Source of the DNA: Scenedesmus sp. PABB004
Taxonomy: Eukaryota
Length of the DNA stretch: 64,000 nucleotides
NCBI GenBank assembly: GCA_014905635.1
Contig: JABVCE010000005.1
Coordinates: 186,001 to 250,000, forward strand
Direction of reading: 5' to 3'
Under the pieces are notes generated by a model, which was not told the DNA's origin, did no database searches, and saw only the letters and a list, made by a program, of their open reading frames with translations. Shown here one piece after another: positions 1 through 64,000 of this stretch. The first letter of the stretch is position 1, and every line of letters starts with the position of its first letter. The position numbers were made by a program, and so were the translations under genes.

Positions 1-428
1 GAGCCTTCACGACCAGCGCGGTGGACCAGCGCCGGCCGCGCCCGGCGCAGCGCACGCCTGGTCCCGGGCGGCCGGCTGGGCGGCGCCGGCACGCTCGCCA
101 GGCGCCATGCAAGCTCCCGGGCAGCTGCCGGGGAGTTGCTGGCCGCGCCAGGGAGGCCCACCAGCCGGCGGGCTAGGCCAGCGGCGCGCGCGCGTGTGCG
201 ATCGGCGCGAGAGCTGGCGGCGCCGCGAGCCGCGCCGGCGCGGCCCGCCCGTGCGCGCATTGCCCACACGCCGCCTGCGAGCTCAGGTGTGCCCAGCCGC
301 GTTTACAGCTCTGTAGACGCGCGCACCACCATGGCGACAAACTCCCTTTGAGGTGTCAAAAGCACACAAAATCGGCACGCGGCAGGAAAAACTCTACGCC
401 CGCCGGCAGCCCGGCGTCGGCGCCGCGG

Positions 429-1301
429 TTACAGCCGGCCCTGCTGACGCCGCGCCTGCTGCCAGAGCAGGCCGTACGCGCCCGTCACCTCCTCCCACCA
501 GCGCTCCTCCTCCGCGCTCATCTCGGCGGCAGCGTCCGGCGGCGCGCCCTCGCGCTCCGCTGCGCCGGCGCCGCCGCCGCCGCCGCCGCGCTGCCCCGCC
601 TCGGCCAGGAACGCCGCGAGCTCCGCCGCGGTCGCTGCGTCGAGGCGCGGCAGGCGCGTGAGCAGGCGCGTGCGGCGCGCGGGCGGGCCGTCGCCCGCAG
701 GCTCCCACGCGTCCTCCTCCTCGTCGTCATCGTCGAGGCTGGCGTCGATGCCGGCGCAGAGCAGCGCCTCGCGCACGTCCGCCCACTCGTCGGGGCCCGC
801 CCAGAACCCCTCCGCCAGCGCCGCGGGCGCGGGCGCCGGCGCCGGCGGCTGCTGCTCGCGCCCGGCGGCGCCGCCGCCGGGGCGGCGCTCCAGCAGGCGC
901 AGCAGGTCGAGCAGGCGCTGGCTCAGCGCGACGTCGCCCTCGTCCGCGCCGTGCGCGCGCAGCACGCCGACCGCAAGCGCCAGCGAGTCGCTGTCCAGCA
1001 CGCGCAGCTCGCCCAGCAGCGCCGCGCGGCCGAGCTCGTCGACGCTCGCGAGCGGCGAGCCCGCGGCGCTGCCGGGCGGCGTCGCCGCCGCCGCCAGGAT
1101 GGCCGCCGCCGTCGCGAGCCGCGCGGCCTCGTCGCGGCCGCCCGCCACCGCGTCGCGCGCGTCGGGGAGCGCCGCCACGCCGCGGCGCCGCTGCCCGGAC
1201 CGGCACGCCGCCGCCCCGCCCGCGGCGCGCCGCGCGCCGCCGAGCGAGGCCGCTGCTGCCGCCGGCCGCGTCGCCGCCGGCGCGCGCGCGTGCGGCGCCA
1301 T
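429..1301 (-). CDS. Hypothetical protein (~290 aa, apparently single exon; Ala/Arg-rich N-terminus resembles an organelle transit peptide)
   Basis: Open frame with host-like codon usage (ASVDELGRAALLGELRVLDSDSLALAV...EEERWWEEVTGAYGLLWQQ). TGTAA poly(A)-type signal downstream on the minus strand at 303-307. Confidence 0.6.
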   Translation of the reverse strand: MAPHARAPAATRPAAAAASLGGARRAAGGAAACRSGQRRRGVAALPDARDAVAGGRDEAARLATAAAILAAAATPPGSAAGSPLASVDELGRAALLGELRVLDSDSLALAVGVLRAHGADEGDVALSQRLLDLLRLLERRPGGGAAGREQQPPAPAPAPAALAEGFWAGPDEWADVREALLCAGIDASLDDDDEEEDAWEPAGDGPPARRTRLLTRLPRLDAATAAELAAFLAEAGQRGGGGGGAGAAEREGAPPDAAAEMSAEEERWWEEVTGAYGLLWQQARRQQGRL

Positions 1302-1724
1302 GCCGCGCTCGCGGTCCGGCGGACGGCCTTCCGCCCGGAGGCGCGTGCGGCGCCGCCGCAGGCGAGCGTGCGGCGCTGCTGACCGGGCGCGCGGGAGCAG
1401 CGGCGCCGCCGCTGCCGCGCGCGCGTGCGGCCGGTGTGCGAGCGGGAGGCGCGCTGCGCTAGGCCATTGGTGGCGTGGCGATGCGGGGAGAGCTTGGCAG
1501 AAGGGGATTGTGAGCGGGGAGAGCCAGCAGAAGCAGCAGCTCGAAAGCCAACCTCCCAGTGCCCCAACCCCGACGGTTGCGGCTTTGCCGCGCGTTCCCA
1601 GCCGACTGAAAGAAGCACGTCGGGTCCTCGTTCGTGCGCCGAACGGCAGCAGGCGGCTCACCTCGCTCACCAGCTCCCCATCACCGCCGCCCGCCCCCGC
1701 GAGGAGGCGCGCCACCCGCCCGCA

Positions 1725-3238
1725 ATGGGCCTTAGCAAGGCCGAGGTGCTGGCGGCCCTGGACGCCGCCGGCGTGGCGTACAGCGTGCACGAGCACGCGG
1801 CGGTGGCCACCGCCGATGCGCAGGCGCGGCCAGGGGCGCGGGCGGCGCCCGGCGCGCGCCCATTGCCCGGGCTAACGCTCCCCCGCCCTGCCATGAACGA
1901 CAGGAGCAGGCGCTGAAGGGCGTGGAGGGGCTGGTGACCAAGAACCTGTTCCTGCGGGTGCGGCAGCGGCCGCCGCTGCCGCGCGCCGCCGCGCGCCGGC
2001 CTCACGCAGCTGGCCCGCCGCAGGACAAGAAGCGGCGGCAGTACCTGATCACGGCGCTGCCGGGCACCAAGGTCGACCTCAAAGGCATGGCCGAGCCGCC
2101 ACTGTGGCGCTGTGGCGGCGGCCGCGGCGCCGGGCGGCACGCCGCAGCCGCAGCGGCAGCGCCGACCTGCTCACAGCGCGGCCCGCGCGCCCGCCGCCCC
2201 GCGCGCGGCGCAGTGCTGTCTGCGCGCCTCGGCTGCGGCAAGGGCGGGCTGTCGTGGGCGCCGGAGGAGCTGCTGGCAGAGTCGCTGCAGGTCGAGCCCG
2301 GTTGCGTGACGCCGCTGGCGCTGGCCAACGTCGCGTCGTGCAAGCACGTGGTGCTGCTCGTGGACGAGCGGCTGCGCGACGCGGGCGCGCACCTGTTCGT
2401 GCACCCCGTCGTCAACACCGCGTCCGTGCGGCTCGACTGCGCCGGGCTCGAGGCGTTCCTGCGGTGCGGCCACCACGGCGGCCGCGGCCGCGCAGGCGGC
2501 CGGCGGCAGGCGGCCGGCAGCGCGGGCGGCGGCCCGCAGCGCGCCCTGGCCGGCGCCCACGCCGGCGCCGCGGCCGCCGTGGTGCCGCGCCGCGCTGCCA
2601 CTGCGGCAGGTGGGTGGGGCGCTGCGCGGCGTATGTCGACCTCGAGGCCGAGCCCAAGATCGACCGGGACAACCCGCCCGACCTCAAGGCCCTCGCGGAC
2701 AGCGTGGAGCCGCCGCCCAAGGAGGACGGCGAGCCCCCCAGCAGCAGCAGCGCCGCGAGCAGCCAGGTCAGCCTGCCCGCCGCGGCGGCGGCCGCGGCGG
2801 CGGCCGCGGCGGCGGCGGGCGCGGCGCCAAAGGCCAAGGCCAAGGCGAGCAAGACGGCGGGCGGGCCGGCGCAGCAGAGCGCCGCGGAGCAGCACATCCG
2901 GCTGACTAACGTGGTGCAGCGCACCGACGCCATCATCCAGCTGGTGCGCGCGGGGCCAGGGAGGGCGGGGCGGCTCCCCGGCACCGCCGGCGCCAGCGGC
3001 GGCACGCGCTGCGCACGCGTGCCCGCCCGACCCGGGCCGCGCCGCGCCCCGCGCGCAGGTGGCGGCAGCGCTGACGGGCAAGCCGGCGGCGGACGCCGCC
3101 GCCGACGGCAGCGCGCTCGAGCGGCTGCGCGCGGACGTGCAGATGCAGCTGACGGCGTTCAAAAACGCAGCCTACACCGCCGGCTACACCGCGGGCCGGG
3201 ACGCCGTCGTCGCGCAGGCCACGGGGCGCTACCGCTGA
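1725..3238 (+). CDS. YbaK/ProX-family prolyl-tRNA editing protein (ProXp-ala-like) with plant-type C-terminal extension; multi-exon
   Basis: Spliced peptides HEHAAVAT, TKNLFLR|DKK, LSWAPEELLAESLQVEPGCVTPLAL, HPVVNTAS match the ProX/YbaK pattern. C-terminus FKNAAYTAGYTAG. Introns include 1824-1903 (GC-AG). Confidence 0.85.
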
Positions 3239-3493
3239 GCACAGCAGGGCACAGCGGCGCTCCTGGTGCAGCGGGGACGGCCCAACTGGTGACACGCGCG
3301 TTACCCGCCGCCGCGCCGAGCAATGCGCCCGCGCCGAGCAGGCGGCCGCCGCACGCGCAACGGCCGCCGCCAGATCTGGGCCCCCGCCCCGCAATCCTCC
3401 GAAGCGATGCGCCCGCCTGCTTGCTGCTGCGTCTGCTGCCACATCCCGCGCCAGTCAATTGTACAGATGCAGTTGGCGGCCGCCCACGCGCGG

Positions 3494-5219
3494 TCACGCG
3501 CCCGCCGCGGCTGGCACGCCGCCGCCGCCGCCGCCGTCGCCGTCGCTGCCACCCGCGCGGGGCCCGCGCGACACCCAGAGCAGCCGGCCGAGCGACTGGC
3601 TCGCCCGCAGTCCGAAGAAGAGCAGCAGCCCCCGCCACACGTCTGGCAGGCCCCAGCCCGCGCCGCGCGCGCCGGTGGTGACGTACGCGGCCAGCGCGGC
3701 CAGCGTGAGCAGGTAGGCGCGCGCGACGTAGCCGAGGTCGCGCCGCGCGAGCAGCACGCCCGTCGCGCCGACGTCGGCCGCGATGAGCAGCATCGCCCCG
3801 AGCGCGAGCGGCGCGACGGCGGCCATGTGCGGCCAGACGGCCGGGTCGCGCGTGAGCAGCTGCGGCGCCGCGAGCGGCACGCCCGCCGCGGCCGCGCCGC
3901 ACACGACGCCGATGACCGCCGCGCACGCGAGCAGGCAGCGCACCGTCGCGGCGCCCTGCGCGGCGCTGCGCGCGGCGGGCACGTACGCGAGCGCCGCCTG
4001 CTCGAGCGGCGCGGTCGTGAAGGCGAGCAGGTTCCACACGCTGCGGGCGCGCGCGCGCGGGGCGGGAGTGAGGCGCGCCCCCGGCGCGGCGGCGCGCGCG
4101 GCGGCGCGCGCGGCGGCGCGGCGCGGCCGAGGGCCGGGGCCGGCCGGCGCGGCTCACGAGAACACGGCCTGGTGCGCCGCGAGCGACACGAGCGCGAGGC
4201 TCGCCGCCGCGGTCTGGAGGAGGATGTAACAGAGGTTCTTGCTCACATACCTGGAGGAGACGGGGCGCGCAAGGGAGGGGCGTGGCGGAAGGGCGGGGGC
4301 GGAAGGGCGGGGGCGCGGGCGGTGTGTGAGCCCGCACACGGACGGGACCGCGGCGCGCCGCTGCGTGGCCGCGCCGGCGTGCGGCCGCCGCGGCCGCCGC
4401 ACGTGATGCCGAGCGGGCCCATCGTCGAGGCAAAGGCCCGCAGGTCGGCGGCGCCCGGCCGCGCGAGGCCGGGCGTCAGCGCGCTCGAGCGCCGCGCGAC
4501 GGCGTAGAGCACCGCCGCCCCGACCACCTGCGTCACGACCGTCGTCGCCGCGGCGCCCCGCAGGCCGAGCCCAAGCGCGCCGACGGCGACGGCGTTGCAC
4601 GCGACGTTGACCCCGACCGCGAGCGCGACCGCGAGCGCGGGCGTGCGGCTGTCCTGCTGCGCGAGCAGGCCGCCCTGCAGCACCATGGTGCACAGCACCG
4701 CCGGCTGCGCGAGCGCGCGAATGCGCAGGTAGGTCGCCGCGAGCGGCACAAGCGCGGGGTCGGCGCCCGTCGCCGCGATGAGGCCGTCGGCGCCGACCTG
4801 CGCGGGCGCGCCGCCGGCGGCGATGCAGAGGGGGGGGGGGGGCGGCGTCGGCGGGGACGCGTCCGGGCGCCCGGGCGACCGCGGCCTCGCCGCAGCCGCG
4901 CGGCGGCGCGCGCGCCTCGAGCAGCGCGACCATCGCCAGCCCCGCCCCCGCCGCGAGCGCGAGCGCGACGCGCAGCGTGTGCTGCGCGCGCGCGGGCGCG
5001 CCGCGGCGCAGGTCGTCGCTGATGAGGGCGATCGACGCGATCTGCAGCGCCTGCGGGGCGGAGCGGCGCGGGCGCGTGCGTGGGCGCGGCGGCGACGGCC
5101 GGCGCGCCGCGGGCGGCGCTCGCGCCGCGGCCGCCGCCGCCGGCCGTCGCGCCGCGCCCGGCTCGCCACTGTGCAGCCCCCCCTGATCCCTCCTCCTCCT
5201 CGCTCCCCGGCGGGTCAGT

Positions 5220-5300
<81 letters not shown>

Positions 5301-5882
5301 CGCACGCACGCACACACGCACCTGGAAGATGTATTGGCAGAACGCGAGCGTGATGTTGGCGGGCCCGAGCGCCGCGAGCTCGGTCGTGCCCGCGAACTGG
5401 CCGATGAACACAACGTCAGTCAGCCCCATCATCGGGTCTGCCAGCGGGATGAGCAGCCCCGGCGCCATGAATCGAACCATGCGCCCCAGCAGCGCGCCGC
5501 TCCAGGCCCAGTCGGCGGCGGACGCGGCGGCGCCGTCGCCGCCGCCGCCGCTGGCGGCGGGCCCCGGGCCCGCCGCCGCCGCGGCGCCGCACGCCACGCG
5601 GCGGCGACGCCGCCGGCGGCGGCGCCAGGGCGCGCACGCCACGGCGCTGCCAGCGGCTGCCACGACTGCTGTTGGTGCTGCTGGTGGTGGTGCTGGTGGT
5701 CGTGGTGGTGCTGCTGCTGCTGGGGACGCGCCGGCGCCCGCCGCGGCGCACGAGCTGCTGCTGCTGCGCGGCGCCCCTGCCGACGCGTGCGCGGCCGGCT
5801 GGGCCCGGCGGGGGCCACGCCAGGGGCACGGCGGGCTCACCAGCGCTGCGACCGCGTGCGGCTGCAGCGCCTGCGCCCGCAT
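3494..5882 (-). CDS. MATE (DinF/DTX-type) efflux family transporter, probably plastid-targeted; multi-exon
   Basis: Motifs LIPLADPMMGLTDVVFIGQ, ELAALGP, ATYLRIRALAQP, GGLLAQQDSRTP, GLRGAAATT, LAAHQ, GVLLARRDLGY. Confidence 0.9.
5221..5292. repeat. (CA)n microsatellite in a MATE gene intron
   Basis: About 36 perfect CA units seen directly. Confidence 0.98.
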
Positions 5883-6285
5883 CGGGGGCGCCTGCTGCTG
5901 CGCGCCTGCTGCTGCCGCGAGAAAGCCGCGCCGCGCTGGCGCAGTTGGATGAGTCGAACGACGCACACGCTAGGGGACGGAACGCGACGGCGCGATCAGA
6001 CGCCCGCGCTGCCCGCGCCGGCAGCTCGCAGCCACGCGCCGCCGCTGCCGTGCCTGCCGCGCGCCTGGCCGGCCGCGTCGCGGACTGCCAAGCGGCTAGT
6101 AGAGAGCCACTCACGTGGGACTGCGCTTGCCATGCGGGCCAGGACGAACCAACCCCACGCGGCGCCCCGGGCGAGAACCCCGCGCCGGCCTGAGAGCCGA
6201 GGAGCTCCGCCGTGAGCCGAGGAGCTCCAGCCGCCCACTGGGCGGCTGGGCCCCAGTGGGGGCGCATCCCCACTGAATCAGTGCA

Positions 6286-7258
6286 TCAGTGAATCTCTGC
6301 GCCGTCGGGGATCTCAGGGGGCACCGTGATCAAGCCCGCGCGCGTCACGAGCGGCGTCCCCTCAAACGTCGCCTGCCCGCCCGGGGCGGCGGGCGGCAGG
6401 CGTCGGGAGGAGGCCTGTGCCGCGCGCTGCGCCGCCGCGCGCTGCGGCGCAGGCTGCAGCCGCGCGCGCGCACCTTGCCGGCGCCCGCCACGACCAGCCC
6501 CGGCGCGACCTTGCGCCACTCGTCGAGCTTGATCACGGCCGGCCACTCGCCCGGCGGGGTGCTGCCGTCCAGGTGCACAACGTCGCCGGGCTCCGACCCC
6601 TCTGCGCCGCGGCGCGGCCGGCCGGCGGGTCAGCGCGCCGACGACGCGGGCCGCGCCGCGCCGCCGCCCGCGGCCGCCCGCGGCCGCGCGCGCCGCCTCG
6701 GCCGCCAGCTCCTGTCGGCGCCGCGCCGCGCGCACCCGGCGGCAGCAGCGTGCGCACGAGCAGCGCGCCGCCCGGCCCGGGCGCCTCGGCCGCGAGCACC
6801 ATCGCCTGGCTGGCTTCGCCGGCGAGCTTCGCCGGCTTCAGGTTGGCCACCACGGTCAGCAGCCGGCCGACCAGCTCTGCCGGCTGCAGGTAGGCCGCCA
6901 GGCCGGCCATGATCTGCCGCCTGTCGCCGCCGCCCAGGTCGGCCTGGAGCTTGAGGAGCTTGTCCGAGTTTGACTGCCGCTCAGCCGCCGTGATGCGGGC
7001 GACCTTGATCAGCACGCGCTGAGCCAGCAGGTCGCGCGCCCCTGGCTCGGCGCGCCCCCCTGGCCGGCTCGGCGCCCCTGGCTCGGCGCGCCCCTGGCCG
7101 GCTGGGGTGGAGGACGACGAGGCGGCCGCCGGCGGGCCGGCCGGCGCGGCTGCGGCAGCGGCAGCGGCTGCGGCTGCTGCAGCGGTTGCGGCTGCGGCAG
7201 CGGCGCCGCCGCCGGCGAGTATCGCGTCGAGCTTGGCGAGCGCTGCGTCGAGGGCCAT
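6286..7258 (-). CDS. tRNA-binding OB-fold protein (Trbp111/CsaA/EMAPII-like, as in MetRS C-termini and Arc1p/AIMP1); multi-exon
   Basis: IKVARITAAER..SDKLLKLQADLGGGDRRQIMAGL..VVANLKPAKLAGEASQAMVLAA is the canonical tRNA_bind motif series. Confidence 0.88.
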
Positions 7259-7644
7259 AGAGGCAAAGTGATGATGCGCGTCGCAGGAGGGCGCTCGGTT
7301 GTGCCGCACCGCAGTGAGGGTGCCAGAAGCCCAAGCAGCGCCGCCGCCGTCGTCCTGACGCGGCTGCTCCGCTGCCGCCCTCTGCGGCCCGCTCATCCGC
7401 AGGCCAGCGTGTGACCGTCGTTCGCTGGCCTCGCACACTCAGCCGTGCCGCCGGCGAGCGCCGCACGACGCCGACCGCCGGTCCAAGCCCTCCAGCGCTC
7501 GCCCAGCTGCGCCCAGCCCCGCCCGATCGCCCCCCGGGGCCCGCCGGGCCCCCAGGCCGTCGTCGCCGGGGCGTCGCCGGGCGGCGCGCCACGCGGCGGG
7601 CAGCAGCGCCCGCGCCGCGCCCGCTGCTGCTGCTCCCGCACGCG

Positions 7645-9749
7645 ATGGCGGGCACCGCGGCCGCCGCCGGCGCGGCGGCGACGCGCGCCTTCTTCCGCGG
7701 CGGCGCCGGCGTCGCGCTCGCGGTGTACGACACGCGGCGCGGCGGCGCGGAGGGGCGCGAGGCGGAGAAGGTCCTCGGCTTCTACCCCCCTGCCGCGCCG
7801 GGCGCGATGCAGAGCAGCATCGTGGGCCTCGCACAGGCGCTCACCATGTTTGCGGGGACCTTCAACAAGGCGCGCGGGCGCGCGCGCGGGCAGCGGCGGC
7901 GGCGGCCGGCGCGGGCGGCGGAGGGCGCTCTGCCGCGGTCCCACGCGCCGCGCCGCGCCGCGCCGCGCCGCGCCGCGCCGCGCGCCCGCAGGAGTGTCCC
8001 TTCCACACCATGGAGGCGCAGGGCCACACGTGGGCGATGTACCACGCCGAGCCCGACCTCTGGCTGCTGCTCGTGGTCGGGCGCGGCCTGGTCGGCCCGC
8101 ACTGCCTGCCCGCGAGCCTCACGGGGCTGCTCAAGGGCCTGCACGCGCTCGTGGCGCTGCTGCACGGCCTGCTCAGCACCCAGCTGGAGCAGGTGCGCGG
8201 CGGGCGGGGGAGGGCGCCGCGGCGGCAGGGGCGAGAGGGCAGCGCGGCAGCGGCGCCGGCTGCAGGCGGCCCGACCCGCCGCGCCGCTCCGCCCGGCCGC
8301 CGCCCGCTGCCCGGCGGCCGCCGCAGGACCCCTCGGGCGTGCGCGTCCGGCAGCGCCTGCAGCCACTGCTGCAGGAGGTGGCGAGCAGCCTGCTGCAGCC
8401 CGACGCGGCGGGGCTGTGGTCGCTGAGCTGCCCGCTCGGCCTGTCGGGCGGCGTGCCGCTGCTGCCGGTGTCGGCCGCGGCGTTCACGCGGCTGCAGTCG
8501 CTGACCAACGGCCTGCTCGTGACGCGCCTGTTTGGCTGCCGGCCCGTGCTGGGCGTGCTCGTGGCGTGGCAGACGTGCCTGCTGTGGAGCACGCTCGGCA
8601 GCGCCGACACCGCGGCGCTGCACAGCCTGGCGGTGCGCGGCCTGGAGCCGGCGGTGCGCGCCGGCCCGCGCCACAGGACGGTGCGCCGCCAGCGCCGGCG
8701 CGGGGGCGGGGGCGGGGCTGCCGCTGCAGCCGGCCGGCGGCCGCCGGCGCAGCCGCTGACCGCCCGCGGCGGCCGCGCGCCCTGGCACGCGCCGCCGCTC
8801 GCTGCCGCAGGTGCGGCGGCCGCTGGCGGGCGCGCAGCCAGGGCAGGCGGCTGCGCAGCAGGAGGACGTCTGCCTGGCCAGCCCGGCCTGGTGGCACTGC
8901 CGGCCCGACGGCCTCGTGCTGCCCGTGGCGCCCGCCAGCGGCGGGGCCGACGGCGCCAGCCCCACGCCCGGCGGCGCGCCCGGCGGCGCCGGCCCCAAGC
9001 TGCCGGCGGTGTGGCTGCAGTCGGGCGTCGAGCGCGCGCAGCTGGTGGCGTGGCACAGCGGCCCGCTGCTCGTCCTGCTGCTCCTCGACGGCTCGGGGCC
9101 CGCGAGCGCGAGCGCCGGCGCGGTCGCGTCGAGCCTCGCCGGCGTGCTGGCGGGCCCCGGCGGCGCGCTGAGCGGGCAGCTCGCGGGCGAGCTGCCGGCC
9201 AAGCACCTGTGGCACGTGCAGGGGCTGCGCTACCTCTACCAGGACCACCTCGCCGCGGCAGTGAGGTGCGGGCGAGGGCCGGGCGCGGGGCGCGGCGGGC
9301 GCCGCCGCCCGCCCCGGCGCCGCGCCCGACGCCGCGCCGCGCCCGACGCCGCGCGCCGCAGGGCGTCGCCGCTGCGCAAGGTTGGCACGCTGTCGCAGGC
9401 GTCGCTGCACCTCGCAGCCGACGCGCGGCGCTGGGCGGCGCTCGAGGCGGCCGCCGCGGCCGACCCCACCGCGCTGCTGCTCGGCGACCTGCCCGGCGCC
9501 GCCGCGCCCGCGCCGGCCGCGGAGGGCGAGCAGTGGGAGGCCTTTGCCGCGGGCGGCGCGGACGCGGACGTCGAGGTCGTGTGCCGCGGCGCGAACGACT
9601 GCTGGGCTGCGGCGCGGCACAGCGCCGCGGGGCGGCAGCTCACCGCCGTCGCGGAGGGCGACAAGGACCGCGGCCTGCTGGGGTTCATGCGCCGCGTGGC
9701 GCGCTTCTGCGACGAGCACGTCCCCGGCGCGTTTGACGGGCTCGCGTGA
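7645..9749 (+). CDS. CCZ1: Vacuolar fusion protein CCZ1-like (longin domains; Mon1-Ccz1 Rab7 GEF subunit); multi-exon
   Basis: N-terminal VYDTRRGGAEGREAEKVLGFYP..SIVGLAQALTMFAGTF..EPDLWLLLVV matches the CCZ1/INTU/HPS4 first longin domain. Later WHVQGLRYLY motif. Confidence 0.8.
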
Positions 9750-10161
9750 CGGCGGCGCACGGCGGCGTCGTCTGACGCAGAACCGCAGCGCCGCGCGGCT
9801 TGCGGCCTGCCAGGCCGGGTGGGTCGTCGCCGGCACTGCAACTGCGGCGCCGTGCTCGGGCTGTGCGCACGCGCCTCGCCGATCGCAGCAGCGGCTCCAG
9901 CAGCGGCAGCAGCAGGGCAGCGGCGGCAGCGGTGCCAGCCGGGCAGCAGCGGCGCCCACGCGCCCGTTCGCCAACCGGTGAGCCGGGAGCGCCCTCCCGC
10001 GACCGTCGCTGGGCCGTGGGGGGCCCGGCAGCGCGCTTGCGGCCGCGCTGTCGCGGACGGGCCGGCTGCGCATCGCGAACGCGCGTTCTGGCGCTGCGCG
10101 TGCACCGCCGACGCGCGGTGCGCGCCCTGCCGCGCGCCCGCAGACAGGGCCCCAGCAGCAG

Positions 10162-12566
10162 ATGGCCGCGGCCATGCAGGTGCGCGCGCGGGCGTCTGCA
10201 CAGCGCGCGCGGGCTGGCGGAGGGGCACTGGCGGTCCCGATCGCGGACGGGCAGCGTACTGCGCCGCGCTGCCGCGCCCACGCTCCGGCGCGGCCCGCCG
10301 CGCCGCCGCCGCTGCTCCGCCCGCGCCGCGCCCGCGGCCTCCTCTGCTGCCGACCCCCCTGGTGCGAACTGCTGCCACTCCGCCTGCCACCGCGCGCCGC
10401 AGGCGGCGACGCAGCGCGCCGGCGCCGCACGGCCGCCGGCGGCGCCGGCGCAGCTGAGCGCCGGCGGCGCCCCGGCGCAGCGGCAGCTGCAGCAGCAGCA
10501 GCGGCAGCGGCGGCGCGCGCCCGTCTGCCGCGTCGCGTCGGTCGGCCGCACGCCGGCGGCCGCGCCCGCGGCCGCGGGCGCCGACGCGCCGCCGCCCAAG
10601 CAAACGGGCGTCGCGGCGGACGTCACGGAGCTCGTCGGTGCGCGCGCGCACGGCCCGCAGGACCCCCCGCCGCTCGCGCGCGCGCCGCCGCCGCCGCCGG
10701 GCGCCGCGGCGCCGCCGACCCGCCGCGCCGCCGACCCGCCGCGCCGCGCCGCGCCGCAGGCAACACGCCGATGGTCTACCTGAACCGCGTGGCGCAGGGC
10801 TGCGCCGGCCGGGTGGCGGCCAAGCTGGAGATCATGGAGCCCTGCTGCAGCGTGAAGGACCGCATCGGGCGCAACATGATTGAGGACGCGGAGGGCAAGG
10901 GCCTCATCAAGCCCGGTGCGCCGCCGGCACGGGCGGGCGCGCGAGCGCGCACGTGCAGCGGCGCCGCGGCAGGCCGCGCGGCGGCGCGCGCCGCCGACGC
11001 GCTGCCGCCGACGCGCGCCCCGCGCCGCCGCGCCGCCGCCCGCCGCGGCCGCCAGGCGTGACGACGCTGGTGGAGCCGACGAGCGGCAACACGGGCATCG
11101 GCCTCGCATTCATCGCCGCGGCGCGGGGGTACAAGCTGGTGCTGACCATGCCCGCGTCGATGAGCCTCGAGCGCCGCATCCTGCTGCAGGCATTTGGCGC
11201 CAAGCTCGTGCTCACGGGTGCGGCCCGCCCGCGCGCGTGCCGCGCGCGCGCCCGCCCGCAGCGGCGCGGCACGACCGCGCGGCCGCCGACGTGCCGTGCG
11301 TGCTGGCGCCGCGGCGCGCAGACCCCGCCAAGGGCATGAAGGGCGCGGTGGAGAAGGCCAAGGAGATCGCGGCGGCGACGGCCGACGCGTTCATCCTGCA
11401 GCAGGCGCGGCCCCCCGCCCCCGCCCCCGCGCGCCGCCGCGCTGCGTGCTGGGCGCCGCGCGCGCCGCCGCGGCGCCGCCGCCGTGCCGCCGCGCGCGCA
11501 CACACACACACTCTCTCACAGAGCGTCTCTGGGCCGCTGCCCCTCCCCACACACCACCACACACCACACACACAGTTTGAGAACCCCGCCAACCCGGATG
11601 TTCACCGCAAGACCACGGGGCCAGAGATCTGGGCGGACACGGCTGGCACGGTGCGCACCCACCTGCCGCAGGGCCACACGCGCCCGCGCCGCGCCCGCGC
11701 CGCGCCCGCGCCGCGCCCGCCTCGTGTGCGGCGCCGCGCGCCGAGCCCGCACCGCGCGCCACGGCGCGCCAGGTCGACGTGCTCGTTGCGGGCGTGGGCA
11801 CGGGCGGCACCATCACCGGCGCGGGGGAGTTCCTCAAATCCAAGAAGCCCTCGGTGCGCCTCGTGGCGGTGGAGCCGTCCGAGTCGCCCGTGCTGTCGGG
11901 CGGCAAGCCGGGGCCGCACAAGATCCAGGGCATCGGCGCGGGCTTTGTGCCGGGCGTGCTCAACACGAGCGTGGTGGACGAGGTGGTGCAGGTGCGGCGG
12001 GCGCACGCGCCGCCTTGGCGGCGGCGGCGGCGGCTCGCCGTGCGCCGCCGCGCCGCCGCGCCGTGCAGCCCCCCTTTCCCTCCCACACACGCACACGCGC
12101 GTGCGCACGCTCGCTCGCTCCCACACGGCCTCTCACGCCCCGCCGCCGCCCGCCGCCAGGTGAGCAGCGACGACGCGATCGCGATGGCCGCGCGCCTCGC
12201 GACCGAGGAGGGCCTGTTCTGCGGCATCAGCAGCGGCGCCGCGGTGCTCGCGGCCATTCAGGTGCGGCGCCAAGTCGCGAGCCCGCGCGCGCGGCCTCGC
12301 GCCTGCTCCGCCGCGCGCGCGTGTGCGCGCCCGCCGCCGCCCGCAACGCTGCGCACCGCGCGCGCGCGCAGGTGGCCAAGCGCCCCGAGAGCGCGGGCAA
12401 GCTCATCGCGGTGGTGCTGCCGAGCTTTGGCGAGCGCTACCTCTCGAGCGCGCTCTTTGCGGGCGTGCGGGCCGAGTGCGAGGGCATGGCGGCGGACCAG
12501 CGCATCAAGATGCGCGACCAGGCGGGCCGCGAGTTCTATGTGCCCGCGCTCGCCGAGGAGCTGTGA
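10162..12566 (+). CDS. cysK: Cysteine synthase / O-acetylserine(thiol)lyase with N-terminal transit peptide; multi-exon
   Basis: [82 protein letters not shown]. Confidence 0.97.
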
Positions 12567-12744
12567 CCGCCGCTGGCGGTTGCCTTGCCCGCCGCCGGCG
12601 GCCGGCCGCGGCGGCGCACGCAGGATGTGGCTGGGCCTGGGCTGGCTCGTGGGGGGGGGGGGGGGACTGCTGGGCGTGCGGGCGCCGTGGGGGGCAGTGC
12701 CGCGCACGCCGGCCGCGTGTGACACTTGCAAGACGGCCCGCACG

Positions 12745-13803
12745 TCACGCCTCGCCGCCGTTGAGCAGCGCACAGAGCCGCGCCGCCGCCGCCTCGCCGC
12801 AGCCCGTGCACGCCGCGACCTCCTCGGGCGCCGCGCCCGCGAGCTGCTGCAGCGAGCCGCCCACGGCCAGCAGCCCCTCCAGCTGCTCCGCCGACGGCAG
12901 GCCGCCGGCCGCGCCCGCCAGCACGGCGAGGCACGGCGCCAGCGCCTCGGGCGCCGTCGCCGCAGCCAGCTGCGGCGGCGACGACGGGGGCGCGGCGGCT
13001 GACCAGCTGCGCTCGGCGTGCAGCTGCGCATGCGCCCCGGCAGCCCGTGAGCCGTGCTGCGCCGCGCGGGCCGTGCCCACCTGCTGCGCCGTCACTTCCT
13101 GGTCGTCGTCGCCCGCGAGCGCCGCTACGAGCTGCAGCACGCTGCGGGTGAGCTCGCTGCGCCCCGGGGCGTGCGGGAGCAGCAGGACCTTGCCGCCAAA
13201 CCTGCGCGGCGCGCGGTGGCGCTCACGCGCCGAGCTCGCAGGACGGCGCGCTTGCAGGACGGCGGGCGCAGCCGCACCGCGCGGCGCACCTCGTGCTCGT
13301 GGCGACCTCGACCGCCGCCTGGTGCCCGGCGAGCGCGAGCGGCAGCGCCAGGGCGGCCAGCCGGAAGGTCTTGGCCACCTTTGCACACCTGCGGCGCGGG
13401 CGTGGTGCGGCGCTCGGCGGCGCGCGCCGTGCGTTGCGGCTGCAGCGCGGCCGCGGTCGCGCCGCCGCGCCTGTCGAGCGCCGCCCCGCTGTCCAGCTCG
13501 GCCACGGCGCCCAGCAGCACGGCCAGCGGCGCCGGCAGCGCGGGGTGGGTGAAGATGAGGTCCTGCGCCGCGCGGTGAGGCAGCAGCAGGCAGCGTCGAC
13601 CGCGCGCTGTGCTGCGCGGGCACGCGGCCGCCGGCGCAGCGGCGCGCGCGCCGCCTGCGTGCCGGCACGCAGGACGCCGACTCGCGCAGCTTCACGGCCT
13701 CCGCCGCCAGGAGCTCGGGCGACAGCGCCGCGGCCGCGCCGGCGCGCACGATGCAGACGCCGCCGAGCTGCGGCGCGTGGGCGAGCTGATCGTGCGCCTC
13801 CAT
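12745..13803 (-). CDS. PTD: PARTING DANCERS / SPO16-like meiotic crossover protein (ERCC1-like fold plus C-terminal HhH); multi-exon
   Basis: Spliced product LGGVCIV...CVP|DLIF...[12 protein letters not shown]...[19 protein letters not shown] parallels remembered Arabidopsis PTD motifs (AGVCIM, IPPDLIF, GSIEAIAKASKEDILANT). About 210 aa, somewhat shorter than the plant protein. Confidence 0.68.
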
Positions 13804-14314
13804 GGCGGGGCGATGGTGTGCGACTGTTGCTGTGCAGGGGAGGGGTGGTTGGGGGTCGACGAGCGAGCGGCGAGGGCTCAGCGCGGCGGCGCGGGGCCGC
13901 CGCCGCGTGCCGTACGCGCCGCTGCTGGCCGCCCGGCACACCGCCGCGCGCCCACGGCCGCCCCCGCGCGCTGTTCGCCCCGCCCCGCCCCGCCCCCGGG
14001 TGCGCCGCGTGGGCCCGCGCAGCGCGCGCCGTTCGAGCCCAGCCCGCCGCCTCACGAGCGATGCACGGCGCGGGCTGGCCGGTAGGCACCTGCGCGGGGA
14101 GCTAGAATCGACCTCTGCCCGCCAGCGCGCCAGGTGACGCCGCGCGCGGCGGGGCGGCCGCAGCTGTCGGCGGCGCACGCTGCTGCGTTTGAGCCGGCGA
14201 GCTCGTCTGGCGTCACCAGGGCCCAGCCGCCACCCCGGGGCCGCCAGTGTCGCGCCTGCTTGGGCGCCGCTGCCGGCTCACCGTGGCGCCGCGCGCAGGC
14301 GCCGGCCCGCCGCG

Positions 14315-16462
14315 ATGTCGTGCTTCGTGCTGCGCTGCAACGGCTGCAGCACGCCTCTGGAGCGCAAGGCGCAGGGCGTGGTCACCGCTTGCAAGCACCT
14401 GTTCTGTGAGATCTGCGCCGCACCGGCGCCGGCGTGCGCAGCAGGCGGCGCGCGCGGGCCCCGGCCCACCCCACCGCTGCACGCAGGCACCGGCTGCGCG
14501 CAGACGCTCCTGGAGAGCGATGGCGTGTGCTCCATCTGCGAGGGCGTGCTGGGCAAGAAGTGCGCGCGCGGTGCTCGAGCGGCGCGTGGGCCCGGCCGGC
14601 GGCAGAGCTCAGCGCGGCTTGCGCGCGCCGCCCTGCCCCGCCCCGCAGCTCCATGAAGCTCGTCAGCCTGCTGCGCAGCACCAGCAGCACGGCCGTGGTG
14701 CGCCCGCACGCGGCGCCAGCGGCGCCAGCGGCGCCCACGCCCGCGCGCGCTTGCAGGACGGCGCCGCCCGCGGCGCCGCCGCCGAGCGCGTGCCGCGCCG
14801 CACCGCCGCCGCCGCCGCCGCAGCTGGCGCTGTGCGGGCAGGAGCCGGACGCGATCATGGAGGTCGCGGCGGCGGGGCTCGCGTTTTACACCGAGCAGCA
14901 GCGCCTCGTGGCGGAGTACGACCAGAGCCTGCTGGCGCGGAAGATCGACAAGCTCCAGGGCCAGTGCCGCACCAAGCTCGATGCGATGCAGAAGAACCTG
15001 ATACACGTGCGCCGCGGCGCCGCGCGGCGTGCCTGGCGCAGTGCGCGCGCGCGGCCGGCCGCGGCCGCGGACGCCGCCTCGGCCGCGGCGGCGGCAGTCG
15101 CCGCCGCCGCGCGGCCGCGCGCTCGGGGCTGCTGCGACGCTGCGGCGCCGCCGCGGCCGGCACCGCCAGGCCAAGCGGCGCCACCAGGAGATTGAGCACG
15201 CGAAGAACGCAGTCGACGCGGACAACCACGAGCTGCAGCAGAAGTACAGCCAGAAGTCCATGTGAGCCGCGCGCCGGGACGGCAGCGCGCGGCACGGGGC
15301 GCGCGGCACGGGGCGCGCGCATGCGTGGCTGCGGCGCGCGCTTTTGCAGGAGTCGCGCCCGAGCTGCCCTGCGCGCGCCACGCGCGCAGGCAGACGCGCA
15401 AGCTGCAGGAGATGGTCAAGGCGGTGCAGCAGGAGAACGAGGAGCTCAAGCGCCGCCTCGCGCACGCCACGGGCGGCCGCGCCAGCGGCGGCAGGCTCGC
15501 GCACCTGGGCGGCTCGGGCGGCCGCGGCGCGCAGCAGTCGCCCTTCGGCATGGGCGGCCCCGCGCAGATGGTGCGCGCGCGCACGCGCGCGCGCGCTGCC
15601 GGGGCTGCCGCGACTGCTTGGGCCGCCGCGGCCAGGCCGCAACTGCCGCCGCTGCCGCGCCGCGTCAGATCACCACCGTGCGGCAGCACAAGTCTGTCAT
15701 CGAGCTCAGCCCCACGCCGGGCGGCGGCGGCTGTGAGCGCCGCCGCGCAGCGCGCCGCTGCCGCCGCCGCCGCCGCCGAGGCACCGCGCCCTGCCACGGG
15801 CCGGGTCTGACTGCCACCCGGTGCCGCGCGCGCCCGCGCAGTCCTCGGCCACGGCAGCACCACCGTGCCGCAGCACCGCCCCGGCACCGCGGGCGGGGGC
15901 TTTGGCATGTTTGGCGGCGGCGCGTCGCCGGGGCTGCAGCTGGGCCTGGGCCTGGACCAGCACATGCCACGCCGGCCGGGGACCAGCGGCGGCATGATCG
16001 GCGGCGCAGCCGCGCGTGGGCTGGCCAACGGCAGCGGTGGCGGCGCGCTGCGCATGGGCCTGCCGCGGGGCGGCATGGGCGGCCTGGGTGAGCGTCGCCG
16101 AGCGGCGCGCGCTGGCCCCTGGGCTCGCCGCCGCCGCGCCGCCCCTGAAGCGCGCCGCCGCCCCGCCCCGGCATGTCGCAGGCTCTCCGAGCGGCCACGG
16201 CATGCTCAGCATGTGAAGGGCAAACGCGTGAGCAGCGACGCACGGTGGCGAATGCAGCGGCAGGATGGGAGCGGCGCGAGCTGGCAGGAGCGGCGGCTGG
16301 GCGCGCGCTGCGGCCTCGTGCGCACTGATCGGTCTGCGCCGCCTCGACGGCAGCGGCGCAGGGAGGGGGCGGCTCGATCCTTTCACCGGCGGCATGGGGC
16401 TGCCGCCGCCGCACGGCCGGCACCAGCACTCGCGCATCACTGCCCTGACTTGCCCTGACTAG
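14315..16462 (+). CDS. HEI10: HEI10 / CCNB1IP1 meiotic RING E3 ligase (Zip3 family); multi-exon, 3' end approximate
   Basis: RING RCNGC...TACKHLFC|TGC...DGVCSICEGVL, then LCGQEPDAIMEVAAAGLAFY and a coiled coil ending ELQQKYSQKS..RKLQEM, matching the HEI10 layout. Probable 5'UTR intron 14134-14298. Confidence 0.9.
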
Positions 16463-16604
16463 ACGCTGACCCAGTGACCCTGAACTTCCCACGTCCCGGC
16501 GCCTGACTGCCGGCCTGAATAACGCGCGCGCGCACCTGGGCGCGCACTGCACGCAAGGACTGTGTGCTCGACTGCCTGCCTGCGTAACGTGATGTGACCC
16601 ACCG

Positions 16605-19402
16605 CTACCTGCCGCCCCGCGGCTCCAGGGCCGGCAGCACCGCGCCCTCCTCGCCGCGCGGCTGCAGGTGGCCGCCGCGCCAGCCCCCAGGCGGCAAGCG
16701 CGGCCCCACCTCCGCCCGCGGCAGCTGCTCCGCGGGGGGGGGGGGGGGGGCGTGCGCCGCCGCAAACCAGCTCTGCGGGCGCACCGCGCCGCGAGCGCTC
16801 ATGCTGCCGGGCTCGAGCTGTGTGCGCGCGCCCCCGGGCCCCGGGCTGCCAGGGCACCCGTCCGGGGCGGTCGCACGGCGGCTCGCGAGGCCGGCAGGCG
16901 GCAGCTGCGCACGGCGGGGGTCGCGTGCGCGCAGCGTGAGCGGTGCACGCTGCGGCGCGCAGCCACGCCGGCGGCACGACGCAGCGCCGCACCTTGCCGG
17001 GCGCCGCGGCGCCCGCCGCCGTGAGCTCTGCACTGGCGCGGCTGGCCAGGCTCACGGGGATCTGCCCGGTGGGCACGTGCGGCCCGGGGGCGGCGTCAAT
17101 GCTGCCAGCGGGCGGTCGCAGGCCATGCACTTGAGGCCGGTCAGGGGCTTGGACGACAGCATCGTGTGGTCGCCGTCGCCGCTCCGCCAGCCCTGCGCGG
17201 GGGCGGCCGCACGGCGTGGGGCCGCCGCCGCAGCTGGCCGCCCGGCCCCGCACGGTCAGGGGCTGCGCCACCGCGCACCAGCCGCGCGCGCACCTGCAGG
17301 CCGCCAGGCCGGCCGCCGCCCCCGCCGCCGGCGCCCATGCGCTGTTTGAGCTGCCGCACGTCTGCCGCCAGGCGGCGCAGGTCAGGCGAGGCCGCCGCGC
17401 CGCCGCCGCCGCCGCCGTGGGCGCCGCCGCCGCCGTGGGCTGGTGCAGCAGCGCCCGCGGCGGGCTGGTGCAGCACGCGGCGCCCGGCAAGCGCCTCGAC
17501 CGCCGCCAGGCGCTGCGCAATGCTCGCCAGCAGAGCGGTGTCGCCGGGCCAGTCCGCCTTGCGCCCGACCTCGCCCAGCCGCAGGAGGCCGAGGAGGCGC
17601 AGCAGCTGCGGGCCCGGGCTGCCGTCTGTGCGACCGCCGTCAACGCCGTCGCCGGGGCCACCGGCGCCAAAGCCGAAGCTGGCTTCTGCAGCAGCGCTGC
17701 GGCTGCCCGGGCTGACGAGGGCCGCGTCGCCGGCGTCGCCCGCCGTGCAGCCGCCGGCGGTGGCCTGCTGCCCGGTCGCAAGCAGGCAGAGCGCCTCGGC
17801 CAGCGTCTCAACCGCTGCAGCCAGCTGCTGGCCCACCTCCCAGCTGCCTGCGCCGCCAAGCTCGCCGCGGCCCGCGCACTCGACGCCGGGTGCCTCCAGG
17901 CTCGCCGTGCCCGGGCCGAGCTCCGCCCCCTCCGGCCCGCCCGGCCCGTGCGCGGGCCACGCCGTGGGCAGGCCCCCGCATGGCGGCCGGGGCTTGGCCG
18001 ACTCTGGGCGGCCCACCGAGGCGCCAGCACTGCTGGCGGCTGCGGCCCTGCCAGCCAGCGCCGGCGGGCCGCCGCCGCCCTGCTGCAGCGCCTGTGCAAG
18101 GCGCGCCAGCTGCAGCTGCTGAGCCTCCAGCCGGCTGCCCAGCGCCTCCGTGTCGCGCTGCGCCGCCGTGTTGGCCAGCGCGCCGCGCAGCCTGCCGAGC
18201 TCTGCCCGCTCCTCTGCCGAGGCCAAAGCCAGGCTGCCCATGCCGGCCTGGAGCTCTGCCACCTGGGTGGCGAGCTCCTCCAGCGCCTCGGCCGTGTCAC
18301 CTGCCAGCGCCGCCGCCGCAGACGCGGTCGAGGCTGCAGCGGCTGCCGCGCCGTCAGCACCGGCGGCCGCTGCGGTGCCGCCGGCAGGGTTGGACGTCGC
18401 CGCGTCGCCGGCGGCCGCGCGCGCTACGGCGCCGCCAACGGCGCCAGCAGGCGTCGCCGCGCCGTCGGCGGCGCCGGCGGTCTCTGCGCGCACGTTTGCG
18501 GCAGGCTCTCGGGTCGCAACCGCGGCCGCCGGGCCGCGACCTGGCGCCCGACTCGCCACCAGTCGCGACAGGCTGCGGACCTCACCGCACAGCGCCTCCA
18601 GCTGCGCGCCCAGCTCCTGCACCCCCTGGCCAGGGGAGGCGTCACCCGCGGCGGCCCCCGGCCCGGCCTCGCCAGCGCCCCCCTCGCCGGTCGGCGCGCT
18701 GTCGCCCCGTGGCGAGAGGGGGTGCTGCGTCACCCGGGCGGGCGCCGCCGCCGAGGCCGGGGTCGGCGCCTCCTCGAGCGCCGACAGCCTGGCCAGCAGC
18801 AGTGGCAGCTGGCCCGCCAGGCCGCCGTCGCCAGGTGGCCCCTGATGGGCGCACGGCGGCTGCTGCAGCTCCCCTGGCACCACCACCGCGCCGCCTGCGT
18901 TCGCGGCTCCCGGCACGGCCGCCGGCGCCGCGCCGCACGCCAGAGCCGCCGGCGCGGCGACGCCGTCGGGCGGCGCCGCAGGCGGAGTCGCCGCAGCGTC
19001 AGCCGCGACCAGCGCCGCTGCCAGCTCTGAGTGGCTCGCCTTGTCCTCCAGCTCTCGCCGCAGCGCCACCAGCTCCGCGCCGACGCTGCCGGCCGTCGCG
19101 GCCAGCTGGTCACGCAGCGCCGCCAGCTCGGCACCGTCTTCGGGCGGCGGCGGCGGCGGCGGCGCCGGCGGCGGGTGCTCGAGGGCTGAGCAGCGCTGCT
19201 CGAGGGCGGCCAGCTGCGCGCGCGCGCCGGCCGACTCGTCGGCCTGCTGCTCCTGGCCCGCCAGCAGTCGCGAAATCTCGCCAGCCTGCTTTTCCTGTCC
19301 CGCCAGCAGCCGGGACAGCAGGGCCGTGAGCGCGGCGTCGATGGAGGCGACGACCGAGACCGTGCGCACAGCGAGCAGCGCTTCGACGGCGGCCGCCGCC
19401 AT
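16605..19402 (-). CDS. Large Ala/Gly-rich coiled-coil protein with C-terminal KPLxGxKCMACDRPL motif (QRICH2/C16orf96-like); apparent 1-nt frameshift near 17105
   Basis: Long coding-like exon 19402-~17296, then an exon encoding MLSSKPLTGLKCMACDRPL, and a terminal exon ending at 16605. Confidence 0.6.
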
Positions 19403-19664
19403 TGCTGCTCACCGCTGGTGACGCGCCGTCGGGGGTCCAACGCGGCGGTCACAGGCCGCGGCGAGCGGCGCACACGACGGGGCAGGTCTTTGACCGTCGC
19501 GCGCCACCGACGCACGCCGGCGTGCGCTCATGTGCCGCCAAACTGCAGCGCTCGCGCACGCGGCCAGGCCGCGCCGAGCAACGGGCGCGAGCGTGTGACG
19601 CGAGCGCGCGGCGCGAGGCAGCGGCGACCCGCCCGCTGCAGCAGCAGCCCGGCCGCGGGGCGCC

Positions 19665-21285
19665 ATGGCGCGCGTCTTCAGCAGCAGCGCCTGCGCCGCG
19701 CGCTTCCTGGCGTCGCTGCTCGGGCAGCCACCGGGCGCGGCGGCGGCGGCAGCGGCAGCAGCGGCGGCGGCAGCGACGGCGGCAGCGCGCCCGTGCGCCG
19801 CCGCCGCGCCCGGGTGGAGGCAGCAGGGCGGCCTGCCCCGCCTCCTGGCGTGCGTGGGCGCCGCCGCCGCCGCCGCGGCGCCGCGCGGCCTGCACGGCCT
19901 GGCGGCGGCGGCGCAGCAGGCGGAGGTGCCGCGCGCCGCGCGCGTGCTCGACGGCCGCGCCGTGGCGGCAGAGTGGAGCGCGCAGCTGGAGGCCCAGGTC
20001 CCGGCGCTCGCGCTGGCGCTGGGGCGGCCGCCGGGGCTGGCGGTGGTGCTCGTGGGCAGCCGCCCCGACAGTCTGCTGTATGTGGCGCGCAAGCAGGAGG
20101 CCTGCGCGCGCGTGGGCGTGGCGTGCCGCGTCGTGCGCCTGCCCGCGACCGTCAGCCAGGGCGGCCTGCAGGCCGCAATCGCGCAGGTGTGGGCGGCGCT
20201 TGCGCGGGGGTGCGGGTGGGCGCGCGCGTGGGCCGGCCCGCCCCCGCCGGCCGCCGGCCGCCGGCCGCCGGCCGCCCCACCCGCTGGTCCGCCCGCCAGG
20301 CCGCCGGCGACCCAGCGGTGGACGGCGTGCTGGTGCAGCTGCCGCTGCCGCGCCACCTGGACGAGGAAGCGGCCATGGAGGCGCTGCACCCGGCCAAGGA
20401 CGTGGACGGCTTCCACCCGGCAAACATGGGGTGCGGCCGAGCGCGTGGCGCTGCAGCAGCCGCGGTGGCGCACGGCGCCGCGGCGGCTGACCCGCCGCGG
20501 CACGCGCCTGCGCACGCGCGCACGGCGGCTGGCCGCAGGCGCATGCTGATGCGCGGCCGTGCGCGCCGCTTTGTGCCGGCGACGCCGCTGGGCGTCGTGG
20601 AGCTGCTCGGGCGCAGCGGCGTGCCGCTCGGGGGCAAGACGGCGGTCGTGCTGGGGGACAGCAACATCGTGGGCACGCCCCTCGCGGCGCTGCTGCGCGA
20701 CGAGGGCGTCGCACTCGTCACGACGTGCCACCGCGTCAGCCTGCAGGAGTGAGCCCGCGCGCGCACGCGGCGCGCGCCGCGGCTGGCACCTGCCCGGCGT
20801 GCGTGCCGTGGCCGAGCCCCGCGCCGCCCGCCGCCGCGCCCGCCCGCAGCTGGTTCGAGGAGCAGGGCGGCGGCCGCGCCCAGGGCCACGTGCCGCCGTC
20901 CGTGTGCCTCCCGCGCCTGCCGGGGCCGGGCCCGCGCCGCCGGCGGGCGGCGGCGGCGGCGGCGGCGGCGGCCGGCACGAGGCCGACAGCCGCTTCCAGG
21001 TGCGTGCGCCGCGCCGCACGTCGCACCGCACGTCGCGCCGCGTGCGCCCGCGCGCCGCGCGCGCCCACCCGCCGCGGTGTCGCGCCCGCAGTCGTCGCAG
21101 CTGCCGGCCATCTGCCGCACCGCCGACGTGCTGGTCGTGGCGGTGGGCAGCCCCGAGCTCGTGCGCGGCGACTGGGTCAAGCCCGGCGCGGTCGTGGTGG
21201 ACGTGGGCATCAACGTCGTGCCCGTCCCCGGCGCCGGCAACGCCGTGCGGGACGACTGCGCGCCGGGCGGCGCGCCGGGTGCTGC

Positions 21286-21324
<39 letters not shown>

Positions 21325-21586
21325 AGCCAACCCGCCGCCCAGCATGTTCCAGCTGGCGCAGGGGAGCATGAGCGAGGAGGTGGAGCACGGCGGCGGCGGC
21401 GGCGGGGTGTCGGGGCCGTGCGGCAGCGCGTTCCGCGTGGTCGGCGACGTCGCGGCGGGCGAGGTCGCGCGCGTCGCGTCGGTGCTCACGCCCGTGCCCG
21501 GCGGCGTGGGGCCGATGACGGTCGCCGCGGTCGTGGCCAACACGCTGCAGGCCGCCCGCATCAGTGCGGGCCTGCTGCCCTGGTGA
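19665..21586 (+). CDS. folD: Bifunctional methylenetetrahydrofolate dehydrogenase/cyclohydrolase (FolD), organellar; multi-exon
   Basis: PGLAVVLVG..DSLLYVARK, VDGVLVQLPLP, KDVDGFHP, PATPLG, VVLGDSNIVGTP, KPGAVVVDVGIN, TPVPGGVGPMT. Confidence 0.96.
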
Positions 21587-22118
21587 CGGCGCCGCGTGCC
21601 ACGTGCGCCCGGGCTCGTCGTCGAGGCGAGTTGCAACGCCGCGTTGTCAATGCGTTACACGTCCGCCGCCGCCGCCGCTTCACAAGAAGCGGGCCGCCCC
21701 TGCTGCCGGCGGCGCCGCTGCGAGCTGAGCCCCGCCCCAATGCAGTGCGATGTGTTTGGTGTACACAGCAGCCCGCCGCCGCGTCGAACAGCAAGTGCGT
21801 CGCCGGCGCGCCTCAGGGCGGCCGGCGCGTCCGCGCGCGCGGCCTCGTTTGACGCACACGCGCCGTCAGCGACAGCGCACGCACACACGCCGGCCGCGCC
21901 GTCGGAGCGCGGCCGTCCCACGCGCGCGCACGCAAGCAAACACGCAACAGTCAAAAGGAAACGCCGCCGTCGTCGTCGTCGTCACCGGCGCGGCTGTCGG
22001 AGCCCGCGCCGCCCCCGCTGTGATCGGCCCCCGCAGGCCGCAGGCCGCGGTCGCGCCCCCGCCGTCGCCCCCGCCGAGCCGCCCAAGCGCCCGCGCGTCG
22101 CGCCGCGCCGCGCGCCGC

Positions 22119-23943
22119 TCACTCCTCCAGCTCCTCCACGCGCTTGAGCGCGGTGACCGCCATGACCAGCTGGCCGTCCTCGAGGCGCAGCGGCGACGCG
22201 CGCGCGAGCAGGCTCAGGCTCAGCGGCGCGGCGCCGGGGCGGGCGCCCACGTCGCCGCCGCACGCGAGCAGCATCTCCGCGTCGTCGCAGCCGCCCGGCA
22301 CGACGCCCAGGCCGCGCCGGCCCGCGCTCGCGAGCAGCGCGAGCCCGCCGCCCGCGCCCGCGGTCGCCCAGTGCAGGCCGCCGGCGCCGGCGTCGCCGCC
22401 GCCGCCGCCGCGCGACGGCACCGCCGGCGGCAGCGCGAGCGCGAGCGTGCCGCGCAGCGCGCGGGGCACGCCCGCGGCGCGCTCGCGCGCCGCCGCCGCC
22501 CACGCGGCGACCGCGTCGGCCGCGGCGACGTGCGCGCGCGCATGAATGCCGCCGCGGATGGCCTCGAAGAAGCAGAAGAACACGGCGCTGTTGATGCCGT
22601 TGCTCAGCGCGCGCGGGCCGAGGCCGGCGAGGAAGCCGCGCGGGCCGGACGCCGCGAGGATCTCCGCCGCCGCGCCGGCCATGGTCGGGCGGCTCGCGGC
22701 GGCGCACATCATGCGCGTCTTGATGACGTCGAGCGGCGTCGTGCACCCCGCGGCGAGCGCGCCGGCGGTGGCGCCCATCGCAAAGTCCTCCTGCGGAGTG
22801 TGGGTGTGGGTGTGGGTGGGTGGGCGTGGTGCAAGTGTGGTGGAGGGTGTGGTGTAGGAGGGGCGCAGGAGAGCACAGCGCGGCGCCGCCGCGCGCGCGC
22901 CTGGGGGCTGGCGGGGCGGCCGCCCGAGAGCTTGGCGTGCAGCTGGCGCATCGACTCGTACGCCGCAAACTTGACCGCCATGTCCGGCACGTCCTCGAGC
23001 AGCGTCGGGAAGAAGCCCTGCGGGACGCAGCGGGGGTGCGAGCGGCGGAGGCGGCGGCGGGGTTGTGAGCGAGGCGGCGGCGGGGCCGCGACAGGTGGCG
23101 GCGGCCGCGCGGCGCGGCCGCGGGCCGCAGGCGGCGCGGCGGCCGCGCGGCGCCCCGCACCGTGAAGAGGCCGCGCGGGCCGGCGCGCGCGGTGATGGCG
23201 CTGGCGGCGGCAAAGACGTTGGGGTACACGCCCGCCTGCACGCTGCGGATGCAGACGGCGAGCGGGACCTTGACGACGCTCGACCCCGCGGCGGCGATGC
23301 CGCCGCTGACAAACGCGACCGCGCTGGGGCTGAGGTCGGTCGACGCGCCGATCGCGTTGCAGGCGACGCCGTAGACGGCGAAGTAGGCGCCGATGGCGAT
23401 GCCCGCGCCGCTCGCGGCGCCGACGACGCCCTTGTAGAGGCTCGCCAGCCCCGCGCCCATGGCCGCGAGGTCGGGCCGCCCGCCCGGCGGCGGCACGAGC
23501 TGCCCAAACTTGGACAGCCCCGGCGGCGCGGCGGCCGCCGCGGGCGCCGCGGCGGGCGCGGCGGGGCCGCCGCCGGCGAGGCCGCGGGCCTGCATGCGGA
23601 CCTTGAGCGTGTCGAGGGGGTGGATGGTGCTCTGGCTCAGCGCGCGCGCGAGCGCGCCCGCGAGCACGTCGCTCGCCGGCTTGGCCGCGGGGGCCTTGCC
23701 GCCGCGGCGCGGCGGCGCCGCGGCGGGCGCGCCCGCGCCGCCGCCGCCGCCGGCGGCGCGCGCGGCGCCCGAGAGCGAGACGGTCGTCGCGGCAAACGCG
23801 GTCGCCTTGGGCGCGGCGCGCCCGCCGCCGGTGCCGGGCAGCCGGATGCCGCGCAGCGGCCCGGGCAGGCCGGGCAGGCCCAGGCGCAGCCGGAAGGGCA
23901 GCCAGCGCTGCCGGCCGCCGGGGCGCGCGGGCTCGGGCTCCAT
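22119..23943 (-). CDS. Mitochondrial carrier family (SLC25) protein, SAM-carrier-like; multi-exon
   Basis: Px[D/E]xxKxR signature (HPLDTLKVRMQ, TPLDVIKTRMM), LYKG, GFFPTLLEDVP, FLAGLGPR. Confidence 0.92.
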
Positions 23944-24198
23944 GGTGGCGGTGTTCGCGCTGTCGCTGCGCCGCCTCGTCGTCGTCCCGATGCTGTCTGT
24001 CGTCCCCCTCGCCTAGGCTGGTGCGATCACAGGCAAATTCTTCTCCCCTCGTGCGCCGCGCCGGGCTATCGCTGCGTGTGTGCTTGCTGCCCCCGCCGGT
24101 CGGTCGTCGCCCCGGTCGTGCGCTAGTGCCTACCAACTAGTCCGCCTCCCCACCAGCGGCCGCTGCTGCTGGCGCGGGGGTGGCCTAGTCGATGGCGT

Positions 24199-24973
24199 TC
24201 ACGCCCGTGAACGGCGCTGGCAGGCCCTGCAGGGCCTGCGGCGGTCGGCGGGCGGGCGGCGGCGGCGGCGTCGTGGGCGACGCCCGCGCGCCGGCCGCGG
24301 CGTGCGCGCGGGGCGCCCGCTGCTGGCCCCGCGCCCGGCCCTGGCGCGCCCCTGGGCCGGCACGGCCCCTGGGGCCCGCCCCCGGGCCGTGGGAGCTGCG
24401 TGCGGCTGGGTCGGGCGTGCCAGCTGGCCGAATGGCGCGCGGCGCACCGGCAGCGCGCGCAGGCCTTCGCTGGCGGGCTGGTGCAGCAGCGACGACGCGA
24501 TGTCGCTGGCGGCGTTGAAGCGCAGCTGCTGGCAGAGGTGCTCCGCCAGGCGCTGCTGCTCGCTGAGCAGGAGCGCGCGCTCGAGGCCTTCAAACAGGGG
24601 CGCCGGGGGCTGGCTGCGGCCGGCGAAGGCCTTGAGGTTGCCCTGCGCGCGCGCGCACACGCGGGCGTGGGCGGGGGGCCGGGCGCGCACCGGCGCGCGC
24701 CCGGCGGGCGCGGTGCGGAGGACCATGATTGGCCCCGCCCCCCGCCTCCCCCCGGGCCCGCCGCGCCCGCCCGGCGGCCGTGCGGGTGCATTGCTGCCCC
24801 GCCCGGCCCCTCACCGTCTCGCGCTGCAGGTACGAGTGCCCGCTGAGCGCCTCCGCGGGGCTGATGCTGCTCGCGGACGCCGTGGACACCAGGCACGCCG
24901 TCCAGAGCACTATCTCGAGGTAGCAGAGCGCGAGCAGGCTAAAGTAGATGCGGGCACCCCTTGTGGAACGCAT
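24199..24973 (-). CDS. Small hypothetical protein with signal-peptide-like N-terminus; 3' end uncertain
   Basis: MRSTRGARIYFSLLALCYLEIVLWTACLVSTASA, then a GT-AG intron 24814-24643 joining in frame to GNLKAFAG..LFEGLERALLLSEQQRLAEHLCQQL. Confidence 0.45.
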
Positions 24974-26205
24974 TGGCGGGCTGCTCAGACATCGGCGGGG
25001 CTGTCGCGACGGAGGGAGGGCGCGAGCGTGCAGGCGTGCGGCGCTGAGGTGTGGGGTCCGGAGGGGGGCGGCGCGGGGGCGGCGCGGGGCAGCGGGGGGC
25101 GTTATGGGGGACTCGTGCGGACGCCGCTCAACAAGGGCCCGCCGACCCGGCGCGAAACCGGCGCCAGCGACCGCCGAAAAGGCCCTGGAGTCGTCAAATG
25201 CCGGATTTCGGCGCGGCACCGCCTGCGGTGCCCTCCCCGCAGCTGGCCGCGCGCTGCGCCGCGCCGCCGCTGCTGCGGCTGACCGCCGAAGAGCTGCGGC
25301 CAGGGGGTGGCCTGCAGAGCGTGCAGGCGCCTCCACCGCCGCCCACCAAGCAGGCCTCCCGCCGCCGCCGCCTGCGCATGGCGCGCGCGGCCGAGGCGGG
25401 CGGGCGACGCGAGGGCTCGTCTCGCTGAGCCCCGTTCGCTCGGGCAGGCCGCCGCCGCTGCCGCCGCCCCCGCCGCCACTGCCCGGTCTCCTGGGTCTGC
25501 CGTCGCCCGCGTCGCCCGCGCCGCCGCTCCTCCGCCCGTCGCCACGGAGCGCCGCCGCCGCGCGCGCTGCCCAGGGAGGAGCGTGCTGTGCCACAGAGCG
25601 GTGGAGCTTGCGTGGCTGCAGCGGCTCCAGCAGGCCGCGCGTCGAGCCGGTGCGCGCTGGCTCGCGGGACGGGGGGCGGTCGCTGGCGCATGCGGGCCGA
25701 GTCCGACCCCCGCCACGGCCGTTGGCCGCGCCCGCACCGCCCGGGGGCCTGCCGGGCGTGCTCGCCGCCCCAGCGGCCGGGCGTGGGCGCAGCGGCAGCG
25801 CCGGCAGGCCGCGGTCCGCCCCGCGGCGGCGCGCCAGCAGCGGCGCGCCCGCTGCTCCGCGCCCGCAGCGGGCCGCCGCGCCGCGGCGTGGCCGCCCGCC
25901 GCCCGCCCACACCCGCGCGCTCCGCCGCCCCAAACCCCTCCCGCGCAGGCGCCGTGCGCCGTGCGGCGTCGGCGCACCGCGACGGCGGGCGTGCGCGCCG
26001 TCCGCGCGCGCCGCGCCGGCGCCGAGGCGCGGTCGCTGAGCGCCGCGCCGCGCCGGGGGCGCCCCTGACGCGCGGCGCCGCTGCTGCTGCTGCGGCGGCG
26101 GCGGCGGCGGCGGCGGCGGGCGGCCCGCGCGACTGCCGCTGACAGCTGCCTGAGCTGTGCTGACAGCTGTCCACCGGCGCGTTCAAACACAGCCGCCAGG
26201 CAGCC

Positions 26206-29200
26206 ATGTGGGGGTTCTTCGCGCTCGGCCTCGTCGGCGTGGGCAGCACCATCGCGGCGCTGCTGCGCCGCTACGCCGCGCCGAGCGTGCCGCTCGTCGT
26301 GAGCGGCGCGACCGCGTACGCGTGGCTGGTGAGCATGAGCATCGTGCTCATCACGCCCATGGACGTCGCCGCCGCGCTCGCACACGCGCCCGAGGCGGCC
26401 ATCGGTGTGCTCTGGAAGATCACGTACTGGTCAACGCAGGCGCGCCGCGCGACGCCGCGACGCGCCGCCGCCGCCTGGCTGGGCGCGGCGCCGCCGCGCC
26501 GCCACCACCCAACGACGGCGCGCACCGCGCCGCGCCACTCCCCCAGTCCCCCCGCCGCCGCCGGTCACGCCCGTGCCCTCGCGCCCCCGCTGCTCGCGCC
26601 CCCGCCCCCGTGCCCGCCTGGCCGCCCCGCCGCGCGCGCAGGTGCTGACGTGGCTGGCGCTGCCGTTCTTCCAGGTCTACGCCGACGCGGGCGACTTCAC
26701 CGTCGGCGGGCGCGCCCTGACCAGCCTCAAGGAGAACGGCCTGCTCTACGGCCTCGCCGCGGCGGCGGGTGCGCGAGCGCGCGCATGTGGCGGGAGGGGG
26801 GGAGGGGGGCACTGGGTGTGTGCACTGCGTGTGTGGGCGTGTGCTGGGCGGCTGGGCACGCGCGCGTGGGGCGTGCGTGGGCGTGCGCGGCCGCCCCTCC
26901 GCGCCCCGCCGCCGGCGCGCGCCAGCGGACGCCCGCCCGCCTCGGCACTGCCGCCCGCCTCCCGCCCACCCACAACCTCCACAACCTCCCGCGCTTTCTC
27001 TGCCCCCACCAGGCGTGGTGGGCCTGCTGGTCATCGTCGTCGTGGAGCGCTCCCTCGCCGCGAGTGACCTGCCCGCGCTGGGCATGGCGCTGTCCAACAC
27101 GTTTGGCCTGTGCGCTGGCATCCTGCTCATGGGGTACGGCCTGGTCGAGATCCCGCGCGAGACGTGGAAGGCCGACCCCGCGCACCAGCTCAAGTGGTGC
27201 GCGCACAGGTGCGGGCGCGGCAAGGGCGCGGCGGCGGCGAGGCGGCGGCGAGGCTGCGGCGGCAAGGCTGCGGCGGCAAGGCGGCGGCGGCAAGGCCGCG
27301 GGGGCGTCAAGGCTGCGGCGCGCCGGGCGAGCCGCCGCTTGCGCGACCGCCGCCGCGGCGCAGGGCGGGTCGGTTTGCTGAGGAGGTGCTGCGCACGACG
27401 GCTGAGCTGGAGAGCGTCGTGACGGTCATCGTGGCCAACGACAAGCAGATGCCGCGCCGCGACCCGCTGCGGCCCTACATGGCGGTGCGACGCCGCGCGC
27501 CGCGCGGCGCGGCGCGGCGGCCGGGCACGGCGCGCGCGCGCCGGCCTCTCGCTGTGTGCTGCGCGGCGCGTGTGAGGCCCCCCGCCGCTGCGCCGCGCCG
27601 CCGCGGCGCGCGCAGATCATCTCGGCAGCCGCCGAGAGCGAGTCGCCGGTCAAGCCGAGCGCCGTGCTGGCGGGGGGGTACGACCTGGACGCGCTGCACG
27701 CGGGTGCGCCGCGCGGCGGCGCCCCGCACCGCATTGGGGGGCCTCGCCGCGCCGCGTGCGCCCGCGCTTCACTCCACCTCCCTCCTCCCTCGCTCGCTCC
27801 GCGCGCACGCTCGCGCGCTCTCTCCGCTCTCGCTCCCCGTCCAAACCGCGGCCGCCCCCTCCTTCAAACTCAATTTCAAACGCCGCCCCCGTCCCCTCAC
27901 CTCATCTCACCTCCCGCCCCGCCAGACGACCTGGAGTACAACTATGACATGGCCGGCCTCGCCGCGCTGCGCCGCCGCCTCGCGGCCGCGATCCACGAGT
28001 TCCAGGCCGCCGCCGCGCAGTACGAGGCCGTCGTGCGCCAGGCGCGCGGCAACGCCTGCCGCGCCGCACGCGGGCCGGCGCGGCGCGCAGCAGGCCCAGC
28101 GCGCTGAAGCGTCCCGCCCTGAGCCCCGCCCGCGCCCGCACCTGTCGGCGCAGGCGCTGGAGCACGAGGCGGTGGTCAAGTGCCGCCAGCTGGGCGTGTA
28201 CGAGCCCCCCGGCCTGCCGCCCGGCGCGACGGGCCTCGCCGCGGCCGTGCGGCGCGCGGCGTGGCGCTGGCGCTGCGTCGCGCAGGTGCGGCGCCGCCCC
28301 TCGCGCGCGCCCCGGCGCGCCTGCTCCCGCGCCCGCTCAGCCGCGCCCGCGCCCGCGCCCGCGCCCCGCCCCGCGTTGGCAGCCGGGCGCGCGCAAGGTG
28401 GTGGCGGCGCTGCTCGCGGCGATGAGCGGCGTGGTGGTGTGGAGCGAGGCGACCATCTTCACCGGCGGCCACCCAGACCTCTCGCCCTTCTCACGTGCCA
28501 TTCGGTGCGCGCCACGCCGCGCGTGCGCGTGCGCCTCGAGCTCCGCCCGCCTGGTCCCCCGCTCACGCACGCTCACGCGCGCTCACGCGCCGCCCGCGCC
28601 GCCGGCCGCGCCGCCGCTCGCGCAGCGGCGCCGCGGGGCGGCAGTGGGGCGCGCAGCTGCTCGTCGCGCTGCCGCTCGGCTACATCTGCTGGTGCACCGC
28701 CTTTGCGCTCTTCCGGCTCAACGCGTTCAACTACAACAAGCTCGCCCCGCGCGCGACGACGGGCGCGGCGCTGATGCAGAACGGCAGCCTCATGGCGCGC
28801 TTTGCCGCGCCGACGTGCTGGAACCTGCTGCACATGGTGCACATGGACGCCGCCGTCGACGCGAGCGGCGCAAAGACCGTCTTCACGCAGGCGCGCGCGC
28901 ACGGAGGGGCGAGCGTGGCGGCGGCCGGGGGGAGGGGCAAGCGCGCGCGCGCGGCGCACGCGCCGCGCCGCGCCGCGCCGCGCGCGCCGCGCGCGCGCGG
29001 CGAGGCGCCCCGCGCGCGCGCGCCGTCACGCGCTGCCGCGCCTGCGGCCGCCTCACCTCACGTCTGCTGCCCGCCGCAGAACATGGGCGGCATGACCGTC
29101 CTGCCGGTGCTGGGGCAGCACCTCAACACCTACCTGCCCGCGCTGCTCGTGCTGCACGTGAGCCTGGTGTGGTTCAACCTCTGGGACCGCCTCGCCGGCG

Positions 29201-30236
29201 CGTGCGTGGGCTCGCGGTTCAGGTTCAACAAGTGAGCCGCCGCGCGTGCGGCGTGGGGTTTGCACCTGGCGCGCCAGGCGGCGCGCTGGGCAGCTCGGCG
29301 GTGCCCGCGCGCGCGCCCTGACGTGGCCCTCTCTCTGTCCCTCTCTGCGCCTGCGTCCTGCCTGCGTCCCTGCCTGCGTCCCTGCCTGCCCACGTGTGCG
29401 GCGGGCAGCGACGACGTGGACGACCAGTACACGGAGAAGGGCCGCCTGCTGCTGCGCAAGGAGGGCGAGGCGCTCGCCAACGGCCTGCGCATCGGCGAGG
29501 TGCTCGCGGCGGACGACCTGGAGCTGCAGCTCCCCGGCTTCAAGCAGCGCAAGCGTGAGGCAGCCCGCGCCGCGCAGCGCCTGCGCAGCGCCGCGCCGCG
29601 CAGCGCCCCCCGCGCAGAGCACGCGCGCCGCCGAGCCCCAGCGCGTGCCGACGTGCCGACGCGTCGACGTGCCGCGACGTGTGCCGCCGCGCAGGGCTGA
29701 GGAAGAAGACCAGCTGGTTCAGCTTCGGCCGCCCCGCGGCCGGCAGCGGCGGCGGCGCCGCCGCGGGCGGCGACGCGGGCGGCGCCGGCGCCGCGGGCGG
29801 CGCGGGCAGCAGCGCGGCCGCGGCGGCGGCCGGCGGCGCCGCCGGGAGCCGCCTGGAGCGGCTGCCCATGCTGGGGTCCATGCTCGCGGGGCGCAGCGAC
29901 GGCGACGCGGCCGGCGAGGGCCGCGCGGGCCTGCTGTCGAGCCTTATGGGCAACAAGTGAGAGAGGGGCCAGGGGCGGGGCAAGAGCGGGGGCTGGGAGC
30001 GCGCGCGTCAGCGGGCTGGGCTGGCGCGGGCGCCGCTGAGCGCCGCCGCCGCCCCCGCCCGCGCGCGCGCGCGCAGGCACGGCGCGAGCCCCGCGAGCAG
30101 CGACGGCGAGGGCGCGCGGTCGGGCCTGGACGGCATCTTTGCCGAGATCTCGACGCCCGCGCCGGGCGGCGGCCGCGGCCGCGGCGGCGGCGGCGGCGGC
30201 GGCGCGGGCACGGCGCGGCGGGGGTCGCGCGGCTGA
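26206..30236 (+). CDS. LMBR1-family (LMBRD2-like) multi-pass membrane protein; multi-exon
   Basis: LLRRYA, ITPMDV, LWKITYWSTQ|VLTWLALPFFQVYADAGDFT, SLKEN, ALSNTFGL..LMGYGLVEIPR, WSE, YLPALL, LWDRL. Confidence 0.93.
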
Positions 30237-30454
30237 GCGCGTGCGTGCGGCCGCTCTGGATTCAATTCACGGTAACAGCGGCAGTGCCGAGACACAAGGC
30301 AAGCAAGCACGGAGCGCGGAGGGTCGGGTCAGGCAGGCACCAGCACAGCACAGCACACCGCGCTCAGCGCGCAAGGCCCGGCGCGCGCAAGGCTCTGCGA
30401 GTTCACCACCTGCGCAGGTGGTGCGCATGCATGCATGCACAGCACGACGCGCAC
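29954..30454 (+). repeat. Direct repeat copy A: last intron, last exon and 3'UTR of the LMBR1-family gene
   Basis: Core 30084-30454 is near-identical to 32823-33191. Weaker similarity extends to the last splice donor (caagtgag..ggggcc). Confidence 0.92.
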
Positions 30455-30533
30455 GTGGCGCAGCCGCCGGCCCGCTCGACTGAAGCTGCTTGTGCCACGG
30501 GTGTTGCTCAACTGGAGCTTGTTGATCAGGCTG

Positions 30534-30618
30534 GTGTGCGCAATGTTAACATTGCTCAACGTTGCGCACACACACCACGGGTGTGCGCAACGTTGAGCAA
30601 TGTTAACATCGCGCACAC
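30534..30618. repeat. Hairpin H1: 38-bp arms with 1 mismatch, 9-nt loop, AT-rich, nested palindromes
   Basis: gtgtgcgcaatgttaacattgctcaacgttgcgcacac / gtgtgcgcaacgttgagcaatgttaacatcgcgcacac. Confidence 0.95.
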
Positions 30619-30623
30619 ACCGT

Positions 30624-30689
30624 GCCGCGCGAGCACCGCGCAGCCCGCGCCGCGCGAGCACCGCGCAGCCCGCGCCGCGCGAGCACCGC
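30624..30689. repeat. Tandem repeat, 25-bp unit x ~2.6
   Basis: Unit gccgcgcgagcaccgcgcagcccgc repeated head-to-tail. Confidence 0.9.
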
Positions 30690-30739
30690 CCGTGCCGCCG
30701 CCCCACCGGGGGCTGCTAGGGCACGGCGAGGGGCCAGCC

Positions 30740-30820
30740 GTCCCTGCCGTTGTACAGGTCCGCGGCAGCGTGGGCCTCAACACCCTGAACTACCCAGCGG
30801 ACCTGTACAACGGCAGGGAC
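30740..30820. repeat. Hairpin H2: perfect 24-bp arms, 33-nt loop
   Basis: gtccctgccgttgtacaggtccgc (30740-30763) / gcggacctgtacaacggcagggac (30797-30820). Confidence 0.95.
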
Positions 30821-30932
30821 CTTGTCGCTGCCCTCCTCGGCGCGGCCGCCGCGCCGGGGTCGTCGCCGTCGTCGCTGCCGCTGCCGCCGCTGCCGCCGCT
30901 GTCGCCACGCCCGCCGCTGCCGCCGCCCTCGA

Positions 30933-31057
30933 CCTCGCCCGTGTGGGGCACCGCCTGGGAGGGCCGCACAGATCTTGCAGCTCAACTTGTTCAGACTCAA
31001 CATGCTGTACGGCAAGATCTGTGCGGCCCTCCAAGGCGGTGCCGCACCCGAGCGAGG
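30933..31057. repeat. Hairpin H3: 32-bp core arms (1 mismatch) with imperfect extension, 33-nt loop
   Basis: ggcaccgcctgggagggccgcacagatcttgc (30947-30978) / gcaagatctgtgcggccctccaaggcggtgcc (31012-31043). Confidence 0.95.
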
Positions 31058-31060
31058 CCG

Positions 31061-31214
31061 GCGAGGCGCGCGCCCGCCGGCTCAGGCGCGCCAACGGCGG
31101 CCACCGCCGTCGCCTCCGGCTCCTCCCGGCTGTGACCAACGATGGGCAGCTGGAGGCGGCGGCGGCGGCCGCCACCGCCGCGGCCGCGGCCGAGCCGGCC
31201 GGCGCGCGGCTCGC
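31061..31214. repeat. Hairpin H4: bipartite stem (26-bp core plus ~21-bp outer stem)
   Basis: Core ggcggccaccgccgtcgcctccggct / agctggaggcggcggcggcggccgcc. Outer gcgaggcgcgcgcccgccggctc / gagccggccggcgcgcggctcgc. Confidence 0.85.
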
Positions 31215-31400
31215 CGCCGCCGCCCAGCGGCAGCAGCAACCGAGCTGCGGTGAGGTCGCGCAGCGCGGCGCCTGCGTCGCCCTGCAGCAGCTCGCCCACC
31301 CGCGCCAGCAGCGCCTGCAGCCCCGCCACCGCCCAGCACGGCGGCGGCAAGCTCGCCGCGAGCGTCGGCGGGCGCGAGCGCGACCAGCGCGCGCCCGCGC

Positions 31401-31498
31401 GCCGGCGGCGGCACCACGAGCTGCGGCGATTGCTCCTCTCCCTCCTAGACGCAGGAGGGAGAGGAGTGATCGGCGCAGCTCGTGGTGCTGCCGCCGGC
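31401..31498. repeat. Hairpin H5: 46-bp stem, 6-nt loop, 3 G-U pairs and 1 mismatch on the + strand
   Basis: gccggcggcggcaccacgagctgcggcgattgctcctctccctcct-agacgc-aggagggagaggagtgatcggcgcagctcgtggtgctgccgccggc. Confidence 0.95.
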
Positions 31499-31701
31499 AC
31501 CGTCCGCGGCGGCACGTCGCGCACGAGTGGCGGCGGCAGGAGCTGCGGCAGCAGAAGCCAGCGGCGGCAGCGGCAGTCGCGCGCCCGCGCCGCGAGCACC
31601 TCGCCGCGCGCTGCGAGCTGCAGCATCGCCTCGGGCGGCGCTGCGACGCCTGGGAGCACGCGCGTGCCCCAGTCGCCAAGCGGGGCCCGCGCGCCGCAGC
31701 T

Positions 31702-31808
31702 CGCGGCGGGCACGCGGGGCGCGCGGCCTGAAGGTCGTCCATCTCGTCCATACACAAAGAGATGGGCAGATCGACGACCTTGAGGCCGCGCTCCGCGTGC
31801 CCGCCGCG
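31702..31808. repeat. Hairpin H6: ~45-bp bulged stem, A-rich 10-nt loop
   Basis: cgcggcgggcacgcgg..gcggcctgaaggtcgtc-catctcgtccat / atgggcagatc-gacgaccttgaggccgcgctccgcgtgcccgccgcg. Confidence 0.9.
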
Positions 31809-31822
31809 CGCCGCGTGCCCGC

Positions 31823-31928
31823 CTCCACCGGCGGCGCGCCCTGGTCGTGCCCGCGCGCCGCAGCTCGCGGGCTGCTTCTGCGCCGGGGGCTGCGACGTGC
31901 GGGCACGACCAGGGCGCGGCCGGTGGAG
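31823..31928. repeat. Hairpin H7: ~40-bp stem
   Basis: ctccaccggc..cgcgccctggtcgtgcccgcgcgccgcagctc / gggctgcgacgtgcgggcacgaccagggcgcg-gccggtggag. Confidence 0.92.
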
Positions 31929-31996
31929 TGCCGCGCCACGCCGCCGGGCACCTCGGCCGTGGGCTGCTGGCGGGTGAGCGACGTGCGCTGCCAGCG

Positions 31997-32100
31997 CGCT
32001 CGCCCCCGGCGCGCGTGGTGCGCGCCGTGCTGGAAGCAGACGCCGAGGCCGGGTTTGCCTTCCAGCACGGCGTGCGCCACGTGCGCCGAGGGGGCGGGCG
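31997..32100. repeat. Hairpin H8: 30-bp core in which all three non-Watson-Crick positions are G-U on the + strand, plus inner and outer stems
   Basis: cggcgcgcgtggtgcgcgccgtgctggaag (32007-32036) / cttccagcacggcgtgcgccacgtgcgccg (32059-32088). Confidence 0.93.
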
Positions 32101-32128
32101 AGTACGCGACGTAGGAGTCGTGCGCCTC

Positions 32129-32215
32129 GTGCGCCGCGTGTCGACATACGTGCAGGTCGGCGGCTCTCGTACGAGAGCCGCCAACCTGCACGTCGCGTGC
32201 ACGCCCGCGGCGCAC
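32129..32215. repeat. Hairpin H9: 46-nt spacerless palindrome (1 mismatch) with outer 10-bp stem
   Basis: acgtgcaggtcggcggctctcgt|acgagagccgccaacctgcacgt at 32148-32193. Outer gtgcgccgcg / cgcggcgcac. Confidence 0.93.
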
Positions 32216-32755
32216 CCCGGGCGCTGCTTTGGCGCGGCACTCAGCGGCGGCGGCGCCGGCAGCAGCGGCGGCGCCATGCCAGCCAGCGCGCGCCGACGGG
32301 GCCGGAGTGGTGCGGGCCTGCGCGGGGGGGGGGGCGCCGGGGCGGCGGGCGCGTCGGCGCGGCCGTCGGCGCAGCAGCGGCGGGCGCCAGCACGCCGCGC
32401 GCGTGCGACGGGGGCGCCGGCGGGCGCGGAGCCGCGCCGAGCGGCCCGCGGGGGTGTGTCCCGGGCGCGTGCGGGGGCGCGCCTGGGGCACGCGCCTCCA
32501 CACGACGGCGGCGCCCTGCGACGCGCTCGCGCCGTCGGCGCTGCTCGCGCGCGCGCAGCGGCCCAGCAGGCCCGCCAGGGCCGCGGTCTCGGGCTTCATG
32601 CTGCCTGTATCGCAATCTGGCGGCGCGGGGAGGGCTGTCAAGGGCTCGCGGGGCCAGCTCGGGCGGGGCCGCGGCGGCACAGCGCCGCGCAGGCGCTGCT
32701 GCATGGGCGGCGACCGCGGGCAGGGCGGGGCTGCGGGCATCTCCGTGGGGCGGGG

Positions 32756-33191
32756 CAAGTGAGGGGCCCGGGCGGGGGGCACACGGCGCGGGCTGTGGCG
32801 CGGGCGCCGCTGAGCCCCGCCGGCGAGCCCCGCGAGCAGCGACGGCGAGGGCGCGCGGTCGGGCCTGGACGGCATCTTTGCCGAGATCTTGACGCCCGCG
32901 CCGGGCGGCGGCCGCGGCCGCGGCGGCGGCGGCGGCGGCGGCGGCGCAGGCACGGCGCGGCGGGGGTCGCGCGGCTGAGCGCGTGCATGCGGCCGCTCTG
33001 GATTCCCAGCCACTCACGGTACAGCGGCAGTGCCGAGACACAAGGCAAGCAAGGACGGCGCGCGGAGGGTCAAGGTCGGGTTCAGGCAGGCACCAGCACA
33101 GCACAGCACAGCACACCGCGCTCAGCGCGCAAGGCCCGGCGCGCGCAAGGCTCTGCGAGTTCACCACCTGCATGCGCAGCACGACGCGCAC
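32756..33191 (+). repeat. Direct repeat copy B: degenerate duplicate of the LMBR1-family gene 3' end (splice acceptor deleted)
   Basis: Matches copy A through SGLDGIFAEI..RRGSRG*, gcagtgccgagacacaaggcaagcaag and ggctctgcgagttcaccacctgc. Lacks the gcgcag acceptor and has several small indels. Confidence 0.92.
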
Positions 33192-33513
33192 TTCCACTAA
33201 CAGGCAGGCCCAGGGCCCCGCCTCGCCGCCGCCGGCCGGCCGCGGATTTCCGCGGCGGGCGCGGCGCAAATCACAGGGAGGGCAGCCGGCTCCAAGCATC
33301 ATCGCGTCAAATGTGGTTATTGACCGCGCGGCGCGCGCCAGCCAGGCCGGCCCGTGCGGCGCCAGCAGCGAAAAATCGGCGCCGCCGCCCGCGCCTGCGC
33401 TGCGCTGCGCTGCGCAGCGCAAGCGCCACACACCCCCTCGCCCCCGCGCCGCACGGGCGGCGCCCGCCGTCGCGGCGCGGCCCCGCCGTCGCGGCGCCCG
33501 CGCGCTCACGCGC

Positions 33514-35077
<1,564 letters not shown>

Positions 35078-35879
35078 GGCCGCGGCGGCGCCTGCGTGTG
35101 CGCGCGCGGGCCGGGCCGGGGCGGCGCGGCGCGGCGCGCTGAGCGGCGGGCGTGCGCTGGGACCGGCGCCGCCCTGCCGCCGCCGGCTCTGCCGGCCGCT
35201 GCAGCTCCGCCCGCAGCCGCCGGAGCAATTGCGCTCGGCGCCGCTGTCGCCGCCGCCGGCTGGGCGGCGCGGCCGGCCGCTGCAGCGGGCCACCCGCCGC
35301 CGAGCGGTTGGCCTCGGCGCCGGCGCCGTCCCGCCGCCACTGGCCGCGCGGCTCCGGCCCTAACTCACGGTAACGTCGGAGCGGCTCACGGCGCGCTGGG
35401 AGGCGCGCTGGTGGGAGCCTGGCGCCGCGGCCGCAGGCGCTGCCAGCTGCGAGCGCGCTGAGTGTGTGAGCGAGCGCGGGAAGGGCCTCTGCTGCGGCTG
35501 GCGATGGTGCTGTGACGATGCTGTGACCGATGCGCGCGGCTGGGGCGGCGATGGGAGGCCAGCGCCGGCGGGCGACCGGGCGGTCGCGGCGGCGGCTTTG
35601 GCGTCGTCGCCCGGGCCCTGCGCACGACCTGCTGTGGGCGGCGCTCAACAGGGCGTCCACACGCACAGCCGACGACAGCACGCGACCGCCGGCGCAGCAG
35701 CAGCAGCGGCCGCCGTCGAGCTCGCCGCGTGCCGTCCGGCCCCCTGGTTTGCTCGGCGGCGCCCCCTGTTCGCACCACACAGACCCCGCCGCCTGCGGCA
35801 CACCGCGCGGCGCACCGCGCAGCGCAGCGGCAGCGGCAGCAGGCCGAGCGGCGAAAGGCGGGCGGCGAGCAGCGCCGCG

Positions 35880-36890
35880 ATGGGCGGCGGCGGCGGCGCG
35901 CTCGTGTGTGTGGGCGACCGCCTGGGCGCCGCCGACGAGTGGGCGCCGGGGCCGGGCACGTACGTGCGCGGCGGCGGCGTGTACGCGTCGATCGTGGGCG
36001 CGCAGGCGGCGACGCCCGGCGAGGGCGGGCGCCCGGTGCGTGCGGCGCGGCAGCAGTGCTGCGGCGACGCTGCTGCGCGCCCGCGGCCCGCCGACGCGCC
36101 GCCGCCGCCGCGCAGGGCGTGCTCGCGGTCGTCGCGCGCGGCGCGGCGCCGGTGGTGCCGGAGGCTGGCAGCATTGTCATCGCCAAGGTGCGCCGCCGCC
36201 GCCCCGCGCCGGGCTCGAAACGGTGCCGCCGCCGGCCTGAGCGCCCGGCCTGAGCGCCCGGCCTGAGCGCCCGGCCTGAGCGCCGCGCCGGTCGCGGTGC
36301 GGCCGCGCCCGCGCGCGCAGGTGACCAAGGTCAGCCCCACCGCGGCGCACGCGCGCATCGTGTGCTGCGGCGCGCAGGCGCTCGACGCGCACTTCACGGG
36401 CGTGGTGCGGCAGCAGGACGTGCGCGGGCACGAGGTCGACAAGGTGCGCCGCCAGCGCCGCCAGCGCCGCGGCAGGCACGCCGCCGCCGCGCGGCGCGCC
36501 GACCCGCGCGCCCGCCCGGCCCGCGCGCCGCGCCCAGGTGGTGATGGCCGACTGCTTCCGCCCGGGCGACACCGTGCGCGCGCGCGTGCTGAGCCTGGGC
36601 GACGCGCGCAGCTACTACCTCACAACGGCGGACAACGCGCTGGGCGTGGTGCACGCAAAGAGCCTCGCAGGCGCGCGCGGCGGCGGCGGCGGCGCCGCCG
36701 CGGCTCCCCCGCGCCCGCGCGCCCCCCGCGTCCCCGCGCCGACGCCGGCGCCGGCGCCGTGCCGCGCCGCCGCCGCGCGACGTCTGCTCCGACGCCCGCA
36801 GGCGCGGCGATGGTGCCGATCAGCTGGCAGGAGATGCAGTGCCCGCAGACAAAGCTGGTGGAGCGGCGCAAGGTCGCCAAGGTGGACTGA
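35880..36890 (+). CDS. CSL4: Exosome complex component CSL4 (EXOSC1); 5 exons
   Basis: [82 protein letters not shown]. Confidence 0.96.
36232..36283. repeat. Intronic tandem repeat, 13-bp unit x4
   Basis: ccggcctgagcgc repeated four times in CSL4 intron 2. Confidence 0.92.
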
Positions 36891-37221
36891 CTGACGTGGC
36901 CCGGGGCGGCGCGCCCGCCGCGGCGAGGCGTGGCACGCAGCAGCAGCGCTGGCGTGGCTGGCGCACCGGCTGGAGCGCGCTGTCGGGCGTCGCTTGGAGT
37001 GTGGGTTGCAGCTGCATTGCTGGCGGAGGGGCTGAGTCGCCTTGGTGCGCAGCTGACGCACGTGGCGGTGGAGTTCCTGGGCTGAGTGCGTTGCGGGACG
37101 CCGTGGCAACAGCGCCCGTCACACGGCCAGCGTGGCAGCTCAGCCCACCGCCGGCTGCGCAGCTGCAACTCCCAGCAGCCAAGACCTCGCCGCTCGCGCG
37201 CCACCAACTCTCTTGCACATG

Positions 37222-40066
37222 CTAGCGCCGCCGCGCGCCCTTGCTCGAGCCTGGTGCCTCCGCCGCCGCTGCGGCAGCCGCCTGGAGCCGCTTGCACACC
37301 GGCCGGTGCGCCGGCCACGCTGCTGTCTGGCAGTCCTTGCTGCAGAAGCGCGCGGCCTTGCAGCCCGCACAGCGCGAGCTCTTGCCGCGCACCAGCTCGA
37401 GCTCGCTCAGCCCCGCAAGGCTGCCGCACGCCGCGTGGTTGCAGCAGCACGCGAGCGGCACCGCCGCGCACACCGCGGCCGCAAACACCTGCGCCTGCGC
37501 CGCCAGCGCGGCGCCGGGCGCGGCGTCGCCGGCGTCCAGCGCGCCCGCCAGCGCGGCCTGCAGCTTCTGCTGCTTCGCCAGCAGCCGCTCGTGCGCGGCG
37601 CCCGTGCACGCCTCGAGCTGCACCAGGCGCAGCCGCTCGCCCAGCAACTGCACGACCTCCTGCTGCTGCACCAGCGCGTCCAGAACGTCGCCTGCCGGCG
37701 GCGGCCCAGCGCTGGCCGCCGCCAGGTGCCTGTCCAGCAGGCTTGCCATGGCCGCCAGGCAGCGCGCCGCAAGCACGAGCCACAGACCGGGGCCCTGCTC
37801 GGCCGGGCCGGCGGCAGGCGTGCGGCCCGCCGCGCCGCGCCGCGCCGTGGCTGCCGTGGCGGCCGCCGCGACGGCCCTGCCCTGCTGAGCAACCTCAGCA
37901 AGGCCACCGTGGCGCGCAAGGCGTGGGATGATCTCCGCCGCGGCGAAAGCCTTCACGCCCGCCAGCATCGCGCAGAACAGCTGGCCCTGCAGCTGGCCGC
38001 CCCCACCCGGCGCTGGAGCGGCCCCGCTGCGGCTGCTGCCGGCCCTGCCGCGGCCGCTGCTGACCCCGCTGCGGCTGCCGCCGCCGTCGGCTGCCGCGAA
38101 CAGCGCAGGCAGGTCTGAAGCCTGGACGATCTGCGCTGTCCACATGAGAACAGCAGGTATATTGCCTCGCTCCTCTGGGGCCTGGCGGCCCAGGGAGCGC
38201 ACGACCGCCTCCAGCGCCTGCGCGCGACGGCGCCCGGCGCCTGGCTGAAGCAGTCCGCCACAGTCGCGCCGAGCCCTGCGCGGCGGCGGCCAGGCACGTG
38301 GGCGCGAACCGCCAGGCTGCGCCTGCCCTGTGAGAGAGCCACCCGCGTGCCTGCTCACCGATGCGGGGCTCCAGGAGGATCAGCGCCTCGCAGGTGCACC
38401 AGACAGTCCCGGCCTTGAGCTGGGCACTGATGCTGTCGCCGTCAGGCGCCGACAGCAGTGCCGGCAGGACGCGCTGCACCAGCTCGGCGGCCAGCGCGCG
38501 CGCGCCCGCCGCCGCGCTGGCGGCTAGCTCCACACCGCCATCGCTCTGGCACCGCCGCACCAGCAGCTGCGCGCAAACCTGCAGGCCCTGCACAGACAAA
38601 CAGGCCGGGACGAAGGTATCTTGCTTGCTCAGGAAGAGTCCAGCCAGCTCCGCCAGCACCAGGCTCACCAAGCTGACGCCCGCGGCGGTCGCCTCGCGCA
38701 GCGCCGCGCTGCCGTCGCCGCCGGTGGCAGCGGCGGCCTCGGCGAGCGCGGGCGTGAAGCGCAGCGGGTGCTGCTGCAGGATGTGCAGAAATGCGAGGAT
38801 GGCTGCGCCGGCCTGGGCGCACTCCGCCTCGGGCATGCCCCCTCCCCAACTGCTGTCGGGCGTGAACCAGCTGCCATCGCCCATGCCCAGGGTGGCCAGC
38901 AGCGCCAGGTGGTGGCCCGGCACAACCGCCAGCGGCTCGGCCGCGCCGCCGTGGTGAGCGTGCAGCTGGCAGGCAACCAGCGCCAGGCCGGCCACCAGCA
39001 GCTGCTGCACCGCCGGCGACGCCAGTGAGCGCTCGGCCGCGGGCTCGCTGAGAGCTGGCAGGCAGTCATTGACCCATCGAACCCCGAGCTCAGAGGCGCG
39101 CATCAGCATGTCGCGGCGCCACTCCACCAGCCGGCCGCTGCGCCACTCCAGCACACTGCCAAACAGTGCACGCGAGTCGCTCGAGGCGGAGCCGCGCGGA
39201 CCGCCGGGACCCCGAGCGCGGCGCGGCGGTGCCGCCCACGCCGGCGCCGAGCGCAGAATGGCGCACGCCAGCTGCGCCGCGGGCTCCAGCACCGCAAGCG
39301 CCTGCGCCGCGGCGGCTGTCGTCGCTGGCGAGAAGAGGCTGGGGGCGCCCCGGGTCTGTGTGCCGCAGGCAGCGAGAGCCGTGTTGGCGGACGTGATGAG
39401 CACGTCTGCCAGTGCGAGGTGGAAGCCCCCATCCATGCGCGGCCCCGCCGCCTGCCAGTCGCGCTCCTCGGCCTCGAACACGGCCACGTGAGCGGCGCAG
39501 CTCGCCTCCAGCACGGGCAGCAGGCCTGCAGGCGGGCAGGCAGGCAGGCGGGCGGAGCGCGCGTCAGCTGCCAGCCCATGGGGCGGGCAGGCGCTGGCCG
39601 ACCAACGCGCGCGGCCGGGCAGGGAACGCCTCGGCGCGGCAGCCGCCAGCGCCCGCGACTCACCCGCGTCCACCAGCTCCGAGAACGCGGTGCGCTGGGG
39701 GGCCTGACCACTGGGCCAGCGCTCGACGCTCAGCACCAGGATCACAACAACGCGGCACAGGTTCAGGCAGGCTGCCTCCAGCTGCACGGCCGGGAAGTCG
39801 GCAGGGCGCGCCTCCACCAGCGCCAGGCCGTGCACGACCGCGCGCGCCGCCCACCACACCAGGCGGCGGTCGTGGAACAGCGGCAGCAGCTCGGCGTCGG
39901 GCGTGCCGTCTATGCTGTCAACCCACGCGGCACGCTCCAAGCCCTCCAGGTCTGCCAGCTCGCTCAAGCTGCGCGCCAGGCAGCAGCGCTGCACCGCCTC
40001 CAGCAGCACCGCCGGCACGCCGCCGTTGGCCGCCGCACGCACCGGCGGCATGGCGACGCTGCTCAT
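37222..40066 (-). CDS. Large protein with C-terminal MYND zinc finger (lineage-expanded chlorophyte family); about 3 coding exons
   Basis: CCNHAACGSLAGLSELELV..RCAGCKAARFCSKDCQTAAWPAHRPVCKRL at the C-terminus. Long coding-like exons upstream. Confidence 0.85.
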
Positions 40067-41260
40067 ACTGCTGCCGCCCAGCAGGCTCGGCCCTGCGGGC
40101 GGCGGCGGCGCGGCACGGCGTGGCGGGCTTGGCGCGTGGGCGGCGAGCAGCGTACGCAGCGCGCGGCAGCTGCCAGCCGGCTGCGCCAGCGAGGCGCGAC
40201 CGGGACGGCCCCCAACGCCGCGGCACGCGAGCACACGCACCACCAGGCGGCCGCCAGCGGTCTCGCGCGTTGGCGGGCAGCAGCGTGGCCGCGGCGCCGG
40301 CGCGGCGTGCTGCACCGCCGGCGCGGCGTGCTGTCGGCGGGCGGTGCGGAGCGGCCGGACGCGCCCAGGCGCTGCCCCCGGGGGCGCGGGAGGCTGCGTG
40401 CGGCGCGGCGCGCTCTGGTCGCGCGGCCGCTGCTGCGTCGCGGAGCGGGCGCCGGCCGCCACGCGGCGGCGTGGCGTGCTCAGTGACTGTGGGGCCCGGC
40501 AACCGCAGGGCTGGCACCGCTCGCGCCGCTGAACCGCCCTCAAGCCGCGCGCCGTTGCACCGCCGCGCCGCCGCCCGCGCGCGCGGGCGGCCGCGAGCGG
40601 CGCGCACACGCGCAGAGGCTCTCGCGCGGCGCGGCGGCACGCTGCTCACTCACGGCACGCGCCCCTCGCACGCCGGCGCGCCTGAGCTGCCAGCCAGCGG
40701 CGCGGGGGGAGCTCAGCAGTCGTCGTCGCCGGGCTCGTCGTCCGCGCGCGCCGACGCGACCACCGCCTGCTGGCGCCACGCTGCCGCCGCGCACGCCGGC
40801 TGCGGACCAGTCGGTGGGCACGCGCAATCGCTCAAACCGCGTCGTTGATGCCGTTGGGCTGTCGCGCTGCGCTGCCGACGCGCGGCCGTGTGACGGGCGC
40901 AGTTGCACAGCAACGCCCACATGCGCCACTCATGCGCGGTGCCGGCGCAGTCCACGCGAGACGCGCACACCCGACACGCCGCCGCCCGGAGCCAGCAGGC
41001 AGCGGCGGCGAGGCGCCTGTCAGCACGGCCGCGCCGGCGCGAGGCTGAGAGCAAAAAACAAATCCACGCAGACCTGGTCTGACCGCACATCGCAGTGCGG
41101 CGCCCATCGATGCATCCTGCCTAGCCTGCCTGCCTGCGTGGGTGTCAAAGCTCCTCCTGCCCGCCACTTGCGTACCATCCCCCCTTTCCTCCTTCAGCCC
41201 CGCCCATCCCGGCCCACCATCAAACACTCGGGCGTCCGCTGCCGGCCGAGGCCCGGCGCG

Positions 41261-44200
41261 TCAGACGACCGCAGTCAGGTCGCCGTACCCCTGCGCCGCC
41301 GCCTCGTGCGCTGCGCCGCCCGCCGGCCCGCCGCCCTCGCGCGCGCTGCCGTCGCCGCCGCCGCCCTCGCGCGCGCCGCCGCCAGCAACACTGCCGCCGC
41401 CCGACACGCCGCCGCCGCCGCCGTCGGCGAGCACCAGGTGCCGGCTGACTGCCCGGATGACGCTCTGGTAGAGCTCCGGGCTCGCGCAGCGCAGGCTGCG
41501 GTGCAGCGGCAGCCGCAGCAGCACCGGCGCCGCGCCGCGCTCGGCGCCGCGCCGCGCGCCGCCGGCGGCGCCAGCGCCGGCGCCGCCGCCGCCAACACCG
41601 CCGCCAGGCGGCGGCGCGCCGCGCCGCGGCGGCAGGCGCGGGAGCGCGAGCTGGCTGTGGTACTCCAGGATGATGCGCAGGCTGTCCTCCGCGCCGCGCA
41701 CGTGGTCGACGCGGGCGCACGGCAGCAGCCAGCGCAGCGTGTAGGTCGCGCCGCCCGCGGCCGCGCCGCGCGTGGGCAGCGCGGCGCGCAGGTACACGAC
41801 CGCGCGCCGCGTGAGCAGCAGCAGCCGGCAGCTGCGCGTCGCGAGGACCTCGACCACGGTGTCACCCGCGAGCGGCTCGCCGAGGCCGGGCAGGCGCGCC
41901 TGCCAGCTCGCGACGAGCGCGGCGCGCAGCGCGCCGCCGCCGCCGAGCGCGGCGACGACGAGCGCGCCCTCGGGGCCGGGGCCCGCGCTCGGGGGCGGCG
42001 GGCCCTCCGGCACGCCGCCCGGCGCGCGCACGCGGCGCACGAGCTTGCCCTGGATGCCGCGCCGGCCGAGGCAGAGCAGGCCCGCGCCGCGCAGCGCCTT
42101 GCTCGCGCCGTCGACGGCGCCCATGACGGGGCGCACGAGCAGCCCGCCGCCGCCCTTGACCAGGCCGACCGCGAGGCCCGCCAGCCCGAGCGCGCCGGGC
42201 AGGCGCAGCCCCGCGGCGGGGTCGAGCAGCAGCCCCGCGACGCCCGACGCGGCGCCGAGGTAGAGCTCCGCCGCGGCCTGGCTGAACGCCTCGCCCGCGG
42301 TGTCGGGCATGCGCACGTAGCGCTGCAGCGCGGCGTGGTCGCTCAGCGGGCCGCCGCGCTCGACGGGGACGAGCGCGAGGCTCGCGAGCACGAAGCGGCT
42401 CGTCACGCCGACGAGCTGGCTCAGCAGCGTGAGCGCGACGTGCCCGACCGCAAACGGCAGGCTCCAGGGGTTGCGCCGCGCGACGATCATCTCCAGGCCC
42501 AGGTCGATCATGCTCACGCCCGCCCACAGGATGCTGGCGGGGATCTGGGTAAGCCCAGGGCCGACGCCGCCGAGGACCTTGCGGCTCTGCGCGACCGCGG
42601 CCCAGCGGTAGTGCCGCGCGAGCGCCGCGGCGAGGCCGACCGCGTTGAGCAGGCGGTGCTCGAGGCCAAAGCCCCCGAGCGTGAGCCCCACGTCGCTGAC
42701 GTTGATGAGCTGCAGCCCGCTGTCGCCGCTCAGGCGGTTGACCATGCCCTTGACCAGCAGGCGCTGCATGTCGTCAAGCATGCCGCCGGCCCCGCCGCCG
42801 CCGCCGACGCCGCCCCATGCGCCGCTGCCGCCGCTGCCGCTGCCGCCGCCGTTGCCGCCGGCGCCGCTGCCGCGCTGCGCGGCGGCGTCCTCGGCGCCGC
42901 CGGGCGCCGCGCCGGCGCCCGCGAGCGCGCCCGCGCCGGCGGTGCGGAAGCTGCTGGTGAGCGCGATGGTGACGTTGACGCAGATCGCGCTGACGGTGAG
43001 CCGCTCCAGGTAGTACCAGGTGCTGCTCTGCCCGCGCATGCTGCTCAGCTCGGCGTCGTGCTTCTCCGGCAGCCACGCGAGCACCAGCCCGCTCGCGAGC
43101 ACGCACCGCTTGGCCGCCGCCGCGCGGCGGCCGGCCTTGGCCGCGGCGGCGGACGCCGCCGACGCGCCCGGCGGCGCGAGGCCCGGCGCCGCGGCGCCGC
43201 CGCCCGCCGCCTGCAGGTGCTGCAGCCAGGCGGCGCCGCCGCCGGAGCGGGCGCCGGCGTCGCCCGCGGCGAGCGGGTGCTCCGCGCCGAGGCCCGCCAG
43301 CGCCCGCGGCGCGGGCGAAGCGCGCTGCCCGGGCGCGGCCGCGCCGCGCGCTGCCAGCGCGCCGCCCGCCGGCGGCAGCGCCGGCGCGCCGCCGTCGCCG
43401 TCGCTGCCGCCGGCCGCGGTGGCGCCCTGCAGCATCGCGACGTGCCGCTGCCACGCCGCGTCCTGCCAGAGGTCCGGCAGCGGCAGGCTCTGCAGGAAGA
43501 CGTACACAGCCTCCAGGAAGGCCTGCGCGCGGCGCGAATGGGCAGCGGCGGCAGCGTGACGCGCGTGGGCGGGTGTGCGATGGCGGCGTGCGACGGCGTG
43601 CGCGCGACGGCGGGCCACCGCGCGCGCAGAACCGCGCCGCCGCCGCAGCCGCACCTGGTCGGTCTTGAGGTCCAGCGCGCCCACGAGCAGCTCCACCTTG
43701 CGGAACGACATGATCGCCGCCTTGCTCACCGCCGACTGGCTCGCCGCGCCGCCGCCCTCGTCGCTGCTGGCGGCACCGCCGACGAGCGCGCCGCCGCGCG
43801 CGCCGGCGGCCGGCGAGCCCGGCGCCGCGCGCCCGGCGGACGCCGCCGGCTCCTGCACGCCCGCGCCGGCGCCGGCCAGGGGCTTGGTGAGCGTCTGGCA
43901 CACGCTCAGGCGGATGAGCGGCACCCGCCGGCCGGCGGCGCCGCCGGCCTGCGCCAGCTGGCGGCCGCCGGCCGCGGCGCCGCCCGCCGCGAGCGCCGCC
44001 GCGCAGGGCGCCGCGGGGCGCGCCGTGGCCGCGGCCATGGCCTGGCCGGGGGCGTCCATGTCCTCCAGCGTCTTGTCCGTGGCGAGGCTGATGGCGCGGG
44101 GGTCGCGCTCCGCCACGTTCGCCATGTCCTGCGGCGCGGCGCGGCGCGGCGCGCAGGCGGCGGCGGCGGCGGCGGCGGCGGCTCAGCGGGGTGTGGCTCG

Positions 44201-44532
44201 CGGCGGCGCGGGCGCGCGCGTGCGCACTCGCACGCGCGCACCTCGGCGAGGCCCGCGGGCGAGAGCACCACGGGGTGCCGCGTCTCGAGAAGCTGGTTGT
44301 CCAGCTGCACGCTCGACACCGCGAGGCTGAGCTGGCGCTCGCGGCTGCTGTTGAGCGCGGCGCACTGCACCGCGCCGACGGTGAGGTGCAGCAGCTCGTC
44401 GCCGCCGTTGGTCCGCGCGTTGAGGGACAGGCCCGCCAGGTTGAGCTGCAGCGCGGCGGTCGTGTCGTGCGTCGCCGGCTTGACGACGCGCAGGCGCAGC
44501 AGCACCGCGAGCTGGCGCGCCGCCGGCGCAAA

Positions 44533-44566
<34 letters not shown>

Positions 44567-47034
44567 CGCCCGGGGCGCCCGGGGCGCGCGCCGAGCTGCT
44601 CGCGCGCCGCGGCGAGGCCGTGCGGCGCCCAGGGCGCGGCGCTCTGCAGCTTGGCGAGCCGGCCGCGGCCGCGGCTCGGCGGCGGCGCGAGGGGCAGCCA
44701 CATGTAAACCGGCCCGCCGCCGCCCGTGGGCACCGCCGCGGCGGGCAGCGACGCCGCGCCCAGCAGGCGCGCGTCGAGCGCGGAGCGGCGGTCATAGACC
44801 ATGACGCGCAGCATGCTGCGCAGGCCGACGTGGCGGAAGCGCATCACGTTGGGCGCAAACACGGGGTTCAGGCTGTGCATGCCCGACGCAACCTGGCGCG
44901 TGCGGGTGCGCAGGGCGCGGGCGGGGCGGGCGGGGCGGGCGACGGGCGGGTCGGTGGCGCGGAGCGTGCCACGCCGCCTCGGCCGCCCGGTGCGTGGCGC
45001 GCACCTCGACGCCCGCGTCGCGGGGGCCGCCGGGGCCGCAGAAGACGTAGGCTACCGGCAGCGGCAGGTCGGCGCGCTTGACGACCTCGGACAGCAGCAG
45101 CCCCTCGCCGCCCGCGCCGCGCGCGCTGCCCGCGGCCGCGGAGCTGAGCAGCGCGGTCGTGAGGTCCTGGCTCCAGCCGCCGCGCGGGCTGAGCCCCGCC
45201 ACCTCAACGACGCCCGCCTCGAGCATGACGACGCTGCTGTCCGCGAGCCCCAGGTCCAGGCCCGCAAACACGCTCGGGCAGGCCACGATCGACGGCCGCG
45301 TCGCGCCGGCGCCGGCGCAGCCCGCCGCGGGGCCGGCGTCGCCGCCGGCCGACTCCTCGCTCGCAAGGCTGCCGTCGTCCTCGTCCTCCAGCGGCACCTG
45401 CCGGCAGCACTGCTCGGCCGGCGCGGCGCCCGTGGCGGGGGAGCCGCCGGAGGCCGCGGCGCCGGCCTCGGGTGCCGCCTCCGCCGCCGCCGCCGCCGCC
45501 GCGTCCGCCACGCCCGCGCCAGCGGCACCGCCGGCGCCGGGCGGCGCGAGGCCCATGAGCCGCGCGACGCGCGCGGGGCCGAGCGGCTGCAGCCGCGCGA
45601 GCACCTCCTGCCGCGCGGCCAGCAGGCGCTCGAGCTCGGACAGCTCGCACGCGAGCAGCGTCTCGCGCGTGAAGCTCCAGCTGAACCCCAGCTGCACCGC
45701 GCCCGTCACGGCCTGGTCGCCCGTGCGGCGCAGCAGGCTGTACCAGCGCGGCGCGCCGCCGCCCGTGGCGGTGCCGGGCAGCGTGTGCAGCAGCGGGACC
45801 TGCGGCAGCGGGGGCGCACGGCGCGGCTTAGCGCCGGCGGCTGCGCCAGCGGGGGCGGCGGGGGCAGCCCCAGCGCGCCGCCGCTCACGTTGACGGCGCC
45901 CAGGAACACGCTGCCGCTCGGCAGGCTGCCCAGTGCCGGGGTGCCCGCGCCCGGCGCGCCGTCCGGGCGGCGCGCGCCGGCGTCCTGCCGCGCGGCGGCA
46001 CCGCCGGCGCCGCGGCCGCCCGCGCCGGCGCCCGCCTGCTTGCCCTTGGCGCCGCTGCGGGGCTTCCCCGCGCGGCGGCCAGAGAACATGCTGGGGTTGG
46101 GCAGGCCCCACACCTCCACGACGAGCTCCGCCAGCGCCGTGACCTGCAGGGCCGCGCGCGTGCCGCGGGCGTGCGTGGTCGGACGTGCGCGGCGTGCGGG
46201 CGGGCAGCAGCCGCCGCGACGGCGACACAGGTGCAGGGGCGACACGGGCGCGGGCGCGGCAGGCGCACCTCCTCGAGCGCCTCCTCGTGATCCCACACCA
46301 CCTCCTGGTCGCGCAGCCGCGCGACCACGCCCGTCAGCGCGGCGCTGCGCCCCGGCACGACCAGGCGCGCCTGGCAGCCGCTCACGCGGTCCGCCACGCC
46401 CACAGGGCGCAGCTCGCGCGCCGACAGCAGCTTGACCTGCAGCGGCGCGGCGGCGGCGGCGCGCGTGCGCTCGGCGACGGCGCCGCCCCCTTCTGCCGAG
46501 AGGCGCGCCCCAGCGCCGCCCCGCACCTTGCAGTTGCCGCCGAGGGGCAGGCCACTGTCCAGCAGCAGCGTGAGCTTGTCATAATACAGCCGCAGCCCGC
46601 CCTCGGGGCCCTCCGCGCCCAGTAGGCCGCCAGACACGCGCACGCCCGCGCCAGCTGCGGCCGCGGCGCCCGCGAGCGCGCGCCCGCTGACGGCGCTCGC
46701 CGCGGCGGCAGGGCCGCCCGACGGGGGCGCCGCTGCGCCCCGGCTGCTCGAGCCCGCGGCGCCCAGTGGGCTGGGGCCGCTGCGCTCCGCCGCCAGCATG
46801 CTCGCGCCGCCCGCGGTGCTGCGGCTGGCGCCGCGCAGGTCGGCCTCGGACGCCAGCCGTGCGTGGTCGTCGGCGCTGGTCGGCAGCAGCCCCGCCGGCA
46901 GCTGTGCCGCGAGGCCGCGCTGCTGCAGGAGCGCCACCGCCGCGGTGGTGGTCCCGCTGGTCGCCCAGCCGGACGCGGCGCCGTGCAGGGCGAGCGGCGC
47001 CGTGCCGGCCCCCGCGCCGCCGTGGCCGCTCCCG

Positions 47035-47073
<39 letters not shown>

Positions 47074-50000
47074 GGCGCGAGCAGCAGCGTGGGCGGCACT
47101 GCGCGCGAGCCGCGCGCGGTGCGCAGCGCCGCGCCCGAGCCGAGGTGCGCGGCGAGCGCGCGGTCGGCCTGGAGCAGCTGGCGCGCGACCTGGTGCAGGC
47201 GGCTCATGAGCTGCGTCGTCCCGACCTCCTCGTCCGCGCCGCTGCCGGCGAGGGGGCTGTCGCTGAAGCAGAGGACCTTGGTCGGGCCGTCCGCGTAGAC
47301 AGAGACATAGACCTTGCGATCAAACACCGCCACGCCGCCGGCGGGGCGCGGCGCCGCGCCGCGCCCGCTGCCGCCGCCACTCGCGTCGCCGCCGGCGCTG
47401 CGCGGGCGGACGCCGTCGGCGGCGCCGCCACCGGCGCCGGCGCCGGCCGGCTCGCCGCCGAGGCTGCTCCCGGCGGCGCGGGGCGGCGGCACGAAGAGCC
47501 CGCCGCCCGGGTGCACGGCGAGCGACGACAGCATCGGGCGCAGCACCGCCGCCGTGGTCGCCAGCGCGGCGGCCCCCGCCTGCGGAGCGGCGCGCGGCGC
47601 GCCGCTGCCGGCCGAGCGCGAGGGGCCCGAGCCGGCGGGGCCGTCCGCCGCCGCCGCAGCCGCCGCCGCGGGCGCGCCCACGGAGCGGCTGCTGCGCAGC
47701 GCGCGCGTGGTGCCGCGCAGCTCGATGAAGTGCGGCTGCTTGGCGTCGCTCTGCGGGGCCGCGGCGGTGCGCACAGCCTTGGGCACGCGGCGTGGCGTGG
47801 GCGACAAGGGCCGCGTGGCGGCGCTGCTAGCGCTGGCGCCCTCGCGCCCCGGCCGCGCACCTTGAACGCGTCCAGGTCAAACGTGTGCGTGCTGCGCCGC
47901 CCGCCGGCCGCCGCGAGCGCGTCGGCGGCGCCGCGCCCGCCCGGCGCGAGCACGGCGGCCACGACCTCGACCGCGTGCCGCGCGGTGTAGTCGTCCCAGG
48001 CAAACGGAATGGAGCCGCCCGGCGGCAGCGAGTCCCACGCCCAGCCCGCGGGCACGTCGCCGGTGGCCCTGCGCGTGCGGGCGACCGGCGGCAGGGCGGC
48101 GCGTGAGCGCGCGCGCCGTGGCACGCGCCTCGCGGCGGCGCCGCCGCCGCCGCCGCCGCCCGCGCACCGCGGCGTCGCGTCCTTGCGCGCCGCGCCGCCG
48201 GCGCTCGGCAGCGCGCCGCCGGCGCCGCCGCCGCCGCCCGCCTCCTGCGCGCCGGCGCCGCCGCGCTCGCCGAGCTGCTGGCGCAGGCAGACGACGACGC
48301 CCTTGGTCCGGTTCTCGATGCGGTACGGCGGCACGCTGCGCGTCGACTTGAACGTGATGAGCACGCTGCCGCTGCGGCCGACCGTGGAGTTGACCGGAAT
48401 GATCACCGCCGCCTCGCTCGCCCTGCGGCGGCGGCGGCGCGCGCGCGCATGCGCAGGCGGGTGAGGCGCGGCGGCGGTGCCGAGCGCCGCGCAGGCCTTG
48501 CATGGAAAAGCAAAGCGCGGCGGCTGACGCGGCACACCGGTTGCGGAGACGCAGGCCAAAGTAGTCCTCGCGCTCGGGCAGCGGGAACGCGCCCGACCAG
48601 GGCCACCCCGGCGCGGCGGGGCGGATGAGCAGCAGGCGCGCCTCGGACAGGTTGTCCCAGTGGAACGCGACGCTGCGCGGGCGCGGCGCGCGCGCGCGCA
48701 CGCGCGGGCGCGGCGGGTCATGGCGCGGCAGGCCGCCCGCCGGCCGCGTGCAGCGTCGCGCCGCGCGGCCGCCCCCTCGCGCCGACGCGCCGCCGCCGCC
48801 CGCAGCGCGCGCACCGCTCGCCCGGCTGCAGCGGGCCCGCGAAGCGCCGCCCCGCGCCGTACGCGGCGTAGCCCGGGTGCCCCGCGTCGGGCGTGCCGCG
48901 CTGCTTGTACTCGAGCGGCAGCCCCGTGTCGTTGAAGAGCACGAACTTGCTCTTGATGCTCACCACCTTGGCCGCGCGGAACGGGCCGTCCGCAGGCGCG
49001 GGCCACACCTCGGCCGCAAACTCAAACAGGCGCTGCACCGGCACCGCCGCGGGCAGCGCGGGGTCGTGCGCCGCGGGCGGCGCGCCGGGCGCGGCGCCGT
49101 CGCCGCCGCCGCCGCCCGGCGCGCCCGGCGCGAGCGACGCGGCGCGCGTCTGCGCGGGCGTGCCGGGCCGGCCGGCCGCCGCGTCCGCCGCGGCGCGCGC
49201 CGCGGCGGGCGCGAGCACCGCCATGGAGCGCTTGCCCTTGACGCGGATGTCGGTCTTGGAGCCGGTGACAGCAATCTTGAAGAACCCAGAGGGCTCCGAC
49301 CTGCGCCGCGGCAGCCGTGGCGCGCGCGGCGTCAAGACGGGGCGTCGGTGGCGGCGGCGCGAGCGGCGGCGCGAGCGGCCCCGCGCCGCCCCGCGGCGCG
49401 GCGCACCGGTGCGACTGCACCGTCCCAGCGCCGAGGCCCGGGCCGGCGCTCGCAGCCGAGCTGCCGCGCGGGCTCGTCGGCCCGCTGCCCGCGTCACCGG
49501 CGCCGCCGCCGTGCACGGGCGTCGCTCGGCTGAAGCTGACCCCGCGGCGGCTCTTGCCCGCCAGGCGCGCGCTGGGCGGCAGCAGCACGTGCTCCTCGAC
49601 CCAGAAACGAAGCCACGACTGGTCGTTGAGCAGCGCGGGCGCACCTGCGCGATCGGCGGCGCCAGCGACGGGCGGCGGCGGTGGGTGTGCGGCGCGGCGA
49701 GCGCGGAGGCCTGGACGCACGGCGCCGTCATGCGGGCGGCAGCGCTCGCCTCCGCCCCCGCCCGCGCCCCGCACCTCCTGCAGGCGCGAGAGCGCCAGGT
49801 CCATGTCGGCGTCGTTGCCGCCGCCTGCAGTGCGGCCCTGGGGCCGCCCTCGGAGCACGCCGGCGCGCCGTCGCGGGCGCCCGCGGGGCCGTCCAGCGCG
49901 CCGTCGCTGGCCGCCGCGGCCGCCGCCTGGATGGCCGCCGCGAGGTCAGGGTCGCCTGTCTCCAGCGCGGCGGCGTCGCGGGGCAGGCCCGGCGAGTGCA

Positions 50001-53000
50001 CGTCCCGCGTGCCTGCGCGGCGCGGCGGAGCGCCGGTCAGGCGTGCGGCCGCGTGCGGCGGCCGCCGCCGCAGCGGCCCGCGCGGCAGCGCCCACTCACG
50101 GCGCAGCCCCGGCCCCGCGAGGCCCTTGACCCAGCGCCGGTCCAGGTCCGAGAGCACGAGGTTGAGCCCGCTGCGGTTGTCCAGCCAGAAAGCGGCACTC
50201 AACGTCACGTGCAGCGTCGCGCTGCCGCCGCCGGTGGTGCCGGCGGCGGCCTTGGCGCGCGCGCCGCCGCCGGGCGCCGCGGCGCGCTGTGCCTCGCCCA
50301 GGCGGCCGCCGCTCTGCAGCAGCGACAGCTGCAGCATCGCGGGCGCGCAGAAGCCCGGCTGTCCCTCCTGCGCCTCCGCCGCCACCGCGCCCAGGCCCAG
50401 CGCCTGCAGGGACATGGTGAAGAGGTTGGCGCCGTGCGCGCGCAGCGTGCCAGAGCCCGGCCCGCTCGCCGCCGGCGGCTGGCCGCCGAGCGGGACCTCC
50501 GGCACCGAGCCCGGCGGCAGCGCCTGCATCTGGCGCTCGAGCATGCGCTGCAGGTGCGCCGAGAGCTGCTGGTGCACCAGGCGCGCGGGCGCGCCTGCGA
50601 CGGGCGCGCGCGGGCGGGCGGGCGGCGCGGTGGGCGGCGCGGGCGCGCGCGGCACGGAGCGCGCGAAGCAGGCCCGCCTGCTCCGCACCCCTCGACGCGT
50701 GCGCGCAGCGCGGCTCACCAGAGGCGTGGCCGACGGCGCGCGCGAGCTGCCGCACCGACGCGCCGGGGCGGCGCCGGAAGCTGCCGCCACTGAACTGCTG
50801 CTCGATCGCGCCGCTGGCCTCGTCGCCGCTGCCCTCGTCGTCGCCGTCGGTGCTGCTCGCGCTGCGGCGGTGGCCGCCGGGCGCCCAGTGCATCCCCGAC
50901 AGCGACGGCCGCAAGCGCTCGCTGGCTGCGTGCGCGCCGCCGGCGCTGCCGCCCGCGCCGCCGCCAGAGCCGGACGCGGCGCCGTGCGGGGGCACGCCAC
51001 CGGCGGAGCCGCTCCCCGACACCAGCAGGCTGCGCAGCGAGCGCAGGCCCCGCAGCGGCGTGCCCAGGCCGCCCAGGCTGCTCGACCTGCTGCCGCGCGG
51101 GCTGCCGCCGCCGCTGGCGGCGCCGCCGCCTGCGGGCACCGGGCTCGGGGCCTTGGGCTCCGCAATGGGCGTGCCGGGGGCGGCGGGGCTCGCCGCGCCC
51201 CGCGCGTCCGTCAGCGCCGCGTGCTGCTCGCGGCTGAACACGGAGTGCTCCTTGGTGCCGCGCGGTGTGGGCCCCGGCGCCGCCGGGCAGTCGGGCGGCG
51301 CCTGCTCCGGCTCCGGCTCGCCGTCCGACGAGCCGCCGCTGCGCCGCGGCGCCGCCAGCGCCAGGGCAGCGCTCCCCGCGGACGGGGCCCCGCTGCTGGC
51401 GCCGGCCTCACCGCTGTCGGGGCTGGCAGCATACGCCGGGTTGAACTGCCACGCCGCCGGCTGCAGGCGGCTGGGCCGCGCGCCGGAGCCCCCCGTCCAG
51501 CTGCCGTTGGCGCCGCCAGACAGGCTGCTGCTGCTCGCGCCGCCGCTGCGCTGCGGCGCAGGCGCGTCGGGCGTCGCCGCCGGCGCCGGCGCCGTCGCCG
51601 CCTCGCTGCTGGCGTCGGGCTGGCCCGGGGCGTCCAGGCGCATGACGTTATCCACGAGGGCCTTGGTGCTGAAGCCCAGCAGCGCCTGCATCTCAGAGTC
51701 TGCGGCGCCGGCGGTGTCGGGGCACGCGTGCGGCGTGAGCGGCGCGGCGACGGCGCGCGCGGTTGCGCGCCGGGCGCACGCAGCGCGGGCGCCGCCGCGC
51801 CGCGCAGCGCCGCACCCGCGAGGACGTGCTTGGTGTCCAGCAGCATCTGCACGAACAGGCGGTCAATGTCGGGCGGCGGCCGCACCAGCAGGCTGCACAC
51901 GGCGGCCATGGTGGCGGGCACGTCGACTGCGACGCCGCCGTCGCCGCTCGCGCGCGCGCCGCCGGCGCTGCCGCCCTCGCCCGCGAGCTGGGCGGCGCTG
52001 CGGCTGGGCGCGAGGCCGCGCGCCGCGCTGCCGCCCTGCGCGCCCTGCTGCGCCTGCGCCTGCAGCGACTCGCCGAGCAGGCTCAGCGCGACGTCCGCCA
52101 CGAGCAGCTCGTCCAGCAGCGCCGCGGGCGCAAACGCCGGCGCCCGGCCCCGCACCGGCGGGGGCGCAGGCATGACGTCCGCCTCGTGCAGCGCCAGCCG
52201 CACCACGTCGCCCAGCAGCTCCACCACCACCGCAAACCACGGCAGCAGCCCCGCGGCCGGCGCGCTCGGGGGCGGCGGCGCGCCGCCGCCGCCGCCGGCG
52301 CCGGCGCCCCCGTGCCAGCTGTGCAGGTGCGCGAACGCGTCGACGTAGCTGAAGCTCGGCGCGCCGCCCGCGGACGCGCCGGCGCCGTTGCTCGACAGGG
52401 GCAGGCCGTGCGGCGCGCTGGACCAGGGCTGCAGCAGCGCCGCGCCGCGCCCGCCGTCGTCGGGCGCGGCGCCGAGCTCGACCGCCAGGTCGGGCACGCT
52501 CAGGCGCAGCGCCGGCGTGCCGCCGTCGCCGCGCGCGCGCCGCGCCAGCCAGGGCGCCGGCTGCAGCGCGACGTACGCCGGCTGCGGCACGTGCGTGATT
52601 TTCTGCGGCCGGCGGCGCGCCGAGGCCGCGGGGTCGGCGCCGCGCGGCGCCCCGCGCTGTGCCGCCCGCCGCCGCGACACCCGCACGCCGTGCGCCGCCG
52701 CCGCCCCGTCCCACGCCGCACCTGGTAGCTCGCGAGCTCTGCCAGCTGGCGCGCTGCCGCGGTCATGCGGGCCCGCACCTCCTCGCGCACGCCCTCCGCC
52801 GCGTACAGCGGCTCCAGGCCCGCGAGCCCCAGCCGCGGCAGGCCGGCGAGCGCGGCCACGGACGCGCCCGCCGCGAGCGAGCGCGCCGCGGCGGCCGCCG
52901 CGGCGTGGCCGGGGTCGAGCGCACGCGTATAGAAGAGGCGCAGCGTGTCGCACCCGCCTGCGCGCGGCGCGGCGCGGTGCGGCGTCGGCGGCGGGACTCG

Positions 53001-54757
53001 CGCGCGCGCCCCCGCTGCGACGCGCGCGCTCCCGTCCCGCGCGCGCGCCGCGCCGGCGGCGTGCTGCGCCCCCCGCACCTGCGCCGCCCGCGCCGCCGCC
53101 GATGAGGGTCGGCCGGCTCTGCATCGCCAGCATGGGCACGCGCACCGCGGCAAAGACCTCGAGCCGAGGGTCCAGGTACAGGTCGGTGGTGCCGCCGGGC
53201 GCGAGCTGCAGGCGCACGACGTGTTGCTGCAGCCAGTGCAGCAGGCCCAGCAGCTCCGCGAGCGGCAGGTCGCCGCCGGCCCACGGAAGCGGCACGGGCC
53301 CGACCACCGGCGGCGCGCCGGGCGTCGGCGGCGCGCTGGCCGCGCCGCTCGGCGCGTCGCTGCCGCCGCCGGGGCTCGGCGAGGCGGCCGCGCTGCCGCT
53401 CGCGCGCGCCGCCTCGCTGGCCTCCTCAGCCTTCAACACGAGCTGAGGGAGAGGAGGGGGGAGGAGGGAAGGCAGCAGCGCCAGCCGCGTTGGCGGCAGG
53501 GGAAGGGCGGACGGGCGGACTGCGGCGGCAGGCGCTGGTGCGCGCGTGCGCGGCCGCCGCAGCCCCGCGCGCACCGCAAAGGCGTGGGGGAAGGACTTGG
53601 CGATCCACCAAAACTCCTGCGCCAGCACGCCGAGCGCGAGCGCGACGAGGGAGGGGAGGTCGAGCAGCCAGAGGCCCGGCACGTCCACCTTGGCCGCCAT
53701 GGCGGGCGACAGCACCTGCGCGGCGGCGCGCGGCGGGCGCGGTTGTTGCGCGCGGGTGACACTCAGGGGCGGCTCCCTGCGACCTGCTCTGGCCCTGTCG
53801 CCGCCGACGCGGCCGCCATCAAGCCGCCACCGGCGCACCAGGTGCAGCGTCGTGACAAACTCTTCGAGCAGCAGGTCGCGCGCCCAGCGCTGCAGCAGCA
53901 GCACCTCGCAGCGCTCCGCGAGCGCGCGCGCCCGGTCCTCCTGCTCGCTCTGCAGCGCGCTGCCAAGGCCGGCGGGGCCGCCGCCGGCAACGCTCGCGTG
54001 GCGCCAGGAGGAGTAAAAGCCGCCGCCGCCGGCCGCCACGCCGCTCGGGCCGCCGAGGTCGCCGGACGCCGAGGCGCGGCCGCCGGGCGCGCCGCCGGGT
54101 GCGCCGCTGCCGCGGCGGGGGCGCCAGAGAACCAGCTCGCGCGCCGCCCCCGCGCCGCCTGGCCCGGGCCGGGGCTGCCGACGGGCGTCAGCGGGCCGCC
54201 GTGCCCCGCGCCGCCCGGCGGCGGCAGCGGCCCCGCCGCGACGACGACGCGCGCGAGCGCGAGCGCCGCCTCGTGCTTGCTCGCGGCGCCCCACACCTGC
54301 GCCACGCCGCCCGCGAGGCCGGCGCCGGGGGGCGCGCCGCCGCTGGCGGCCGCAGCCGCGGCCGCCGCGGCCACGCCCTGCCCCGTCAGCGAGCCGCGCG
54401 CGCTGCCGGGCGGCGCGGCGCGGTCCGCGCCGCCGTCCGAGTCGCCGCGCGCGCGCGCCGCGCCGGCGCCGGCGCTGCCGCCGCCCGGCGCGTGCGCCGC
54501 GGCGCCGCGCGGCGCTGCGGCGTCGCGCGCGGGCGGCGCGAGCGCCCAGCCGACCACGTCGTAGGGCAGGCCGTTGGAGAGCTGCAGCGTGGGGCTGACG
54601 ATGATGCTCGCCTCGGGCGGCAGCCGCGCGCGGCGCAGACTGCCCGGGCGCGGCACCTCCACCAGGTTTTGGGTCGTGAAGTACGGGTCGCTCGCGAGGC
54701 CGAGCGTCACGCTCGCGGACAGGTGTAGCGGGCCGAGCTGGATGCCCTGCAGCGACG

Positions 54758-54788
<31 letters not shown>

Positions 54789-57700
54789 CGGCCGGGCGTC
54801 GGCGGCGGCGGCCGCGCAGGAGCGCTCAGGCGAGGTGCGTGGGCCGCGCCCGCCCTGGCCTCCCACGGGGACTCGCCTCGGGCTTGGGCTCGCACGCGAT
54901 GTAGCCCTGCTGCTGCTTCAGCGCCACCAGGCTGGGCTTGAGCTGCAGGACGTCGTGCTCCGGCGGGAGGTGGCCCTCCGGCGCAAGGAAGAGGCGCCCC
55001 CCGAGCGCCGCCGCGGCGGGCAGGAAGCGACCCTCCTTGGGCCGCAGAGCCTGCGCGCGCAGGGCGGCGCGTGGGCGGCGCAGGGGTGGGGACGGCGGCG
55101 GGGGCGGGCCGGTCACGCGGCGGCGGCGCGCGCGCAGGCAGGCGGCAGCCGAGGCCCCGCGCGCGCCGCACCCGCAGGTGCAGGCGCTGCAGGCCGTCCA
55201 TGCGGTCGCCGGGGCCGAGCACCACGGGCGTGCCGCAGCCCTCGCCGAGCTGCAGCCAGGGCTCGAGGCGCATGCTGGTGTTGTTCTGCAGCCAGAGGCA
55301 GCTGTGCAGGCGCAGCATCTTGGTGCGCCCCACGAGCAGCACGTCCAGCAGCAGCGGCAGGCTCGGCCCGCCCAGCGGGCTGCGCGCCTCGTGGCGGTAC
55401 TTGCCCACAACGTCCACTGCGCGACGGCGCGGTGGCGCGCGGCGCCGCCCCCGTCAGCAGGGCCCCCAGTCAGCAGCAGGGGGCCTGGCGACGCGGCGCG
55501 CCGCCCGCGCACCTGCCACGTCCTCCAGCGGCAGCCAGTTGCCCGCCAGCTGCAGGCAGATCGCGTTGGCCACGCCCGACGACACGAGCGAGCCGTCCGC
55601 CGCGAGGTGCCGCACCTGGCGCAGCGCGGGGCTCACCTGCGCGCGGCGCGCGCGCCGCGCGGGCGGCGGCGGTCGTTGGTCGCGAGGCATGGCGCGGCCG
55701 CCGCGTTGCACGCGCGCGCCGCGCGCGGCGCGTGACGGCCGCGGCCCACCTTGAGCTCCTGCACGCTGTGCGCGGGCAGCAGCACGCGGCGCCGCGGCGC
55801 GCGGCCGCCGGCGCCCGGCGCGGCGCCGGGGTCATCCTCGGGCGCCCAGTACCACATGTGGCTGCCGGTGAGGTTCTGGATGAGGTAGCGCTGCGGGATG
55901 CGGCTCGTCACGCCGCCGCCGAGCGCCATCTGCTGCTCGATGCTCGGCGGCGCCTCGGTGCGCGGCGGCGGGCGCGGCGCGCCCGGTGGCGGCGCCGCGC
56001 CGCGCCGCGGCGCGTCCTCCAGCGGCAGCAGGAACGTCGTGCCGCCGCCGCCCGCCCGGCCGCGCCGGTTCCGCGTGCTGCTGGCCGGCGCACGCGGGCG
56101 CGCCGCGGCGGCGGCGCTGCCGCCGGCGGTGAGGCCGAGCTCGCGCGCAAACGCGAGCAGGTCGCCGATGCTGAGCAGGCTGGAGGGGTTGAGGTTGAGC
56201 CGCAGCGGCTCGCTGGACAGCAGCTGCGCGTAGAGGGTGCGGTCGGCCTTGGCCAGGGGGTTGATCGGGTCGCTCAGCTGCACCAGCAGCGGCCACGGCT
56301 CCAGCAGGACCTCCCACTTGGAGTTGGAGTTGTTGAGGATGTTGACGCCCAGCCCGCCGGCGACGTGCAGCCGCGCCGCGCGCTCCGGCGCGGTGCGCGG
56401 GAAGCGCGCCTCGTGCGCGTACACGAGGGTCAGCCCCCACACGATGCCCTGCAGCACGTCGGGCGCGCCAAAGGAGTGCGGCTTGTCGTCGCACAGCATC
56501 GCCACGACGCCCGCGAGCCGCGCGTCGACGCGGAGCGACGACCGCTGGAACTCGGCGCCCAGCCCTCGGGCGGCGGCGGCCAGGCGCCGCCGGACGCGCG
56601 CAGCGCGAGGACGTGGGCCTGGAGGTCGGGCCGCGGCGGCCACATGCCCAGCCCGCGCGCCATGGACTGCGGCGCCGCCGCGGCGGCGAGCGGGAGCAGC
56701 GTGGGCGGCTGTGCGCACGCGCGAGCGCGCGGGAGCCCAGCGCGCGCGGCATCGGCCCGGCGCGCACCTGGCTCGCGAGCTGAAGGTCGGCCGCCAGCGT
56801 GGTCCACGCGTGGATGTGGCTGAAGGCGGCGCGCAGCGTCACGGGCGAGACCACAAGCAGCAGCTCCGACCTGCGGCGGCGGCGGCGGCGTGCGGTGAGC
56901 GCGCCGCGCGCGCGGCAGCCGTGCGCGCCGGCCCGCCGCGCTGCACCCAGGGACGGCCCCGTGCGTCACGCGCGGCTCCCCCACCTGGCCTTGCGCTTGT
57001 AGACGCCAAACATGCCGCTGCTGGACTGGCCAAACATGCCCGCCGCGCCGCCGCCCGCGGGCGCGGCCTGGCCATGCGGCGCGGTGCGCGCCCAGGTGTT
57101 GTGCCAGTCCGAGGTGACGCGCTCGCCAAACATCTCCTCCGCGTGCTCGCACGCCAGCGCGAGCAGGCGCTGCTCCGGGCTCGCCGCCGCGGCCGCCGCG
57201 CGCGCCGCCGCCGAGGCGGTGTAGCTGCCGCTCGTGGTGTCTGTGTGACGACCGCAGCGCGGCGCGTCAGCCATGCAAGGCGCTCCGCGACGGGCTGCTC
57301 GGGGAGCGCCCGCGCGCCCGCGCCGGCGCTCACCCTGGCCGCCGGGCGCCTTCCCGCGCTGCGCGCCGTCCGCCGCGCCCTCCAAAGCCGCGTCCTGCTC
57401 GCCGCCCGCCGCGGCGCCGCTGCCCAGGGCGGCCGCGCTGCGCCGCAGGCGCCGGCGCTGGCGCACGCGGTGGTGGAACAGCAGCTTTCGTGCCAGCCTG
57501 CGGCGCGGCGGCGGCCGCGGCGGCGGCGGCAACGACCGTCGACTGGCTGGCGCGGCCCGGCTACGGTGCTGCGCACGGGCCCGCCGCGTGGCCCCGGTCT
57601 CGCCGCGCGCACATGAGCTGCGGCAGCAGCGCGCGGTGCTCCTCGACCAGCGGCCAGTCCTGGCGCAGCTCGAGCTTGGCCGACGGCAGCGGCAGCAGCC

Positions 57701-60700
57701 AGTTGGTGATGAGCGCGGCGCGGTCGCGCACAAAGCCCGCTGCGTTGCGCAGGTCGAACCGCGTGACCGCCTCGCCGTCGCCGCCGTACGAATAGCCAAA
57801 GCGGAAGGCGCCTGCGCGGCGACGGCGGCGGCGAGGCGTGGGCGTCAGCGTCGGCGCCGGCGCGGCGCGCGCTGGGCGCTGCGCGGGGCGCTGCGCGCCC
57901 AGACGCACCAAACGTGAGCGCGAGGCCCAGCTGCTCCAGCGGCTGGCCGCGGCCGCGGTCGACGTCCTCTGCCGTGAGGCCGCACCCCTGGCGCAGCACG
58001 ACCTGGCGCAGCAGCTCAAAGGGGCTTCCCGCGCCGGGCTGCTGCTCCGCGCCGCCGGCGCCGCCGTCCATGTGGGGCGTCAGCAGCGGCACAAAGAGCT
58101 GCGCGGGCGGTCCCCGCGGCGGCGGCGGCGGCGGCAGCGTGGTCAGCCGGCATGGTCAGCCTGGCCGCAGCCAAGCACACGCACACAGTCGCTCACACAC
58201 ACACACACAGACACAGACAAACGCACAGACAAAGCGACAGACACAACACGCGGCGCGCCTGTGAGTCTGTGACGAGCAGGTTGAAGTAGAGCCAGCCGGT
58301 GCGGGTGAGCTGCAGCCACGCCGGCGGCGGGCGCGGCGCGGCGCCCCAGTCGGGGTGGAAGACGTTGATGAGCGCCGACAGCAGCCCCATGTCGCTCAGG
58401 TAGGGCCACTGCAGCAGCGCGTGCGCGAGGCGCACCTGCGCGGCGCGGCGCGCGGCGCCAGGGGCGGCGCGCGGCCCGGGTCGCGGAGCGCTCCCGGGAG
58501 GCGGCGGGGGCCGGCCGCGCCGCGCCGCGACCGCCCGCCCGGCCCTGCAGCAGCCCGGCGCACCTCGACGGTGAGCGTGCCCTCCTTGAGGCTGCCCACG
58601 TGCAGCCGGATGCCGGCGGCGGAGAGCGGGCACGCGGTGGCGCCGAGCGCGGCGGCGACGCCGCCGCCGGGCGCGCCGCGCGCCGCCGGCGGCCGCTTCC
58701 CGCGGCCGGCCAGGTGCGCCGACTCCTCCGCGGGCAGCTCGTCGAGGGAGCGAATGATGCAGACGTCCGGCCCGCGGTCCGCGCCGTCGGCGGAGGGCTG
58801 CAGCAGCGCGGGGAAGAGCTCGAACGACCCCAGCGCCTGCTCCCCGACGCCGCCCTCGGACGAGTCGGGCGCGGCGGCGCCGGACTCGCCGTCGTCCGAG
58901 GCGGGGCGCGGCGCGAGGCGGTCGACGCGGGAGTAGAGGTGGGCGGGGCTGGTGGTCGCCGGTGCACGCCTGCGCAGCGGGGCGGCGCGGCGCGGCGCGT
59001 GAGCGGCGCTCGCGCGGGGCGGCGCGCGTCCAGGGGCAGCCGCGCAGCGGGCGCCGCACCCGCGGCGCCGCGCGCCGCCGTCGGGCGGGCGAGTGCGGCT
59101 CCTGCTCCGGCCGCGACGGCGAGCCCTCCGCCCCGTCGCCGCGAGGCGCGAAGGGGCTGTCGCCGATGCTGCTGTAGCGGCTGCTGGCGCGCTCCTCCTC
59201 CTCCAGCAGCGGCGCGGCAATGTGGATGGGCGCCAGGCTGTGCCCAAGCGCCGGCACCTCGCCGCCGCCGTCCCCCGCGAGCGCGCCCGCCCCGCCGGCG
59301 CGTGCCGGCGGGGCGCCGGGCATCTCGTATTCTGTGCGCCGCCCGGCAGTGTCCTGCGCCCGATGCGCCGCGCCGCCGACGCCGCCGCCGCCCGGCGCGC
59401 TGGCGCCGCGGGCGCCGTGCGCGACGCGCACGTCCAGCCACTCCGTGTCTGCCGCCCAGAGGCTGACGTGCATGTCCCAGCTGTCGCGCATCATTGCCAC
59501 GCACAGCCCCGCCTGCTGCAGCGCCGCCGACACCGCGGGCACCAGCGGCTGGTGCGGGCCCGCCGGCGCCACGGTCCACCACCGGTGGTCCGCCAGCAGC
59601 GTGGCCTGCGGGCAGCGGCGGCGGCGGCACGGCGCGGCGCGTCAGCCCCCCGCGCCGCCGCGGGGCACCCGGCAGCCGCGCGCCAGGCAGCCGCGCACCT
59701 GGACGCTGGAGCTCGCCAGCGTGACGGCCAAGCCGGGGAGCTGCCCCGGGCGCGGCCCAAACTTGACGCGCGGGTTGAACGCGGTCGCCGCCGCCGGCGC
59801 CCGCGCCGTGGCGCCGCCCGGCTCGAAGCTGCTCGTCGCGTGCATGAGGTTTTCGGCGAGGGCGTCCATCAGGCAGCGATAGCTTGACGCGCAGAGCTGC
59901 AGCGCCATGCCGTCGGGCGCGGCCAGCGCGAGCACCGCGGCGGCGGGGTGCGCCGCCGCGCCGCCGGCGTCAGGGTGCGCCTCCGGCGCGGCGCTGTGCA
60001 CCGCCGCGCGCAGCCCCGTGCGACCGAGCAGGTGGCTGAGCTCCACCAGGCGGCAGCGGCCGCCAACCGGCGGCGGCGCGCCCCAGCGGCCCAGCGCGGC
60101 TGCAGCGGCCGCCTCCTGCGGTGCGTCGCGGCGCGCGTGGCACGGCGGCGTCAGTCCCGCATGTCCAGGCAGCTGCTGCGTGCTGCTGCAATCTCGCCGG
60201 CCCGCACGCACCGTGTCGCTCGGCTCCACCACGCGCAGCATGCGGCCTGCAAGCAGCTCAAAGCCCTGCAGCTCCACCAGGCACGCCGCCGCGCCGATCA
60301 GATCGCTGCACGCGTCGTCGTCGCCAGCCTGCGCGCCGGCGCTGGGTGCCGCCGGCGCCACGCCACCGCCGCCGCCGCCTCCGGGCACCGTGCTGCTGGC
60401 TGCCGCGACCGCCGCCACGGCGTCCGTTGCCGCCGCCGCGCCGGCGTCGTCGCCGACCAAGCCGTCGGGGCGAACGACCAGCTTGCGACTGCGCGGCGCC
60501 ACCCTGGCTAGCGCGCGCTTGAGCAGCTGCCGCGCCGCGCCGGCCAGCGAGAAGCTTGGCCCAGCGGGCACGCCGGCCTCCCAGTCCTCGGCCAGCTCGG
60601 GCAGCATCAGCACGCCATGCCGCAGCACGGCCGCCGGCCGCGGCTGCCGGCGGTTCACGTGCGGCAGCGCGGGCGGCTCGCTGCCGCCCCCGGGCGAGTC

Positions 60701-63700
60701 TGCCATCGACGGCTGCGCAACAGCGTCCGAGGCTGCTGCTGCCGCTGGCGCGGCCGCGTTCGCCTGCGCCGCCACAGCTGTCTCAGGAGGCTGGCGCTGC
60801 TGCGGCTCAGCGGGCGCCTGCTGCGCCTCCGCCGGCGCCGCGATGCCGCTGGCCAGGATGGTGCCGCTGCTGGCGAGCAGGTGCTGCACCGCCGCCGCGT
60901 CGCGCATCCACGGCGGCAGCCCGCCCGCCGCCGCGGCCGGCGCCAGGAGCTGCAGATCGTCGTGCGCCTGGCGCAGCAGCGCCGGCTCGGCGGGCGCCGC
61001 GAGCGTGACGTGCGCGACCTGCAGCAGCAGCGCCTCGGGGTAGTGCGCGTGCAGTGGGCCCTCGGACGCGCCTCGCCGCGCGGCACCGCGGCTGCTGCGC
61101 CGGCCGGCCGGCGGCTCGACCGTGTGCGCGGAGCTGCCGCAGGTGCTGCTCGCGCTGTTGAGCTCGTCGGCGCTGTCGCCACCGCTGGCACAGCCGCCGC
61201 GCGAGGCGCGGCGCCGCGCGGCCGCGTGCAGCGCCCACGCGCGGTCGTACGCGTTGCCCGGCGCCTGGCAGGCGTGGCTGTGGGGCACGATGACCTGCGG
61301 AGCGCGGGCGCAAGGTGCGGGGCGTCAAGCGCGTGAGAGGTGCAGGGCGCCCGCACAGGGGGATGAGAGCTGCACGCGCGCCGTGCGCGCGCGCCACAGC
61401 CCCAACGTGCCTGCACGTTGGTCAGGCGCAGCACCACGACCGCCGCGCCGCCCGGCGGCGGCGCGGGCGCCGCCTCGGCCGCGGGCCGCGGCCGCGCGAG
61501 GGACGCGCTCGCGGCCTCGACCTCGCGCGCGACCTGCGCCGCCACAAACAGCACGTTGTTGACGAACCGCCGCACCAGCACCAGGCGCGGGTTGTGCACG
61601 GACACGGACAGCAGGAGCGGCGGCGCCCCCTCCGCGTCGGCCCCGTCGCCGCGCGGCACGAGCGCGTGCAGCGACACGCGGCACGCCGCCTGCTGCTGGC
61701 GCCGAGCGGCGCGGCTGGCAGCCGAGGCGCGTGGCACATCAAAGGCCTGCGGTGGCCGCGGGCGGGCGCGTGGGCAGGCAGGCGGGCGTCAGCTCACACG
61801 GGCTCGCGCGCGGCGCTGCCGCCTCGCACGCAGGGCGCGGCGGCGCACCTCGTATGGCGAGTCCCCGCCAGACAGCACGTGCCGCTGCTCCACGCAGGCG
61901 CACAGGTCCTGCAGGCCCACGTGCGCGACGGAGCAGCCAAACTCTGCGCCGCCCGGCTGCTCGCCGCCGGGCGCCTCGCGCGGCGGCCGGCGCGCGTCCG
62001 CGGCTGCGTCCAGCAGCAGCAGCGACAGCAGGCCCTTGGTCTGCAGCTCGTCCTCGCCGCTGCCCGGCAGCAGGCGGCGCTCCATGTTGAGCTGCGTGTG
62101 GCAGAGCGCGAGCGCAACGCGCACGTGCAGCCTGCGGCCCTCGCCGCCGCCGCCGGCGCTGGGGGCCGCACTGGCGCGCCGCGCCGTGGTGAGCGCGCCG
62201 CTGCTCCAGGCGCCGCCGCGCACCGCGGCTGCGAGGCCGCCCGCCAGCTGCAGCAGCATGCTGACCGAGTGGGGGCCCAGCGTGAGCTTGACGTGCGCCA
62301 GCGCCAGCGTGAGCGCGTCCCAGGGCTGCTCCGCGCCCGGCGCGCGCGCCGCCGGCTGCTGCACATAGCTCAGCGCGAGCTGCGGCTGCTGCTGCAGCTC
62401 GGCCAGGTGCTGGCCGCCGCTGGCGCTGCCAAACGGCGTCGGTGCTGCCGCGGGGCCCCAGCCCCTCGCGCCGCCCGGCGACGACCCGGCGGAGCTCGCG
62501 GTGCTGCGGCGCCGCGCGGGCAGCGCCCAGCTGCCGCCGGCGCTGCCCGCCTCGGGCGACGCCGAGTCGGCGCACGCGCCGAGGCAGGTGAGCATGAACC
62601 GATCCAGGAAGTCAACGGCGCACGCCTCCCAGCCGGCTTCGCCGCCAGCCGTGCTGCCGGCGGCGCTGCCGCCCGTCTCGCGGCCCTGCTGCTGCCGCTG
62701 GCGGGCGCCGCCGGCGCGGGCCGCCTCGCGCAGCGGCGGCAGCGCCAGGAGCGGGCCCTGGCCCGCTTTGCTCATGGCGCTGAGGCCGCTGGCGCCCCGC
62801 GCGCCGCCGCGCTCGGCGGGGGCGGCGCCGCCCAGCGACGGGGGGCCCTGCTTGCGCTGCCGCGCGCGCAGGTGCTGCGCCGCGGAGGCCAGCAGGCTCC
62901 TGGTGCCGGAGCGCAGGCTGCGGATGGCCCCAAAGACTTGCATCCCGCCCACGCCCGGCCCGCCTGGCTGCGGCTCCGACAGCAGCTCCGCCGGCGCCAC
63001 GGCGGCGCTGCCGGCCGCGCGCCGCAGCGGCGAGCCCGGCGCGTCGCCGGCGTCACGCCCGCTGCAGCTGCTGCTGCTGCTCGCGGCGGCGTGAAGCGGC
63101 GCGTCGGCCGACGCCAGCCTGTCCGCGAGCAGGGGCTTGCTGAAGCTCCCCTGCCGCCAATTGCAGGGGCTGCCCGGCTGCGGCAGCAGCTCGCCGGTCA
63201 GCGCGCCGGGCGGCTCCGCCACGCCCGCCGGCCGCGCCGCGCCGGCCGCGCTCATGGCGCTCGCGCGGCGGCTGCCAAACCAGCCGGCGTGCGCGCGCGG
63301 CGGCGCCTGGCCCGCCGCCGCGGCGGCCGCCGCCTCGGCGGCCGGGTCTGCCTCGGCCAGGGCGAAGCGATAGAGCATCTGGTACGCCTCGAACGCCGCC
63401 GCCGCGTCGCCCGGGCCCGGCGCGGCGCGGCGCGCCGCGCCGCCGGCGCCCTGCTGCTGCTGCTGAAAGAGCAGGAACATCGCGTAGTCGAGCGCCCGCG
63501 CGACGCCGCGCAGCTCGAGCACGCGCTGCCAGCGGCGGCGGCGCAGCAGGCGGCGCGTCGCGGGGCCGGGCGGCAGGCAGCGCGGCGGCGCCGCCGGCGG
63601 CGGCGCGCCGGGGCCGCCGCCGCCGGGCCGCCCGCGGCCGCGCGCTCGATGCCCAGCGCCTGCCAGCGGCTGAGCGTGGCGGCCTCGTACGCCGCGGTGA

Positions 63701-64000
63701 GGCGGGGCGTAAAGGGCGCCAGCACAAAGGCGTTGTGGTTGGCTCCCAGGCAGGGCAGCCCCGCGCGCTCGCCGCCCGCCGACGCCGCGTCGGCGCCGGG
63801 GGCCGACGCGCGGCGCCCGGCGCCGCCGCGCGGCGGCGCCGCCGCGCCGCGCCCCGCCGCCGCCCCAGGCGGCACCGCGTAGCCGGGCGGCAGGAAGACG
63901 CCCGTGGCCGACGGCAGCGTGGCGGGGTTGCGGCAGAGGTCCAGGAGCTGCAGGTCCACCAGCAGCAGCGACGAGACGTGCGCGCGCGCGGCGAGGCCGC
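41261..64000 (-). CDS. VPS13: VPS13-family bridge-like lipid transfer protein, 5'-truncated by the window edge; many exons; C2-like domains toward the C-terminus
   Basis: WEVLLEPWP, RYLIQNLTG, VVSIKSKFVLFNDTGLPLEYKQRG, FHWD..WPWSGAFPL, PPYRIENRT, PFAWDD, VQLDNQL..HPVVLSP, YYLERLTVSAI, ATG2_C-like GLVKGGGGLLVRPVMGAVD. Stop at 41261. Confidence 0.92.

Follow-up and report, generated by a model that had tools for sequence, protein, structure and literature searches.

The window examined here, meaning the whole 64,000-nucleotide stretch of DNA that was analysed, comes from Scenedesmus sp. PABB004, a very GC-rich green alga (78.5% GC) whose genome has been reported to contain just 1.31% repeats (PMC12571836). 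Two convergent genes, LMBRD2 on the plus strand and a DUF5765-family gene on the minus strand, enclose a non-coding spacer of ~3.3 kb that carries an array of nine hairpins spanning 1.7 kb. The first hairpin begins 298 nt downstream of the LMBRD2 stop codon, and the array is bracketed by two copies, diverged from each other, of a ~450 bp segment that holds the last exon of LMBRD2. The genes and the bracketing copies are as follows.

26206 to 30236, plus strand: LMBRD2 (LMBR1-domain) gene; Pfam LMBR1, E 2.6e-19
29972 to 30458, plus strand: left copy of the ~450 bp direct duplication; repeat search, self-BLAST and alignment
32747 to 33195, plus strand: right copy, in which the last exon of LMBRD2 is present as a pseudo-copy; repeat search, self-BLAST and alignment
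33514 to 34790, minus strand: DUF5765-family gene, convergent with LMBRD2; Pfam DUF5765, E 1.8e-11, in ORF 34200-34814(-)

The LMBRD2 exon query is 100% identical to the protein "lmbrd2 [Scenedesmus sp. PABB004]" (P0001), which bears out the supposition of the initial annotation that the host is a chlorophyte, and tblastn places this protein on 26206-30233. Read directly, the last intron extends from a donor at 29957 to the acceptor CAG at 30074-30076 and is followed by the last exon (30077-30236), with the coding sequence ending in TGA at 30234-30236. On the opposite side of the spacer, one minus frame is strongly coding-like from about 33555 upward; the DUF5765 pieces are probably exons of a single gene, and its 3' end, taken from the end of the ORF, would lie at about 33514.

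All nine inverted repeats described in the initial annotation are present where it had placed them. They are listed below with the z scores of their folds against shuffled sequence on the plus and minus strand, respectively; the hairpins themselves have no assigned strand.

30534 to 30618, no strand: H1, 38-bp arms with 37 positions paired, 9-nt loop, 53% GC; z -12.5 and -13.5
30740 to 30820, no strand: H2, perfect 24-bp stem, 33-nt loop; z -9.2 and -10.2
30930 to 31060, no strand: H3, 65-nt arms at 83%, with a 46-bp core of which 42 are paired; z -11.9 and -13.5
31061 to 31214, no strand: H4, weaker gapped hairpin, 85% GC, low-complexity GGC/GCC runs; z -6.3 and -6.0
31401 to 31498, no strand: H5, 46-bp arms with 42 paired, 6-nt loop; z -17.4 and -14.0
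31695 to 31815, no strand: H6, 24-bp core with 22 paired, within arms of ~48 nt; z -12.1 and -10.9
31823 to 31928, no strand: H7, 30-bp core with 28 paired and, outside it, a perfect 10-bp stem; z -12.3 and -11.7
31995 to 32100, no strand: H8, 30-bp core with 27 paired, in 42-nt arms at 83%; z -11.4 and -7.6
32129 to 32215, no strand: H9, 23-bp core with 22 paired and no loop, plus an outer stem of ~10 bp; z -7.9 and -9.2

Eight of them (H1-H3 and H5-H9) are strong hairpins with high-complexity stems, a property that had been claimed for most of the array, and the perfect 24-bp stem singled out in H2 was confirmed with 24 of 24 positions paired. The spacers of these eight measure 0-33 nt, with none in H9. 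Each arm of H1 is a quasi-palindrome in itself, and three of the four mismatches in H5 are G·T. H4 is weaker and consists of GC only; its arms are identical at 53 of 63 aligned positions with 2 gap events, and it is absent from our gapless hairpin scan (stem of at least 18 bp, loop of up to 40 nt, at least 85% paired), yet it folds more stably than 200 of 200 shuffles (z -6.3).

The gapless scan returned 21 hairpins in the 64 kb, 8 of which lie within 30534-32193. When the region was shuffled 300 times, the mean was 0.01 hairpins with a maximum of 1, as against the 8 observed, and 40 block-wise dinucleotide shuffles of the whole window gave a mean of 1.9 and a maximum of 6. Sliding 120-nt RNA folds, comprising 913 windows over positions 1-54,840, fell below z = -6 in 8 of the 28 windows that lie in the region and in 0 of the 885 others. 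In addition, for each of the 18 folds obtained from the nine hairpins on both strands, none of 200 shuffles was as stable (z from -6.3 to -17.4 on the plus strand and from -6.0 to -14.0 on the minus strand). The 13 hairpins outside the cluster have stems of 18-26 bp and a GC content of 86-100% in 11 cases, the other two having 75% and 77%. Because these outside hairpins are short-stemmed and mostly so GC-rich, the earlier remark that nothing comparable exists elsewhere in the 64 kb is correct, and it is borne out by both the gapless scan and the sliding folds. The hairpins of the array are real and exceptional.

Repeats also lie around and among the hairpins. The left copy of the duplication comprises the last LMBRD2 exon together with a portion of the intron before it and ~220 nt of 3' flanking sequence. 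In self-BLAST, 30061-30413 matches 32798-33171, and the aligned duplicates differ by 16 substitutions in 375 positions and by 9 gap events. The right copy lacks the 35 nt that hold the splice acceptor in the left copy; residues 579-706 of P0001 also match 32568-32975 with 52% identity. A 23-mer conserved in both duplicates had 0 matches in metagenome contigs. We rejected an LTR/TRIM-like element as an explanation for the flanking repeats: visual inspection revealed neither a primer-binding site nor a polypurine tract that was convincing, and the left repeat carries the stop codon of the host LMBRD2 gene along with its last exon and a portion of the last intron. Since the last exon of the host gene lies inside them, they are a segmental duplication rather than LTRs. 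Smaller repeats occur at the following positions.

30404 to 30423, no strand: perfect, spacer-less palindrome of 10+10 bp; alignment of the duplicates, by eye
30620 to 30689, no strand: 25-nt tandem repeat directly after H1, 2.8 copies, 97% matches; Tandem Repeats Finder
31685 to 31706, plus strand: 22-nt exact direct repeat, copy 1, at the left base of H6
31849 to 31870, plus strand: second copy of this 22-nt repeat, within the left arm of H7

The palindrome at 30404-30423 arises from a 21-nt stretch that is present in the left duplicate only, and either state could be ancestral. As this 21-nt indel yields a 10+10 palindrome in just one of the duplicates, palindromes have been gained or lost at the locus.

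The initial annotation regarded the hairpins as mutually unrelated, which holds for most of them, with the exception that the 22-nt exact direct repeat joins H6 and H7. They do not form one MITE or other repeat family, as there are neither common termini nor further copies of any arm in the 64 kb. Arm divergence runs from 0 to 17% across the hairpins, so that they differ in age. Taken together, the arms of H3, H5, H6, H7 and H8 show 28 differences in 245 positions, and those of H1 and H2 with the core of H9 show 2 in 85. The former proportion differs from the 16 in 375 of the duplication (Fisher p 0.001, with the hairpin grouping chosen after the data had been seen). Divergence of the arms thus points to several events over time, and a single catastrophic rearrangement that made all hairpins and the duplication at once was rejected because arm divergence varies among the hairpins and differs from that of the duplication. 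The hairpins that survive at ~11% arm divergence have been either tolerated or selectively kept, which counts against a purely mutational reading. Among 38 stem mismatches there are 9 G·T and 9 A·C, a test of low power with 18 informative mismatches, and by this equality neither strand shows preserved wobble pairing. The better-folding strand varies between hairpins, being the minus strand for H1, H2, H3 and H9 and the plus strand for H5, H7 and H8; no single precursor strand is therefore favoured. With no wobble bias and neither strand folding consistently better, the array carries no strand-specific signature and gives no sign of selection on RNA.

The hairpins are genuine chromosomal inverted duplications. 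The explanation that we prefer, with a probability of roughly 0.45, is that each originated independently as a local inverted duplication of the template-switch type, in a spacer prone to rearrangement, and that any role as Dicer substrates would be secondary. Short-range template switching during replication or repair would have formed them one at a time: the growing strand would briefly copy the opposite strand, or itself, leaving a reverse-complement copy that directly adjoins the template or is separated from it by a short spacer. This is the arrangement found in the array, where inverted copies lie beside their templates with spacers of 0-33 nt (0 for the palindrome at 30404-30423) and where direct and tandem repeats are interspersed among the hairpins. 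A reverse complement adjoining its template is the product described for template-switch mutations (PMC10710096), and the miRNA births attributed there to template switching likewise involve a one-step inverted copy beside the template, short or absent spacers, and combinations of inverted and direct repeats. In those miRNA genes, mismatches accrue after birth and transcription is borrowed from an existing gene (PMC10710096). Unlike the array, however, the events in that study were inferred from phylogeny, number one or two per locus and mostly have shorter stems, whereas here nine are clustered and come without an ancestral state. The ~450 bp duplication, the short tandem repeats and the palindrome in one duplicate only indicate that the spacer is rearrangement-prone in other respects too. 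Also in favour are the lack of target-site duplications and of further arm copies in the window, the low repeat content reported for the genome, the unequal divergence of the arms and the missing wobble and strand bias. Some observations count against template switching. If the process were purely mutational, hairpins ought to be scattered, but the remaining ~62 kb contain none like these, and under a template-switch origin we have no explanation at hand for such a hot spot. The indel behind the palindrome could be a loss, and the two duplicates are the sole comparison at the locus of a state with and a state without it. If the hairpins did arise by template switching, any RNA role, for example through cleavage by Dicer of a read-through transcript or of a long 3' UTR of LMBRD2, would be a consequence of the structures and not their cause.

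The position of the array just past a stop codon recalls the situation in Chlamydomonas, and it too stands against a purely mutational origin. In this alga miRNA and siRNA hairpins are often located in 3' UTRs and cut by DCL3, at least 43 mRNAs contain hairpins that DCL3 may cut directly, and miRNAs lie in the UTRs of 13 of these (Valli et al., 2016, PMC4817775). Like the DCL3 precursors of Chlamydomonas reinhardtii, the hairpins described here belong to a chlorophyte, are long, near-perfect fold-backs located at the 3' end of a protein-coding gene or shortly beyond it and have stems long enough for a Dicer-like enzyme. In contrast to those precursors, which occur one per mRNA, nine different hairpins are packed into 1.7 kb. 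The words "polycistronic" and "cluster" do not occur in the main text of PMC4817775, and among the 10 of 37 literature matches listed, judged by title and the start of the abstract, none reports a polycistronic hairpin cluster in a chlorophyte.

The initial annotation took the array for a candidate small-RNA locus; the array does have the structures that a hairpin locus of this type requires, and its position agrees with the Chlamydomonas precedent. It is conceivable, if on the whole unlikely, that the array is a selected hairpin cassette in the LMBRD2 3' UTR or in a read-through transcript and is cut by a Dicer-like enzyme. The products would be miRNA-like or hairpin siRNAs, and the host mRNA would be destabilised in cis, as with DCL3 in Chlamydomonas. 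Nine stable stems of 23-46 bp or more argue for such a cassette, eight of them having cores of 23-46 bp with at least 90% pairing, as would suit a miRNA or hairpin-siRNA precursor (near-perfect stem of at least ~21 bp), and the array begins 298 nt beyond the stop codon, where Chlamydomonas keeps functional Dicer-cut hairpins. Selection would also explain the clustering and the persistence of older hairpins more easily. A cassette of this kind would be compatible with a template-switch origin, given that new miRNA hairpins are documented to arise in this way (PMC10710096). On the other hand, wobble-compatible pairing, which is expected under selection rather than strictly defining, is missing from the 9 G·T and 9 A·C mismatches; folding favours no one precursor strand, the window contains no targets or parent sequences on the scale of a 20-mer, and the coding-like core of H2 has no matching annotated protein. 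Slightly more doubtful is the full proposal of a polycistronic cassette in the 3' region of LMBRD2 in which at least eight unrelated hairpins of different ages, born by template switching, would be processed by Dicer into small RNAs that tune LMBRD2 mRNA.

Searches for known RNAs and for related loci gave no support for the small-RNA reading either. Rfam 15 produced 0 matches at the gathering score across the whole window, with just 4 sub-threshold matches at E <= 1, all to hairpin families of animals or viruses that are unrelated (mir-4716, for instance, with 45.2 bits against a gathering score of 76), and tRNA and tmRNA searches of the window gave no match. The motif TGTAA, which we take to be the Chlamydomonas poly(A) signal, is absent from the locus; it occurs 6 times in the window, but not between 21659 and 44703. 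A literature search on RNAi genes in Scenedesmus or the Sphaeropleales yielded nothing usable. Among public sequencing runs carrying the stretch, no RNA run was listed, and two DNA metagenome runs (X1 and X2) contained 5-6% of the sampled words, their depth stemming mostly from GC-rich low-complexity matches of other organisms. Their contigs cover flanks, with 262 nt from X1 on 30302-30558 and 238 nt from X2 on 29192-29429 (1 difference); no listed piece spans a hairpin, which leaves them uninformative on both palindromes and expression. A search for related loci with the LMBR1 exon confirmed 8 of 185 pattern matches, and just one of these, L001, is long (20 kb). This locus, from an alga of 73% GC with an LMBR1 exon 75% identical to ours, contains one 18-bp hairpin, no hairpin array after the LMBR1 gene and no synteny beyond LMBR1; as it is too distant, we do not count it against conservation.

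Clusters of hairpins are well known from animals, where polycistronic miRNA clusters and the hpRNA loci of Drosophila hold several hairpins in 1-2 kb, possibly on one primary transcript. These loci are conserved, strand-specific and supported by reads, and the arms of Drosophila hpRNAs match target genes. The array resembles them in the close packing of several hairpins.

Parts of the array have gene-like codon usage, as judged against 300 dinucleotide shuffles for each score. The loop and right arm of H2 (score 15.8, reached by 0 of 300 shuffles) and the inner part of H3 (14.6, 0 of 300) are coding-like on the plus strand, and both scores exceed the 95th percentile of 639 window tiles. The apex of H6 is coding-like on the minus strand (10.8, 1 of 300), as is one stretch between hairpins.

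31230 to 31345, minus strand: coding-like, lying between H4 and H5; codon-usage score of 8.2, reached by 0 of 300 shuffles

These signals, in the cores of H2, H3 and H6 and at 31240-31345, would fit the remnants of one protein-coding gene or two, either unannotated or in decay, with the hairpins as inverted duplications of exon fragments that have no role of their own. We consider this improbable: the coding-like pieces fall on both strands and in different frames, codon usage is not gene-like in H5, H7 and H9, whose scores are reached by 122, 254 and 44 of 300 shuffles, respectively, and the window holds no paralogue. A gene model through the hairpins, based on periodicity and frame analysis, was dropped because strands and frames were in conflict. 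Nor was any credible homologue found. In Pfam searches the upstream LMBR1 domain was the sole match among 17 long ORFs, and 10 short coding-like pieces gave no match at E <= 5. Searches for homologous proteins found none for ORF 30997-32595(-), which encloses the coding-like stretch at 31230-31345, or for the H2 core (52 aa, against longer proteins). HMMER returned one match, with an E of 7.6e-5, for ORF 30789-31253(+) against 1.84 billion representatives; we judged it to be compositional, as it involves a proline/arginine-rich stretch with an internal repeat.

An assembly or consensus artefact, for instance from fold-back chimeric long reads, is very improbable. The assembly comprises 77 contigs and is for that reason presumably based on long reads, from which such chimeras could derive. 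Fold-back chimeras, however, yield long perfect palindromes, whereas the nine structures here are small, have arms that differ by 0-17% with indels and lie within unique sequence that remains colinear up to and into two conserved genes.

Also unlikely, and the least probable of all, is a nest of miniature inverted-repeat or foldback transposons of several families, perhaps inside a repeat-bounded element. Short hairpin-folding elements of 80-155 nt that abut one another and a bracketing pair of ~450 bp direct repeats would suit it. Target-site duplications, however, are lacking: with 49 boundary choices tried for each hairpin (shifts of up to 3 nt per side), the longest direct repeats at the flanks measured 2-5 nt. 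The hairpins share no termini, none of the arms recurs in the 64-kb window, the bracketing repeats with the LMBRD2 last exon are a segmental duplication, and a repeat content of 1.31% has been reported for the genome (PMC12571836). In an exact-pattern scan of prokaryote genomes, a 28-mer from an H1 arm had 0 matches; a 17-mer from an H2 arm matched 3 viral contigs only, by chance, with no extension and no inverted partner.

If the array is mutational only, as local template switching would have it, the locus would be a clear natural hot spot of this process with hairpins of several ages side by side, and the compact, repeat-poor and extremely GC-rich genome of this alga would be useful for studying how palindromes originate and persist. 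If the hairpins are instead transcribed and diced, they would constitute a small-RNA cluster of multiple hairpins in a green alga other than Chlamydomonas and Volvox, in which new hairpin genes accrete in the 3' region of a host gene, and would suggest cis-regulation of LMBRD2 by Dicer cleavage. Were the Dicer-processed cassette to prove true, it would be a chlorophyte counterpart of the multi-hairpin miRNA clusters of animals, caught while growing.

GC content is about 80% throughout the window. Inspection of the sequence bore out nine fold-back hairpins (H1 to H9, together the array) at 30534-32215, where the initial annotation had placed them. A gapless scan of the whole 64 kb (stem of at least 18 bp, loop of at most 40 nt, at least 85% paired) returned 21 hairpins, eight of which fall within the 1.7 kb array:

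H1, 38 bp, 37 paired
H2, 24 bp, 24 paired
H3, 46 bp core, 42 paired
H5, 46 bp, 42 paired
H6, 24 bp, 22 paired
H7, 30 bp, 28 paired
H8, 30 bp, 27 paired
H9, 23 bp, 22 paired, no spacer

H4, with GGC/GCC runs and 85% GC, was not picked up at these thresholds; its fold beats 200 of 200 shuffles (z -6.3). Against dinucleotide-shuffled controls, the comparison suggested at the outset, the array is exceptional within the window, with 8 hairpins observed versus a mean of 0.01 in 300 shuffles of the region. In sliding RNA folds (913 windows of 120 nt, covering positions 1-54,840), 8 of the 28 windows within the array fell below z = -6, as against 0 of 885 elsewhere. Beyond the cluster lie 13 short hairpins with stems of 18-26 bp, versus about 2 from shuffles (a mean of 1.9 per shuffled window in 40 block-wise dinucleotide shuffles). 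Eleven of these 13 are 86-100% GC and resemble self-complementary triplet-type runs, so that the excess looks largely compositional. The claim that nothing comparable occurs elsewhere in the 64 kb is thus upheld, and the array is a real hairpin cluster, unique within that stretch. The hairpins had also been called mutually unrelated, which stands in that they form no repeat family and fails for one pair, as a 22-nt exact direct repeat, the sole sequence link among them, ties the base of H6 to the left arm of H7.

The exon upstream of the array matches the Pfam family LMBR1 and, at 100% identity, the NCBI protein 'lmbrd2 [Scenedesmus sp. PABB004]' (P0001). The neighbouring features are as follows:

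26206-30233, + strand, LMBRD2, by mapping of P0001 to the window
donor 29957, acceptor 30074-30076, + strand, last intron of LMBRD2
30234-30236, + strand, LMBRD2 stop codon
coding-like signal down to ~33555, ORF end 33514, - strand, DUF5765-family gene, 3' end inferred
34704-34790, - strand, putative part of the same DUF5765-family gene
~35900-36600, + strand, exosome subunit domains ECR1_N and EXOSC1/CSL4
~37290-37380, - strand, MYND zinc finger (zf-MYND) gene

The array therefore lies within a ~3.3 kb spacer between convergent genes, LMBRD2 (+) on the left and the DUF5765 gene (-) on the right, with the exosome-subunit and zf-MYND genes placed further right. The gene neighbourhood is compact and, for a eukaryote, ordinary; the genome is reported as 39.8 Mb in 77 contigs with 7,092 genes, 78.5% GC and 1.31% repeats (PMC12571836). 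A (GT)73 microsatellite (33842-33987, 88% matches) near the inferred 3' end of the DUF5765 gene falls in the window's lowest-GC kilobase (71%). The motif TGTAA, which serves Chlamydomonas as poly(A) signal, has just six occurrences in the 64 kb and none between 21659 and 44703; PABB004 may rely on a different one, or TGTAA may be scarce just because of the 80% GC.

A search with the LMBR1 exon recovered eight metagenome loci, of which only one is long (L001, an algal contig of 20,207 nt and 73% GC). Its LMBR1 exon is 75% identical to that of the window, and its LMBR1 exons are kept as far as the point that matches window position 29535, with nothing common beyond. The exon order is that of the window, the introns are shorter and the downstream genes are not shared. 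L001 contains no hairpin array and is too distant to test conservation. Metagenome contigs aligned to the window leave the hairpins uncovered.

The array is bracketed by a direct duplication of ~450 bp (29972-30458 and 32747-33195); an alignment of the two copies shows 16 substitutions over 375 aligned positions, along with 9 gap events. The left copy runs from within the last LMBRD2 intron through the last exon to ~220 nt past the stop, and an identification of the flanking repeats as LTRs was rejected on this content. The right copy, located 2.74 kb downstream of the genuine sequence, is a diverged version of the LMBRD2 last exon and the flank just 3' of it and lacks the 35 nt bearing the splice acceptor, which suggests that it is probably a dead pseudo-exon. 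Because of a 21-nt indel between the copies, only the left one carries a 10+10 palindrome (30404-30423), perfect and without a spacer, indicating that this locus gains or loses palindromes, either direction being possible. Arm divergence in H3, H5, H6, H7 and H8 taken together is 11.4% (28 of 245 positions), above that of the duplication (16/375; Fisher p 0.001), and in H1, H2 and the H9 core it amounts to 2 of 85 positions, these age groups having been drawn post hoc. Such a range speaks for a series of events at different times, not a single catastrophe.

Spacers in the array measure 0-33 nt, inverted and direct repeats are mixed, and tandem repeats lie among the hairpins (25 nt x 2.8, plus a 9-nt and an 18-nt unit). 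Adjacent inverted copies, short spacers, mixed repeats, absent transposon hallmarks, several ages and the palindrome indel together lead us to read the hairpins as template-switch products, each of which would pair a template with an adjacent reverse-complement copy. In H1 (30534-30618) both 38-nt arms are themselves quasi-palindromes with matching ends of ~14 nt, which allows a second reading of H1, as a unit present in two direct copies with its interior inverted, a pattern described for template switching. Such events are reported to make perfect hairpins in one step, some of which later turn into miRNA genes (PMC10710096). We give a probability of roughly 45% to a template-switch origin combined with no dedicated function. 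This origin leaves the clustering unexplained, with nine events together and none in the ~62 kb around them.

The main rival, that the array has been retained by use as a candidate Dicer substrate, appears possible but doubtful. In Chlamydomonas, DCL3 is reported to cut 3' UTR hairpins into miRNAs or siRNAs, with the host mRNA lowered (PMC4817775), and the start of H1, 298 nt past the LMBRD2 stop, fits this precedent. The 38 stem mismatches include 9 G·T (wobble on the + strand) versus 9 A·C (wobble on the - strand), and the better fold is on the - strand for H1, H2, H3 and H9 and on the + strand for H5, H7 and H8; neither measure carries a signature of RNA-pairing selection on either strand, the 18 informative sites giving little power. 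Searches of Rfam returned no family at gathering score and, at E <= 1, no more than four matches below threshold, resembling animal or viral hairpins; a tRNA search found none.

That the array is a decayed coding gene is improbable. Gene-like codon usage occurs in the lower-GC cores of H2, H3 and H6 and at 31240-31345, with scores reached by 0, 0, 1 and 0 of 300 dinucleotide shuffles, and is absent from H5, H7 and H9 in the same test. The coding-like stretches lie within or between hairpins, on both strands and in differing frames:

30758-30854, + strand, coding-like by codon usage
30960-31049, + strand, coding-like by codon usage
31725-31799, - strand, coding-like by codon usage
31230-31345, - strand, coding-like by codon usage

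Pfam gave no match for them, and neither a paralogue within the window nor a credible homologue turned up; 17 ORFs across the array region contain no Pfam domain. The stretches may be what is left of older coding sequence after its fragments were inverted and duplicated. An assembly artefact is less probable still, since arms that diverge by 0-17% and carry indels make chimeras unlikely, and a transposon nest is the most remote reading, as neither target-site duplications around the hairpins nor a second copy within the 64-kb window were found. When the arms and the duplicate were looked for in metagenome, prokaryote and viral collections, three chance 17-mers were the only exact matches.

Template switching and use as a Dicer substrate are compatible, the one as origin and the other as use. 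It is reasonable to regard the array as a candidate Dicer-substrate cassette, and the likeliest reading of the cluster is a hot spot of template switching in the 3' flank of LMBRD2.

Follow-up and report, generated by a model that had tools for sequence, protein, structure and literature searches.

Template switching is described as able to make a whole hairpin, and even a new miRNA gene, at a single step (excerpts of Monttinen, Frilander and Loytynoja 2023, PMC10710096), and it figures as a maker of hairpins also in excerpts of Monttinen and Loytynoja (PMC8794818). The cluster of hairpins that we report here from Scenedesmus sp. PABB004 resembles these template-switch mutations (TSMs) in having adjacent inverted copies, by which a perfect stem can form in one step, in being sited in the non-coding part of a gene, which permits co-transcription, and in that one small palindrome, H0, is seen with and without its inverted copy in two paralogous copies of the same sequence. 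TSM hairpins are however dispersed singly, whereas eight large ones lie here within 1.7 kb, and unlike the TSM cases the locus contains coding-like sequence, belongs to a green alga and is known from one genome sequence alone. The DCL3-dependent miRNA and siRNA hairpins of Chlamydomonas, as presented in excerpts of Valli et al. 2016 (PMC4817775), are likewise green-algal, have long near-perfect stems and lie in or beside a coding transcript; those hairpins yield small RNAs, whereas ours are known at the level of DNA. LTR-type elements of the TRIM/LARD class and foldback or MITE elements also have points in common with the locus, namely direct repeats of ~400 bp and a non-coding interior with inverted repeats, but the left ‘LTR’ here is a conserved terminal exon of the host and the hairpins are single-copy in the window. 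Young plant MIRNA genes are said (Allen et al. in 2004) to derive from inverted duplication of target-gene fragments, and the hairpin arms of the present locus do still look coding. Under that model, however, a founder or target gene elsewhere must be similar over an extended length, whereas here none was found and the templates seem immediately adjacent. We know of no description of a cluster of eight unrelated hairpins.

The window, by which we mean the whole 64-kb stretch of DNA that was analysed, has a GC content of ~80% throughout and is eukaryotic in character, with intron-split genes and a (GT)73 microsatellite; its 64 kb hold no tRNA genes. The genome is listed in excerpts of PMC12571836 with 39.8 Mb, 78.5% GC, 1.31% repeats and 7,092 genes. 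An LMBR1-family gene, whose product is a membrane protein, precedes the hairpins and a convergent DUF5765-family gene follows them (Table 1). When protein P0001 (706 aa; source name lmbrd2 [Scenedesmus sp. PABB004]) was aligned by tblastn, it fell into 12 exon segments, nine of them at 97% identity or above, and the translated exons of the LMBR1 gene reproduce it almost residue for residue. The motif TGTAA is the poly(A) signal of Chlamydomonas; it matches at six places in the window and nowhere within 29.9–33.6 kb, so that it marks no 3′ UTR end for the LMBR1 gene. A metagenome scan with the LMBR1 protein returned two loci (L001 and L002), both at 41% identity and too distant for comparison.

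The end of the LMBR1 gene is present twice. Two direct repeats, DR1 and DR2, were paired by blastn over 30060–30413 and 32798–33171 and agree at 346 of 356 aligned bases. DR2 is without 35 nt, such that the 3′ splice site and the first codons of the terminal exon are gone, and residues 663–688 of P0001 still match its positions 32841–32918 at 96%. The exon motif GLDGIFAE, in DR1, is kept in four of six aligned homologues, the Chlamydomonas protein included. Because this terminal-exon motif is conserved, DR1 is ancestral host sequence and not an LTR, and we rejected an LTR retrotransposon of the TRIM/LARD type on the same ground. DR2 is a recent pseudo-copy of the LMBR1 gene end. The hairpin cluster lies within the ~2.3 kb that separate the true LMBR1 3′ end in DR1 from the acceptor-less DR2. 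Alignment of the two repeats also revealed H0: compared with DR2, DR1 has 21 inserted nt, which include an exact inverted copy of the 10 nt just before, and beyond the insertion the two repeats align again. To judge from the two copies, a gain of the inverted segment in DR1 would look the same as its loss from DR2.

We scanned the whole window with a sliding 110-nt fold (~4,260 fold windows), correcting the MFE z-score for GC. The 25 most extreme of these ~4,260 fold windows all lay at 30,496–32,131, and of the 37 in 64 kb with a corrected z below −2.5, 32 start in kilobases 30–32. Eight of nine hairpin candidates are real, with fold z-scores of −6.5 to −12.5 that none of 200 dinucleotide shuffles equalled; the ninth, H4 (31155–31224), was dropped as GC-only low complexity (z −1.8, 9 of 200 shuffles as good). 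The eight strong hairpins have arms of 23–65 nt, complementarity of 83–100% and spacers of 0–33 nt. All lie within 1.7 kb and the other 62 kb have none; such inverted repeats of similar length as do occur outside the cluster are low-complexity GC runs at 70–82%. Every hairpin sequence is single-copy by blastn within the 64-kb window, which is the range over which this count bears on a MITE or foldback origin. Eight strong hairpins in 1.7 kb against none elsewhere are not obviously expected from random mutation, and their density thus needs either a hotspot or one complex event behind it, or else selection.

Table 1. Positions of genes, repeats and hairpins in and around the cluster, numbered from the first base of the window.
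Feature	Position	Strand	Basis or score
LMBR1-family gene (lmbrd2-like), exons to stop codon	26206..30236	+	Pfam LMBR1, E 2.6e-19; tblastn of P0001
DR1, last coding exon (~30078-30236) and start of 3′ UTR of LMBR1 gene	30022..30455	+	blastn, original copy
H0, zero-loop palindrome of 10+10 nt, in DR1 only	30404..30423		DR1/DR2 alignment
H1, arms 38 nt, 37/38 paired, loop 9 nt	30534..30618		z −11.5
Tandem repeat, 25-nt unit, 2.8 copies	30620..30689		TRF, 97% matches
H2, arms 24 nt, 24/24 paired, loop 33 nt	30740..30820		z −9.1; codon LLR 16.0
H3, arms 65 nt, 54/65 paired, poorly paired core of ~37 nt	30930..31060		z −10.6
H5, arms 46 nt, 42/46 paired, loop 6 nt	31401..31498		z −12.5
H6, arms ~61-63 nt, 83% paired, loop 10 nt	31689..31822		z −9.0
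H7, arms ~46-48 nt, 88% paired, loop 12 nt	31823..31928		z −9.7
H8, arms ~40-42 nt, 86% paired, loop 22 nt	31997..32100		z −10.9
H9, arms 23 nt, 22/23 paired, no loop	32148..32193		z −6.5
DR2, 97% identical copy of DR1	32796..33194	+	blastn; P0001 match
DUF5765-family gene, 3′ part, downstream and convergent	33514..34814	−	Pfam DUF5765, E 1.8e-11; periodicity

An earlier note on this DNA had proposed that the hairpins are built from protein-coding fragments, quoting five peptides from them. All five are exactly in the sequence (H2, 30770–30841, and H3, 30969–31037, on the plus strand; H5, 31452–31493, H6, 31761–31802, and H8, 32048–32131, on the minus strand), and each takes in the loop, the inner stretch of one arm, or both, of an inverted repeat that is genuine. 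That their frames are clean carries no weight as a sign of coding: stop triplets make up 0.7% of triplets, so rare that open frames at 80% GC are uninformative, and a run of 24 codons stays open with P=0.84. We took as controls the mapped exons (positive) and introns (negative) of the neighbouring LMBR1 gene, together with UTR and spacer sequence. When GC by codon phase was tested by permutation in non-overlapping 72-nt windows, 12 of the 24 windows in the hairpin region were periodic at p<0.05 (eight also at p<0.01; combined by Fisher's method, 7e-13), against 19 of 20 in exons, 0 of 17 in introns and 0 of 13 in UTR and spacer. Duplication of the arms inflates the count at most about two-fold and leaves the contrast with the 0 of 30 controls unchanged. 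A log-likelihood ratio (LLR) of codon usage, for which long ORFs at a distance were the training set and which was taken as the best of six frames, had a median of 13.2 in exons, −1.1 in introns (maximum 7.2) and 3.1 in the hairpin region. The H2 peptide scored 16.0, which places it in the top 0.6% of six-frame windows and was reached in none of 500 Markov simulations. With scores of 8.7 for H8, 7.0 for H6, 5.0 for H3 and 0.6 for H5, it is the only exon-like peptide of the five by codon usage. The GC3 bias claimed for these peptides is real in all five (GC3 0.86–0.93, GC2 0.26–0.50).

The signal is unevenly spread. In H2 the loop, right arm and flank are exon-like on the plus strand; the H3 core is periodic on the plus strand (GC by codon position 0.48/0.26/0.87); and H8 lies inside a continuous periodic frame of the minus strand at 31952–32170. 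The cores of H1 and H3 combine strong periodicity with a low LLR, their codons being rare in the host. As had been noticed before, some cores are AT-richer than their surroundings (GC of 0.50 in H1, 0.54 in H3 and 0.60 in H6, against a window median of 0.79), and few stretches of the window are as low in GC. From one unit to the next the frame and strand do change, and the codon-like signal as a whole is pieced together from frames of both strands. The earlier observation was thus borne out for the hairpins, the GC3 bias and the frame switching, but not for the argument from open frames. The region is far more coding-like than the non-coding DNA of its host and far less so than live exons, and, judged by composition, the ~2.3-kb stretch probably represents a wrecked gene or wrecked pieces of genes.

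We consider that the hairpins arose by repeated local inverted duplication, through template switching, in an ex-coding stretch, a reading to which we give a probability of about one half. At least eight separate local inverted duplications would each have set a reverse-complement copy of a 23–65 nt segment beside that segment. Their maker would most likely be template switching in DNA synthesis, with snap-back on the nascent or opposite strand, recurring at this place. The starting material would have been unannotated ex-coding DNA between DR1 and DR2, in which a 3-base rhythm runs through about half the length. In all eight hairpins, as in H0, the inverted copy adjoins its template at the spacers given above. 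The periodic frame moreover extends from one arm to the outer flank in H1, H5, H8 and H9, which argues that the templates were local sequence and not inserted self-contained units. In H1 each arm is itself palindromic (the left arm alone folds to a 14-bp hairpin, z −3.7, and the arms are 73% identical in direct orientation), and at least two rounds of inverted copying are therefore needed. Arm identity falls from 100% in H2 to 83% in H3 and H6, a divergence of 0–17%, and this spread suggests hairpins of several ages. Further local copying is visible in sequence shared between hairpins: one 10-mer, found four times in the 1.85-kb hairpin region against twice in the other 62 kb, joins H5, H6 and H7; H6 and H7 share ~21 nt in direct orientation, as read from the sequence; tandem repeats with units of 25, 18 and 9 nt are scattered among the hairpins; and the right arm of H6 contains an 18-nt tandem duplication. 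Against serial switching stands the fact that, among H0–H9, a counterpart that is without the inverted segment exists for the small H0 only, and the density of the hairpins noted above counts against it too. Made in this way, the hairpins need no function.

One feature of the arms could point to selection. Transition mismatches are one-sided within hairpins (0:4 in H3, 3:0 in H5, 4:0 in H8; heterogeneity P=0.014), as could result from tolerance of G:U pairs in RNA. By these mismatches H1, H3 and H9 favour the minus strand and H5, H7 and H8 the plus strand, and because the favoured strand differs among hairpins a single transcript does not explain the one-sidedness; divergent transcription, strand-biased mutation and, with 18 mismatches, chance are possible sources. 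These mismatches bear on an alternative that we consider unlikely, that of a selected polycistronic hairpin-RNA locus in the LMBR1 3′ region, its miRNA or siRNA precursors cut by Dicer to small RNAs that regulate other genes. The extreme local enrichment of stable stem-loops speaks for such a locus, as do their long and near-perfect stems, since miRNA precursors in Chlamydomonas are long, near-perfect hairpins; the one-sided transitions would fit G:U tolerance on the transcribed strand, and the hairpins give weak, sub-threshold matches to generic miRNA-precursor models in Rfam. According to excerpts of PMC4817775, it is the introns and UTRs of coding RNAs that give rise to most Chlamydomonas miRNAs. 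The lack of a uniform favoured strand however weighs against it, as does the absence of any Rfam family at gathering score (best 45.2 bits against a cut-off of 76) and of any complementary target of at least 18 nt beyond chance in the remaining 62 kb.

Serial duplication and small-RNA production need not be separate matters. If the region is transcribed, as part of a long 3′ UTR, by read-through or in antisense, each hairpin would form a near-perfect double-stranded stem of 22–54 bp, the kind of substrate that green-algal Dicer would be expected to cut to small RNAs, and the locus would then supply raw material for hairpin-RNA genes. The structure of the hairpin cluster is real and locally unique, and a small-RNA output is possible on this structural footing; the locus is potential raw material for small-RNA genes, not an established silencing system. 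A bolder version, which we regard as a long shot, would see hairpin-RNA genes being born here: behind lmbrd2, a gene in decay would have been folded by serial switching to a polycistronic series of eight near-perfect stem-loops, transcribed both ways from the middle and diced to small RNAs against surviving relatives of that gene. The one-sided G:U pattern would then point to plus transcription of H5–H8 and minus transcription of H1–H3. Alternatively, within the same conjecture, the strand switch would mark a replication origin at which lagging-strand templates deaminate and snap back, explaining the hotspot.

Rather than by serial duplication, the cluster might have been made at one stroke. 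The MMBIR/FoSTeS class comprises complex rearrangements of the microhomology-mediated break-induced replication type, and in one such event the 3′ end of the gene would have been duplicated and short templated pieces stitched in, in both orientations, with the hairpins as scars. The exact bracketing of the cluster by a 97% identical duplication and its patchwork of frames and strands are what this would leave behind. The arms however are 83–100% identical, against 97% for the flanking repeat, which suggests more than one age unless some stems began imperfect, and for the palindromes nested within H1 no fewer than two rounds are required; we hold a single event to be rather improbable. We likewise think it very unlikely that the region is a live, unannotated protein gene of the minus strand, starting near 32600 and containing palindromes, or an artefact of assembly. 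Codon-like segments of that strand do follow in series from 32605 to 30841, and with only 7,092 genes annotated (excerpts of PMC12571836) some may have been missed. At least three frames would however be required, the score per codon is about one-third that of real exons, and the translation is rich in Arg, Ala and Pro and has neither relatives nor a Pfam family. Long-read assembly artefacts are fold-backs on the kilobase scale, unlike hairpins of 60–130 nt that differ in divergence.

The earlier note had offered, as one of two options, a multi-target RNAi memory in which the hairpins are fragments of separate genes, transposons or viruses, each folded back on itself. The coding-like stretches of arm plus loop, in differing frames and strands, speak for such captured pieces, and the codons of the H1 and H3 cores, rare in this host, would fit sources that were foreign or weakly expressed. 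We found no support for it: no source emerged for any unit in the rest of the window, nor for those sought in protein libraries, phage records or viral contigs, the frames run on into the flanks, and the hairpins share local motifs. There is no repeat scaffold common to the hairpins, and the analogy drawn with CRISPR arrays or piRNA clusters fails, since what the hairpins share are motifs of only 10–21 nt and the hairpins have no common strand. A genome reported with only 1.31% repeats (excerpts of PMC12571836) also argues against capture, and we rate it as very improbable. The other option, serial template switching within one gene, fared better, as local scrambling fits best, but the material is no recognisable copy of either neighbouring gene (best E 2.8). 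The interpretation was to that extent partly borne out, in its template switching and not in its capture.

The searches behind these statements covered several libraries. When the hairpin region, translated in six frames, was compared with the remainder of the window, the best E was 0.26, and blastn likewise found no source in the other 62 kb. Against 5.8 billion proteins, the H2 region yielded 850 candidates (proteins of 361–1150 aa) and the H3 region 12 (proteins of 271–2000 aa), with none at E≤10 in either case. A 532-aa minus-strand ORF crossing H5–H9 had no matches among 1.84 billion representatives, and Pfam recognised no family in six ORFs wholly or partly inside the hairpin region. A viral source, which the note had suggested looking for, was sought with queries of 57–106 aa for H1, H2, H3 and H8, and all four had no relatives among viral contigs; phage records too held no source for the hairpin units. 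As evidence against distant sources these negatives are weak, fragments of 24 aa being hard to detect and the host having been searched over the 64-kb window. One further candidate was set aside, the hairpin region as a degenerate LMBR1 copy: tblastn of P0001 gave the best E of 2.8 quoted above, and the echoes of two LMBR1 exon motifs that inspection by eye had suggested in H3 and H2 are due to chance (E=5.8 for H3, no HSP for H2, order not collinear).

If serial local duplication is the right account, the locus would be a compact natural case, outside animals, in which template switching turns ex-coding DNA to Dicer-ready hairpins beside an expressed gene, and such conversion is a step needed for small-RNA genes to arise de novo. 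It would also be a simple test bed: its 1.7 kb offer eight hairpins that seem to differ in age, and the ~40-Mb genome around them has ~1.3% repeats. For annotators it carries a caution, that an open frame is meaningless at 80% GC whereas 3-base periodicity set against intron controls is informative. In the DUF5765 gene downstream, codon periodicity is strong at 33400–33880 and 34240–34600.

Transition mismatches in the stems of hairpins H3, H5 and H8 (window 30930-32100), whose arms are inverted repeats, are confined in each hairpin to one side, and the strand that they favour switches along the cluster, being minus in H3 and plus across H5-H8. In H8, G:T pairs are found with the arms in either orientation, so the mismatch bias follows the strand and not the arm.

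The right arm of H3 carries 21 nt (31022-31042) that match the end of an exon of the LMBR1-family gene (27468-27488) on the same strand at 19 of 21 positions (E 0.095 in a small search), a resemblance that is probably due to chance. A pseudo-copy derived from this gene (see table) retains an open frame and lacks a splice acceptor. When the annotated 706-aa protein, P0001, was compared with the gene itself, 9 of the 12 exon segments matched at 97-100%, as against only 79% for the segment at 27574-27702. At that segment the window and the public gene model may disagree.

Positions of additional features in the window
Feature	Position	Strand	Location
Pseudo-copy of LMBR1 terminal exon and 3' UTR	32796-33194		
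(GT)73 microsatellite	33842-33987		within 3' part of DUF5765 gene region
973-aa open frame	41264-44182	minus	

The long open frame listed in the table has a strongly exon-like composition, with a GC3 of 0.97, and no Pfam families were found in it. At a distance of 28 kb from the (GT)73 microsatellite, at 5221-5321, lies an (AC)n run that matches it.
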